Source: Minutocellus sp. GHC0000111
Taxonomy: Eukaryota
Direction of reading: 5' to 3'
Length of the DNA stretch: 64,000 nucleotides
NCBI GenBank assembly: GCA_977018835.1
Contig: OZ361258.1
Location: forward strand, 3,658,001 to 3,722,000
Below are positions 1 through 64,000 of the stretch, piece by piece. The position numbers and the translations under genes were made by a program. The notes under the pieces were generated by a model. It had not been told where the DNA came from and did not search any database. It saw only the letters and a list, made by a program, of their open reading frames with translations. Numbering within the stretch: position 1 is the stretch's first letter; each line of letters begins with the position of its first letter.

Positions 1-3000
1 CTGCAGCAACGAGACCTATGCGATAGTGGATGCTTGCCCATTCCATTTTCTCCCCGATTTTATGGTCGACAATATTATTTCCAGCGACGATGCCGTCTCC
101 TTGGTTTCCCTCAGCCGTAAATGGATTTTGTTGGCCTCGGTTCTGTCGCTCGAGCACATCGAAAGCCGCCTTCAAACACTCTTGTGCATCGTCGAAGCGG
201 CGCTTTCTGACATACGTGTTCCCAAGCAGAGTGAGAAGAGGAATGGGCGTGAAGTCATGGGGAAGATCACTTGAGTTGTCGGCAAGAAAAGCATCGTAGA
301 CTCGTCTGGCTTCTTCATAGTCGGCGATGGCTTCATCGTACGCTTTTTGACGGAAAGATAGACGACCCAATGCGATAAGGTCATGGAAAAGGGGAGCGAG
401 CACGCTTGGCGCTTCTACTGCAAGGCCCCCCTTTGCGAGCCCGACAAGAAAATCTTTGCTTAGAGGCGTGTCCGGTGACGATGGGAAGGACGACGCAGCA
501 CCCTGGATGGCGGGATTACTGGCAGAATTAGCGGAACCATCGCCTCTGGCCATATTCAAGAGGGCTCGACGGCGATTCGTAACTGCCTCCTGGAAGCATT
601 CTCTGGCATTCTTCTCGGCAAGGGCTCGGTCCGAAACAAGCAAGTCCGTTCCAGAACTGGTGAATGGAGACTCATATTCGATCTTGGCACCAGTCTGAGC
701 AAGAAGGGTAACCTCGCTATGCCCATGCCACCTCGCCGCAAGCTCGGCTGACTTTTCAATCAACATATTCCCCATGGTCGAATGTAGATCGGTTCGCAAG
801 GCAGTGGCCTCACAGGCGCACGATTCCTTATCGCAATGGCACTCGGCTAGTGCATCTTGGAAGCACCTCTCGGCATCATTCCAACGCTTCAACTCAGTCA
901 AGACTTTGCCCAAACATCGGAGGGAGTTGGCTAAATCGTCGTCGACGCATTGCTCGGGAGACGCAACGCCGCTTTCAGCAGCCGCCGCAGCCAGCTTTGC
1001 CTTGTTCTTCTTCGTGATGCGAACGCATTCGTTGTAACATCTCAGGGCCTCCCTCCAATTCTGCATCTCCACATGGATGGTGCCGAGATTGTGCAGCGTG
1101 TTGCAAACTACAATGTGATGCTTGCCAACATGCTTGGTGTACAGCGACAGACTCTCCTTGTAAGCCATCAGAGCGCGATCAAAGTCTTTCTGCTTCACAT
1201 CGTGACAATAACCCAGGCAGGTGAGCGAATCAGCGAGATAGAGCTCGACTGAAACCATGGTATCGCGGAAGAAGAAGATCCGTCGATCTCGATCCTGCTC
1301 CCAGAGTTTTCGGGCCTTGGACTTCCCCGACGGAGAGCTATCGACGCGTGGCCCTCCGTCCTGGGTGAACCTACTCTTCCTAGCCGAAGATTCACCTGCC
1401 TTGAGCATTTCCGATGCCGAGCGGTATGCCTTTAGCGAATTGATGTAGTTGCTTACTTCGATGGATGCCACATCGGGGTGAGAAATTTCGTCTTGATCCA
1501 TGACGGCAGCTTCGATGTACTCCTGCTGACTCCGACCAAGCCTCACTCCAAGATGGTGGAGTGAACGGCCAACCTCGAGACAGAAAGACATGACCATAGC
1601 ATTGTATGGGCGGCGTTGATTCCTCTTTGCCTCGCTCGCCCTGTCCCTACGCCGCCGACTCGCTTCATCGGCACCCGTACCAACTATTGATGCAACTCGT
1701 TCACCATCGACCCGATCCAAGAGAGCATCCATACCTGCAACAAGAGCACCCGATATAATCTTGTGAAAATTCTCGTCGATGGTCTTTGCGTTGCTCTGTG
1801 AATCCGCCGATATCACTGCCGATTGCGACAGGACATTGTAGGACTCCCAGTCAGCAAGATGGAACATCGTAGCATAGTACGGACCGAGAACATTGACTCT
1901 GGCCTGGAAGAAGCGGGGATCCGAAAGGACCTGGTGCTGCTTCCTGCCTCTCCCTCGTCCCTGGTCAGATTTTGCTGCTGCTCCTGATGCCGTAGAAGCA
2001 ACCGTTGCTCGTCGTAAGAATATAGGCAAATAGCGGACGGCATAGGCTTCTGGTAGATTCACCTCAAGGTCCTTGGGGGCCAGCGTTGAAAGGTTCGAAT
2101 CATACCGATTCACGGCACTCGTTCCCCCATCAACACCGCCGAGCTGCAAAATATTACGCTGAAGCACCGACTCAGCAAAAACTTCCTCCCAAACAGTGCC
2201 CCGATAGGAATTTCGGATGCTACCACCCTCACTGGAGAGAAAATGCCGACCGATGCCACATCGAAGTCGGACCTCCTCTTCTTCGGCCATATTCTTCTTC
2301 TTGCTGCGATCGCCCGACGCCCCTTCCTTGTCATTCTTCTCACTGCTGCCACCGCCATCACCATCGTCATCGGCCATGCGACCGTACAAAATCTTCTCAA
2401 TGTCGGTCCGATTCTCACTGTCAAAGTCGATCGCCCCCTTCCGTCGACGTTGACGCGTAGTGGCACGGCTGTACGCATCGTCATCGTCCATGACGGTACC
2501 ATCACCCCCGGCACCGCCCCCCTGCATCCGTTGGCGTTCCAGTATCTGCGATGCCGCCTCCTCACCAGTACCACCGCCTGCACCTTCCTCCCGTCCTTGC
2601 TGATCATTCCCCGTAACGACGGATCCCACCGAGTAACGTCGAAAGGCATTGAATTCGGGCGACAGCAGCGCTCGCAAAACCTTTTGCGTCATTCGTTTCC
2701 GTCGTCGTTCGGTATCTTCCGGCCTGGGCGGCGGCGGCGGCGGACCGGACGATTGCAAGTTGCGCTTCCGGCGCTGCACCATCACCGCCTCCATTCGTTT
2801 TTTTATTACCGCTGATACGAGTCCCTCGACGACCGACAGTGGCACGTACGGATTGACGGATATGTCCACGGGAAGGTCATTGATATCGAATGGGGGTATT
2901 GCTGTTGCTGCTGTTTCATCATTACCTCCATCACCAGCTCCAACTTGATCATCATCATCATCGTTCCGCCGCCGACGCTTGGACGTGCCACCAGCAGCCT

Positions 3001-4417
3001 CCCCCGGCCGACCATGGAACACCGTCACGTAGGCCCCCAAACAATCCACCAGAATCGATCGGAACGCTTGTACCTTGTGCTTGGTGCGCACGTCGTCGTC
3101 CCGGGTGGTGTACACCGTGGCCGAACCGGCAATGGTGGAGGCGGCGTCGGTGCTGCCCAGGGCCGCCGCGGGATCCACCGGAAGCGAAAGGGTCGGTGCA
3201 CTGGATGTGGCATCGTCGTTGTCGCTGTTGTCCATTTCGTCGTCAAGATCGAACCACTCGTCGTCGGATTCGGAATGCACCGACCCGTCGCCACCTCCAT
3301 CATCAGCTCCATCTTTGCCTTGATCACCATCGCCACCAACATCATTGTCACCGTCGTCGTCATCCTCCGTCCCACTATTGCCATTGCCACCCCGACCGCC
3401 GTACGACCAGTACGCCCGGGCGGCCGACCAGATCCGCTCCTCCCACTTGTCCTCCTCTTCGATGGCCTCGGCCGATTCGAACTGCGTCGGCTGCTGCTGT
3501 GGCTGCTTCTTCGGCGGTTGTTTTTGTTGCTGCCGCCTTGCATCCCCGGCCTGTGCTCCATCTGGCTCCTCCTCCTCATCTTCTTGATCGTCGCCGAGGG
3601 ATTGGTAGTATGGATCCTCACATCCGTCGTCATCGAACACGTTCGAAGCCATGGAGGCATCGTCGTCGTCATCGGCAGCACCGCCACCGACCGCCTGCTT
3701 CGTTGCGCCGTCGGCCTTGTCGCCTGCCTTGCCTGCATCTGCTCCTGCACCCTCCTTCTCCTCTTCCTTGGCAGCGGCCAACCCCGGCACCAGCTCCATC
3801 AGCACCGACGCCATGTCGGCCGCCGCGACGCTGGCGCTGTGGACGCTGCCGGCCATGCCGCTGTGCACACTGGCAGCACCGCTGTGGGCGCTGTGAAAAC
3901 TGCGGGCGCTGGCCGCGCCGCTGGCAATGCTGGCGGCACCGCTGGCGCTGGCATGGCTGTGCGCGCGCGAGGGGGCGGAGGTGCCCGTGAGAGCGGAGAC
4001 GTGGCTGCGGTTGTCGGACGGCTGCGGCGGACTGACGGCACCGATGGAAGAAGATTGGCGGAGATACCCGTCGAGATCGTTGGGGTTGCGCTGATTGGCA
4101 TTGTTGTTGGTGGAGTTATTGGTGGTGGAGGGAGGTTGGTCGGCTACCGCGGCCGCCAGTGCCTGGTCTGTGTCGTCGTGATCGTCATTATTATCGTCGC
4201 CGTCATGGTGGGATTGCGCACTGTCGTCATCGTTGTTGCTGCTGTTGTTGGGGAGCCACCCCCCGTTGCGCAGTTCTTGGATCCACCACGCACCCTCGGG
4301 TATTGGCCGTGCCGATGGGTTGGTGCCGTCGTCGTCGTCGTCGGCTGCCGTCATGATGGGAGAGCGGCGGCGTGGTGGGGACGGGATCTTTCGAGAAAAA
4401 TGAGGGTGGGCGGTCAT
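1..4417 (-). CDS. Large TPR-repeat (kinesin-light-chain-like TPR) protein with a long low-complexity N-terminus; 3' end lies outside the window
   Basis: One minus-strand frame appears open from ATG 4417 (or 4354) to the window edge, so the ORF track omits it for lack of a stop. Manual translation gives TPR-like helices, e.g. LADSLTCLGYCHDVKQKDFDRALMAYKESLSLYTKHVGKHHIVVCNTLHNLGTIHVEMQNWREALRCYNECVRI. Confidence 0.8.
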   Translation of the reverse strand, partial: MTAHPHFSRKIPSPPRRRSPIMTAADDDDDGTNPSARPIPEGAWWIQELRNGGWLPNNSSNNDDDSAQSHHDGDDNNDDHDDTDQALAAAVADQPPSTTNNSTNNNANQRNPNDLDGYLRQSSSIGAVSPPQPSDNRSHVSALTGTSAPSRAHSHASASGAASIASGAASARSFHSAHSGAASVHSGMAGSVHSASVAAADMASVLMELVPGLAAAKEEEKEGAGADAGKAGDKADGATKQAVGGGAADDDDDASMASNVFDDDGCEDPYYQSLGDDQEDEEEEPDGAQAGDARRQQQKQPPKKQPQQQPTQFESAEAIEEEDKWEERIWSAARAYWSYGGRGGNGNSGTEDDDDGDNDVGGDGDQGKDGADDGGGDGSVHSESDDEWFDLDDEMDNSDNDDATSSAPTLSLPVDPAAALGSTDAASTIAGSATVYTTRDDDVRTKHKVQAFRSILVDCLGAYVTVFHGRPGEAAGGTSKRRRRNDDDDDQVGAGDGGNDETAATAIPPFDINDLPVDISVNPYVPLSVVEGLVSAVIKKRMEAVMVQRRKRNLQSSGPPPPPPRPEDTERRRKRMTQKVLRALLSPEFNAFRRYSVGSVVTGNDQQGREEGAGGGTGEEAASQILERQRMQGGGAGGDGTVMDDDDAYSRATTRQRRRKGAIDFDSENRTDIEKILYGRMADDDGDGGGSSEKNDKEGASGDRSKKKNMAEEEEVRLRCGIGRHFLSSEGGSIRNSYRGTVWEEVFAESVLQRNILQLGGVDGGTSAVNRYDSNLSTLAPKDLEVNLPEAYAVRYLPIFLRRATVASTASGAAAKSDQGRGRGRKQHQVLSDPRFFQARVNVLGPYYATMFHLADWESYNVLSQSAVISADSQSNAKTIDENFHKIISGALVAGMDALLDRVDGERVASIVGTGADEASRRRRDRASEAKRNQRRPYNAMVMSFCLEVGRSLHHLGVRLGRSQQEYIEAAVMDQDEISHPDVASIEVSNYINSLKAYRSASEMLKAGESSARKSRFTQDGGPRVDSSPSGKSKARKLWEQDRDRRIFFFRDTMVSVELYLADSLTCLGYCHDVKQKDFDRALMAYKESLSLYTKHVGKHHIVVCNTLHNLGTIHVEMQNWREALRCYNECVRITKKNKAKLAAAAAESGVASPEQCVDDDLANSLRCLGKVLTELKRWNDAERCFQDALAECHCDKESCACEATALRTDLHSTMGNMLIEKSAELAARWHGHSEVTLLAQTGAKIEYESPFTSSGTDLLVSDRALAEKNARECFQEAVTNRRRALLNMARGDGSANSASNPAIQGAASSFPSSPDTPLSKDFLVGLAKGGLAVEAPSVLAPLFHDLIALGRLSFRQKAYDEAIADYEEARRVYDAFLADNSSDLPHDFTPIPLLTLLGNTYVRKRRFDDAQECLKAAFDVLERQNRGQQNPFTAEGNQGDGIVAGNNIVDHKIGEKMEWASIHYRIGLVAA

Positions 4418-4774
4418 GGCATGGCGGGCGAAGCAAGAGGGTCATTTGAGGTAATAGCCGTACCTAGGTACAGCCGTACGTACGTAATTGGGGACCGATG
4501 ACCCTGAAAATGGAAAGCAGTTTTGAAGCAGACTCATCATCCATCCTCCTTTGAGCTCCCAGGTTTCCACCTGTCGGAGCAGTTTGGCTTTCATCGATTT
4601 CTTCGTCAGTCAATCTTCTTACGAATGACTGTGTGAGCCGTTTAGATGATTCTTTGCTTGCTTTTTCGATCTAAAATGGTTGCCTGTTGGTGAACAGTTG
4701 GGAGAGACTTGAGCGACTCGAGGTCGGTCGCGTGGTTGCACACACGCGCACGTGACTTGACGATCTGTTGACGG

Positions 4775-4992
4775 CTTAGTGGTTTGATTTTCCCCGGGAA
4801 CTCCCCCGAATTTCCCTGGGGAACGTGTTTTTCCTGCCTTCAAAACTGCCATTTTCCCCTGTTTTCCCCTAATTTCCCCTCTGTTTTCCCGTGTTTTCCC
4901 CTAATTTCCCCTCTGTTTTCCCGTGTTTTCCCCACTTTCCTTTCCATTTTGGGCCTCCAAAGGGGAAGAGGGAAAGGGAATTTCAAACTAAG
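4775..4992. mobile_element. 218-bp non-autonomous DNA transposon (MITE, hAT-like)
   Basis: 8-bp direct repeat GTTGACGG at 4767-4774 and 4993-5000. Imperfect TIRs: CTTAGTGGTTTGATTTTCCC vs reverse complement CTTAGTTTGAAATTCCC. Internal 32-bp tandem repeat. Confidence 0.75.
4861..4934 (+). repeat. 32-bp tandem repeat (about 2.3 copies) inside the MITE
   Basis: GTTTTCCCCTAATTTCCCCTCTGTTTTCCCGT at 4861-4892 and 4893-4924, plus a partial third copy. Confidence 0.9.
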
Positions 4993-5643
4993 GTTGACGG
5001 CATTGTTGCGGCCGGGGGACGACGACGATGGTGGTCTTGGTTTTGTTTCTTGGACGTTGTGCTTCTTCTTGCTTTTTTCGCCGATGACCAACTCCGCCGA
5101 CACGACGAGTTCCGAGGCAAGCGATCGCCTCAGAACAGCGCAGGTGCGCTTTTGCAGAAGTCTCGAAGAATCAATGAAGAACACTTGTGTCATGTTCGGG
5201 CACAGACAGCTCCTCCTACAAGTGTGGATTCGAACACGACGGGGGATTTGTGGTCGCAGCAGGAGGCTCTCTTGGACCAGGTGAAGCAGCTGTACATGGA
5301 GAAGCTGCGGGCCCTCATCGCAAAGTCACCGGCCGCCCTCCAAGAAAGCGCCAGCAACGGTGACAACGTCTTCTCCGTGGAAAAGCAGAAGGAATGGGAG
5401 ACGAACCCTGCTGCTTCAAAACTTCACTCATTAGCACTCGAAACAAAACATCCAAACATTCCAACAGTGCAAATGCCTAAAACTGAGCTGGAACCAAGCA
5501 AGAACGCAAGCACGAAGATGGCCGCCCGCCCATGGGTATCGAGGCCAGAGCGGCATTTGACGATACAAGCACGTACAACAACTCGGAGCCACGAATAGAC
5601 GCAGCAAATAATCCCCTCATACTCGCACACAAAAATAATAACC

Positions 5644-6396
5644 ATGGCAACGGTGGGATCAAACGGACCCGCCTGGGCCAACGCCTCCTCGCATTCCAGC
5701 ACATCCCGGAGCGTCCAAGAGGAACTCAACGCCAACGATGCGGAGAACGACCCCAACGCCTTCCTTGCCAAACCGTACAGCACCCTCGACGAGCCCATCA
5801 GCGAAACCATCATGCGCGACGTTCGAGCCGTTGCCGTGAAATTACGGGTGGTCCTACTGCCCCTCGACCGCAACACACACTTTGGTTACTCCGGCCTATC
5901 GGTCACCGATACCACCGACGACGTTACCGCGGGAGAGAACCAAAAGCAGGTCATTGACAAGCTCAAGGAATGGGATCTGTGGGGACCGCTATTTGTTTGC
6001 CTCGCGCTTAGCGTCATTCTGAGCTTTAGGGCTCCGGCCCACCAGGCCAGTGCGGTATTCGGTGCGGTGTTCGTGGCGGTATGGGTCGGGTCGGCGGTGG
6101 TGACGGTAAACGCACAGCTGCTGGGGTCCAACCTATCCTTCTTCCAGTCCGTATGCGTGTTGGGATACTGCGTCTTCCCACTCATGTTGGCGGCATTGTT
6201 AATATCGACGCTGCACTTGACCCCGTTGGGTGTGGTCTGGGTCGATATCATTTGGATCACCGTCGCATTTATCTGGGCATGTCGGGCCAGCGCCGTCTTC
6301 ATCGGGCAGATCATACCAAAGGAGCGACGATTCTTGGCCATCTATCCCGTATTCTTCTTCTATACATTTTTGGGGTGGTTGATTCTGTTGTTCTAG
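5644..6396 (+). CDS. Yip1-domain Golgi/ER membrane protein (YIPF6/Yip4-like)
   Basis: YSTLDEPISETIMRD, WDLWGPL and SFFQSVCVLGYCVFP motifs; five hydrophobic segments. Confidence 0.9.
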   Translation: MATVGSNGPAWANASSHSSTSRSVQEELNANDAENDPNAFLAKPYSTLDEPISETIMRDVRAVAVKLRVVLLPLDRNTHFGYSGLSVTDTTDDVTAGENQKQVIDKLKEWDLWGPLFVCLALSVILSFRAPAHQASAVFGAVFVAVWVGSAVVTVNAQLLGSNLSFFQSVCVLGYCVFPLMLAALLISTLHLTPLGVVWVDIIWITVAFIWACRASAVFIGQIIPKERRFLAIYPVFFFYTFLGWLILLF

Positions 6397-6984
6397 ATGT
6401 TTGGGCACCAAGAATAATGATACTGTGGGACTCGAATGAATAGAGCGGAACGGGTGGTCCGCTGTCTTGGACTGATTCATCCATCCGGATTGAATGTCGA
6501 ATGTTTCAAGGGCAATCTCAGTGGCCTCCCCCGCGGTTATCCTTTACTAGATAGGAATTCCTAGATTTGTGTATTTGCTCAAAAGTTGTAGGAGACGGGT
6601 CTACATGTCATGTTACCCACCGGTACTCTCTCCTTACTCAACAAATCTACAAACAACTTCAGATAACCCGCGGTTGGCCTTCCACTCCTCGAAAAGTCGC
6701 CCTAACTGGCGAAGATAAACAAGACGACGGTGCGGTGGTCATCAACGCAACGTCGAGGGCTCAAATGACGCGAATTATCGGCAGCGCTATGCCTTCTCTA
6801 ATGGGAAGAGCTGGGCGATATCGTCATGATGAGAATGAAACAAATTATTGCTTTATTCGGATTCCGTGGCTTGTGGGTCTCCTCCTCCGGGTCCCCCAGC
6901 TGAATTCTTCCCCGCCACAAAACCAACGCAACGATGAGCATGCCCCCTGGTCCACCCCATCAACCGTCCTCGGCGGCGCGGAAC

Positions 6985-8854
6985 ATGCTTTCACTGGCGC
7001 TTTTTGCCGCGTCTATATCCTCAGTGCACGCGTTTTCACCGCAAGCAACAGCGTCGTTCTCCAGCCGATCACGACGTGCATCTATCACCGCCGCTCCTCC
7101 TCGTGGAGCCGGAGGCTCGATTTGTCAAACGTCAGTGAAAGCCGATGACGCAGGTAGAGACGAACTGGCGCCTAAACCAAGTGCCGTCAGCGATGTGGGG
7201 CTAGTAAATGCCACTAATGTTGGTTCCTCCGTGAAAGAGCTGGTCGACGAACTATCCGATCCGGAGGCCGAGAAAAGAAGCACAAGGGCACGACGGGCAC
7301 AAATCGACATCAATTGATGAAGATGATGATGACGAGGAATACGACTTCTCAACACCAAGTCGGCCGAGGATACGACACGACAAGATGAATGGCAGAAGAA
7401 AACGTACCGCCGATGACTTGTTCGATGATGACTTTGAAGACGACGATGACTTCTTTGACGATGACGAAGATGACTACTACGACCGACGAAGGAAAAGTGC
7501 TTCTCGGCCATTGAGCAACAAGAAGAAGTCCAACCGAAGGAGAAGGCTCTTTGATGATGATGACGATGATTACGAAGATGATTATTACGGGGATGAAGAC
7601 TACGGTCGTACTGCCGACAAACCAAAAGAAAAGAGACGATACGGCGAGTACGTCACCTATTTCCAGGAGGACTTTGTCGAAGAAGATCCCAACCAGGCCT
7701 GGGAGTGGGAGACTACCCGGTCCGGCCGGGCGTCGGTACTGCTCCCACCGCTCCCCGATGATGCTCCTGCCAACAGTGCCGCACCAACCCCCCAAAGCAT
7801 CATTCACTTTATTGGCGGTGCTATAGTTGGTTCGTATCCTACCCAATTCTATTCCGATTTGCTCCTGCCTCTGGCTCAGCAGACCAATTCCGTGGTGGTG
7901 GCAACCAATGTGCCGGTAACGGTGGATCGGAACCCATTGGACCACTATGCCCTTTCAGATACAATTTACGAGGCGCTAGAAGAGGCATACGAAGACGTGC
8001 TTTGTGACGAGTTTGATTTTGATAAGTTGAAGGACGTTCCCCTGGTGGGTGTTGGGCACAGTTTGGGATCGAGGCTGCATGTGGTGATGAATACCGACGA
8101 CGAGGACATGGTCAGAAGAATGGAAAAGCGAATTCCCAACAAGAGGGTTGGCAATGTCTTCATGGGCTTTAACAATTATGGCGCCAGCTCGGCGGTTCCA
8201 GGTGTAAAGACGCTTCGAAAGGGTGTCAAGGAAAGCGAGAAATATCGGCAACAGAAGCGGAAAAGCAGTCGGCGCCGCAATGCAAGACGAGATAGATACT
8301 CGTACGATGACGACTTCGAAGACGATGATTACTACGATGATGACGACTCCACCATCCAAGAGGACTTGGAAGAAATCTTCGGGCTTGCCATGGCTTCCGT
8401 GAAATCAAGGCTCACCCCGCGCGAATTGGGAGAGAATCTGGAGTTTGAACCGACTCCCGACGAGCTGTGGTCCTCTATCAGCAGCGGCTTGTACGCAAAG
8501 AGGATCAAGAATACACTGATTGTGCAATTCGACAGAGATCGCATATGCCAAGGCTCTCGTTTGGCCCGGGCATTATCAGAGGACGCTGCCGAGTCCAGCG
8601 GCAGCAACATTAAATTCGCCAGATTGGAGGGAGCTCACTTGACGCCGTCTTCATCGTACAAGTCGAACGGTCTCAGCTTATCAAAGATTGTTGGATTTAC
8701 CCAAGCTAGCCTCTCATTTGATGCAATGGCCAAGGAGATTGCGCGAGAACGCAAGGAGGACAAGAAAGCATCCAAGAAGGTCCTTGAGGACAAAGCTCAC
8801 GAAATGGAGGCATTGGTTAAGACCCTAACAAGGTTTGTAAAGGAAGTAAGATAA
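6985..8854 (+). CDS. Plastid-targeted DUF1350-like alpha/beta hydrolase; one +1 frameshift at about 7314
   Basis: Signal peptide plus VHA-FSP motif from ATG 6985. IIHFIGGAIVGSYP and GVGHSLG nucleophile elbow. Removing one T in CAATTGAT joins ORF 6934-7317 to ORF 7385-8854. Confidence 0.75.
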
Positions 8855-8916
8855 GAGAAGAAAGATTATTACATGTATTGACTCTATTTTTGGACATAAA
8901 CTGCAGTTACATATAA

Positions 8917-11033
8917 TCAAATGAACACACCGGTTGCCCCAGCTATAGGCACCAGCAGGAACAAGTTTGTCATTAGATCGCGTATCGACCCGGCAGATGT
9001 AGTGTCTCCTGATTCATCATTGATTTCCTCACTTCCGCCATCATCACTTGATTCGCCATCGGATTCAGGCTCATCGCCAAAGTAGGTCCAACGCTCGCAC
9101 AGCTTGACGCACTCTTCAATCCCAGCGCCCTTCAGACACTCGATCAAGGCATTGTACTTGTCATGGTTGATGGTGCTTGGGTTGAAATCTGCAGTGACCG
9201 ACGGCAAGGTTGGGGTTGGTGCAAAGATTTCCTGGCAGTAATGGACACTTGTTGGCGAACTTTTGGTATACATGAATCCGTAGTCTGCGGCTACTGGAAC
9301 CGAAAAGTTGTTTGGATTGACGCCCATAATACCGTGGCCGCCGGCAAGATATCCATTATCATCCGGCACGAGCTGGTTGGTATGGCCATGCCCATCAAAA
9401 TAAATGATCCTCGATCCAAAGTGCGAACATCCTGGCAAATCGAGGAGCAATTCCCGAGCTCTTGGCGTTACAACTTGACCTCCGTATGGGAGTACCCAGG
9501 ACTGTATTGTTTCATCACCGTTCCAGTGACCGATGAGTAGGATCGTTTCATCCTTGTTCACATTCTCCTCGAAGAATGCACACGCTTCGGTGAAGTAGGG
9601 CAGTAGCTCCTCAGCCGAATACCCGCCATTGAAGAATAGCAGACCAAAGCCACCAAGCTTGTACCAGCCGATACTGTTCTTGATGGAGGAAGTTGCCTCA
9701 ATTGACTGATATTTGGTGCCACTTCCAGCGGGTGGATCGTCGGGATTGATACTGTAATCGAAGTAGGTACCATTGTCGGCACTTACAACGGAGTCAATGC
9801 CAAGGTACTGTAAACTATACTGCAATGGATCGTAGACCACGCCGTCATCAGGGGCACCGCCTGTCCAGATGTCGTGATTGCCAAGGATGTAGACCAACGG
9901 CTTACTCATGGCCTTGGTAGATAGACGCTTCCAAAAGGATGTAGTAATGGTGCCATCCGAGTCGTAGAAGTTATCTCCCAACATAATGAAGCAATCAAAT
10001 CCTCCATCGTCGACATCTGCCTCCGCCAGAGCATTCAACATTTCCACCGACTTGGAATAAGCATCGAAATACTTGCCGAATGAACACCCCACAAACTTGG
10101 AGCTGATGCAAGGGTCACCCCAAATCACACACTTTGCCGGCTCGTTATCTTCGGCGATACGAACATTGAACTCGGTCCCATCGACTTCAAAGGGGTTGTC
10201 CAATCCGGGCACAACCTTAACAATTGCCGTGTGAATGTACGACTTGCCATACTTTTTAGTAGTCGTCCAGCCCTTGAGCATGGCCAATTCGCCCTTGTCT
10301 ACCGGCTTGTTCTCTCGAACTTATCCAACAATAGGGCGTCATTCATGTCGGGGGCATCATCCGCCATAAGATCTTCCATCTCCATTGCATCGATGCATTG
10401 GTCACACTCTCGAAACAGCTCGCAGATGCACTCATTGGTCGTTTGGTTGTAGTACTGGGAAAAGTAGGTGCATTCCTCGTTGCTTTGACAATCAAACAGA
10501 CACTGCGAATCCGGCGCTGGACTCTCGGCATGGCCACCCCACGTGTAATTGTAGGATTCGATGAGAGAATTGCCGTTGGGATCGGCGACGCATCGGGCGT
10601 TGGCCGTGCCGGTGTCAAATTGGGCCGTCCAGCGGTACTTGAATGGTGCCGAGGTGTCCCACGATAGCACCTCGTCTTCCACGGCACTACTATCAGCCAT
10701 GGGCCTTCGAACGAATGCAGGCGGGTCGAGGGATGTGCTCACAATGGAGATGCGGACGGCGTCGTATCCATGTGAGGCATGCGCTTTGCTCACACGTAGA
10801 TCGATGGGACTTACTGGTGGATCGATGGCCGAGCTGCACTTATCATTGCTGGCCTGTGCCTTGCGACGTCGTTGTTCATCTGCCTCTTGGAACGATGTGT
10901 GATAGTCATGCTCAAAGTGTCCGAGAGGCGGGCGTTCCACGAGGCGAGGATCGGCCAGGACAACGCAGAGCAGGTGGGCAATGACTGCCGCGGCAAAGAT
11001 AATACTCATCGGGCGATAAGAAGCGACGATCAT
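8917..11033 (-). CDS. Secreted, probably GPI-anchored calcineurin-like metallophosphoesterase with a Cys-rich PAN/apple-like segment; 2-bp frameshift at about 10312
   Basis: N-terminal signal peptide; motifs WGDP, LGDNFY, LGNHD, IGHW and DGHGH; hydrophobic C-terminal tail after a Ser/Gly/acidic spacer. Removing one AG from GAGAGAAC joins the two ORFs (KFENKPVDKGELAMLKG). Confidence 0.75.
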
Positions 11034-11322
11034 GGTGATGCCAAGCTACTTTGGATGGATTGTGTTATGCTGTTCCTCATGTGGAGAGGCAGCCATCTTG
11101 GCGCCCGGCAAGTTGGGGAAAATCTAATCACCCCGAAACACTCTTTGGAGTCTTATCATATTAGGAACCCGGAACTTGAGCTCAGGGAAGCCGATGATGT
11201 GGCGGCCCTCGCCAGCAACACAAGAACGCGGCGCCGACCAAAAAGACAAGGACCAGCATCGCCTGCTTGCTTCCTGCCCCGTCCTTCATTGTTGAAGTTT
11301 TGCACACCAAAAGGACCCAACC

Positions 11323-14119
11323 ATGCGCGTCCTCGGAGGTTCCCTCGCCCTCCTCCTCGCCGCCGGCAAGGTGCGTGGCTTTCTTGCCCTGCTCGTGATG
11401 GTTGGCGACTCGTTGGAAAGTTGCGGCACATCATCGATGATGGATGGATTGACAAACGCACGCAGACCGGTTCACTGTGTGCAGTGCCGAGAGTTTCAGT
11501 TCCGTTGAGAATGATGGGCGTGATGGAATGAAGATTTTGCCACAGTGTACAGTCTCGTCAGCAACCTTGGAGTTGCGTGGGTATCTTGCGAAGGAGGTTG
11601 GAGAATTGGAGCACATCTCGTGCTGGGAAAATATTGGAAGGCAACGACGGTATCGGCAGCATGCAGAGAAAAAATGTGCCGCAAGAAAAATTGGAATGCA
11701 ATTTGTTTGGCACATCCCAAGCCCATCAAGCTTGCCAGCATTGATACAACGTGCCAAGTCAAGCTCCAAAAGCAATTCATCTCACATATCATCTTCTCTC
11801 ATATCTTCGTGTCTAATTCACACACACCTAAAAGCAGGCGTCGGCGTTTGTTCCGTCGTCGTTTGTTGCCCGGAATGGAAATAATGTTGCCTCCCCATCG
11901 GCCGCCTCCCCGTCCTCGCTGCACATGGCGACCGACAGCGGACCGCCGTACTCCGGCCCCAGCGTCAAGCCCATCCTGGACTCCATCGAGTATCCCTCCG
12001 ACATGAAGAACCTCGGCATGAAGGACCTGAAGCAGCTCGCCCACGAGCTCCGTTGGGAGGTCATCGAGGCCGTTTCCAAAACCGGCGGCCATCTCAGCTC
12101 GTCCCTCGGCGTCGTCGAATTGACCGTCGCCCTGCACTACGTCTTCGACATGCCCGACGACGACATCATCTGGGACGTCAGTCATCAGTGCTACCCGCAC
12201 AAGATGCTCACCGGCCGGCGCAACCGGTTCGAAAAGCTCCGGCAGCTCGGCGGCATCTCCGGTTTCTGCAAGCGCAAGGAATCCGAATACGATTCCTTCG
12301 GTGCCGGACATTCCACCACCAGTATCTCCGCCGCTCAGGGCATGTCGGTCGGCAAGGCCATGCTCAACAAGCGCAAGAACAACAACATTGCCGTTATTGG
12401 CGATGGTGCCATCACCGGTGGCATGGCCTTCGAGGCCATGAACAGTGCGGGTTATCTCAAGAACCGCATGATCGTCGTCCTCAATGACAATGGACAGGTC
12501 AGCCTCCCCACCGGCACGCAGAGTGCTGGTGGTGTCGTCCCTGCCTCGCAGCTCAGTGCCTACACGTCCAACCTGCTGGTTTCTAAGCCCTTCCAGGATT
12601 TCCGTGACTTCGCCAAGAGCTTTAACCGTCTGTTGCCCGAGAATGTGCAGGAGGTTAACAAGCGTGTCGATGAGTATGCCCGTGGCCTCGTCAGCGGTGG
12701 TACCCTCTTCGAGGAGCTGGGTTTCTACTACGTCGGTCCCGTTGATGGACATGATCTGGACAACCTCATCCCCATTCTGGAGAAGCTTCGCGATTCCGAC
12801 AGCAACAAGCCCGTCCTGCTCCACATCAAGACCGAGAAGGGCAAGGGCTACCCTCCCGCCGAGCAGGCCAGCGACAAGATGCACGGCGTCGCCAAGTTCG
12901 ACGTCGGCACCGGTCAGCAGATCAAGGGCAAGTCCTCGGCGCCCAGTCTCACCTCAATCTTTGCCAACTCCCTCATCGACCAGGCCACCGAGGACCGGGC
13001 CGTCGTCGGCATCACCGCCGCCATGCCCGGCGGCACCGGCATGGACATCTTCGGCCGCCGCTTCCCCAAGCGCACCTTCGATGTCGGTATTGCCGAGCAG
13101 CACGCCGTCACCTTCGCGGCCGGCATGGCCTGCGAGGGCCTCAAGCCCTTCTGCTGCATCTACTCCACCTTCATGCAGCGCGGTTACGACCAGGTGGTCC
13201 ACGACGTGGCCATCCAGAACCTTCCCGTGCGCATGATCCTGGACCGTGCCGGTTTGGTCGGCAACGACGGACCCACCCACCATGGATGCTACGATCTGGC
13301 CTACCTGGGATGCATCCCCAACCTGACCATCATGTCGCCCAGTGACGAGATTGAGCTGAGAAATATGGTTGCCACCTGCGCTGCCTTTGACGACGGACCG
13401 ACTGTCCTTCGATACCCTCGTGGTACTGGCTACGGTGCCGACAAGCTTCAGAACCTCTTTGGGTATGAGCTTGAGAATGGCGAGATCCCCACCAAGGGTG
13501 AGTGAATTCGTTGATTGGTGGTGTAACTGTGCATGTGGCATGACTTCTTGCATTTTTGTTCATTTGATCTAGTTTCTCACAAAACTTCTGATTTTTATTT
13601 TTTACAGGCGAGGTCTTGCCCATCGGTAAGGGACGCATCATTCGCAAGCCGGGGGGAATCAACGGCGAAGCTAACGGTAACACCTGCGGAAAGGAGAAGA
13701 AGGACCGCGTGGCCATTCTTTCGTTCGGTACTCGATTGTCCGAGGCTCTCATTGCGGCAAACGAGGTTGAGGAGAAGGATCCTGATATCGCTGTGACTGT
13801 TGCGGATGCCCGGTTCATGAAGCCTTTGGACATTGACATGATTCGGGAACTTGCCGATGAGAACGGTGTTTTGATTACTGTTGAGGAGGGCAGCATCGGT
13901 GGTTTCGGTGACCACGTTTTGCACTTCCTCACTCTGGACGGAGCTCTCGACGACGGCAACCTTAAGGTCCGACCGATGGTCCTTCCCGACACCTACTTCG
14001 AGGCTGGAACGCAACAAGAGCAGTACGACATGGCTGGCCTCAACTCGCAACACATCCGCGGAACCATCCTTCGATTGACGGAGAGAGTGCAGGTTCCCGT
14101 TCTTTCCGAGCAGGACTAA
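11323..14119 (+). CDS. DXS: 1-deoxy-D-xylulose-5-phosphate synthase, plastid-targeted; exons 11323-11370, 11838-13497, 13608-14119
   Basis: [52 protein letters not shown] and DARFMKPLD motifs. GT-AG introns keep frame, and the spliced presequence reads [22 protein letters not shown]. Confidence 0.97.
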
Positions 14120-14318
14120 ATCTTGGCTGACAGAAAAGAAGGAGGAGATCGCTCTGCGGAGGGGTTCTGTGTATATATTTGCATATTGAGATGGCGAGGC
14201 AACACCCAACCTATTATTTGATTCAATTAGAAGATAAACATTCACATGTAATAATGCTACGAAATTATTTCTATCAGGCTGTAGAAATATCCTCATCTGG
14301 ACTAGTCCATGTAGAAAA

Positions 14319-15539
14319 TCACTCCCATTTGAGCTGCTCAAGGATATCGGCAACAGTTGCGCCACTTTTCACTCTTCCCCTCTCTGAGTACCATGAGTAA
14401 GAATCGCCTCTTCCATCAGGGGGGAACAGTTTAGCACTGAAATACGTATGAGTCATCCGGAAATCCACACTGCCGTCATCTTGTCCCAAAAGCTTCCCTC
14501 TCAGCGACCGAGAAATTGTAAATCCTAGCATCAGCTCCATTTGGTCGATATCGATGATTTCTATGAAATTACCAAAAAGTTTAATGTCTCCACCTCCAAA
14601 GAAAAACTCGATCTCATCACCATCCGGAGGAAACATCTCCAAGCCCTCTTCAAAGTTGAGTTCACATGATTTTTTGTCCGATTTCCTCAATGCATGCAAA
14701 GTCGATGTCATATCTCCAGATTTACTACTCCAGCTATTCTCAAATTCTTTTTTGCTAGCGAAATTGCCGACCTTGATGTGTTCGTCTAGCTCAAGCCACC
14801 CAGATTCTCCAGTCTTGAGGAACTCAGAGGCTTTGTCTCCTCTGAGGACATAAGATGTAAGCGGCGTGGTAGAATCGCTATTATGCCGACTTCCTAGCAT
14901 CAGAGTAAACACAAAAGAATAATCATTGACAGATGCCCTAATGGCAGGCTTGGGTGTTGTCTGCAAGAACTGACGGAAGAGTTTCTCCCAGTCCGTCGTC
15001 ACCTCCCTCCCATCTGCATCATTCTCCCCACCAAGAATGGACACGAGGTGCTTGAAGACCTTTGGATTCCTCCATTTCTGCCTACAGAGAGTTTTCCACA
15101 CTTGTTCCAGGGCTTTGAAACGAAGGATGCGATGGTTATTGTCCCCGACATAGCTAGGATCACGACTATTGCTTGCAACAACTCCTCCACCCGAGTCCTT
15201 GATCCCGTCAGATCGATCTGCATCGGCCGCACCGGCATCATCCAAAGACACCCTATCCCCGAAAATAGACATTGCCATATCCTTGCTCACCCTCAAAAGT
15301 AATCTACCGGTATCCCTGAGCGGCAGGTACCCGCTGAGAACAGTGAGACGGAGGGGCAAGATGCTGGCCAGCACATCATTTTCTTCCTCAGCCACATCAT
15401 CGTTTTTGCGCGAGGTCTTGACTGCTTTCTGACGCTTGCTTTGCGAAGAGGCGTGACAGATGCCTTCCACATGAGCTGAATGTCCATCTTCGCTGCGCCT
15501 TTTGCTGTTCATCTTGGTGCTGGTGCTCATTTGCTTCAT
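14319..15539 (-). CDS. Hypothetical protein with a possible divergent F-box-like N-terminal motif; paralog of 57486-58682
   Basis: 406-aa ORF sharing DVL.SILPLRLT..SGYLPL.D.GRLLLRVSKDM, VWKTLC..KWR.PKV and GA.VAD..E.L..W with the ORF at 57.5 kb. Confidence 0.75.
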   Translation of the reverse strand: MKQMSTSTKMNSKRRSEDGHSAHVEGICHASSQSKRQKAVKTSRKNDDVAEEENDVLASILPLRLTVLSGYLPLRDTGRLLLRVSKDMAMSIFGDRVSLDDAGAADADRSDGIKDSGGGVVASNSRDPSYVGDNNHRILRFKALEQVWKTLCRQKWRNPKVFKHLVSILGGENDADGREVTTDWEKLFRQFLQTTPKPAIRASVNDYSFVFTLMLGSRHNSDSTTPLTSYVLRGDKASEFLKTGESGWLELDEHIKVGNFASKKEFENSWSSKSGDMTSTLHALRKSDKKSCELNFEEGLEMFPPDGDEIEFFFGGGDIKLFGNFIEIIDIDQMELMLGFTISRSLRGKLLGQDDGSVDFRMTHTYFSAKLFPPDGRGDSYSWYSERGRVKSGATVADILEQLKWE

Positions 15540-16622
15540 TGAAATTGTTCCTACCGCGTATCTCTTTGCTGAAAATGCGCACAGCTTGGCAAAACCTTTC
15601 TCAATGCGTCACGAAACGTGAAAAAGAAAGTATCAAGACGACGGACGGACGAAATCCCTTGCATCTACGATGACAAGCGCCAACAAATGATCATGATGGC
15701 CACCGATGGAGATGAGGATGTAGAGATAAGAGCAGGGCATGTATAAAATTAGAAAATGAAATTACACTACTACTACACAATAAAAAATGAATTGCATAAT
15801 CCAACTTTTACAAACAGTGTCGCGATTGAGCAAAAAAGTAAACAGTGCACCCAACAAACAAAAACACATCACGTCCTTCTTAACTCACCCATTTATCTCC
15901 CAGACCAAAAAGTCCCTTTGTCGGGTTGATTGTTGCATAAACTTATCCCAATACTATCTGTCTCTCCTCGGGCGCAAAATTATTGTCGGAATTCCGGGAG
16001 GTCGAGAGTGGGGATGCGATCGGTCGGGATCAGCGAGAGTCGGTCATGCGGGGGGTGCGGCGCAATCCCGGCAGTTTATCATCAACAACAACGTGGGAAA
16101 GTACCAGAGGGTCTGGGGCATCACAACGGGAGCACGACGAGCACAAAGACGGAGCAATGGCACCACCCCAGAGAAACGAACGGCCGACAGAGACACATGT
16201 GGAGGAAAAAGTAGGCCGATGGTTCGTGGCGTTGATACGCAGCGGAGGCCAATCTGAGGATACAGTAAGCTTCAACTATATCCAAACATGATAATGAATG
16301 CGTATTTGGTACGAAAATATAGTTATACGCCGGCGCAACGCCGACGGACCACCATGGTGTTGGACGGTCAAAGAATGGGTGACGAACGAGATTGGGTTTT
16401 GGTGGGTTTCTTCGTGACGTGTTCGTCTTCTGCCGAAAAACGCTTCATCCGACTGGCGAAACAAGACGAGATGGGGCTGTGCATTATCGCATTGCATTTT
16501 GCTCATTCTTTTCCTGCTCTTTGCATGGCCGAGCTCTTCGCGATCGCTTCGTTCTCTACGCACCGACGAAATCGAGTGCATATCGTACTGCCAGCAAAGA
16601 GGGGCCGACAAACGATGCCATT

Positions 16623-18227
16623 ATGAGCTCTCCTTCAACTGGAGCGGATGATGAAGTTGGGTCTATGACGACCAGCGCGAGCAATGTTGCAGTTGCTGAC
16701 GAGAAAGGCATTGTCGGGCTCGAGGCTTGTGCCGAAGTTGATGTTGCTGCTACTAAGCCTGATGCCTTTGATGATAATGATGTTGCTGCCGCTTCAGCAG
16801 CAGAAGGCGACGAAGAAGAGCCAGATGTGGATCTAGATCGTATCGTCATGGAGGCGATACATCCCGATGCAGAACCTGAGCCGGGAGGCAACTCACATCC
16901 TCCTTCGGCGCCCCAAGCTTCTAAGCCTACTCTCCACTCCATGTTTACCATCATCACTCAAGATATGTTTGACGCCAGGGTTTTGTTCTACCTATCTATT
17001 TTCAGCATCATTGGCTCAATATTAAGAGTCTTTACTGCGCGTCTTTTTGGTCTCGATTGCGAGGGGTTGGTTGTCGATGATGTGTTCCATGAGAGCTTTG
17101 CAAAGATTTGCGTGACCGCCACCGGTCTGACAGAGCAAACTGGTGGGGCATTATTCATTGACCTCCCAGCGAACATGATTGGATCCATGATGATGGGAGT
17201 AATGACCCCCGAGCGCGGTTGGCCGAGCATCCCGTGGCTGAAGGCAGACCACCCATTGCAGCAGGACAAGGCCATGAACATTGCCATTCGAACGGGGCTA
17301 TGTGGGAGCCTTACGACATTTGCGTCTTGGAATTCTCAAATGGTGATTATGCTGGACGGGTTTCAACTTCCTCTTGGACATCAGATTCTTCCTGCCATAT
17401 TTGGCTACATCATTGGCTTGCAAGCATCGATTGCGTCTTTCTTATTCGGTCGGAAGGCCAACACGTGGATCAATCAGTACGTCAATCCTCACGTTTCCTC
17501 TGAAGCGCGGGGGCACGGTCGGCCCGGGGCTCATAGAAATAGAGGCGATGGGTTTGGTCTCTTTGCGAGAACCAGGAGAAGGAGACGCAAAGATGTGACG
17601 CATCGTCGAGGGAGTGAAAACTCTACAGATCTGCCAAATGACTTTGCTATTCCGGGGCATGACGGTGTTTCAGATACGGCACACAGCAATAAATGCCGAG
17701 AAAGGCCAAGAAGGAATGCAGGTCAACAAGGGGGTGTCCATTTACCCACAATTGGCAATGCGGACTCTGACGATAAGGTTGGGTGCTATTTACTTGGACC
17801 GTTACTAAGCTGGACTGTGTTCCCCGTACTTCTTGTGGTGGTATTATTCTCTCTTTTTGTTGTCAGCGATGCAGTATGGAACATTTTATTCTATCGAATC
17901 CTTTGGGTGAGCACACTCTTTACCCCTTTTGGTGCAATCGCGAGGTGGAGACTATCGCTTCTCAACCCATATCGAAAAACATTCCCGCTTGGTACTCTGA
18001 TCGCGAATGTGTGTGGGAGCCTGGTTGCCATTCTAGCTGTGGCAATTGATACAAGATACTTGAAAAGTGAAATGATATCTGCCCAGCTTCTCGCGGCACT
18101 AAAGATTGGATTTGCTGGAAGTTTATCTACTGTGTCTACGTTTGTAAAGGAGGTGGTTGACATAACCGAAAGATATGGATATGACGCCAAGGGTTTCAAA
18201 TATGCTGGGATCTCCCTGGTTGTTTGA
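16623..18227 (+). CDS. FEX: Fluoride exporter FEX (two CrcB/Fluc domains); C-terminus probably frameshifted at about 18220
   Basis: DLPANMIGS...IRTGLCGSLTTFASWN and FPLGTLIANVCGS...LKIGFAGSLSTVSTFVKE are tandem CrcB motifs. A hydrophobic continuation GCLSGVVVYSPIVR follows in another frame. Confidence 0.85.
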   Translation: MSSPSTGADDEVGSMTTSASNVAVADEKGIVGLEACAEVDVAATKPDAFDDNDVAAASAAEGDEEEPDVDLDRIVMEAIHPDAEPEPGGNSHPPSAPQASKPTLHSMFTIITQDMFDARVLFYLSIFSIIGSILRVFTARLFGLDCEGLVVDDVFHESFAKICVTATGLTEQTGGALFIDLPANMIGSMMMGVMTPERGWPSIPWLKADHPLQQDKAMNIAIRTGLCGSLTTFASWNSQMVIMLDGFQLPLGHQILPAIFGYIIGLQASIASFLFGRKANTWINQYVNPHVSSEARGHGRPGAHRNRGDGFGLFARTRRRRRKDVTHRRGSENSTDLPNDFAIPGHDGVSDTAHSNKCRERPRRNAGQQGGVHLPTIGNADSDDKVGCYLLGPLLSWTVFPVLLVVVLFSLFVVSDAVWNILFYRILWVSTLFTPFGAIARWRLSLLNPYRKTFPLGTLIANVCGSLVAILAVAIDTRYLKSEMISAQLLAALKIGFAGSLSTVSTFVKEVVDITERYGYDAKGFKYAGISLVV

Positions 18228-18759
18228 GCGGCGTTGTAGTATACTCTCCCATCGTTCGTTCGCATTGTTTACTCAGTATATATTTGGACTGGGGCTGTAC
18301 TGCGACCTCCATCCTATTCGCATTGGACCCTCCATATCAACCAGTGAATTCGGCGAATGCTGTGTATTTACTAAAAAAGAAGTCTTCCAAGCGCAAGAGA
18401 TTAAAAAAAAATGACAATCGAGGCATGAATGAATTCTTGTTACAATGAACTTTAGGTAGGTGCTATACAAGTACTTTCGTCATTTTTCATTTCTCTGTAG
18501 AAGGCTTCATCATGTGCGCTTCTACTTCTGGCTTGAGTAAATAAATGGAAGCCATGGATGTGACCACCATCTAGAGAGCAGTTCAGCATGGGTCGTAGAG
18601 GAATGCCGAGATCGATGCACCGCCACTTTTGCCTCGGGACTTGCAGTAGTGCGCCTGCGACCGACGCTCCGGACATGTAATGCTACAGTGCCGTGTCCAA
18701 TTTATATTAATCAATGTGTTTTCTATTATTTTATGCAATCTTTAATTTTCTTTCAGGAC

Positions 18760-19941
18760 CTAACACAGACGCTCAGCATTACCATGTCCTCCAAGTAGGA
18801 CAGCACACTTTTCAATCTCATCGATACCAAGATTTGCTTGTTTCATCTCATCAACAAGTCCAGGAATTGAAAAGAGGCGACCGCAAAATAAGTGTTGAGC
18901 AAAGTGAAACAACTCAATATCCTCTTTGTTATGATCCGCCACAAGAGAGGCTCCATCGTTGGTTTCAAATAATGTTGAAACAAATTCCTTGTACTCAGAG
19001 CTATCATTAACTCGTAGCCCATCCGCATTTTCCTCAGTTGGCTTTGCATCCTTTGCCGGTAGTCCGAATATTACTGGATTTGGTTTTAAGAGACGAAAAT
19101 CATGTGTCTCATGAAGTGTCATATGCGATGCTACAGGCATCTCGCTTAAGCCGAACCATTCGATTGAGCATAGACGAGACTTGGCATTTGGAACGGTGTG
19201 CTTTGATCCATCAAAATTATCATACGCATAAGCCCCATTGAGCATCTTTGTCAAAATGTTACGGTACTTGGGACTTTGAATGTTCTCCACAAACTTTTCC
19301 CACGTATGCGGCTGCCCTTTCTTCACTGACGTGTGTGGAGGTTCATAGAAGAAGGCACTCACACTGCGTTTGACGGGATTGTGCAGTGAGGTAATTATGG
19401 TCTCATTTCCGATGTAATTGGGACGATGGTCAGTACAGCCAGTTACAAGTGGACACATCAGATCTTTCCTCGGACACGATCCTACTGGATCACCTGGAAA
19501 CACACAGCAGGGATATCCATCGGGATGACACCCCGCTAATCCTCTTGCCATTACCGATAGTGCCGAAGAGGCTGACTTTGGAATGCGGATGCTATTGAGT
19601 AGTCTCGTATTTCTCATCGTGATTCCACCGTTCGATTTGTGCTGCGTGAGGAGATCAGGATAATAGAATTCTTCAATGTTGCTACCTTCAGGTGTAATGC
19701 TCTTGATACGCCTCCAGAACCTATCCATGGAAACAGTATAGGCAGCTTCTTTCATTGACACAGGTGCAGGTGGGGGGACTGGCAGGCTCTGACCCTCCAG
19801 GGCGCGCGAAATCTGCTCTCGTCCAGGTCCTCCGGCGTCGGGAAGGAGCAGCAAGTATGCCGCAACGGCCGCCGCCAGGAGGGAGGAAACCGCCGCGGCC
19901 GCTCGGCGTCCCGACCTTGACATCTTCTGTCTCGCCGCCAT
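18760..19941 (-). CDS. Golgi-type (type II membrane) sulfotransferase-like protein
   Basis: N-terminal TM anchor; IRIPKSASS resembles the 5'-PSB loop; TSLHNPVKRSVSAFFY resembles the 3'-PB motif. Confidence 0.75.
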   Translation of the reverse strand: MAARQKMSRSGRRAAAAVSSLLAAAVAAYLLLLPDAGGPGREQISRALEGQSLPVPPPAPVSMKEAAYTVSMDRFWRRIKSITPEGSNIEEFYYPDLLTQHKSNGGITMRNTRLLNSIRIPKSASSALSVMARGLAGCHPDGYPCCVFPGDPVGSCPRKDLMCPLVTGCTDHRPNYIGNETIITSLHNPVKRSVSAFFYEPPHTSVKKGQPHTWEKFVENIQSPKYRNILTKMLNGAYAYDNFDGSKHTVPNAKSRLCSIEWFGLSEMPVASHMTLHETHDFRLLKPNPVIFGLPAKDAKPTEENADGLRVNDSSEYKEFVSTLFETNDGASLVADHNKEDIELFHFAQHLFCGRLFSIPGLVDEMKQANLGIDEIEKCAVLLGGHGNAERLC

Positions 19942-21090
19942 TGCTGCGCTTCTTGACTTCTTGATTACTGAATATTATTCTTGTATGCTCACGGTGCAGC
20001 AAAGATTGCTAGCTCTACTTCTAGTAGCTACGTAGAGAGCACGACGACGCAAGGGCAATTGCTGCTGGCGACATTTTGTCCGATGTCTTCGTCGTGGAGC
20101 GCAAAATGCCTTCGTTGGAAAATGTCTTCGTTGGGGCCACATAAGCCCTCGCGATGACCCCATCCAACAACTGCCCCTGCCGAGCTCACATCGCGCAACC
20201 CTTTGTGTCCTTCTCGAACTCTTCCTCCTATCATCTTTCGAGACAATGCAACTACAAGTACGAAGAAGTTTCAGTGGAGCGATGACAACGGCGACGAGCA
20301 GGAGAGCCACATGTGCGGCCTGCAGATTCTGGTAGTAGAGGATGGGCAGCCAGCCATGCCGCCAACAGTGTGGGCCTTTGCCCATGCCCTCACGACTGTC
20401 GGCGATGTCGGCAAATGATGCGAGTGCTGTGTTGGCAGTGGAAACAGCAAGTGCGGCCACTGGCTACCATCGATAAGAGGCAAGTTAAGACACTGCCTGC
20501 TAGCAAAAAAAAACACACTGTGACAAAAGAGACACACCACCAGCAGCCACACCCCACCCAGCGCCCCTCTGACTGCGCCTGTTCACAGCGACCAGTGTCC
20601 CCATTCACTTGTTACTAGCAGTGCAGTTGCCATGGGAGGAGGCCTTGGCAACAAGCAGCATCTTAAATTGATGAGTGGCGTCTAACATTGCCATCTACTC
20701 TGCACACGTTCACGTGAATGTGCCTGCGTAGGACGGCAGGCCTAGCTAGCTACGTAGCTAGAGCAGGCCTGCGCTGGAGCGAAAATGAAACTGACGAGGT
20801 GGGACACCCTCTTTGCCCCCCGAACGGTTAGAGATGCGGCATAAGGCGAGCAGAGTTACCCCAGGTAAATTTATGCGTTCTTTCGATTGGTCGTTGCGAC
20901 AAAGTCTGAAAACGGCCGGAAAGTGGTCTTTTTTGGGGCCGGGGGTGATTTTACGAAATCGGCAAAGAAACGATTTTTTTCTTTTGTCGCGACGACAGAG
21001 GGGTGTTCCACAAGAAAATAATTCATAGCAAAGTTTTTTCAAAAGTGATCTGTCTGATTTGGTTGCCGGGGCAATTAGGTATCTGCCACC

Positions 21091-22118
21091 GTGCGTACAA
21101 TCGCCGGCATCCTCATACTGAGCACATCATGCGCCACCCTCATCCAAGCCTTCTCGCCAGCCAACAGCAATGATGGCTTCTCCCTATCGGCATATCCGCT
21201 CTGGAAACCTCCAAAACCCTCGATGCCTCACGGTTTCACTTTCAGATATGCTTTGTGGACAACGACAACTTTCATGGCCGCATCGCCGAGGGAATGCTGG
21301 GTCGCATCGCCGAGTACAATGACGCGCTGTTTACAATCTTTCCAGGTTCGGCTACGATTTCGTCAAGTCCAAAGGCACCACGCGACGCAGCGGCACCCGA
21401 AGAGGCCGTGGCGATCTGCGAAGAGTTGGGATTGTGCTCAGTGCGATGTGCCGATATGGGAACGTCGTTTGATATATCGTTTCTGGATGAGTACGACTTG
21501 ATAATCTCAATGGACGAGGAGATTCAAGAGATGATTCTGAGGTCATTGCCGGCCGAGGGGTATGAGTCCAAGTGCCGATTATTATCCGAGTTTCTCAGTG
21601 GCGATTTTTATTCAATCAATACGAAGAAGATGGGCGATGCCGCAAATGAAAACAAATCTAGTGAATCGGTTCTCATCGACATGATTGAGCCGGAGCTTTG
21701 GGAGAGAGCTGGCCCATTCTACGAAATGGCAAAGGGTTCGAGTAGCTCCATCTTCGCTGCTTCGTCAACAATATCCAAGGATGTTGCCGAGCCTCGCATG
21801 ATATTATCCGAGAGCGGCGCTGCAGTACCCAACACGGATGGCTGGCCGCTCGTGGAAGCTGCCATGCTGGTGGCATGTGCAGGAGTGACGAGATTCTGCC
21901 TTGAGACGATGGACTCTCAGTTCGATTTGGCTTTGCAGACTTTACTCGATACGTTCTTTCACTTGGAGGAACACTTACACATATCACTCGATGAGGCCGA
22001 TGCTCAATTACGGAAGGGATCTTTTTCGGTAACCGGATACTTTTCACCTCAGCAACGCCGGGAACGGATTGAGCAACATTTGGCCGACTTGCGGTCGAGA
22101 CTTGGGGGTGGACAGTAA
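21091..22118 (+). CDS. Plastid-targeted LMW-PTP/ArsC-fold protein with a degenerate P-loop; frameshift at about 21172; apparent GTG start
   Basis: Signal peptide plus IQA-FSP motif. Downstream frame has FQICFVDNDNFHGRIAEGML and FLDEYDLIISMDEE, resembling LMWPc VLFVCxGNxCRSxxAE and DFDLIIxMD. Confidence 0.6.
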
Positions 22119-22469
22119 ATAGAAATAGATCTTGATAAATGCACATAGACTTGTTTTGAATCACCAGCACAACTACATTCCTTATAATACTTCTTTTTAT
22201 TCTACCACGCTGCACTGACGGCAAAAAAGAGAGGTGAAATGAAGGGGAGGATTGATAGGAGAGGAAACCGGTGTGACGATCCGGAACTCGCTCAAATTTA
22301 ATAAACAAGATCCGCACCGACCCACCTGCACCCTCTCCTACCCCCGCCTCCCACTCCCCACCACCCCACACGGACCAAAGAGTTCCCCCGGTTAAAACTC
22401 GATAATTATTGCTCGAGCATCTTCTTTTAATCTTCCTACTATCACATGGGTTCCTGACAAATGGTCCCT

Positions 22470-23890
22470 TTAACCGACGTAAAGGCTCCGGTCAATGGTG
22501 GCGGGGATGGGGCGGATCTCGGTACCGAGCTCCTTCTCGACCCGTCGGAGGGAGTCACGATCCTCGTACGTGATGAGGTTGACGGCAAGGCCGAGGTGGC
22601 CGAACCGTCCCGAGCGGCCGATGCGGTGCAGGTAGGTCTCGGAGTTCTTGGGGAAGTCGAAGTTGATAACAACGTTGACGGACTGGATGTCGATACCGCG
22701 GGTGAAGAGGTCCGACGTCACGAGGTGGCGGGTGGCACCGTTGCGGAACTCGTGGAAGACACGGTTGCGGTTGGCCTGCTGCATCTTGGCGTGGATGTAG
22801 TAGCAGGAGTATCCGAGCTCGGTGATCTTCTTGGCCAAGAGCTCGACGCGGTTGACCGAGTTGCAGAAGATGATGGACTGGTTGATCTCGAGCTTGGAGA
22901 AGAGGGTGTTGAGACAGTGGACCTTCTGCCGCTCCTCGACGTAGGCGTAGAACTGGGTGATGCCGCGGAGGGTCAGCTCTTCCATGAGGTTGATCGAGTA
23001 CGGGTTGGGGACGAACTTCTGGCAGAAGGACTTGACCGCCACGGGGAAGGTGGCGGAGAAGAGGCAGATCTGGTGCGTCTTGTCGCAGAGGTTGATGATC
23101 TGCTCGAGGACGGGCTGGAACTCCGGCGATAGGAGCTTGTCGGCCTCGTCCATGATGATGGTCCGGCATTTGGAAAGGTCGGCGACCTTCTTGGAGGCCA
23201 GGTCGAGGATGCGGCCGGGCGTCGCGACGATGATGTGAACGGTATTGTACAGACGCATGATGTCATCCTTGAGGGAGGTACCGCCCGTGGTGACCATGCA
23301 GTGTAGGCCCATGTGCTTGCCAACCTCTTTGACAATGGCCGATGTTTGCAGCGCCAGTTCGCGCGTGGGGATGAGAATGAGGACTGCGGGTCGGTCGATC
23401 ACATGCGACGGGTCGGAGAGATAAAGAATTAGAACAAAGCATATCTTTTGACATGAATAATTGGCGCGGGGGTCCGACATTCCGACAACCCCGGAGCGTC
23501 CGACACAAAATTATGGGCTCCTTTCTTCCACCGACGATACTTACTCTGGATGTGATTCTTGGACGTGTCCGTCTTTTCGAGGCACGGGATGATGTAAGCG
23601 GCGGTCTTGCCCGTGCCGTTCTTGGCCCTGGCCAGGACGTTGCGGTTCTGCAGAATAATGGGGATGGCCTCCTCTTGGATGGGGCTGGGCTTTTCGAATC
23701 CCTTCTCGAAGATGCCCATGAGGAGCTCCCGCTTCAGGAAGAAGTCCTCGAAGTCCCGCCCCTTGGTTTGCGTGACGTCCTCGGTCCTGTAGCGGTTGTC
23801 CTTGGCGGGGGCGACGAGGCCGTCGCGGTACGTTCCGGTACCGGCGACGGTCTCCCCACCCGCTGGTTGTTGTTGTTGAACGGAGGCCAT
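22470..23890 (-). CDS. DDX6: DEAD-box RNA helicase DDX6/Dhh1; intron 23384-23544
   Basis: [37 protein letters not shown] and [12 protein letters not shown] motifs; GT-AG intron restores frame ([13 protein letters not shown]). Confidence 0.97.
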
Positions 23891-24339
23891 CTTGTTTCTT
23901 CCGCAATTTTATTTTCTGTGGTCAGGAATTTTTTGGCTCGCCTGTGGTGTTGGTTTTGCGTTGGTTTTGCTTCTCAAAAGAGTAATGTGTGGCTGAATAA
24001 TATCGCTGCGCTGCTGTCTTCTTTGCCGTTATATAATTGGCTAAAGGATACGGTCGCGGCGTTGCTTCTATCGCTCGCTGGTTGGCGTTACTCGCTTGGA
24101 ATGGCACGTTGGACGCGGAAGCGGCGGCGAGAGAAGCATCGTGCCGACCGACAGCTGGAAGATACGCGGCGGGACTACAAATTCCTACCTGTACGTGAAT
24201 AGACGTACATTTATTTCGGGTGCTAGGGAGTGAAAGTTTGAAGCAATTTTTGGGCTGGGAACAGCATGATGATGAGGCTCTGGGAGAGTTGGGGAACATC
24301 GCATCCCACATGTGGCGAAAGGCACTGGCCGAGTCTGAA

Positions 24340-24700
24340 ACATTTCTAGCTCGAAAGACTACTTGGAATCCCGCTTTCAATCCAAAGCAACACACATTGG
24401 CAAGCCAATGTCAACATCCAATCTCTCCACCACCACCACCAAGCCAAGGCCATGCCACCTACCTGCTGACAGACAGACAGACTCATCACCAGCAACCTTG
24501 CCCGATGGAGAACAGTTGTTGGCACGATGAAGGTTGCACAGGTCGACATGGTCATCAATGAGCATCCAATGACAGTCTGCCTCCGACATGTCGGCAGGTT
24601 GTTTTTTCTCATCCATCAGGCTGGTGCGAGAACTGACACCATTGCGCCGCTGCGCACACATGCGAAAAGTTTCAGAGCTTCATTGATTGGACTGTTGTTG
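24340..24700 (-). mobile_element. Degenerate piggyBac-like (DDE_Tnp_1_7/PGBD) transposase relic
   Basis: WMLIDDHVDLCNLHRANNCSPSGKVAGDESV...WHGLG...DIGLPMCVALD resembles the region around the first catalytic Asp of stramenopile piggyBac-like transposases (recalled consensus, not searched). Contains stops and frameshifts and is TG/CA-rich. Confidence 0.6.
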
Positions 24701-25094
24701 CATGAGAAAACACAATTCAAAACAATCAACCTGTGTTCGAGCACGCGAAAAAGGGCCGCAAATGAGAAGCGATGCCGTGAGAGCCACAGCAGCCCAACCT
24801 GCCCAGCATTGCAGAGACACGCGCCCAAGTCAAGACATGTGTGAAAAGGTGTTTTTGTTTTTGGTTGATTGGTTGTGTTTTTGGTTCGTGTCCGCCCCTC
24901 GATCAGCCGCTGCTGAGAGCAAAATTTCGTCCTCCGGCGTCGTCGTTTTTCTCGCGACACTTTGTCCCCACCAAACACATGTTGTGAATCGAATTTTTGA
25001 GCTGCTCCTTTGATGTCACCAATCTGCAGAGAGGGGGGGTGTCTAGCTAGATGGGGGGTGACAAAAGAGCGCGCGTGGCTGTTGATTCCACAGA

Positions 25095-25185
25095 GATTCT
25101 TGGGGGGGCAAAGGTCGGTCGGCCGGCGATTTTCGCGTTTTCCCATGCTTCGCCGCGTTGAAAACACGGACGACGGAAAGACGAC
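25095..25185 (+). repeat. Dispersed ~90-bp repeat, copy 1 (copy 2 at 43591-43678)
   Basis: Shared core TTTTCCCATGCTTCGCCGCG.TGAAAACACGG...C.GAAAGACGA and upstream ATTCT..GGG..AAAG. Confidence 0.75.
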
Positions 25186-25198
25186 GACGGCAAGGAAA

Positions 25199-25558
25199 AT
25201 GTCTCAAAATGCAGCCGGGGGACCACCACCCAAAGCTGGACCAAGCCGGCTGTCAAGCGGGCTAGCAACTGCTCCTCACACACCCCCAACACAGCGCGAA
25301 GACTTTGGTCCGGTCATGCAGGAGCCGTTCCGGACAATTTTCAAGCACGACCCAGCGATGATTCACAATGACAAATTGACTCAGTTGCGAGACAAGTGGG
25401 AGGAGCAAGGCTTCGTTGATTTGGCAGGCTCGTCGCTGCGCTGCTTCAAACTCCGATCGTCTTTTTATCTTCCTCCCTTCTCGAACCCCCTCCATTTTTC
25501 GAAAATTTTAAATGACCCACTCGACTCAATTCGCCCGGCGCGAGAGGGGAGAGAGTGA
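25199..25558 (+). CDS. Possible small hypothetical protein (structure uncertain, may be spliced)
   Basis: ATG in AAAATG context and protein-like MSQNAAGGPPPKAG...QLRDKWEEQGFVDLA. A pyrimidine tract and TTGCAG acceptor lie near 25581, but there is no canonical donor. Confidence 0.3.
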   Translation: MSQNAAGGPPPKAGPSRLSSGLATAPHTPPTQREDFGPVMQEPFRTIFKHDPAMIHNDKLTQLRDKWEEQGFVDLAGSSLRCFKLRSSFYLPPFSNPLHFSKILNDPLDSIRPAREGRE

Positions 25559-25649
25559 GAAACAGCCAATCTCTCTTGCAGGTGTTCTGGAAGATCTAGT
25601 TGGACACTTTTGTCAGGTCTACAAGCTCCATTGCTCTGTTATTTTACTA

Positions 25650-27236
25650 TCATCTCTTCCTCATCATTTTATGCGGAATTCCTACACCAACAAACAACAA
25701 ATGCGCCGTAACCACGCAAAGCAGAGTTGATATTCCACCCCTCGATGAAAGATTGAAGACCGAGATGCTCAAAACCATCATGCCAAAAGGGACGGGAACG
25801 AATGCCGACACTACCGCAACTAAACTCGGCGCCATGCACGATCCCCAAGACCAGCCGACTTCATTTACAAATACCCGTCCAAGAAGGCTCCCCATTAGCA
25901 AGAGGGGATAAAGCAATCCACCGACAAATCCAGTTTCATTTGATATCCAATACGTGAGCATTTTTACAAATAGTGACGCAATGAGAACGGATGCGCTAAT
26001 GTTTCCACCTTTGACAACGGCTGTGCCAATTTGATAGCTACCGTCGCCCACAGTGAGAGGAAAGATATACCCAAGAACGCCATACAATAATCCTCCAACT
26101 GTTGCAAGAATCAATATTCTCTTCTCCTTTCCAATTTTTTCGTCGAGATAAATCTTGGCCTTGCCGGTCAAGCCTTTGGTAATTCCAGCAGTGATGAAGT
26201 ATGCCAGCGCAAGTGCTGCTCCCATCACTCCAAAGAACATGCCAATGAATACATCCGTTGTTGAATATAAATGCAAGAATCCTGGCAGCAGAGTCTGTGT
26301 TGGTAGATATGTGTTGTCGTAAAAATAATCAAACACCAAGAATGATACCGTTCCCGCGATCGTCAGCTGCGACACCGTCCTGACGTATGGCAAACCATGC
26401 TGCCTTGTCAAAGCCTCGAATCCCGGTAGCTCGAGGCATAGCAGTATTGCGGAAGCCGGCGTTGGCAATATTGTTGAGAAGGCCGCAACCATACCCGCGA
26501 GGATGATGAGTTTCGTCCGCCTACTTTCAACTTCATCTTGGCTGGGGCCGTCATCATCTGTGGGACTTGCTGCTTCTGCTTTATTTCTTGATCCGAATGT
26601 ACTGCCCGCGACCCTGCAGGCTTTATTCACAACGACGGCCCAAACTTTACTCATACCTCCACAGGCACTGCCCAATCCACTCTCCGGACCGACACTGGCC
26701 CCGCCCATCAAACTGACCAAACATGTTGTGGCTACCTTGACACTTTCTATCGGATCGGATTCCAACGTTAATAAATCATCGACAAACCCATTGTAATCGT
26801 CGAATTTGAAGACATATCCCTTGAGTACACCAACGAGGACTCCCGTCAACGCACCGATGCCAATCCATGCTGGATTGCCGGCAAGGAATGTGGTTGTCGC
26901 CGGATCGTCGGGGTAGGCATCGTTGCCCTGCATCGATAGCCATAATTTCGGCACCTCAAATACGACGTTGAGATATCCCAACGAAAATAATGACAATGCA
27001 GCCGATTGGATTATGATGAGTATTGTTTCTACGAGGTATGTGAACGGTGGCGTCGGTGACGCGTACGGTTGTCCCAGCAGAGTTTCCATCGCAGTTGGAG
27101 GCGGCGGGGCTACCGCCGCTGATGATGCTTGTTTTGCATCAGGCTCGGCAGCATCGTGTTGGGCGTGGGTGACTGCTTCCAATTCCTCCTCGGCATTCCC
27201 TTCTATATCGCTTGTTGCGTCAGCTGTTGCCGTCAT
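25650..27236 (-). CDS. CLC-family chloride channel/antiporter, short form without CBS domains
   Basis: GGASVGPESG (GxSxGxEG-like), GFVGGLLYP (GGxFxP-like) and many TM helices. Confidence 0.85.
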   Translation of the reverse strand: MTATADATSDIEGNAEEELEAVTHAQHDAAEPDAKQASSAAVAPPPPTAMETLLGQPYASPTPPFTYLVETILIIIQSAALSLFSLGYLNVVFEVPKLWLSMQGNDAYPDDPATTTFLAGNPAWIGIGALTGVLVGVLKGYVFKFDDYNGFVDDLLTLESDPIESVKVATTCLVSLMGGASVGPESGLGSACGGMSKVWAVVVNKACRVAGSTFGSRNKAEAASPTDDDGPSQDEVESRRTKLIILAGMVAAFSTILPTPASAILLCLELPGFEALTRQHGLPYVRTVSQLTIAGTVSFLVFDYFYDNTYLPTQTLLPGFLHLYSTTDVFIGMFFGVMGAALALAYFITAGITKGLTGKAKIYLDEKIGKEKRILILATVGGLLYGVLGYIFPLTVGDGSYQIGTAVVKGGNISASVLIASLFVKMLTYWISNETGFVGGLLYPLLLMGSLLGRVFVNEVGWSWGSCMAPSLVAVVSAFVPVPFGMMVLSISVFNLSSRGGISTLLCVVTAHLLFVGVGIPHKMMRKR

Positions 27237-27485
27237 GTTGTTGTAGTATCGATGACGTGATTCAACTCAATGGCCCAGCCATGCTGGCATCAAATTATTC
27301 CTTGGGTTGTCTTCGCCTGCTTGCGCGCGCGCGCGCGGCCGCCCCTTTTGCCTTTTGTTGCTTCAGCGCTCCCGTTATCCGGGTTCCCCCAAAATTCAAA
27401 CAGCAGCCATGCTCATTCTTCCGCCCTCGGCTCCGACCTTGAGGCAACCGTTTGCGTTCCTTTCTTCCCCGGCCAAACCGCAACC

Positions 27486-30337
27486 ATGAACTACGACGAC
27501 GAGCACGACGACGACGAATGCTTCGCCGACACGCAGGAGGTGAGTTTCCTGGTGGTATCTGGAAAAAGCAGCACGTCATGTGCATTTTTGGAATGAATCT
27601 CCATCGGCGGCAAAGCAAAAATTTTCGCATTGGCACGTGCAGACCAAACCGATCGGATGGAAGTGCAGTGCGATCGTTTGGCATGCAGAACTTTGTTATG
27701 GATGCAATTTACAAACTGCGCATTTAACATTGCACATATAACATCTTTTGGGAATATACCGGTATCTAACTTTATTTTCTCTTCAATTCACATTCCAATT
27801 TTCCACCGATCGACCCGCCCACCCGCCCCGCCCTCCCTCGACCATCCCCAAAAACAACAGACCATGACGCAGAACGAGCTGACCCAAATGGCCGACTCTC
27901 TCGACGACAGCGCTTCGTTTCTATCCCCGTCGATCGGAAGCAAATCACGTCAGCGCGAAGAAAGTCCTCCGAGGATCAATCTCCGAAATGTTCCCTGGGC
28001 CCGTCTCATCCCGTGCAGCGAGTTGGGCAACGCCTGTGTTAGGATTGGTGCCGTGGCAGCCGCTGGTTTGCAGGGTGCGGCTGGCGGTGGTGACAATAGC
28101 GGCGTAAATAGTGGTAATAGTCCAGCAGGTCCAAATGTAGACGGCGGGTATTGCAGGAATGATGCCACGGGATTGACGCTGTATCCGCGCGATCCTCTAA
28201 CCGCACCAGCAGCAGCACATCAACCAGATTCCAACATCACCCCGACCAAGCGCAACCCACCCGGTCGGACCTTTTTGGGTCTGCACAATCTGCAACCCTC
28301 GGACAGATTCAACGAATTCACCATGGGTCGGAGCATGAAGTGCGACCTGATCGCCAAGGTCCAACCGAAGGAGTTGCCCGATGGGTATGAAGTGAATTCC
28401 GAAGCAGATCGACACCGTGCGGCAGCCGCCAAGAAGCGCGATCGAAACTCGGATTGGGTCCATTCCACCATCTCCAACAAGCATTGCAAGATCTTCTGTC
28501 ACTTAAAGTCCAATGGAAAGGGTGGCGGCGGTGGCAACATGGGTGGCGGTGGCGGAGCTGGCCGCGGACACTTTGCCGGCATTGCCAATCAGGGCGAAGA
28601 GATGGAGGTGTACATTGAGGATACGTCCGGGAATGGCACGGCGATTAACAACACCACGGTCCTGCGGAGGGGGGAACGGCGGGTGTTGCACACGGGCGAT
28701 GAGATTTGTCTGATCAATCCCGATACCATGCGGAAGCAGTCCAATGCCATCGGTGCCGAGGAGCAAAGCCGGCTGGTCAAGCATTACAGCTATATATTTG
28801 TCAATCTCTACCAGCAGAGGGGGCAGCATACCCTGGCGCTTGGTGGGGAGTTTGGTGTGCGAGGTACCGTCCAGGCCAGCGGTGGCGGTGGTAGCAATCG
28901 TCGGGCGGTTTATAATAGCGGTGGCAAATTTCCACAGCAGCAACCGCAGCAGCCACCACGACCCCGTCTGGTCCAGGACCACTACGACGTTCGTGACCAT
29001 CTCGGCTCGGGAACATGCGGCGAGGTCCGACGGGCCATTCATCGTCGCACTGGTCGTGAGACATGTCTATCGGGGTCATCCTCTACATCCTCCTGTCTGG
29101 AACGCCGCCATTCGATACGAGCGGGTCGATTGACAATGTGTTCGATGCGAGAATCTCATTTGACGACGATCGTGGTTGGTACGGTGTGTCCGATGAGGCC
29201 AAGGACCTTGTCCATCGTCTTTTGGTGAACAATCCCGTCCAGCGTCTATCTGTGTCCGATGCCTGCAATCATACGTGGATTCTTCAGGAGGATGGCGATA
29301 CGCATTGCTACCCGCTCGATGATCCTGCCTTGAAGGGGGTTGAACGTCCGAAGCCCAAGCCAGCGCCGGCGGCGGCATCTAACCTGGGCCTTCGCAATAC
29401 CACCGCATCGGGCACCAAGCACTCTGAAGTCCGACAAAGCCGCCTGCAATTCAGCCAAAGCAGTACGTCAAGTTCATCAAATCGAACCCCGCCCCAATCA
29501 AACACCACACAAAAATCTTCCAAGGCTTCGTCCCAGCAGCAGACGCCGGCCCGTCGAATGAAGCAAGAGCGACTCAAGCCCATTCCCATCCTCAAGAGTG
29601 CTACCAAGGCCAAGAGGCCAAAGAAGAAGCAGGCCGCTTTGTCGATTATCGAAGAAGAATCCGCTCGACCATCACCACGAAGCATTACCGGAGCCAACTC
29701 CAGTGCCGACGAATCAAGTGCAATCGATACAACTACATCTTCCAAGACAACACGTCCAACAAGTGAGCTTCCCGACGATGAAATCCTGTCCGACTTTAGC
29801 GACGAGGAGGACGGCGCCGAAGCAATAAGCAAGAACAATACTTCGATGAAACCCAATACAAATGCCGATCCAATCAAGAGTAGTACCGCCCCAGGCCCTA
29901 CAAACAACCAGAACGAGAAGGAAACTTCCACCTCCAAGACCAAATCTAGCCAAAAGCTCGTTCAAAAGACACTTGATGGGAAGACCGCTCCTTCTCTTGC
30001 GCATAGTGATGCCGGTCTTGCTCGTTCCGGGTCCACCAATAGTACCGCCAGTACAAGCTCTGCACCTGGAAAAAGGAAACGTTGGAACGATACCGCCGAT
30101 CCAAATACACCGTCTACGTCAACCGATGCCCCCTTAAGCGAAGGATCAAAGAAGATCCAGCGAACCCTCTTTGGCAAGGTCGCATCGCCACAACCAGCGT
30201 TGGAAGTGACTGATAACGCTGATACTACAGATGATGAGAAGGTTGGTGGCAATAGCAGCGCGGACAATACACCCGAAGGAGGAAACGGTGCAAAGAAGCA
30301 AAAGACTCTCGCGAGTTGGTTCAATAAGGGAAAGTGA
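27486..30337 (+). pseudogene. Chk2/Rad53-like SQ/TQ-FHA-kinase with kinase subdomains II-VIII missing; intron 27540-27860
   Basis: N-terminal TQ cluster; FHA motifs (FTMGRSMKCD, ISNKHCKI, IEDTSGNGT, LHTGDEI). The Gly-loop LGSGTCGEVRRAIHRRTGRE is joined out of frame at about 29060 to DMSIGVILYILLSGTPPF (subdomain IX). Confidence 0.8.
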
Positions 30338-30592
30338 TTTCATAGGCCCTTCTTACTCTCAGCAGCCTTCCCTTAACACTAATCTAAATCGCAAGAAGTC
30401 GCAAGAGCTTTTTCATGTACACAACGCCATTTTACTTTTATTCTTCTAAATGCTACAAATAGTATTGAATCATCGAAGCCATCAAAGCAAAGCAAACGAA
30501 AAGGAAAGTGCATGCTAATTTTTCATCATCGGCCAAGAAGAAGGAGCCCCCATACGCTCCACAAAGCCATAGCACAGGGACCGACCGGCGCT

Positions 30593-33500
30593 TTAGGCGA
30601 GGTAGTTGTACTGGTTGGTATTGTCCTTGGCGCGTTCGAGGTACTCTCGGTCGATGAGAGCCTCGATTCTCTTTTTGATTGCACGGGGGTTGGGCTTGAA
30701 AAAGGCCAGCTGAGAGAGGACCTCGGCGATGAGCTGCTGGTGCTGGAGGGTCTTGCGAGCCTTCATGATACGGACGATGGCAGCCTCGATGGCGATGGTA
30801 CGGTCCTCCTCGACGCGCTTGGTGTTGTGGGAGGCATCGAGGGAGGCCATAGGGATACGGAGCTTGCGCATGTTGCTGCTGAACTTGGCGTTGGCCTTGA
30901 AGCTGTCGGTGGTGTTGATCTTGTTGCTGGCCGGAGTCTTGGTGATGACCTTGTACTTGCCGCACGAGAGGGAGTGCATGAGAGGCTTGAGGACGCTCTC
31001 CTCGAGGTTGAGCTTCTCGGCGAGCTCGGTGAAGGTGAGGGACTTGCCGCCGCCGAGGGCGTTGAGGGCGACGGCCTGGAGGGTAGTCACCTGCATGTCG
31101 TAGGACTTCTTGCCGAAGGTACCACGGACGTTGGCATTTCCGAGGGAGTGGATCCACGAAAGCTTGCGCTTGGCGTGCTTGTTGTCATGCCACTCCTTGA
31201 AGATGCCCATGCAAGTGGACATATTCTCGGGAAGAACGACCTCGGGGCTCTTGTAGGTGGGCCAGAAACCGGTGGTGAGGACCTGGACGGAGAAGTCGAG
31301 CTTGGTGTTGCTCTGCTCGAGCTTGGCGTCGAACTCGGTCTTCTGGTCGCTGCCGATGGCCAGATCGGCCAGCATACCCTCCATCTTCGATGTGAAGTGG
31401 GTACCGCACTGCATCTTGAGCTTCGAGATCATGGTCTTCTCGGCATCGTCGCTGGCCGATCGCTGGTTGAGCAGGCGCTTTGCAAGCTGGTTGCGGTAGA
31501 TCTCGGCGAACAGATCCTTATCGGTCAGATACGAGAAAAGCTGGACGATGCGTTCCAAGTTCTGCTCGACCTCCTGCTCGGACAGCTTCTCACCGCCGCT
31601 CTTGAGAACGCGATCACAGAAGGTGGACATGAGCTCGGCGTTGGTGAACTGGCCAACATTCTTGTTGACAATCTCCTGGAAGGCATCCTTGAGGGCCTTC
31701 TGGAACAGGGAATGGCCGGAGAACTCCGACTTGATGACGCCGAGGTACTTCTCGTGAAGCTCGATGAGAGCCTTGACAAACTTGGGATCGTCATTCTTGT
31801 CCTTCTCAGTTTCCAATCGAGCCTTGCGCTTGTCGATGATCTCATTGCCCATCGAGGTGATGAACTTCTCCACCATATCGGCCAGTGGGGGCAGACCCTT
31901 CTCCAGTCGGGAGAAGAGGTTGAACATCCGCCGGAGGTCCTCGAACTTGTCATTGGCCAGCAGGACGCGGCATCCTGACCCCTCCTTCTCCAGAAGCTGC
32001 ATCTGAACCTTCTCGAGAAGCTCCTCCTCCAGGACGCGCTGGATCTTGGTCTCGGACGCGCTGTTGAGGTAGTCGGCGACGCGGGTCTTCTCGTCTCCGA
32101 GGGCCTTCTCGGTCTTGATGAGGTAATCGGGGGTCGAGTCCTGAACGATCCACTCGTCGCGCTTCTTCACATAGTACTCCCGGGTGGAATTGAGCAGCGG
32201 CACCTCGAGGTCGACCGTGTAGGCGTCGAGGCTGCTCATGCCCATGGCCTCGTACAGCTCGACGATGGACTTGACGAGGGTCTTGTCGATGATTTCCCCC
32301 TCGCGTTCGTCGTCGATCAGCTTGAGGATGGCCTTGGTGGTTTCCGGCTTCATCTCGTCGTAAATTTGCGTCTTGAAATGCTTGAGTCCGGCCTGGTTGA
32401 GGGTGGGGAGGCTGTGATGCTTGACGTAGTACCGGTCGAGGTAGGTGAAGAATTTCTTGAGCCACTTGTTCATGATCTGGTGGTTGGACCAGCGGTACTG
32501 CAGCTCGGTGAGGAGGATGGTCCCGCCCTGGCCGACCTTGTCCTGCAGGGCCGGACGGACGGTCTTGACCAGGTAGTTCTCGATGGTTTCCCCGTGACGT
32601 TGGTAGAGATCTCTTGACCAGTTGTACGGAGAGCGCTGGGTGCACATGTCGTAGCAGGTGCTGTTGTAAGTGGGAGGAAAATTGGGGGGTGCAAGGAGAT
32701 GAGCATGAGTCGGCCGTTTAGAAGATATACATCAACGCCATCATTCGGACCCCGAAAATAATACACAAATCAAGGGCATAAAATACAACTTTTCCCAGAA
32801 GATAATAAACTCACGTGTAGATCTGCACATACTCCTTGGCGGCGAACATGTTCTGCTTGCCCTCCTGAAGACCATTGTCGAGCATGTCCTCAAGGACGTC
32901 GATCGCCTTTTGGTGTGGCACATCATCAATCATATATGGATGTTCAAGGAAATGAGGACGCGGTTGGAATGTATGTTAGACCGAAATGAATGAAATGGAA
33001 AGAAGAATGCAGGTGGTTGCGAGTGATGCGCAAGGAGCTGCTCGAAAGTACCGACTGCCGGGGGTACGTAGCTTCACCGTACGGGCAGGGTTGTGAGATT
33101 GCCTCGCCGATCCGCGCTTTGGGATTGATCGGTATGCCGCCCGAGCGCTTGGGCGGGCACACGGCGCTCGATGAATCATATTCCAATCTCAACCTCCTTC
33201 CCTCGCTCAGCCGATACCACCACAAGCTGAAGCACCGACACCGATACCGATCGGCCCGCCGCCATCCGATTGTCCCGATTGCGACGCTGCATGCAGCCAA
33301 AGGCAACATTTGATCATCTTTGGGCTGGCGGTCCCCGATCTTGAACAGGCCCTGGCTCGGGAGGGCCAAGGCGTCAGAGTAGTCCGACGATGTACTTATC
33401 AGGCTCGGCCAGCGCTGCGTGATCCACCCATCACACCGCCCGGACGGTTCTGCTTAGATGGATATTCCACGGAACTGCGCTGCCTGCATCGGAACATCCT

Positions 33501-33868
33501 CGTCCCCGCTCAGCAGGGGCATCGATCGTTCGGCCTTGATTTTGGATGCAGAGGCGCGCACGCGTGCGGTCTTGGTCGGGAGCGGCCGGTAAGCCTTCAA
33601 CCACCCAAATGGATCGGCGGCCGTCCTAAAATCAATACACACGAAGCCAATAAGCACGGCGCGAAGGGCAAGACCGCCGCAGCTGCAGCAACCGCCGACC
33701 CCCCGGCGTTTCCCGCCATCTTCTCGTGGCTGCGGGACCAAAACCCTCGGCTGGGCCTGCCGACCCTCCTCAATTATATAATGGAACGTTTCGACTCACC
33801 TTCTTCTTTATCTCCTCGTTCCAACCCTCCTCGAGGGTGATGATCTTGGGGGTGGACGCGGTCGCCAT
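30593..33868 (-). CDS. CUL1: Cullin-1; exons 33868-33800, 32906-32815, 32660-30593
   Basis: ITLEEGW, YDMCTQRSPYNWS, FTYLDRYYV, DKDLFAEIYRNQLAKRLL, neddylation site AAIVRIMKARK and C-terminal IDREYLER...YNYLA; GT-AG introns in frame. Confidence 0.96.
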
Positions 33869-34379
33869 GATTTCTGCTTGCGATTTGGGGATTGGATTAG
33901 CCTGGCTGGTCGCGTCTTCCGATACGCAAGTCAAGCGGATGGAAAATGGAAAATGAGCTGGATGCGTCGATTGATTCGAATGAGTCAAAATTGGGAGAAA
34001 CCCGAAGTTCGATGTTGGCGTCCCCGCATCTTCCACATCAATATCAGCCAAGCGCCCCGTTAGTTTGCAAGTTGGCGAGCGAGTTGGCGGCGGCGGCGGC
34101 GCAGAGCAAATCAAGAAGGCGTCAACAAGATGCTCTGCCTGCAATACCGCAGATTGCCTCATTATTATTGAAGAGCTAATCGATCCATCACCTTTTCGAC
34201 TTCTACTGCAAACCTCTGCACATTGTCTGGTGTACATCATCCCTCAATACCATTTATTTACGTGTCTTCTCGTGCGCTACAAATCGTTCGAGCGAGACGA
34301 TCCAATATTTGAGAACTCTAGCTAGAGCTGACCGCGCGCTGAAATTGCATGAAAGTGCAACAGCCCTGATAGAATCACC

Positions 34380-35691
34380 ATGGACGAAAAAGATTGCAAA
34401 CCACCGGCCGCCAAGAAGGCGCGCATAGTTTCTGCAGCCAAAGGCATTGCCGTTGGCCCAGCCGGGAACAAAATCAGTGCGCACATTCTACCACCCGAAT
34501 GCTTCGGCCATGCTCTGAGCTTCCTCCCCTACTCGGACGTAAGATCGGCATCGAGAACGGGACGTTATCTTGCCTTCCAAGCCGCCAGGGATGTAGATAC
34601 GATCAATATTGACTCTCCACGAGAGATGAATGCCCGGTCTGGATTCAAACGCTTCCCGAATGTGACGCAAGTCAATATCTTTTGTCTGCAAAATCGAAGC
34701 GGCTACATAAACGATTCTCGAGACTTTCCTCCCGTCTACCCGGCGTCCGAAATATCCAAGGAGGCAGCCGAACGGACCGTTCTATTCCTGGGCACATTTC
34801 CTGATCTAAAGGGCACATATATTGGGGGTACCATTGAAGAGTGGGATCGAAAATTGCAAAAATTGACGGTGAAAGAATGTCCTGTCAGTGTTTTTGATTC
34901 AAGTATTGATCGCCACAATTTCAATAAGTCAAAGAACAAGACAATGAAGTCGCTAATGGCAAATATGTGCAGCGCCTTTAAGGTCGGCGCTTTGCCCTCG
35001 AACCTAAAAATTGATGGGCTGGTGAAAATGGGACTTGCGGCTGATACCTCTTACGAGTTCGTATGTGTGCCCTGTAGCCATGAAAGATTCCGATCGACGA
35101 AATGATGGTGGTTGCGAGCTCTGTCGAAGCATCTGCCAAAATTTCCCAATCTATTCAGTTTGTGAGCTTGAAAACTTTGCTCCATATCGTCAGGCGTTGA
35201 GGCGCGACTTCTGCATTGGCGAAACTAGCAAGCTCGACATTTTGAGAAAGCGCAGTGGATGGAAAGAATATACATCTAAATTCTGTGTACCTCTCGAGAT
35301 GGCTCTCAGAAATTCCTTCATCCATGCCTATGTAGACAAATTTTTCAACGCCCCTAAACGTGACGTGGCAATTGCGTTTAAGCGGGACTTGGTTCGAAGA
35401 AGGATTCCGTTTCAAGTCTATTCTTTGCTCCAAAATTATACTCTTCGCGGTCCTGCTTGTGAAGCGTTTCTCAGTCATGTGATCTCAAGATACGGTTTCA
35501 GACCAGGCCTTATAGATCCCTCGGACCTTGCAGAAATGATAGGTGAGGGGGAATCGTACAAAGTTGTAAAGAAAGAGCGAACCCGGTCTCATGCTAAAGT
35601 ACTTGTTGATACTAGAACCTTTGGGATACTCTCTTCTCTCGGATTCAATGTGGAGAACTTGATTGTCGTGGACAAAGATCGCCAAGCGTAA
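34380..35691 (+). CDS. F-box-like hypothetical protein; frameshift at about 35065
   Basis: LPPECFGHALSFLPYSDVRSASRT is F-box-like. Overlapping ORFs 34380-35105 and 35035-35691 join at GTATGTGTGCCC. Confidence 0.6.
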
Positions 35692-36318
35692 ACCAGACTT
35701 TTGATAAGTCTATTCTCAATTAAAAATCTACTGCGCTTGCATCAATAAATTATGTGTGTATTCTATCATCACACAAGTTGTCAACACTTCAATCTCGACA
35801 TTAAATCGATCAACCCGTGAACACTTGAAGTAGCCACAAAGATTGCTTCATATCTCCCAAAGGCTGCCAATATTATCGAAGATTCCTTGTTTTCCGATAT
35901 AACAGACACATGGGCTGTTACATGCATTTAATGATATCGTACAAAAATGCCCTTCCTGATCTGCGCCTGGTCGTACACCACTTCCGTTGATACAATTTTT
36001 ATTCATGGAACGTACCAGTATTCACACGAAACATCCCCGGATAGAGGCTACTTGTAAAGTTAGTCGGCAATTGCACTGAACCGACGTTCAATCGCCAAGT
36101 TTGGCTAACTTTTCTAGAATTGTAGGAGAGTGTAGAGGCATCTTGTTGATCAGATGCGCTTTAGCTACATGTAGTCAATCAGTAGTAGCTACGATGACAT
36201 AGCAAAAGAGAGACTAATTTTAGCCCAGTTGGTGGTACATGTAGATAGTAGCCAGGGTTAGATCAAAGATACGGTGCCAACTCTCACCATCGATTTGTAA
36301 ATCGATTGATTCGAATCA

Positions 36319-36680
36319 GTCAGAAAATTCGTTCCACATCCCCAAGTCGCATGTCGTCAGCATTTCAAGCCATGCTAGCTACTTCCTTCCCATATCACAT
36401 TGCCATATTTCTCCCCTCTCCTCGCTCTGGGCCGCTTCTTGTTCCTTTCGGAAGGTTTGAAAGTTCTGGTCCATGTGCTGATAGATAAAGAAATCCCTCC
36501 CAGGGCATCTTCCACCAGCCAAGTACCGGCAGACCTTCTTGAGCTCATTGAGAGAATCCTGGTCCCCAGCTTCGGCCGCGGCCATCCAATGACAAATACC
36601 TCTAATCTCGTGGTTGCTTGCCAAAATGTCGAGCGATTTTTGAATGCCACCCTCTGCTGCAAATCTTAAAGGGACGGATG
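36319..36680 (-). pseudogene. Fragment of the RING-SEL1-like family gene seen at 40034-40867
   Basis: NHEIRGICHWMAAAEAGDQDSLNELKK..GRCPGRD matches NHEVGIRHWKIAAEAGDEDAFNALKR..RPVPGRE; frameshifted and 5'-truncated. Confidence 0.7.
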
Positions 36681-37185
36681 CATTCCAACGCCGTGGCAAT
36701 GTGTTGCATCGTCTTAGTCAGGTACGTCTTGTGTTCATTTTCCAACCCAAGGGCATGTCAATTCGTAGCGATACACGAACTGACCGCGCATGTTACAGTC
36801 CGTACTCCAGCCATATGTCGAATTCGTAATGAGCAAAATATGTAGCTAGCTCTACAGTAGCTACTAGGCCTACTACGTACTGTAGCTAGCTAGAGGTGGG
36901 GAGCATAAGCCCCCTGACAGCTTCCCTAACGGAAACCAACGATATTATTTATTTGAGAAGCTCGAGATTCTCGTCTCCGAGAAGAACCTCGGTGGATTTG
37001 CAACAAAGACTTGGACGTTTCATGTACATGCACCGTCGGTTGTTTGTGATGCGCCGCGCTGCCATGCGCAAAAAAGCAACCACAAAATGTCGTTTGAATT
37101 GCATCTTTCAAATAAATACGTACCCTAACTTTCAGTTGAACTTTCACATACCCTTTCTCTTTTCATATTATTCCCAGAACAAATA

Positions 37186-38482
37186 ATGAAGATTCATCTC
37201 CCGATTGTATTGGGCATGATGCTCGTCGTCAATGTTCTTGGCAACTGCGAAAAGGGCGACTACAGTACCTGTGTGAACGGGGGAGATTGTACCCGAAAGT
37301 TCAAAGGAGATACGTGCGAGTAAGTCCATGTGCGAGTTCGGTTGACTGGATTGGTTTCTTCTTCGTCGGTCGAACTACTTCTTCTCTAACATCGCACATA
37401 TGCATACGCTCTTATCTCCTGGAAACTAATCCTCAGGGAATGCTGCGATGAAGTCGCTCCTGCGCCTAGGAGAGACATGTGCAAGGACCGTTGCGAAGAT
37501 GACGACGACGATGCGAAGTGCAGCATGGGCGGTAACCAGGATTTCCTGGACGACGTCGTTAGCTGTTTGGACAACAAAAAGAAGTACGGTCTGAGTTGCT
37601 ATGAGTGCGAGTAAGTCTTCTGTCGTATGTGTCTATGCATAGAGTTAAGTTGTATTTTTGAACTAACGAGCTATCGTTGCCTTACTTCCATTATTGCATC
37701 GTTGCTGATCGCAGGGGATGCTGCAAGGCAGCATGCGAAGACGCCAAGCCTGGCTGCGGTGGTGCCTCCCCCAGTGCTTGTAGGGACAGATGCGAGTACA
37801 GGCGTTGCCGCGACGTTTGCCGCGGTGGAGATGACGACGACGATGACGACGACAATACCACCAGCACCACCTGTTTGTCCAGTGATCAGACCCGCAAGTG
37901 CAGCAACAAGGATAGCGAGGATTCGTGCGAGTGAGTATTGCCGATTGATTCGTTCGTTTATGTGTTCAATCAAATACACATCTTCTCATCACAAATCCAA
38001 CCCCTTCTTCTATTGCCCTTCCTTTCTATTGCAGGAGCTGCTGCGAGAACAAATGTTCCAACAAGAGCAACTCCGATGATCAGCTCGATCATTGTAAAGA
38101 AGATTGTATTCACGAAGCTGACTGCAGCGAGGCTTCTAGTGATGGAGGAAGCTGCGATGATAAGATCGAAGAGTGCTGCTATTGCTTGGAGGACGATTGC
38201 GATGTTGAAAGCGATGACTCTCCCAGCAAGGTGAGAAGTATTTCAATATGTAATATTTGCGTAACACATGTGCGCGAGTTCCTCATCAACTCTTCCGTCT
38301 CTCACACTGTGATCCCTCCCTTCCTCTCCTCATTTTCATGCTACGAACCTGTATCTCAGAATAAAAAGGAATGCATCAACCACAAATGCAAGGATGAGTG
38401 CAAGGACGCCGGCGACTGCGAGTGCAACAGTAGAAGCAGGTGGAAGAAGGTAATTAAACAGAAGTGCGATGTTCGCTGGTAA
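37186..38482 (+). CDS. Secreted Cys/Asp-rich protein, about 280 aa; exons 37186-37319, 37437-37610, 37715-37930, 38035-38230, 38360-38482
   Basis: Signal peptide MKIHLPIVLGMMLVVNVLG. Four GT-AG introns give an 843-nt stop-free CDS, and three of them are phase-2 introns at CE|xCC. Confidence 0.8.
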
Positions 38483-39184
38483 GTGACCATGGGCGATTGT
38501 TGCATTTTGCAACATAGATTCATCAATAAATCGAGCTACATGGGAATTAATTGAACAGTACCGATACCATGAGAGGGAGAGGAAATTAACAAGTAAGCAC
38601 CCACCAAAATAACATCTGGAGAGAGAGCAAAAAACATGGGAATTAATTCAACAGTACCATGGAGGAGATTACTAAGTGCCGCTGAAAGATCTCCAGATAG
38701 ATTAAATAATTTAATTAAAAAAACGGAACCACTTTGGGATTGGGGAGGAATTCCTAAGTTACAGTAGCGGCTGTCGTCCGACACGCAAGCAAGCAGACAG
38801 CAGGATAGAAAAAATGAGGCCGATGCTGCAGACCTGCTGTGAGTCGACTCATTCGAGTGAGTCAAAATGGAACAACCTGAAGCTTCGCGTTTTCTCCTCT
38901 CGCTCGTGCGGGCAAGATGGATGCGGCGGATCAAAGCCAAGCAAAGCGACAAGAAGTCCACACTGTGCGTCGCGGAGGAATTGATCACTCTACCACATAT
39001 ATCCAAGACAACATTCCAGCTGAATTCCCGGCCCCGAAATTGCTTTATTTGTTTTGATTAACGCCGACTGAACCGATCCGTATCTTTCGCTCTACTTTGC
39101 AGGGGCATAAATCGATTGTTTTGATTATTCCTCGCGGCTACGCAGAGCCTTCGCACTTGCCACATCCTGGACTGACCCGCTACA

Positions 39185-39912
39185 ATGGTGAACAACTGCT
39201 GCGCAACACAACATGCGACAAATCCGAAGGAGACGACACGAAGCTGCTCCTATGCTCCATCTGTCACAAGTCGTACTGCAGCCGCGACTGCCAGGCAAAA
39301 GACTTTGCCGCCCACAAACCGTCGTGCAAACAACATGGAGTGCGCGAACTCCTCCAGGCCATTGGTGACAACGACGCGGCCAAGGTTCGACGTTTGGCCA
39401 AGATCAAGTATGTACTGAATGGCAAGGTCGACTACGCGGTACCGACCGACGATGAGGATCACATCCTCGAGCAGTGGACAGCCCTCCATCAGTGCATCCG
39501 GCAGAAAAGGTGCGACCTGCTTCGCATCCTCTGCGCCGCGCCGGGAGTCAAGGTGGATAGCAAGGATGGCGATGGAGAAACCCCACTGTTCGTAGCTTCC
39601 ACAACCAGTGATATCAACATTTTGAAGGTGTTGGTCTCATCAGGGGCCAACGTCAACGCAATGGCGGGGGATGGTTGGACGGCCTTGATGATGGCGGCGC
39701 GAGATGGATATTACGACCACGCCGAGCTGCTCCTCAAGGCGGGAGCCGATTTATATTTGGGACGCGACATGTTTGGACGGACTTGCATGGATTTGGTAGC
39801 AAGTCAGGCGACCGGACAGATGGGCCTTCGATTGCGAGATGGGAACGAGACTATTGAGGAGGCCAAAGCCAGACACATGCACATGCTATCGATGCTGGCG
39901 AGGTATGCTTGA
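39185..39912 (+). pseudogene. MYND zinc finger-ankyrin repeat protein, copy 1; 5-bp duplication frameshift near the start
   Basis: CSICHKSYCSRDCQAKDF..HKPSC and ankyrin repeats DGETPLF, DGWTALMMAA. CAACA is duplicated at 39204-39213 relative to the paralog at 41604. Confidence 0.8.
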
Positions 39913-40033
39913 TTTGATTGTAGCAAATCTAATTTTGCAATCTAACTCCTACTAGCAACGTTTTTTACTGATTTGTAATAGTGGAACTGGGTGCATGAAG
40001 CCTATATTTACACCTCCTCCTCGTTCTATTTTT

Positions 40034-40867
40034 TTAGAAATCAGCAACCTGACGAATTTTTTTCAGCTCATCCTTGGTGATCAATTCTCTTCCCGGCACG
40101 GGTCTATCGGCATCTACCAAACGTTTGAGGGCATTAAAAGCATCTTCGTCGCCAGCTTCGGCAGCAATCTTCCAATGGCGTATTCCCACCTCGTGATTTT
40201 CCAAATCTTTGTACTCATGCATGCCGAGGAGATAACGGGCTGCGAGATCTCCCCTGGCAGTTGCTATACGAGTGAACAAATCTTCTCTCTCTTTGCTACG
40301 GGGCGGGAAGCCGTATTTTCCTTTGTACCCCAGAGCGACAATCATGCATGCTTCCGCAGAACCAAGTTCGGCAGCCTCGATGAGAAAGTGATATCCGGTC
40401 ATTTCATCCTTGCTGACTCCAAATGCTCCGCTGAGCAAGAACAGGCCCAGGGAGAACATTGTCAGGTGGTCATTCAGATGCACGCGTGCCACCATCCTCC
40501 GAAACAGCTCACCGTCGTCTTGGGGTTCCGGTTCGCGGCAGAACGGACAGGAACGGACTATCGGCTTCCTGTTGGCCTTTCCAGCATTCTTCTCATTCTG
40601 CTTCTTAATGAACGCATCATGCCCTTCCAAGCACTTTCTACAGATTTGATTTCCACAGCACGATTGAAACGATCTCCTCTCCTTTCTTCTGGAAAGTGGT
40701 TCGAGACAAATGGCGCAGTCCCCGATCGGCGGCAGCGGAGCGAAGAGATCGGCGCCTTCCAATTCCCCCTCGAGCTTCTTGGACAGAGCATCCAGCTTTT
40801 TGCTAATGTCCTTTGGCGTCAGCTTCTTGTCAATTCCGGCCTGCGCTTTCTTACCCTTCTTGCCCAT
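40034..40867 (-). CDS. RING-finger plus SEL1-like repeat protein (diatom-expanded family)
   Basis: LFAPLPPIGDCAICLEPL...CCGNQICRKC...CPFCR; EAAELGSAEA and HWKIAAEAGD. Confidence 0.85.
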   Translation of the reverse strand: MGKKGKKAQAGIDKKLTPKDISKKLDALSKKLEGELEGADLFAPLPPIGDCAICLEPLSRRKERRSFQSCCGNQICRKCLEGHDAFIKKQNEKNAGKANRKPIVRSCPFCREPEPQDDGELFRRMVARVHLNDHLTMFSLGLFLLSGAFGVSKDEMTGYHFLIEAAELGSAEACMIVALGYKGKYGFPPRSKEREDLFTRIATARGDLAARYLLGMHEYKDLENHEVGIRHWKIAAEAGDEDAFNALKRLVDADRPVPGRELITKDELKKIRQVADF

Positions 40868-41603
40868 GCTGTTCCAAAGTGGTGGAGTAAACTCCAATCC
40901 AAGAAGCTGGTTGGAGTTGCCACGGGGCGAAAGTAGAGATGTCGGTCGACAGGGTGGTTTCGGATGTGCCGGCACTACATACATGCACAATTGCACGAAA
41001 AATGTTCAAGAGGATACTGCAAAGAGAGACAATGTTACAACGACACACGATCTGCTGTAAGGTCCATTCCATATCAACGCATTCGTTCAGTTCTGAAAAC
41101 TCGTGCACCGCACGTGTATTCCTTTGCTCTCTGACACAAACCAATCGAGGCAATGTCGAGCTAGTTGTCGAGCTAGTTGAGAACCGTGAGAGACAGTGAA
41201 AGCAGTGGCATCTTCGCTTGCAAAATAGAAATATTGGGCCAAATACCAAGGCAAAACCGGGCACCGTGGAAAGAACCGGAAAAAAATTGGCATCGTGGAA
41301 AGATCTGTCCTTTCCTTGCACCGTGGAAAGACCATGCCATCCGACAAGGCGAAGCAACATGGCCCAGCACTTCTCCCCTTGCGCTATGGAGGGATTGGTC
41401 CTAACGTCCTAACATATTCAAGACGACATTGCCGCTGAAAGCTTTCGAGGCTGGCGCCGACTTGATTTGCATCGACCGAACTGACATTGATCGATAGGCA
41501 ATTGGTCCGTATCTTTTGCTCTACATTGCAGCAAGGCATAAATAAGTCGATTGGGCATTCCTCAATCAACCATTCTGAACTGACATTGCCATTGAGTGCC
41601 AAA

Positions 41604-42338
41604 ATGGTGAAGAACTGCTGCGCAGCATGTGGCAAATCTGAATGCGACACCAAGAAGCTGCTCCAGTGCTCCATATGCCACAAGTCGTCGTACTGCAGTC
41701 GTAAGTGCCAAGCGAAAGACTTTGCCACCCACAAATCAACGTGCAAAGAATATGGGGTACGGAAACTCTTGCAGGCAATTTGCGATAACGACGCAGATAA
41801 AGTTCGGCATCTGGCCAAAACCAAGTACATTCTGAATGGCAAGGTTGACTATAAGATACCGGGTGAGGAGGGCCCGCGAGCCAACCTCGAGCAGTGGACG
41901 GCGTTGCATCAGTGTGTCAGAGAGGAAAAGTGCGACCTTCTTCGCATTCTTTGTGCCGCACCGGGAGTCAAGCTGGAAATTGCGGATGGCGACGGAGAAA
42001 CCCCGTTGTTTGTGGCTGCTCAAAATAGCATTGATTCGCTGAAAGTGCTCATTGAGGCAGGGGCCAATGTGAACCATGTGGCGAAGGATGGATGGACGGC
42101 TTTGATGATGGTGGCACGAGATGGGGATTACGACCACGCCGTGCTGCTCCTCGAGGCCGGGGCCAATGTGCATCTGGGCTGTAATTCTTTCGGGCGAACG
42201 TGTATTGGCATGCTTGCAGACATGGCATCGGAGGAATGTGCCGCAGATTGGGGCATTCGTAAGTATGAAGGGGAGACTGATAAGGAGGCCATTGCCAGAA
42301 ATAGGCGTATGCTGTCGTTGCTTGAGCGGTACGCATAA
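41604..42338 (+). CDS. MYND zinc finger-ankyrin repeat protein, copy 2 (intact)
   Basis: CCAACGK...CSICHKSSYCSRKCQ..HKSTC and ankyrin repeats. Confidence 0.88.
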   Translation: MVKNCCAACGKSECDTKKLLQCSICHKSSYCSRKCQAKDFATHKSTCKEYGVRKLLQAICDNDADKVRHLAKTKYILNGKVDYKIPGEEGPRANLEQWTALHQCVREEKCDLLRILCAAPGVKLEIADGDGETPLFVAAQNSIDSLKVLIEAGANVNHVAKDGWTALMMVARDGDYDHAVLLLEAGANVHLGCNSFGRTCIGMLADMASEECAADWGIRKYEGETDKEAIARNRRMLSLLERYA

Positions 42339-42741
42339 GAGAAATTACTAAATGCTACACTGACACGACCCTAACCTACTCGCGTGGCGGGTTCCGATTC
42401 CGGGCCTCGGGCCTCGGGCCTCTCGGCCGTCTCGGCCGTGATTGGTCCAGGTAGCCGAAGAGAGAAGGCTCCGGGTGCCTTGTTCGGAGCTCAAAGATGA
42501 GGCTCTTGCTGAGCAACGAGATTTGAGCTAGATGCATCAATGACGCAAGTTGATAGACAAGGCACGATCAAGATCAAGAGAAAAGAGAGAGCAGAACGAT
42601 AGGACGAACGGACTCACTCTTCTTGGTAAAGCAGGAGCTGCATCGACTGAGAAGAGGATGTCGAGCATCGCTCGATTCAAAAACACAGAGACATTGATTG
42701 GCTGCTACACATCTAGCTCTCTTTAGCTAGAAGCATTCATC

Positions 42742-43440
42742 ATGCCTAGTAACGTTGTCTCCCAGTGGAAGCACTACTTCAGCCCCCATCAGGACAATCC
42801 TCGCTTTTCCGCGAACTACGTAAACAACCTTGTAATGGACAAGCTCAAGGACTTCTTCCCGGATGAACTTACTTACCACACACGGAGGACTGTGACACAA
42901 CGAGCTTGCTTGTCAAACGGCGGCCCAACCTTCCTCCCATCCTGTTCGTCGCGAAAAACAACAGGCTCAAGGTCGCCTTTCTGCATCGCATCGTCTTAGA
43001 GAACGACGTTGATCCCAACCCAGCACTCGTGTCGATTGCCAACTCGGACCACAGAACCATTCCAGTCGAAATGGACCCCCCCCCCTGAAAAGTTGCTCTT
43101 TGCTCCAGTTGAAGACATTGACGCACGCCAACAGATTCGGCCCTCACAAAAGTCAAGTCAAGCTCGGACTTAGGAGGATTGCCCGTTTCGGCCACCACTA
43201 AGTTCAAAGGTCGCAATTGCATCGCTATCCCCCCCCAGTCATGGCGTTTGCGGTGATGAATGCTGCTGCTGACACAGCAACAAAAAAAGCCAGCCAGATG
43301 ATGATGAAGCCTTCCTAGATGTCGTGCATTTTCTCAAATCCTTTGATGATGCGAAGATCGATGAGATGCCAAAAGCGAAGAAGGAATGCATCCCCGCCCT
43401 CCGCTTCATCTGGGCTGCAAGCAAAGAGTTGATCCTGTAA
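42742..43440 (+). pseudogene. Degenerate coding relic, possibly a retroelement ORF1/gag-like fragment
   Basis: Protein-like pieces in shifting frames (LPPILFVAKNNRLKVAFLHR, KGRNCIAIPP, FLKSFDDAKIDEMPKAKKECIPALRFIW) interrupted by stops. Confidence 0.35.
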
Positions 43441-43590
43441 CTAAGTTCCCCGCTAGGGCCGAGTTGGTCCCATTTTAGGTGAGGCACTTCAGGACATTGG
43501 AGATTTCGCTAGCACTTTGCTCGCGTTGTCGGACGACGGAAAGACCGTCACTCATCCATTTTTCTCCCGAAAAAACACAACTTTCTCCAT

Positions 43591-43678
43591 AATTCTGGGG
43601 AGAAAGTTGGTCCGGCGGTAACTTGCGACTTTTCCCATGCTTCGCCGCGATGAAAACACGGGCAACAGAAAGACGAAT
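43591..43678 (+). repeat. Dispersed ~90-bp repeat, copy 2
   Basis: Similar to 25095-25185. Confidence 0.75.
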
Positions 43679-43692
43679 GTCCAGTTTTCGGG

Positions 43693-44230
43693 CAGGGTTG
43701 TCTACCCGAGGAGATACACCCACACCCGAATGGATGGGGGTGTCGGGTGCCGGCGGTTTTTGCCGGGTGGGTGGGTAGATGTTCTACCCACCCGACCAAC
43801 GCATGGCGATGGGTGACACCCACCCGACACCCATCGTTGCAGACGTGTGGATGGGTGGCTAGATGGGTGTGAAAATTGCCTCAACTCATCTCTAGGTGCC
43901 CAAAATTTGCGCACACAATTTTTTGCACAAAACACAGCCACCCCACGAACAACGCCAAAATCCCCCTAAAAGTGGCCACCAAGAGCTCAAGGTGCCCACC
44001 ACAGTGAACTTTTAGCAGAAGAACTCGGCTTTGCCGAAGAAAAATCTGAGTTTGAGCCTCTCATGCACCCAAAATTAGACACACCCATTGCCCACATGCC
44101 CGATGATGCCCGCCACTTCAAGCATGCAAATGGGTGCCTACCCGTCTACCCACACCCATCCAGAATTCTCTTCGGGTAACACCCGACACCCACCCACCCA
44201 TGACAAAAAGTGGTCGGGTAGACAACCCTG
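43693..44230. mobile_element. 538-bp hAT-type MITE
   Basis: Perfect 17-bp TIRs CAGGGTTGTCTACCCGA (43693-43709; reverse complement 44214-44230). Perfect 8-bp TSD TTTTCGGG (43685-43692, 44231-44238). Many ACCCGACACCCA-type subterminal motifs in both orientations. Confidence 0.93.
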
Positions 44231-45005
44231 TTTTCGGGTCGAGCAGCTCACCTACATATGTAAAGCTGGACCAACCAACTCGGCCGGAGAGAGGAGAAAG
44301 AAGTGGTCTCTCTACAATGATCATTTTCGGGTCCTACGGGGAACATTAGACCGCCAAATTGTTGTTTTACTTGCAATTACAACACAATTTACTAGATCTA
44401 CGAGGGTGGATGCCTGGGAGGGTCCATGCGATACGAGATAGATGAGGCGACTGGACTTGGTTCGAAGGCACTTCGGGGCCTCTGCTCTTCACCTCTTCAT
44501 CCAAAATCCACAACCCCGAATATTCCCCAAAATGTTCACTCCCATCCCATTGTTACATGTAGCCCGGGAGTCCCCTCACCAGCAGGGCTGTTGTGCACCG
44601 CGCAGACAGTCACGCCCTCCGCCCAGCCATCACATCTTGGGTTGTTTGGGGCCTGGCTGCACGGTTGCGTTGCATCTCAAAGGTCGATAGTGGCGGCGCA
44701 TCCGCCTCGCCCGAGAAGATACGAAGCAAAGCCCTGCAAATTGGGAGCCCTTTAGATGAATGAGGCAGCGTACTACTAGCTAGTAGCCGGCTGACGCAGC
44801 AGTATATCCCATCAACGGTTCGTAAGAGGGAGCTGTTGGAAGAGGGGTGACCAACCGACCTCGCCCGACGACAATTATCCGCAAGAAGGCAGGGGAGCTC
44901 AGCCACTGGTACCAGCCCAATACAGCTACAGCCGCTTCGGAAGTGCACCGCAACTACCAACGGCCGCGATACAAACGATACGATAGAAACGCTACAGAAC
45001 CCAAA

Positions 45006-48000
45006 ATGGCCGACACCGACCCCACCACTCGCACCAGCAACCGCCGCCGCAAGGCCGGCACCGCCACCCGGCACGTGGAATTCTCCGACTTACCGCCCGC
45101 CTCCCCGGTCCGTCCTCCGGCCTCCCTGTTCGATTCCGACGAGGACGACTTTGACGCCTCCGGAGCGCACGCCTCCTTGTTGGATTTGGCCGACGGCAAC
45201 GCCTCGGTGATGACGGCCCACACCGAGGTGAGCGTCAGCGCCCGGAGCTTTGCGAGCGTTGACACCGAGATGACCGAGAAGGCGGGCAATCGCACCGCCG
45301 GAGGGGGAGGGGGGTGGGCGAGGAACGTCCCCAGCCGCGTCGGTGTCAAAGGTGGAGGGGGGACGACGGTGAGCGCCGCCCAAGCCAAGAAGAATGCCGA
45401 ATTGGCCAAGCGGATCGCGGGATACGAGGAGCAGTACCACCAGCAGCGCGCGGAGAAGGGGAAGAAGCGGGGGAGGAATCGCAACCACTTGAACAGCGGC
45501 GGTGCGAATAGCAACAACAATGGCGGCGGTGCGGGCGGACAGGTGCTGCCCAATTCGGGATTTCAGGCCCGCGCGGCGCTGGCGGCCTCCCAGCAGGCTG
45601 TTGGTGCGGCTACCGGCGGCGGCAGTGCTTCCGGCAGCTCCCCGTCCAGCGGGGCCGGCGACGGGGCCCAGCCGGAGGCCAAGGTGGTGGCCGAGGTCAT
45701 GGCCGAGCTGGAGGCGGAGCTGGACGCCGAGGAGGACGAGGAGCGGGCGGCCGGCGTTGGCGTTGGGACCACGGAGCTGCGGAGGAGTCGGTCGTCGGGC
45801 GATCCCATCTTTGCCGGTGGTGGTGGTGGGACTGGTGGTAGCGGTGGCGGCGGCAGGAGAAGTCGGAGCAACAGCAACCAGCACGGCGTCAGCGGTGCGG
45901 CCACCCCGCCCACCGAACTCCGCCGGTACAAGTCGGCGGGACCGGAGGCGGGCGGAGGAGGGGCCGAACTGAGCAAACGCTCGACGGCCAGCTCGGCATC
46001 GGGCGCGTCGACCGCCGCGGTGGCCGGGTCCAATCCCAAGCTGGCCCGGAGCCGACGGAGGAGCTCGCACCTGACGAACAAGGAGGGGACCGCCGCGGCC
46101 GCGGCCGCCCGAAGACGGAGCAGCAACGCCAGCGGCGGCAGCGGCGATGGAAACGGCGGCCACAATCCCGCCGCGGCCGACGCCGCCATAACCACACCCG
46201 ACGTGGCCGACAAGGACGTCGAGGCGGCCGCGGCGCTGTTCCAGATGGGGCAGATGGAGATGACCAACGGCAACTTCGAGGCGGCGGCCCGATGCCTGGA
46301 GCAGGCCCTCATCATGAACCAAACCACGCTGGGGATGGACCATCCCATCGTCGGCGACGTCCAGCACAGCCTGGGACTCGTGCAGATCGAATATGGCAAG
46401 TACGAGACGGCCTGCATGACGCTGTGGGAGGCCCAGCGCATCCGCAAGCTCAACACGGATCTGGTGGGGGCGGCCGACTCGCTCCAGGAGATTGGCAAGG
46501 TCCATCGGCAGGGTGGACGGACGGAATTGGCCTTGGACGGGGCCCAGCCGGAGGCCAAGGTGGTGGCCGAGGTCATGGCCGAGCTGGAGGCGGAGCTGGA
46601 CGCCGAGGAGGACGAGGAGCGGGCGGCCGGCGTTGGCGTTGGGACCACGGAGCTGCGGAGGAGTCGGTCGTCGGGCGATCCCATCTTTGCCGGTGGTGGT
46701 GGTGGGACTGGTGGTAGCGGTGGCGGCGGCAGGAGAAGTCGGAGCAACAGCAACCAGCACGGCGTCAGCGGTGCGGCCACCCCGCCCACCGAACTCCGCC
46801 GGTACAAGTCGGCGGGACCGGAGGCGGGCGGAGGAGGGGCCGAACTGAGCAAACGCTCGACGGCCAGCTCGGCATCGGGCGCGTCGACCGCCGCGGTGGC
46901 CGGGTCCAATCCCAAGCTGGCCCGGAGCCGACGGAGGAGCTCGCACCTGACGAACAAGGAGGGGACCGCCGCGGCCGCGGCCGCCCGAAGACGGAGCAGC
47001 AACGCCAGCGGCGGCAGCGGCGATGGAAACGGCGGCCACAATCCCGCCGCGGCCGACGCCGCCATAACCACACCCGACGTGGCCGACAAGGACGTCGAGG
47101 CGGCCGCGGCGCTGTTCCAGATGGGGCAGATGGAGATGACCAACGGCAACTTCGAGGCGGCGGCCCGATGCCTGGAGCAGGCCCTCATCATGAACCAAAC
47201 CACGCTGGGGATGGACCATCCCATCGTCGGCGACGTCCAGCACAGCCTGGGACTCGTGCAGATCGAATATGGCAAGTACGAGACGGCCTGCATGACGCTG
47301 TGGGAGGCCCAGCGCATCCGCAAGCTCAACACGGATCTGGTGGGGGCGGCCGACTCGCTCCAGGAGATTGGCAAGGTCCATCGGCAGGGTGGACGGACGG
47401 AATTGGCCTTGGACTGCTACGGAGAATGCTTGCGGGTGCGCAGGGCGGAGCTCGGCGATGACAACTTGAAGGTGGCCGATGCCTACTGCGATCTGGGCCA
47501 CACGGAGGGTGATCTGGGACGGAACACCGATGCCCTCCAGCACTTCAAGAATGGTAAGCTTCAGATACATTGATGGTCTGCCGGTGACTTGAATTTTTCC
47601 GACTTCTATTATCCCCGCCATTCCACACGCTCACTTTTCACTTTATTTCTTCCTTTGACGCAAATATAGCCCTAACGATTCTGAAGCTGAACAGCATGAA
47701 CGAATCTGGTCTGGACAGCCGCAGTCAGTTGAAGCATGGCGACCAAATTTGCCATCTACTGCAAAAGATGAGCAAGATGGAGCTGGACTTTGGAGACGTC
47801 GATCATGCACTGGCACACCTGCAGGAGTTTGTGGAAACCCGGCGGCTTATCGGCCGAACGTCGGACGTGGCATACGTGGAGGCCTTGGTGAATGTCGGTC
47901 GGATTAGCAAGGATCACAATGGTGACGAAGGGACGGCATACGATGTGCTGGTGGAGGCGTTGGAGGTGTTCGATGCCAGTCGGCTGGGTGAGATCAACTA

Positions 48001-48136
48001 CGGCAGTCACGCCCGGCTGGGACAGGAGGCGCGCGACTTGCTCCGAGAGCTCGGCGGTAGTGCCGGCACTAGCCAGAAGTCCATCTTCAAGCGCTTCGGA
48101 GTTGGATTTGATTCCTTGTCGGATGAGATTGGATAG
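45006..48136 (+). CDS. TPR (kinesin-light-chain-like) protein with an internal 292-aa exact duplication; intron 47554-47669
   Basis: TPR motifs (LGMDHPIVGDVQHSLGLV, ELGDDNLKVADAYCDLG); a GT-AG intron joins ORFs 44847-47573 and 47696-48136 in frame. Confidence 0.85.
45660..47411 (+). repeat. Exact tandem duplication, 2 x 876 bp
   Basis: 45660-46535 equals 46536-47411 by inspection; 3-bp GAC microhomology at the junctions. Confidence 0.95.
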
Positions 48137-48304
48137 TTCTACCGGTAATGGAAGGGCAAAGCTGCAATGTGATACAGCTAAGGTATTACTTGCGAATCAA
48201 TACAAATAGACTCATAATTTCTACTTTCGCTACGGTACTTGTAGATTACCCTGAATAGATCCACATGCACATGTGCTTAAAATTCAAGCGACAGCTGGGA
48301 TTGC

Positions 48305-48649
48305 CTATTCAGCACCGCCATCATCACCTACCAACCTCAGGGCAAAGTTCTCTGCCTCTGCTTGCACGGCTATGCGCAGCAGGTACTGATCCTTGAAGTA
48401 ATTCACCTGCGAGAGATGATGCACACCGTCCGACGATTGAGCCTCGTCTGTGAAGTTGACCCAATCGATCATGACAACATTCTCAACTCCATTGCGACGG
48501 AGGATGTCTTCCATGTCTGCATTGAATGCCATAACGTTGGACTTTGCTTGGTGCGGAAACTTGCTATCCATCACTTGGGCCTGCAAACCAAGTGAATTCC
48601 AAAGCAGTGTCGTCTTGCCCATGTCTTGACAGGATCGACTAGCTAGCAT
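48305..48649 (-). pseudogene. C-terminal fragment of an SGNH/GDSL-like esterase
   Basis: IDWVNFT..AQSSDGVHH carries a DxxH motif; no upstream part of the gene is visible. Confidence 0.45.
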
Positions 48650-48838
48650 GTGACGTGTGGTGTACGTACCGGTGCGGTGGGCAGCAGCCGCAGTAGCGTT
48701 TTGAGAGAGAGGGCAGAGGGCAGTCGAGGAGAGTCGTAGTAGTTTGAGTCGAGTCTAAATCTAGGATTCCTGCGTGTTGTTACAATACACTCTTATTAGC
48801 GGCTCCTAGGATTCCTCGGTCTACGTAGCTACTAGACT

Positions 48839-50727
48839 CTAAATTCGTTGCTGGCTGTTATTGTGGTGGGTAAGTTCGGCGAGATTGACACTCGGCGTTC
48901 GCCGAATGCCCATGAGCAGGCCCGCTTTTGTCACCTCGGCCAAGGACTTGGCATCCGAGGCCAATCCATCTACACCGTGGCGACGTATCTTCTTGAACAA
49001 AAAGCTCAGACGCTCCATGGCAATCTCGAGAACTTCTGGAGTGACGCAAGCATAACAGAGGCGAAAGTGCCCTGGCTTTCTTTCGCTCATGGATTCACCT
49101 GGAGTAAGAACCACTCTTGCTGCCTGCTCAATTAATCTGGCCAGTCTCCGTTCGCCTTCCCAGCTCTGTTCTGGTAAAAGAGACGATAGATCTACATAGA
49201 CCGAAATACCGGCAGCTGCATTGACGTACGGCACCACCATTTCTTCCAGCTTTTGGACGCAAATGGCGTGGCTCCAAAGCAGTGTGGCTCGGCAATCATC
49301 GAGGAAACCGTCCAAAAAGTTATCATCGGCCAATATCTCGGCCAGTATCATTTGCATCGGATGACTTAGCCCGCTGAAAATATTCAAATTCGCCAGGGCA
49401 GCCAACAACAACGTATTCTGCGAATACAGCACGCCAACGCGGAACCCGCTGGCACCAAAATCCTTGCTGAGACCATACAGCAGATGGACGTCGTCGCCAA
49501 GCTCATTGTTGAGAATTCGGACCACGGATTCAAATCCAGTTTCCCTGGGTCTGTGCACAGAAAGTGCATAGATTTCGTCCACAATGGTGTGCACTCCCCT
49601 TCCGCGAGACCATTCCACGCATTCGTTATTGTCGTGGGTCTGTAGACAACCCCGAGCGGGTCGTTTGGGTTGGTGATCAGCAATGCTCTGACTGATAGAC
49701 CCTCCCGCTCGGCCTGCAGAGCAGCTGCCTCTAATTCCACCACCGTGGGACCAAGATGTGGATTGGCCATGTGCACCGGCCAAGGCACGGTGGCAGCCAG
49801 AGCCTGCAGATCGTTCTCGAACGAGGAGTAGTACGGCGCTGGAATCAAAATGACATCACTCGGTTGTGATAGAATGAATAGCACATGACTGAGGAGAGAT
49901 GCAACTCCAGCTCCTAGAGCGCAGTGATCGGGGTCGATCCTATCAGGATCTGGACCAGGCGATGATGGACGAGCCTGTGGGACAATTGTGTCGCTACTCC
50001 TGAAACCATCGTCATCACCATCCACCTCCTCTTGGCCATGTCTGCTTGTGTTGGACATTCTTGCGGTCGCATCCAGGTCATCATCATCACGCACAGATGA
50101 TGTAAAGTCACTACTTGCAGCCCGCCGCCTTCTCCCCTCCGCAAAGAGAAATCGCCTTTCGAGCAGGTACGCTACAGCCTCGCGTGTCGCCGGGAGGCCC
50201 AGGAACCCATTGTACCCGTACACTATGGGATTGCGGAAGGCACCGACCGCTGTGTCGGAATTCATCAGACGGTTGGCCAGCATCTCCTGCACGAGCTTGT
50301 TCTCCGCCAGACAGAGGGCGATGTGTCCCTCTGGGTTGTGCAGCGCGTCACAGGGATCCTGAAGGCAAGAGATGAACCCCGCCCAGTGGGCAGGCGTCGG
50401 CGGTAGGGCGGCTCGCTGGCCGCGTCTGCTGAGAGATTGAAGGGCCGATGCCAGCGAATTGTTTGAACTGGCAGCAGCAGCAATGACATCTCCGACGGCG
50501 TCATCGATTATTGCCAAATTATCTTCGTCGTTATCATCGGGCAGTGGGAGATATCGATGATTGTGGCGGTGATGGTTCGTGCTCGGCGTTCCGCCCTTAG
50601 CATCATGCATGTATCTTCGCCTCTTGCACCGCCGCCGGGCTAATCGGGTGTAGTAAATGCTGGTGACTGCAAAAATCCCGGCCGGCAGAGTAACAAGAGA
50701 TCCGACATGTGAAAAATATTTTACCAT
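48839..50727 (-). CDS. ACC-synthase-like class I PLP-dependent aminotransferase with N-terminal membrane anchor; frameshift at about 49625
   Basis: LCLAENKL, PAPYYSSF, ITNPNDPLG, IVDEIYA, PLP-lysine motif YGLSKDFGASGFRVG and PGHFRLCYA; two overlapping ORFs. Confidence 0.85.
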
Positions 50728-50957
50728 GCTGCCTATTCACTCTGAGCTTGATTCGATTCGATTCTACGATTCGATTCATTCGTTCAGGCGCGTCATGGTG
50801 ATGTGCCCGTATCTTTTGGTTGGCGCGGCGCGCGCGCGGCGCCGGGGCGGGGGGCGGCCGCGCGCCGGGGGGGGTCGGCTTCGCTGCTTCCTCGTGTGCC
50901 ATCACTTTCGAATTTCCCCGATACTTAAAACCAGATCGCTCAGCCTCTCACAGCAAG

Positions 50958-53593
50958 ATGAAGGTCAAGGTATCGGTGTATCACGGCCCGAGCGGCAGCG
51001 GCCGGACGGACCTCGACGTTCCCTTCGTGCCCGGCGAGACGACGGTCGGCCAGGCCCTAGAGGAGGCCGCGTCCCGGCTGGCAGCCAGCGCTGCGAAAGA
51101 GGAAAGTGGGACCGATAAGAAGGAACCGCCGATGGTTCCAAATCTTCATCTCACTTCGTTGCCTTCTCAGGTTACCGCCGTGACGGACGAGTACATCGGG
51201 CAGGATTGGATCAAGAACCGCGTCCTATCGACCCACAAGAATCACTGGATGCCGAACCAGAACTATCTGCCGGACTGCGAGTGCTACAACGGAATTCTGC
51301 GCTACCACGTCGTTCCTGCGTTGGTCGGCTCCGACGAGGAGGACAGCAGCGATGATGATGATGACTCCGCTTCCAAACCCGCCAGCAGTAGCCGTGCGGT
51401 CAGTTCGGGGACCGGCATCACAAGTGGCTGCCAGCTCCGTATGGTGAGGGATTGGTCCTTCGGAAAGATGATGAACGCCTCGCAGCGGAGCGCTGTGCTT
51501 ACCAGCCCTCTGTACGAGTACCATACTCGGGAGGTATTGGAGGTGTCAGACCTGACCAGGATCAGTAGCATTCGGGTCCCAATCGATGCCAAGGGGAGCT
51601 TGCTACGTATGGACCTGTCTTGCACCGGCAAGATTGAGTCGGTCTTTAGAGAAAAGAAGGGAAGTAGCAGCATGACGTCGATTGAGGACGTTGACATTGA
51701 CCTGCCCGAGAACACGGGGCTTGGAGGTGCGACCATTGGCGATCTCAAGGCCATCGGTGAGTGATCTCTGCATATAGTTCTCTTTAGGAATATTTCCATC
51801 TCCTTTGCACCTCGATAATCCTTTCAAGTAGCCTCATCAATCACCATCCAACGTTTCTCCCCCCCCTGTAGTTGAACAGGTGATTGATGTTGATGATCTG
51901 GACTTGGGGGATTCCGCGATCAACTTTTTATCGGCGAGTCTCCGCCAGTCGGTCACCATGGAGGACAACTGTTTCGAGCTACGTCATGTCGAGCTAGAAG
52001 GCCCTGATTTCTCTCCCAAGATCGTTACGAGGCTTGAGCTTCTTGCAGAGCAGGAGCGCCGACGAGGTTCCAACGAGAAGGAATTCATTTTCGTCAAGAC
52101 CTTGACAGGGAAGACCATTTCGCTCGAGTATTCCCCATTCTTTGACGTCAATAGGGTGAAGTTCATGATTTCTCTGATAGAAGGGATCCCCTTTGATCAA
52201 CAACGCCTCGTCTTTGCCGGCAACCAGCTTCAAGATAGCCGCCTTCTATCCGAATACAACATCTCGGCCAAGAGCACTCTGCATCTCATCCTCCGCCTTC
52301 GAGGTGGTATGTACCAAGCAACTTCCGGTCGGTACGTACAAGCCTCTATGCTGCGTTCACTCTTTTTATCAAGTCGTGTTATACCTTCGCTAATTTTGAT
52401 CTTTAAATTCTCTCTTTTGCTCATTCATTTTACTATTTTGCGGGCAATACTTTAGTGAAGATTTCCTCGAGCATTTTGGTACAAAAGATCGCCAGATCGA
52501 ACTGATCTTTGCCGATAACTCAACTGGGACCATAACTGTGAATACTACCACCAAGGTCAGGTCTATCGAAAAGAGCGCACTGGCTCTTGTCAACGACAGT
52601 GGTGCTGATGATACCGATAACGAAGAAGCCATTCTGGATAAGAGAATCTTGAGCCTCAAGGCCGAACTCGAAAAGGCCGAACAGTCCAAGAAGGCCATTC
52701 TTTCCAAGAAATTTGATCGTGAGCAGGCCCTTGTAGAGATGCTTCGCCGTGAAGATGGGCTCCGCCGATCGCCCGAGTACCAAAAGGAGATGGAGGCCGC
52801 CGAGGAATCAGCCAACACGGAGTGGATGGACGTCGTTGCCAGAATCCAGGACCGTGTGGTTGCGGAGGCCAACGACGATGACAAGCCCGAGCCCATCTAT
52901 ACAGTTGAGGAGCTCCGTGAGGCGGCATCTCGTCATCCCGACATTGCCCATTGGGCCAAATTCAATCGAGCCCGTCAGGGAGACCTGAAGGAAGGCGACG
53001 AGGCCCCTGACGTTGCAATGCGCGACCTCGACGAGTCTGAAACGACCCTCCTGGAAGGGCCTCGGAAGAAGGCCAAGGTCGAGTCCAACGAGGATGGTGA
53101 TGCCAAGGCCAAGTCGAAGCCTACCGTGGTCGCTGCTGGGTCCCTCTCGTGACCACCATTCCGCTACCTTGGGCCGGCACTGGCGGAGCTTGCATTGGCC
53201 AACAAGGGAGTGGTGGATTGGAAGTTTGTCTACATCGCCGAGGCTCATGCCCAGGATGAATGGCCTATCCGGTCGGGTCGGTTCAACCATGGCCTTGGAG
53301 CTGTGATTGTAGAGAAGCAGCCGAAGAAGGCAGCCGAGCGGTGTGAGCTCGCTCGAAAGTTTGTGGAGGATTTTATGCCAAAGGCAAAAGATGCCGGCGG
53401 TGATATATCGATGCTGGTGGATGATCCGGAGCTTGGGGATCCATTTGAGAAGCAGTATGCGCCCTGGCCGCTGCGCATCTATCTCATTCGCGATGGGGTC
53501 GTGGAGTGGATTGTTCAGCCCAAGGATTGTTCGTACGATGAGGCCGTGGTGGAGCTTTGCGGTATTCTTGGAGTATCGATCGGTGACGATTAA
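50958..53593 (+). CDS. Ubiquitin-like domain plus iodothyronine-deiodinase-like selenoprotein, about 798 aa; exons 50958-51756, 51872-52331, 52456-53593; Sec TGA at 53150-53152
   Basis: Ubl domain [11 protein letters not shown]...[16 protein letters not shown]...[12 protein letters not shown]. Deiodinase motifs [36 protein letters not shown] and [11 protein letters not shown]. Both introns are GT-AG and frame-preserving. Confidence 0.88.
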
Positions 53594-53629
53594 ACGAATG
53601 CGGTGCAAATAGAGTCTACTGGGAGGACG

Positions 53630-53690
53630 TTACTGCGTAATGATGGCACGAGGGGACATTGTATGGTTCTTCGCGCTTGAAAAAGCAATT
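53630..53690 (+). promoter_or_regulatory. Putative SECIS element
   Basis: ATGA (53640-53643) ... TGA (53678-53680) core closing an ~11-bp helix GCACGAGGGGAC/GTTCTTCGCGC; short lower stem TGC/GCA; about 40-100 nt after the true stop codon. Confidence 0.6.
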
Positions 53691-53797
53691 GGCGCCGCCT
53701 ATATAGATATCTTGTTACAATTGTAGCGGTTCAAGTTCGTTCAAGAGAGATTCTTGCTATTTATTCACTTTCCGACGTACCACCATCTTTATGTTTC

Positions 53798-54849
53798 TTA
53801 TACATCGGGAATCTGTACCTTCAAAACATAGCGCCACCGAATCAATCTATTGTCTTGTTCATGAAACCATTCCATTTCATCCTCATAATCGTATATATCC
53901 CCTTCCTCGGCCTGAGGACGAAATTGTCGCATGTCACAAACGACCAGAGTCTGCTCCTCCCGTTTCCCATCTGGAGGTTCAAGCTCCTTCAGCTCAACCA
54001 AGTGCGTTTCCTCGGTCACAAATTCCGCTTTGAGTTTGTCTACCTCGGTAAGGTGGGAAATGAGCTTCGTCCGCAGGGAGGACTTACGTGCCACTTCATC
54101 AATACACTCTTGTCCGTCTTCACCAAGACCAAAGTCTTCGGCACTCTTGCTTGAAAAATGAAAAGGGACAACCACGTCTTCTTCCTGGGTGGAGGTAAAA
54201 GTCTTGATGTAATTGAGATTGTCGGTCCACTTTGCAAAGACAAAGTACGTTGTTCTCTCGGGGTTCTTCCGCAGGTAGGCGACGAGAGCATCTCGCACAA
54301 CCTTCACCAAATTGGCTTCCTTCGGATACAGAATGGATCTCAGCATGACCGCAGCGGGGGCATCTTCTGGTACAACCAACACGCTCCAAATGTCTTGGCC
54401 CTGTGGAACAAGGCCGTAATACACTAGGAAGTGAACAGCGTCCTGCAGGTCCATTTCGTGGGGAAGCACCATCTGCTTTTCTTCAGAAGTACTGGTAGTC
54501 GCGACAGCTCTCGCATACGCCTTCTTAACAAACGGGACGAGATCTGGCGCACGATGGCAGTACTTATCCCATATCGCACGAATGTTCGGGGGGCAATCAT
54601 CTACCGAGACGGCAAACGGTGACACCGCGGTACCACGATCGGTGCTGTTCCCAACCCACCGCTCGGAGGACATGGCCGAGAGGTACGAGCTGGGCAGACT
54701 CTCGAGATGCTTCTTTGGGATGGTCAGCCGGAAGGAGGGCAGTCCTTTGCCGTTGGTGTTTGTGACGAGGAAATGCACGAGATCGTCATCGCCGCCAGCT
54801 GAAGCTGCGGCGATGCAGTAGCAGCGTCGAAGCTCGTTGCCTCCGCCAT
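53798..54849 (-). CDS. Hypothetical protein with a BTB/POZ-like N-terminal segment; frameshift at about 54815
   Basis: LESLPSSYLSAMSSERW resembles KCTD-type BTB. ATG 54849 (MAEATSFDAAT) is one base out of frame with the main ORF. Confidence 0.55.
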
Positions 54850-54999
54850 GGTTGAATGTTCCGTCAATGGCGCAATGGCGGGCCCGCCCGCCCGCCAAAT
54901 AAAAGAAACCCGGAGCAATCGGGGGAACACGCATGATGTGTCATTTTTCCAGATACGCATACGCACGCCGCTCTCGAGGAACATACGATCGTAGTAGCC

Positions 55000-56085
55000 A
55001 TGCTCCGTCTCCGCCCCCTGTTGGGGCTCCTCTGCCTCCCCGCGGCCGTCTCCGCCTTTGGCTCCTTCCAGCTGCCCAAGATGCCCTGGGACCAGCAGGG
55101 CGGTAATGCCGTCGGCGGCAACTCTCCCTTTGGCGGTGCCGCTGCACAGATGGGTGGTCTGCAGCCCGGTGATACTGTTACTGTTGTGGGTGCCAGTGGC
55201 AACGTGGGCAAGCTGGTGGCCCTCCGTCTTTCGGACACGTATAAGGTCAAGGGCGTCGTCCGCGACAGTACCAGTGTGGAATCCTTCTTCGGAGATAGAA
55301 TGGACAACGGCATTGAGCTGTACGAGGCCGATCTGCTCGAGGAGATGAAACTAACGGAATCTGGATGCCCCGACGCCCTTCGACCTGCTCTGGCCGATGC
55401 CAACGCCATTGTCATTTGCACCGGTACCACGGCCTTTCCCACCAAGGCCTGGTCGCGCAACGAGGAGAAGGAGGTCACCTTGGACGTACTGTCGGCGCTG
55501 TGGGAATCCAAATTCGATGTCCCCGAGGCGATTGCCACCCTCACAAATGCTGGACTCAACACCCCGCAAAACGTCGACGACAAGGCGAACCTGTTCCTAT
55601 ATGAGGCATGGAAAGATGCCTGCAAGGTATCGCAGAAGCGTGCCATACTTCTGAGCTCAATTTGTATTCAGCGTCGGGATCAGATGCCCTTCCCCATACT
55701 GAACGCGTGTGGGGTTCTCGATGCCAAGGCCAGCGCGGAGGCTGCACTGATCGATACAGCGGCAAAGAATGGATATGCCTACACCATTGTGCGACCTGGA
55801 CAGCTGTTTGGGGGTCCGTATGACAACAACTACTATTTGGGAACGCTCTTTCAATTGGACAAGGATGCCGCCACGCAGGATGTGCAAGTAGGACTCGGCG
55901 ATGAGCTGCTTGGTGATACATTGCGAAGTACGCTGGCGGAGGTGACGGCGCAGATCTGCGAGGGAGATTGTGCATTGAATGTCGACTTTGCTGTTGTGAA
56001 CGTCAAGGGCGAAGCTCCGAGTGTTGAGGGTATACAAGAACGACTTGGGGCATTGAATAAGGAGCCAGCAGCGGTGGCTCAATAG
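55000..56085 (+). CDS. Plastid-targeted NAD(P)-binding Rossmann protein (atypical SDR, Tic62/NmrA-like)
   Basis: Signal peptide plus VSA-FGS motif; VVGASGNVG, ICTGTTAFP, YTIVRPGQL. Confidence 0.88.
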   Translation: MLRLRPLLGLLCLPAAVSAFGSFQLPKMPWDQQGGNAVGGNSPFGGAAAQMGGLQPGDTVTVVGASGNVGKLVALRLSDTYKVKGVVRDSTSVESFFGDRMDNGIELYEADLLEEMKLTESGCPDALRPALADANAIVICTGTTAFPTKAWSRNEEKEVTLDVLSALWESKFDVPEAIATLTNAGLNTPQNVDDKANLFLYEAWKDACKVSQKRAILLSSICIQRRDQMPFPILNACGVLDAKASAEAALIDTAAKNGYAYTIVRPGQLFGGPYDNNYYLGTLFQLDKDAATQDVQVGLGDELLGDTLRSTLAEVTAQICEGDCALNVDFAVVNVKGEAPSVEGIQERLGALNKEPAAVAQ

Positions 56086-56236
56086 CAGTCAGCGAGTGGT
56101 ATGGCTTGTAAATAGATAGAAGAATTAGCTCTGACTACCCCGTGCAGCATTTTCATTAACAAATTATTGTCAAAATACTAGTAATGTAGCATTTGCAAAA
56201 TAGATTAACGTCTGCGGTCGTATGCGGTGCCTCGGG

Positions 56237-57181
56237 CTATCCAGTGCTCCAAATAAAATCACCAATGGGAATCCCAAGTACCAGAGGAAGTAGGACGGAA
56301 CAAAGTCCTTGCAACAAACTCGTACCTAGGTATGTTATCATCCGGCTGCTTGTTACCAAGATCGCTCTACCTGTCGACGCAGCGCAGCCCCTGTAGAATG
56401 CTGAGAGATTGCCAGCATTTTCCCCATTAAAGTACAAGGTCCGAACAGCTTGTGAGATACTCAACCCAGGCTTTGAGGGCACTTGTCCTTGCATGACACT
56501 TTTTACCGTGTCGAAGGGATAACTCACAACCCAGGCCAGACCCCCGGTGATGGAACTTATCGCTGCAATCGAGGCCAAATTAGGATCCTGGGCGTGTGAC
56601 ATGGCAACGTCGTAAATGCCGAGATACACGCATGTGAAGACCCCCTCTCTCCACAAATTCGCGACATGACCTCGAAACAATATCGAATGCGGACTTGGGA
56701 GCTGCATGATTTCATGCAGTATAGCCCTGCTGGATATGCCGCCTCCAAGCTGCGCCTGAATCTTGATGTAATCAGTAGGAGTTGATACGAATGCCGATGC
56801 CACCCCAGATACAACACCTGCCACGAGTGATGCGCGATAGCTGTCGCTGCTGCTTCCACCAAATCCCTCTTTCACTCGATTGAAGACACCAAAGGTGAGG
56901 ACGTTCATAATCGCTGCGTTGGCAATCGGCGGTCCGACGCCTCGGAAGAAGACCGTGGGGGAGTAGCCATTGCTCCTCAGCAAGTGCTGGGCAGCTCGAA
57001 CGGTGGGGTATTTGGAAGCGCCTGAATTTATGTTCGATTTGGCGTTGGATGATGCAAAAGCTGGGTTGGTCTGAAGGTGGACCTTAATCGTGTCGATCGG
57101 GTGGCCGAGGAGCGTCGACGAAACGCCGGCTGCCGTAGACGCGACGATGGTCTGGTGCAGCGGGAGGTTCAGCATGGACAT
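56237..57181 (-). CDS. Mitochondrial carrier family (SLC25) protein
   Basis: Three Px[DE]xx[KR] repeats: PIDTIK, PTDYIK, PFDTVK. Confidence 0.9.
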   Translation of the reverse strand: MSMLNLPLHQTIVASTAAGVSSTLLGHPIDTIKVHLQTNPAFASSNAKSNINSGASKYPTVRAAQHLLRSNGYSPTVFFRGVGPPIANAAIMNVLTFGVFNRVKEGFGGSSSDSYRASLVAGVVSGVASAFVSTPTDYIKIQAQLGGGISSRAILHEIMQLPSPHSILFRGHVANLWREGVFTCVYLGIYDVAMSHAQDPNLASIAAISSITGGLAWVVSYPFDTVKSVMQGQVPSKPGLSISQAVRTLYFNGENAGNLSAFYRGCAASTGRAILVTSSRMITYLGTSLLQGLCSVLLPLVLGIPIGDFIWSTG

Positions 57182-57485
57182 GGCAGGCAGATTGCTGCTG
57201 TGCTGCTGCGATGGGAGAGAACTATGGCGGTGCCAATCTGAACATGCTGAAATATGCGGCACTAATGGAGCTGGCCTTCAACTACTAGTACGAAGTAGCG
57301 CACAGGTAGCGCTTTGGTCCTCGAGCGGCAATGCAACACGCATGTGCCGCTTTTCGATTCCCTCTTGCAAAAGCTTTCTTTTTGATTCACCTGCAAGTTT
57401 GATGATCGCATTCAGAAATACTTTGCTTTCACGAGATGTCTCATTGACTTCCTCGAAAGATACCCTGGCTGATACGAGCAGTAGG

Positions 57486-58682
57486 ATGAGCACCAACACC
57501 CAGATGAACGGCAAGAGGCCCGGTGAGGAGGATTATTCAGCTCCTGATGATGGTAGTGGCCGCGTTGCTTCACCAGGCAAGCGTCAGAAAATGACCAAGG
57601 CCTCGCGCAAGTGCGATGTGGCCGAGGGCAAAGAGGACGTGCTGACCAGCATCCTCCCGCTCCGTCTCACCACGCACAGCGGATACCTGCCCCTCAAAGA
57701 TGCCGGCAGGTTGCTGCTGCGGGTAAGCAAAGATATGACGACGTCAATCTTTGAGGACCGAGTGTCGGCGGACGCTCTCGAGGCCGCGAGCGGTAATGGA
57801 GAGAATGGAGCTGCAGATGACGACGGTCCCAATGGCGACGAAACGGAGGAGCGTCTCCAACGCCTTCGTCAGCGCAAAGTTCGGAACGAGGTCTGGAAGA
57901 CCCTTTGTGAGTTGAAGTGGCGCGGGCCAAAGGTGCTCGAACACATGGCGTCTACCCTCGGTGGTGGTGGCGACGAGGTGAACTGGGAGGGCCTTTTCCG
58001 CAAGTTCCAGCGAACACCGCCCAAGCCAGTCGCAAGGGCGTCTGTGGTGGATTATTCATTCATCTTTTCGTTGGTGAATTGCACAGTAGCATCTGAGGTA
58101 GAATCCACTACACCCTTGGCAACTTACGTCCTCAAGGGAAAGGATGCCGCTAATTTTCTCGAATGCGGGGAATGCGACTGCAGGGACTCCGGTTTCGATT
58201 ACGGGGACACCGGCTTCCTGAAGCTGGACTCCCCTGTCTTGCTTGAAAATTTCCCACAAAGCAATGGAGAAACATGGTGGGAGCACCGCGCTAGTATGAG
58301 ATTCACTATCCATGTGTTGAGGAAGTCAGACGGGAAAATGGGCGAACTCAATTATGGAGAAGACATGAGCATTGCGGACGGATTAGGTAATGGATTTCTA
58401 CTTTGCTTTGATCAAAATATTTGGCACACGGGCAATCTGGAGCAGATTATGGACACGGAGCAAATGGGCTGCTATTTAGGGTTTCAGATGGACCCAGTTC
58501 TACGAGTGCTGGAGGTAAGGCGAGAAGATGGCAGTTTTGACCATCTCATCACGCATATTTCTTTCTCCGTGAGTCTTAAAATCAACCAAGAAGACTCTCA
58601 ACGGTTTTCTGACTTCGAACACATGAAACGTGGTGCTAGTGTTGCCGATTGCATTGAGCGACTCAACATTGAATGGAAATGA
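57486..58682 (+). CDS. Hypothetical protein, paralog of 14319-15539
   Basis: Shared motif blocks with the 14.3-15.5 kb ORF. Confidence 0.75.
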   Translation: MSTNTQMNGKRPGEEDYSAPDDGSGRVASPGKRQKMTKASRKCDVAEGKEDVLTSILPLRLTTHSGYLPLKDAGRLLLRVSKDMTTSIFEDRVSADALEAASGNGENGAADDDGPNGDETEERLQRLRQRKVRNEVWKTLCELKWRGPKVLEHMASTLGGGGDEVNWEGLFRKFQRTPPKPVARASVVDYSFIFSLVNCTVASEVESTTPLATYVLKGKDAANFLECGECDCRDSGFDYGDTGFLKLDSPVLLENFPQSNGETWWEHRASMRFTIHVLRKSDGKMGELNYGEDMSIADGLGNGFLLCFDQNIWHTGNLEQIMDTEQMGCYLGFQMDPVLRVLEVRREDGSFDHLITHISFSVSLKINQEDSQRFSDFEHMKRGASVADCIERLNIEWK

Positions 58683-58790
58683 GACTATGGTGCAATCCTG
58701 CAATCTGTGTCAGCACTTGTTACCGATAAAATATCCACAATGTACCAGTACTATGTATTTAGCTACGTAGTAGCTACGTACGTAGTTTTA

Positions 58791-61700
58791 TCAGACATCC
58801 TCCGCCTCATATTCGCCATACTCTTCGAGGGTGAGAACACGCAGCTGGCTCTTGCCACAACCAACAAGAAGCATTTCATGGTTTGGATCGTTCCCAGTCG
58901 AGGATGATTCGCTCTTGTCATCATCACCATCTTCGTCTGCATTGTCTTCAACAGCCATGGGCTCGGGCGGGCACTCATACTTGCTCTGACAGTATCCATA
59001 TTTTTCTCCGCTCGGGCCGAAGATACAAAGCGTCCTACCACGATGAAGTCGCTGAAGCAGACCGTCGGGCAGGAGTTTTGGGTCGCAGTCAACAAAGACA
59101 AAAACATGGTGCTGGGTCAATTTACTCTGCTCAAGACATTCCTTTAACCATATCATTTGGTCCGAGGTCTTCCAATCATCTTTCAAGAAGTCGCTGGATC
59201 GCAAAAACAGACCCTGAGCGCCACAGGTCCAAGTGGAGAAGAAACAGGACCCGTCATTGATTGCAATGGGAATAGATTCGTTGATCTTGCCCATGAGCTT
59301 GAGACATGACTTGTCAAAGAATCCGCTTGCAACCACGAGCTTTGGGCGCGTCTTGTTGATCAATCTCGACTTATCCTTGAGCATTGAAGTATACTCTTTC
59401 CTCTCGTCTTCGTGGCAATTCTCATTGATCACATTGTCAAAGAGCGGATTCCAAAGATACACTACTTGAATAGGTCCAGTCTTGGTAAAATCGGTAGGAT
59501 GGTTGGGATCCTCCTCGGCTTCCTTGGTGGGAAAGTTGCCCTGACCATCGTTGAGCCTTGATAGGCCAACATAATCCCGGGTCTCGGGCCGTACTCTCCC
59601 CAGCTTGGCCTCCTGCTTCTTTTTAAAGAAACGACGGAATACTCTTGGTTGGGCCAGGGCGTTGGTCTTGTCCAAGGAGTGCATGAGTGTTTTTGCGATC
59701 GGTCGGATTGAGACGAAGTAGATCGTGAGACGATCCGTCACCTGGAGGGTGATTGTCTTCCACATCAAAGTCCATCGAGTCTTTGACGACAAGTTCTGCA
59801 GTAGCGCGTAGGGCAAGGTCCCGGAGGGATGGAATGGGTCTAGCCGTCTCGACCGATGGGGATACTTGGCCGGTCATTTCCTCGCGGATGGGGTCAAAGT
59901 ACGGATGCTGGCGAATTGCATCATATCCAGCTCCGTAGGATTTAGCATCAATGACACGGGCAGCCTTCCATCGTTCTTCTCTCGTCGTTGAATTTTCATC
60001 CGGTGCCTTCTCCTCGGCATTGGAAAAGTCGAACCCGTCGGCTCCCAGCCGTTCCAGAGGGTTGACCTTCATTAGTTTTTGGATCAGATCCCAGGCATCA
60101 TCATCCGCCACACCCCATGGCCGAAGAAGGACGCCCCGTTGAATTCGTAGAAAAGTCAAATAAGGACTCGGCGCCGCAAATGGAGTTGAACCAACCATAA
60201 GCTGGAAGAGTACCGCACCATATGCCCATAGATCGGCGGTATGGTCGACCCCACCCTCCATGATTCGACCCTCTGCCTTGGCCTTGGCCACGACGTCGTC
60301 ACCAACGCCCTTTACCATTTCAGGTGCCATAAAGTCGGCGGTACCAACAAACTCGGGTCCGTTCAGATCGCGCCACACCATGTCCTTGCTGGTGCCAAAG
60401 TCCAGAACGACGAGATGCCATTCTTGTCGAGGAGGCAGTTCTGCAGGGTGGGAGGAGGAAATAATGATTTTAGATCAATGATGCAAACGATAATATAGTG
60501 CCAAATAGTAGCCCCGATACTTCAATAAAGATATCAGTTCTTTTGTACTCACCTCCGGCTTCAAATCACGATGGACGATGCCATTCGAATGCAGATACTC
60601 AATGGCATCCAGCAGCTCCCACGCATACCGCCGTGCCAGGCTGGGATACGTCCCGACCATCTTGTTCTGCGCCCGCAGTGCACTCCACAGATCCCCGTTG
60701 ACATCGTGCAGCTCCTGCAAAAAGTACAGGTTGTTGTAGTCCTGAAACGAGTGGTACAGAGTCACAATGTGTTTCCGACGGGGATCTTCTTGCGCGGCCG
60801 AGGGCAGGGGCAGACGATCCTCCAACACGCGTCGTTCCATCTTGACCTCGTTGTACACGTTGGGATGCTGTCGTTTGGCCAGCTGCTCCACCTTCTTCTT
60901 TTCGATGATCTTCAGGGCGAATCGCTGCTCGGTCACCTTGTGGCTGCAAATGACCACCCGGCTAAAGTTGCCCTGACCAATTTCCTGGTCGAGGTTGAAC
61001 TCGCGGATGGACGGGGTGCGGGGCTCCACGGTCAGATCCCGCGGGGGTGGTACTGGGGCGGCGGCAATGGCGGACACCACACTGCCATTCGTTTTGGATT
61101 TGCGCTGACCGGCCAACGCCACCTTCTCGGCGTGGCGGAGGAGGCGTTCCAGCTCTTTGCGCTGCCCGTCGAGGGTATTGCCTCGGGCGACTTGGTCGTC
61201 TTCGTCGGTCGTCAGTGTTTGCTCATCCTTTTCGTCACAACCATTACTAGCGCCACCATCTGCATTGGAACTATCACTTGCATTTCGTTGCACCTCCTCC
61301 AATCGATCCAACCTCTCGAGAGCATCCCTGGTAGTTCGAACGGCGTCCTCCCCCAAACCCAGCTGGATCTGCGTCTTGGCCAACCGGAACAAGGCCTTGG
61401 CGTGATGATATCCGTCTCGGCTGGCACTGAGCTGACCCTTTCCATCGCTCACACCTCCATTGGTTGCACCCAACGATGATGCATCGGCGGAGGCGATTTG
61501 GACGGCCTCGGCGGCATCGATCAGTGCCTCGTCGTATCGTTCCATCCGATACAGACATGCCGCGCGGTTGCACAGGTGCACCACGAGGGGAGACGGTGGC
61601 TCCTCGGCACTTGCATCACCGGCAGGGCTATCATCTACACCAACATCATTACTTTCGGAATCTTCACCCTCTTGATGCTGCAGTATCTCCCGACAGCCGT

Positions 61701-61941
61701 CAATGGCCATGGAATACAACGGCAACGCCGTGTCGTAGTCGCCCTGGGCAAAGTGGGCGTTGGCCAGCTTCCGGATGGCGTCGGGGGCGATGGCCGCGGC
61801 GTCTTCGGGACCGGCTTCCTCGATGGCGTCTGTCAGGTCTTCGGGATGTGACATGGTTGCGGCGGTGGTGGCGGCGGTGGTGGTGGTGGGAGGAGCGGTA
61901 CTAGTAGCAGGAGAGGAGGGAGCGACGGCGCCGTTCGTCAT
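58791..61941 (-). CDS. TPR plus AGC (PDK1-like) Ser/Thr kinase plus degenerate metallophosphoesterase-like tail; intron 60441-60552; frameshifts at about 60418 and 59692
   Basis: TPR (ANAHFAQGDYDTALPLYSMAI, NRAACL); kinase motifs GQGNFSRV, FALK, HRDLKPE|N, DFG, FVGTADFMAPE, DLWAYG; tail DQMIWLKECLEQSK..HHVFVFVD. Confidence 0.82.
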
Positions 61942-62279
61942 TGCTGGAAAAATGGCGAGGCAGCTAGTCCAAATTAAACAAATCGGTCCGTCCTTCGACC
62001 GCCTCAGGCAAACTTTTAATAATGCACTACTTTGTCAATTTCTAGTGCTTCAAAAAAGTCGAGAAAGCAACAAGCAAGCAAAATTCAAACAGATGCATGA
62101 AGCAAAATCAAAGTCAAGCAAGCGCCACTCGTTCGTCCATAAATGCCGAAGGTGTCATACTGCAACATTACCCTGTATCAATACAGCATTCGTCTCATTA
62201 AAGCAAGGCCAGACCAAGCCTCGTCCAATCAGAAATACAAACAGACAAATATCCGTCCTCGTCTCATCTCGCCGCAACG

Positions 62280-63175
62280 ATGATCGGCACGTTGGTGTCG
62301 CTACTTTGCGCGCAGCTAATTTTGCCGCCACCTGCACTGCCGCCGACACCGCCTCAACAAGAACAGGCTCGCTCCTCAGCAAGATGGACCTCAGCGAGTC
62401 CATGAGTCTGCACGGCATGCTCGCGCAGGTTTCCAACGAGGCTCGTGGTCGTCGCAAGGGCGCGGCCGACAGTGCCTCTTCCGAGGAAGAAGACGTGCTC
62501 AACACCCGCCGTCTGGCGTCGTGCTCCGACAAGCTCGACAAGTGCCGCTCCAAGCTCGAATCTTGTGAGGATGAGGCCGCCCAGCCAACACTTTTGTTCA
62601 CGCAGATGGCAGAAACGTGCAAGCTCAAGCGCAAGGTCAACGCCAAGGGCGACGTCACCTACGAATGGTCCTCCAAGGACATGGACGACGACACCTACGT
62701 CTTCAGTGATCGTCCATATCAGATTGCCTACACCATGACCACCCCCGATTTCTTCGATGGGTTCGATGATATTTTCAACAAAAACAACGGTGGCAAGCCC
62801 AACGGTGCCATCACCTTCCGCCACAAGAACACCAAGAATTTCGAAGGGCCGCTCATCTCTGTATTCGTCGAGGCCGCCTACAAGACCGATGCTGGGAAGT
62901 TCATCTACGAACTGAGCCAGTCCAAGGAACAGGAGGCCGTGAACGCTCTCGAGGATTTCTTCGAGGATGGCGACGGCGAAGATGATGGTGTGGTGGAATA
63001 CGAAATGTGCAGTCTCTTCATTGATAATGTCTATACTTGCGAGGAATGCAAGGAGTGTGAAACCAGCCCGATTTTAGATTGTGACGATCTTCCCAGCTTC
63101 ATTAAACGTCATTGCGACGAGGTATGCAAAGACGACGCTGCAAATGTTGGAAATGTGTTGGATGCGTCTTTCTGA
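62280..63175 (+). CDS. Secreted hypothetical protein with an FSDRP-motif domain; frameshift at about 62310
   Basis: Signal peptide MIGTLVSLLCA.ANFAATCTA is split by a 1-nt loss. Core LLFTQMA...TYVFSDRPYQIA...F...KPNGAITF; Cys-rich C-terminus. Confidence 0.65.
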
Positions 63176-63271
63176 GCCAAGTGATTATTTAGAAAAATAC
63201 ACAAGAAATGAAGAATTGTTGGAATCGACAAAGTCGAGTTGCCCTTTCCTTTCGGCTATGAACTAAACCTG

Positions 63272-64000
63272 CTAAAATAATTTGCCTAACCTAGCTTTCG
63301 AGAGTGAATTCGTGCTAGATAGCAGCTCCTCTTGATCTACCTCGATATTCAGTCTCTTCGCACTCCCAGCTTCTACCTGGACCGTCTCGGTGCTAATTTC
63401 CCAGCCTTTCTTCTCCAAAAGCTCCACAAATGAATCTGCGAGGGAGAGCATTTCCTCGTGTGATACTTTGATCATGTCAGATGCGCCATTGTGCTTCCGA
63501 GAAATCAACATTGCCCTGAGGATGTGCGCATGCAGACATCCTCTAATGAGATCAGTCCCTAGGGCGTCTTTTAGAAATGTGAGACGTATCGAATCACTGT
63601 CTCGATCAGCGCCGGTTCCACTTTCGTAGTTGATCAAATAATGTTCCTTCTCTCCTATACAATTTCTCACATGCTCGAATTCAGATATTTCGGGAAATAA
63701 TTCCTGTATCGACACACCAATTTTCAGCCATTTCTTTGTTTCATCTTTGTGAATAAAGGGTAGAAATCGTTCAACTTCGGCAACCTCGGCTGGGCTCAAG
63801 ACTGGGTGTTCAGTATCTGCCTTGGCAGACGTGCTTATTATAGACTCAACGAAAGTTTCCAGAACCAAGTTCAATCGATGCCGATTGAGATTGCGCAGGT
63901 GGACCGATCGAACGGCATTGTATGTACAATATTGGTGCAATACGGACAGCACAGCAAAACCCAAGGCCACATTTGTAACATCTCCTTGCAAGAACGGCGA
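63272..64000 (-). CDS. RUS1/DUF647 (root UVB sensitive) family protein, C-terminal part
   Basis: LHQYCTYNAVRSVHLRNLNRHRL, LSPAEVAEVE, FVELLEKKGW. Confidence 0.75.
   Translation of the reverse strand, partial: SPFLQGDVTNVALGFAVLSVLHQYCTYNAVRSVHLRNLNRHRLNLVLETFVESIISTSAKADTEHPVLSPAEVAEVERFLPFIHKDETKKWLKIGVSIQELFPEISEFEHVRNCIGEKEHYLINYESGTGADRDSDSIRLTFLKDALGTDLIRGCLHAHILRAMLISRKHNGASDMIKVSHEEMLSLADSFVELLEKKGWEISTETVQVEAGSAKRLNIEVDQEELLSSTNSLSKARLGKLF

Follow-up and report, generated by a model that had tools for sequence, protein, structure and literature searches.

Results

On the forward strand of the window, the whole 64,000-nucleotide stretch of DNA that was analysed, we find a single gene model running from an ATG at 50958 to a TAA stop at 53591-53593, a total of 2397 nucleotides or 798 amino acids with a single internal stop. 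Exon 1 (50958..51756) is an open frame from the ATG and encodes an N-terminal region of 266 amino acids with no assigned family. Intron 1 (51757..51871, 115 nt, GT..AG) separates it from exon 2 (51872..52331), and intron 2 (52332..52455, 124 nt, GT..AG) leads into the third exon, which carries an in-frame TGA (53150..53152, codon 652) that aligns with the selenocysteine (Sec) or cysteine of the iodothyronine deiodinases (Dio) and is the putative Sec codon. The transcript evidence consists of assembled RNA contigs rather than raw reads; in it, both intron joints are present in all three of three runs from two studies and are absent in a fourth run. One 1499-nt contig, found in two runs, covers 51475-53212 and so takes in the ubiquitin-like (Ubl) domain, both introns and the TGA, and the UGA is kept in spliced contigs of the two studies with no letter difference listed. 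Positions 50958-51474, the 5' portion of exon 1, are covered by overlapping RNA pieces, no single contig bridging them to the rest; the 3' portion is continuous in RNA with exon 2, which is itself an open frame found in the spliced model and in RNA contigs. The RNA runs are marine.

One spliced mRNA encodes the Ubl domain fused to a deiodinase-fold domain. The sequence-only reading had joined four open-frame fragments into one protein of about 798 amino acids through two GT-AG introns and a frame read through the TGA; gene model and RNA contigs agree with this, the Ubl and deiodinase parts lying on single contigs, and two protein stretches that it quoted (48 and 14 protein letters) are there as claimed. 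It had also seen further beta-grasp-like stretches upstream, and these did not hold up: exon 1 gave no match to Pfam, the ubiquitin HMM, HHalign or P0013, leaving Atlas leads below 0.85. In six close relatives, unrelated N-termini switch to the exon 2 start at the very point where intron 1 ends, which is consistent with the same intron having been retained in those gene calls, and in relatives P0004-P0010 the junction peptide at intron 2 is read straight through.

The Ubl domain (52084..52308) ends in LRLRGG and matches Pfam ubiquitin (PF00240) with E 3.4e-17 and 62.4 bits, above the cut-off of 25.4. By a hand count on the alignment, 49 of its 74 residues, about 66%, are identical to ubiquitin, and the I44, K48 and K63 positions are altered. 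Directly after the GG comes the motif M-Y-Q-A-T-S-G-R (52309..52459, split by intron 2; family consensus M[FY][HQ]xTSGR), so that the junction reported earlier is confirmed by the spliced reading. Next lie a predicted beta-beta-alpha piece (52490..52591; strands E11-16 and E22-27, helix H33-44 in the model) with a weak likeness to the first half of the ubiquitin fold (HHalign E 0.0097, probability 4%) and a predicted 52-residue helix that resembles a coiled-coil spacer (52613..52768), at about whose end relatives have a second UGA. Of the 57 Ubl domains at the junction, 52 end in GG, as against none of 40 internal Ubl repeats, counts that are inflated by close kin; GG is lacking at five junctions, and a viral fusion, L021, whose Ubl is degenerate, has none. 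In the full-length structure model of a fungal member, the GG junction is of low confidence and likely exposed.

The remainder of the protein consists of two domains. A deiodinase-like catalytic domain with a thioredoxin/peroxiredoxin fold (52973..53575) scores 38.8 bits against Pfam T4_deiodinase (PF00837; cut-off 27), and the nearest solved folds, ranking first among fold matches, are Dio2 (Foldseek E 1.8e-11) and Dio3 (VIA Z 19.6, rmsd 5.1, 175 residues aligned), other thioredoxin-fold matches reaching Z 15.3. The deiodinase-family fold proposed earlier is thereby borne out. Ahead of the catalytic domain, where Dio enzymes have their membrane anchor and linker, lies a conserved helical domain (52736..52969; L95, E98, R102, W122, Q130, R153 and P160 of exon 3) with no Pfam family. 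Since fold searches were filled by the thioredoxin domain, they barely probed the helical domain, and we do not claim that its fold is new. A search of the viral structure library returned nothing at E <= 0.001.

Within the catalytic domain the Dio2 residues Ser127, Thr129 (here Ser), Tyr157, Glu160, His162 and Trp167 are retained; the T125S and H174A mutants of DIO1 remain active (PMC9141512). The pocket, on the other hand, is rebuilt, with an invariant W-P-x-R and proline where Dio2 has Phe224 and Lys241. The Phe224 position is Pro337 here (Pro in 38/38 rows), that of Dio Lys241/Arg275 is Pro354 (37/39 rows) and that of the relay His182 is Pro288, with His in 8/38 rows. The columns of the proximal and distal resolving cysteines hold Leu229 and Ile316, and no transmembrane anchor was found, the highest 19-residue hydropathy across the three exon products being 1.13.

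At the Sec site, TGA is found in 53 of 56 related loci and TGG or TGY in none, three loci being unmatched, and cysteine occupies the site in 31 of the 54 matches of a fungal search. Conservation extends to both sides of the TGA, the catalytic residues beyond it are invariant, and in a variant copy the codon differences downstream of it are synonymous in nine cases and non-synonymous in five (p 0.001-0.016). These patterns make it very probable that codon 652 is recoded to selenocysteine rather than read as a stop, as had been proposed. Against it, eight of the 15 representatives that span the site have Trp there (seven metagenome calls and one NCBI rotifer model, seen as protein entries). As predicted, gene callers truncate these genes: 9 of 11 matches in one search, and 39 of the best 150 representatives in another, end at the UGA codon, and because of this cutting the family is hidden in databases.

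A type II-like SECIS-like hairpin lacking the apical AA (53620..53702, covered by an RNA contig piece) lies 47 nt beyond the stop and 488 nt beyond the UGA. Its core is ATGAT at 53640-53644 facing TGAA at 53678-53681, and 10 of 11 helix II positions pair. SECIS elements have a UGAN/KGAW core and need a spacing of >51-111 nt from the UGA (PMC3753652); core, helix II and UGA distance are all found here. Our SECIS finder returned 18 matches in the 128 kb of both window strands, two of them at this hairpin's stringency, and 8 matches in 500 shuffles of the window UTR. Rfam gave no SECIS match in the window's 3' region; it also misses a canonical-looking hairpin at locus L061, and several relatives lack the apical AA. 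Taken as a whole, the 187-nt 3' region is no more stably folded than its shuffles (z +0.64), and the hairpin itself gives z -2.47 within limits chosen after the fact. Among related 3' regions, SECIS-like hairpins appear in 12 of 28 and in none of their reverse complements (shuffle mean 0.55), the other 16 having none that we found. Rfam SECIS_1 matches two of eight loci at the same places as the finder, below its cut-off, and MAFFT did not bring the cores of the 12 candidates into alignment. Of the hairpin described in the sequence-only reading, the core and helix II stand, while the apical AA and an Rfam match are missing.

Across the family, three arrangements link the Ubl-GG|M(F/Y)(H/Q)xTSGR module with the enzyme: fusion, a neighbouring gene, or an in-frame join across a second UGA. 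The fused arrangement occurs in the window gene and in Glomeromycota. The conserved fusion anticipated earlier is seen in 29 of the 54 fungal-search matches, which carry both Pfam ubiquitin and T4_deiodinase; mycorrhizal fungi have intact fusions with Cys at the Sec site, and fungal members have extra Ubl repeats without GG as well as ZZ zinc fingers. Separate Ubl-GG-motif genes adjoin the enzyme gene at three loci (L011, L046 and L061, one of them a giant-virus contig), and those at L046 and L061 stand alone with only a tail of about 30 residues bearing the motif. Members without a Ubl (P0132, L042) have the motif near the N-terminus. Where a same-strand Ubl lies upstream, it is in frame with a TGA between in 12 of 12 loci from six lineages; possible introns of length 3n that would excise this second UGA occur at 9 of 14 loci examined. 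UGA as a general Trp or Cys codon in these lineages was considered and rejected, all eight frames (373-1075 codons) holding exactly two TGA and 5-11 TGG.

The family is present in fungi, green algae and giant-virus contigs, and two partial loci were all that prokaryote genomes yielded. Some viral contigs carry the UGA gene with a SECIS, which implies viral use of the host Sec machinery. Six of eight viral pattern matches proved unrelated. A search for long homologues (960-2740 aa), a weak one, found none, and no E1-like or conjugation gene lies beside any inspected locus. The earlier reading had placed the chemistry in a marine alga; soil mycorrhizal fungi have an expanded set of this Ubl-deiodinase fusion, in its Cys form, and the pairing reaches well beyond algae.

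Discussion

Our analysis points to a precursor with Sec recoding and GG cleavage that would release a soluble selenol reductase acting on a probably non-thyroid substrate, a scheme to which we give about an even chance. Selenocysteine is likely inserted at the UGA through the 3' hairpin, and we predict that host deubiquitinases cleave behind RLRGG, which would leave the Ubl with its GG free and a fragment beginning M-Y-Q-x-T-S-G-R. In the released soluble enzyme, Sec would attack the substrate with Ser/Thr, Glu and His relaying a proton as in Dio1-3, a chemistry that by analogy with those enzymes seems quite likely, and, for want of a resolving Cys, recycling of the enzyme would fall to an outside thiol. 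For the substrate, a peroxide, disulfide or oxidised residue is a little better than an even bet, and a halo-aromatic is a somewhat doubtful candidate. Production of the enzyme half would depend on selenium supply: if the UGA is not read through, the window gene would yield a Ubl-helical product, and six other lineages, whose second UGA lies just downstream of the Ubl module, would make that module by itself.

The gene resembles ubiquitin fusion precursors (polyubiquitin, Ub-eL40) in having a beta-grasp domain that ends RLRGG with a second protein in frame, and it shares the GG|M junction with polyubiquitin. It differs from them in that the Ubl, at about 66% identity to ubiquitin, falls short of their near-identity and is internal, with about 337 residues before it; the partner is a selenoenzyme and the cleavage a prediction. 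Retention of GG at the junction only suggests cleavage there, and a cut at GG|M in the precursor is somewhat more likely than not. Of the two options first posed, a tethered Ubl or release after GG, release is better supported than plain tethering.

An uncleaved tether would bring the selenoenzyme to ubiquitin receptors, the proteasome or p97, the GG and motif forming a binding surface. The extra GG-less Ubl repeats and ZZ zinc fingers of fungal members, the degenerate, GG-less Ubl of the viral fusion and a post-GG motif conserved beyond the needs of a cut site all speak for it. However, GG is retained at the junction only (52/57 versus 0/40), I44 and K48 are altered in the window Ubl, and separate neighbouring Ubl genes could not tether in cis, so that we consider this reading unlikely.

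Could the protein instead be a genuine dehalogenase that acts on iodo- or bromo-tyrosines or thyronines and to which the Ubl is an accessory? Dio1-3 (PDB 9h48, 4tr3/4tr4; PMC11592359, PMC9141512) share with it a thioredoxin/peroxiredoxin-like fold with the deiodinase insertion, the S-x-[ST]-U-P-P and Y-x-x-E-A-H..W motifs, and a UGA with a 3' SECIS. The clear lead of Dio2 and Dio3 over other thioredoxin-fold matches, the retained proton-relay core and the marine origin of the RNA runs would fit such an activity. Yet, compared with Dio1-3, the window protein has no anchor and a new helical domain in its place, proline at the His182, Phe224 and Lys241/Arg275 positions, neither a proximal nor a distal Cys, and an N-terminal Ubl. 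Moreover, soil fungi have an expanded family and giant-virus contigs carry members of it, and the passage of PMC1088965 on bacterial deiodinase-like proteins judges them unlikely to act on thyroid hormones. With anchor, substrate-clamp residues and resolving Cys all absent, the iodothyronine or halometabolite chemistry suggested at first is unsupported; the enzyme is probably not a thyroid-hormone enzyme, and we regard a dedicated dehalogenase as quite improbable.

Another possibility, which we rate as slimmer still, is that the Ubl-GG-motif module serves the enzyme as substrate or modifier: either the motif peptide is modified by the Sec enzyme, or the freed Ubl becomes attached to the enzyme, like Urm1 on Ahp1. 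Urm1 and Ahp1 come from separate genes and involve an activating enzyme. Their pairing (PDB 7q5n) likewise joins a ubiquitin-like protein and a peroxiredoxin-fold enzyme, whereas the window gene has a ubiquitin-type Ubl in cis, relatives have it next door, and no conjugation evidence was found at the loci. Stand-alone motif-tailed Ubl genes beside the enzyme gene (L046, L061), the motif near the N-terminus of Ubl-less members (P0132, L042) and Ahp1-Urm1 among the fold relatives (Z 12.0) favour this idea, but no E1-like or conjugation gene lies beside any inspected locus, the motif is undocked in the single-chain model, and the likeness to Ahp1 is at a level common to all peroxiredoxin folds. 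A complex prediction for a fungal Ubl plus motif (P0085 1-96) with the catalytic module (105-390) scored 0.13 (mark 0.34, alignments unused) and counts neither for nor against the idea. Finally, a real stop or pseudogene lesion with an untranslated downstream frame, to which the non-canonical SECIS loop, the missing Rfam match and a 96%-identical database copy (P0011) that appears frameshifted before the helical domain might point, is very hard to reconcile with the same TGA across distant lineages, Cys in fungal homologues, and the synonymous bias and invariant catalytic residues beyond it.

Returning to the released selenol reductase, the Ubl-GG-motif module probably works together with the enzyme and is more than an expression tag, because the two keep company even where the module has a gene to itself. 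More speculatively, and at rather long odds, eukaryotes and giant viruses may share a previously undescribed two-part system composed of a Ubl-GG-motif module and a helical selenoenzyme. In several lineages selenium would switch between Ubl-only and fusion products by SECIS read-through of the Ubl stop, and the enzyme would act on or with the processed Ubl; the window gene would be the fixed-fusion end of this series.

Deiodinase-like selenoproteins outside animals are already known. They have been listed since 2005-2007 under names such as DI, DI-like and DIO, from Dictyostelium (PMC2375036), Gonapodya (bioRxiv 10.1101/314781), algae (PMC7539508) and Sargasso bacteria (PMC1088965), with no tested function given in the passages that treat them. 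They share PF00837 and the Sec position with the window protein; those same passages do not mention a ubiquitin fusion, a post-GG motif, neighbouring Ubl genes, a second in-frame UGA or giant-virus copies, and in the parts of the literature that deal with these proteins we found no description of a Ubl module partnered with a deiodinase-like enzyme. What is new is the tie between module and enzyme, by fusion, neighbour gene or second UGA, with GG kept at the junction only.

The conserved partner module provides a first handle on the function of non-animal deiodinase-like selenoproteins, and the Cys-type fungal fusions make expression and assay possible without Sec technology. The second in-frame UGA, if true, would put Sec recoding to an unusual use, as a selenium-gated gene fusion. 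More generally, the Ubl-deiodinase pairing likely marks a redox system that is predicted to be cut at its ubiquitin end.

A transcribed gene joining Ubl and enzyme

Our analysis establishes the gene that joins a ubiquitin-like (Ubl) domain to a deiodinase-like enzyme as a real feature of the window. It runs on the plus strand from the ATG at 50958 to the TAA at 53593 and encodes 798 aa, with two GT-AG introns (51757-51871 and 52332-52455, plus strand) and a sole internal stop, the TGA at 53150-53152 (plus strand, codon 652). The sequence-only reading had joined open-frame fragments through two frame-preserving introns into a protein of about 798 aa containing this TGA, and the gene model and RNA bear it out. 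The window stretch is present in 16 runs from four studies, eight of them recorded as RNA, and the RNA runs containing it are marine; four of the 16 were examined for joints, and both intron joints were seen in all three RNA runs, which come from two studies, whereas the fourth run lacks them. A single 1499-nt contig, found in two runs, covers 51475-53212 and so takes in the last part of exon 1, the Ubl, the two intron joints and the TGA; this speaks against the separate Ubl and deiodinase transcripts that had been considered. Over its initial 517 nt exon 1 has RNA coverage by overlapping pieces only, and the spanning RNA contigs (contigs, not raw reads) list no letter difference at the TGA. 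HMMER, suggested earlier as a check, places ubiquitin in exon 2 and, with the TGA read as Sec, T4_deiodinase in exon 3, both above the Pfam cut-offs; further beta-grasp-like stretches had also been proposed, and in exon 1 no Pfam family scored.

A T-run loose end in the RNA contigs at 53740 is probably the poly(A) site of a convergent gene (53798-54934, minus strand, 378 aa, without a Pfam family), bounding the short 3' region of the window gene. Head to head with the latter lies an aminotransferase class I/II gene (48839-50727, minus strand), which apparently goes on in another frame near 49855, through an intron or a frameshift. Long open frames on both strands (45006-47570, plus; 45093-47621, minus) overlie a TPR-repeat gene rich in GC. 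Another neighbour, whose N-terminus is signal-like, carries an ASAF-type motif; together with the nearest named homolog, the tree described below and the marine RNA runs, it suggests a diatom-like alga as the host.

One RNA run carries at 52003 a 12-nt in-frame insertion allele matching four extra residues of P0011, a database copy with 96% identity and an apparent frameshift ahead of the helical domain (the conserved exon 3 region between Ubl module and catalytic domain). A second copy, 95% identical over 53215-53572 and with a different 3' end, was seen in one of the RNA runs; the non-spliced run contains its loose end too. Close relatives are 88-95% identical in the helical region and only 53-59% in the Ubl, which suggests paralogs or exchange of parts.

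The Ubl-GG junction

The window Ubl, identical to ubiquitin at 49 of 74 positions by hand count, ends in LRLRGG, directly followed by the motif M(F/Y)(H/Q)xTSGR. GG ends 52 of the 57 Ubl domains preceding this motif, compared with 0 of 40 internal repeats; many of these rows are closely related. A full-length model of a fungal member shows Ubl and catalytic module as separately folded units, with residues 74-106 at pLDDT <50. Deubiquitinases cleave RLRGG|X fusions. Given this pattern, the separate folding with its low-pLDDT linker and the known cutting, the release after GG proposed from sequence, a predicted deubiquitinase cleavage at the window junction, is likely. An uncleaved tether, in which the Ubl stays attached to the enzyme, is unlikely. 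Cleavage alone accounts neither for the conserved post-GG motif nor for the persistence of a separate Ubl-module gene with a tail of ~30 residues.

The enzyme domain

Exon 3 is modelled (pLDDT 88, pTM 0.78) as a beta-beta-alpha piece, a 52-residue helix, the conserved helical domain and a thioredoxin fold, with the vertebrate iodothyronine deiodinases Dio2 (E 1.8e-11) and Dio3 (Z 19.6, rmsd 5.1, 175 aligned) as top structure matches, the next having Z 15.3. When active-site residues are placed by alignment on the Dio2 numbering in the accessible text of PMC11592359, Ser127, Tyr157, Glu160, His162 and Trp167 are common to both enzymes and Thr129 is retained as Ser, whereas Dio2 His182, Phe224 and Lys241 are replaced by Pro; the substrate site is rebuilt. 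Unlike Dio1-3, the window enzyme has no resolving Cys and the window protein no transmembrane helix. The protein falls in the deiodinase-like family without being one of Dio1-3: the family assignment stood, through fold and core residues, while a Dio1-3-type substrate site did not. Deiodinase-type chemistry may still operate, because DIO1 tolerates T125S and H174A (PMC9141512); a true halotyrosine or thyronine dehalogenase is decidedly unlikely.

Fused, neighbouring and UGA-linked partners

The Ubl-enzyme partnership goes beyond the sequence-only reading, the two being fused, neighbouring, or linked via a second UGA. The conserved fusion that had been proposed for checking is present in the window gene, in the database proteins P0004-P0010 and P0013, in the green algae Edaphochlamys and Chlamydomonas, and in Glomeromycota: a search with a fungal relative as query returned 54 proteins, the named ones nearly all Glomeromycota, of which 29 have both domains, often together with a ZZ finger and additional Ubl repeats. 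The Cys-type family is expanded in arbuscular mycorrhizal fungi, where members (e.g. P0049, P0182, P0191) have as many as six Ubl repeats plus a ZZ finger; we found no paper on this expansion. In the metagenome or viral contigs L011, L046 and L061 a separate Ubl-GG-motif gene with an ordinary stop adjoins the enzyme gene; in L061 (1101-2790), a giant-virus MAG contig, 47 nt separate it from the deiodinase-like gene downstream, whose catalytic codon is TGA and which is followed at about 2815-2895 by a SECIS of canonical look, AAA included (fold z -3.98). A 341-kb viral-collection contig (L021:3422-4750; also L057, L064) encodes a degenerate Ubl without GG, a ZZ finger, the helical domain and a UGA deiodinase-like domain, which is the architecture of the fungal proteins but with Sec; shuffled sequences fold as well as its SECIS-like hairpin. 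The Ubl module could also be paired with the enzyme as its substrate or modifier, a reading we find more improbable still than a true dehalogenase.

We collected 56 metagenome loci by peptide patterns, near-duplicates and about ten bacterial-type genes among them. Fourteen have a Ubl match; in 12 the Ubl is upstream on the same strand, always in frame with the enzyme and with TGA between (alone in 10, with an added TAG in two). The second in-frame TGA occurs in L001, L002 (499-501), L004 (825-827), L005, L008, L013 (1147-1149), L014, L015, L022, L027, L032-L034, L038 and L041, spread over six distinct branches of a quick tree; one branch groups with the window gene and a protein of a Bacillariaceae diatom (support 97). 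UGA as a general sense codon in these lineages was rejected; five of the six end the frame with TAA or TAG. We looked for a conserved sequence context at the second UGA and found none. The first Met past it falls within the helical domain in three lineages, which argues against re-initiation. Possible frame-keeping introns span it in 9 of 14 loci examined, on contigs that are either genomic or cDNA, and none was found in L001, L003, L032, L038 and L042.

The TGA as a likely selenocysteine codon

In the alignment the window TGA falls on the residue that is catalytic in Dio2 and Dio3, as its earlier assignment to the deiodinase Sec position had implied. The site's motif was recognised in 53 of the 56 metagenome loci (three unmatched), with TGA in all 53, and a stricter pattern gave TGA in 48 of 48; the 54 fungal-search proteins have Cys (31) or Val (1), the motif being unmatched in 22. 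After the TGA, the 95%-identical copy differs at 14 codons, nine of them synonymously (p 0.001 if 23% are expected to be synonymous, and 0.016 if 33% are). Trp or Arg in homologs had been named as refuting Sec, and beside these TGA and Cys sites Trp does occur in 8 of 15 representatives spanning the site, which counts against Sec; the eight are seven unnamed metagenome calls and one rotifer model, and we take most, judged from protein calls alone, to be gene-caller read-through. Bdelloid rotifers (Rotaria, P0112 cluster) also have this helical deiodinase-like family; their annotations give Trp at the Sec site or split the protein after it. That the window TGA is a real stop is barely credible.

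The SECIS-like hairpin (plus strand, hairpin finder) lies 47 nt past the stop and 488 nt past the UGA, and its core, UGAU/UGAA, fits the consensus UGAN/KGAW (accessible part of PMC3753652). The finder yields 18 matches in 128 kb of window, two at this hairpin's stringency, and matches 8 of 500 shuffles of this gene's UTR; among 28 related 3' regions (bacterial-type loci, duplicates and regions <120 nt excluded) it matches 12, compared with none of the 28 reverse complements and, on average, 0.55 in a shuffled set. The apical AA is absent, Rfam gives the hairpin no SECIS match (on related loci it matched two of eight, both below cut-off, and missed the canonical-looking one), and the 187-nt 3' region folds no better than chance. 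Of the hairpin first proposed the core holds, and we regard a real but non-canonical SECIS as probable.

Implications

Deiodinase-like selenoproteins appear, in the accessible portions of the papers, in Dictyostelium (none listed for T. pseudonana; PMC2375036), Gonapodya (bioRxiv 10.1101/314781), algae (PMC7539508) and bacteria (PMC1088965). The accessible text of PMC6627142 does not mention ubiquitin, and the novel fusions listed in the text of the algal survey PMC7539508 include no ubiquitin-deiodinase. A full-text search of a library with few subscription papers turned up nothing that describes the fusion, the motif, the second UGA or the giant-virus copies, in line with the first impression that the fusion was undescribed; fungal Ubl-deiodinase fusions appear in public databases as automatic annotations.

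Taken as a whole, the explanation we favour, and to which we give an even chance, combines Sec read-through, GG processing and a selenol reductase with a Ubl-motif module. The UGA would be read through as Sec and the precursor processed at GG; a soluble selenol reductase may then act, jointly with the Ubl-motif module, on some substrate that is not thyroid hormone, and selenium supply would gate the enzyme half.
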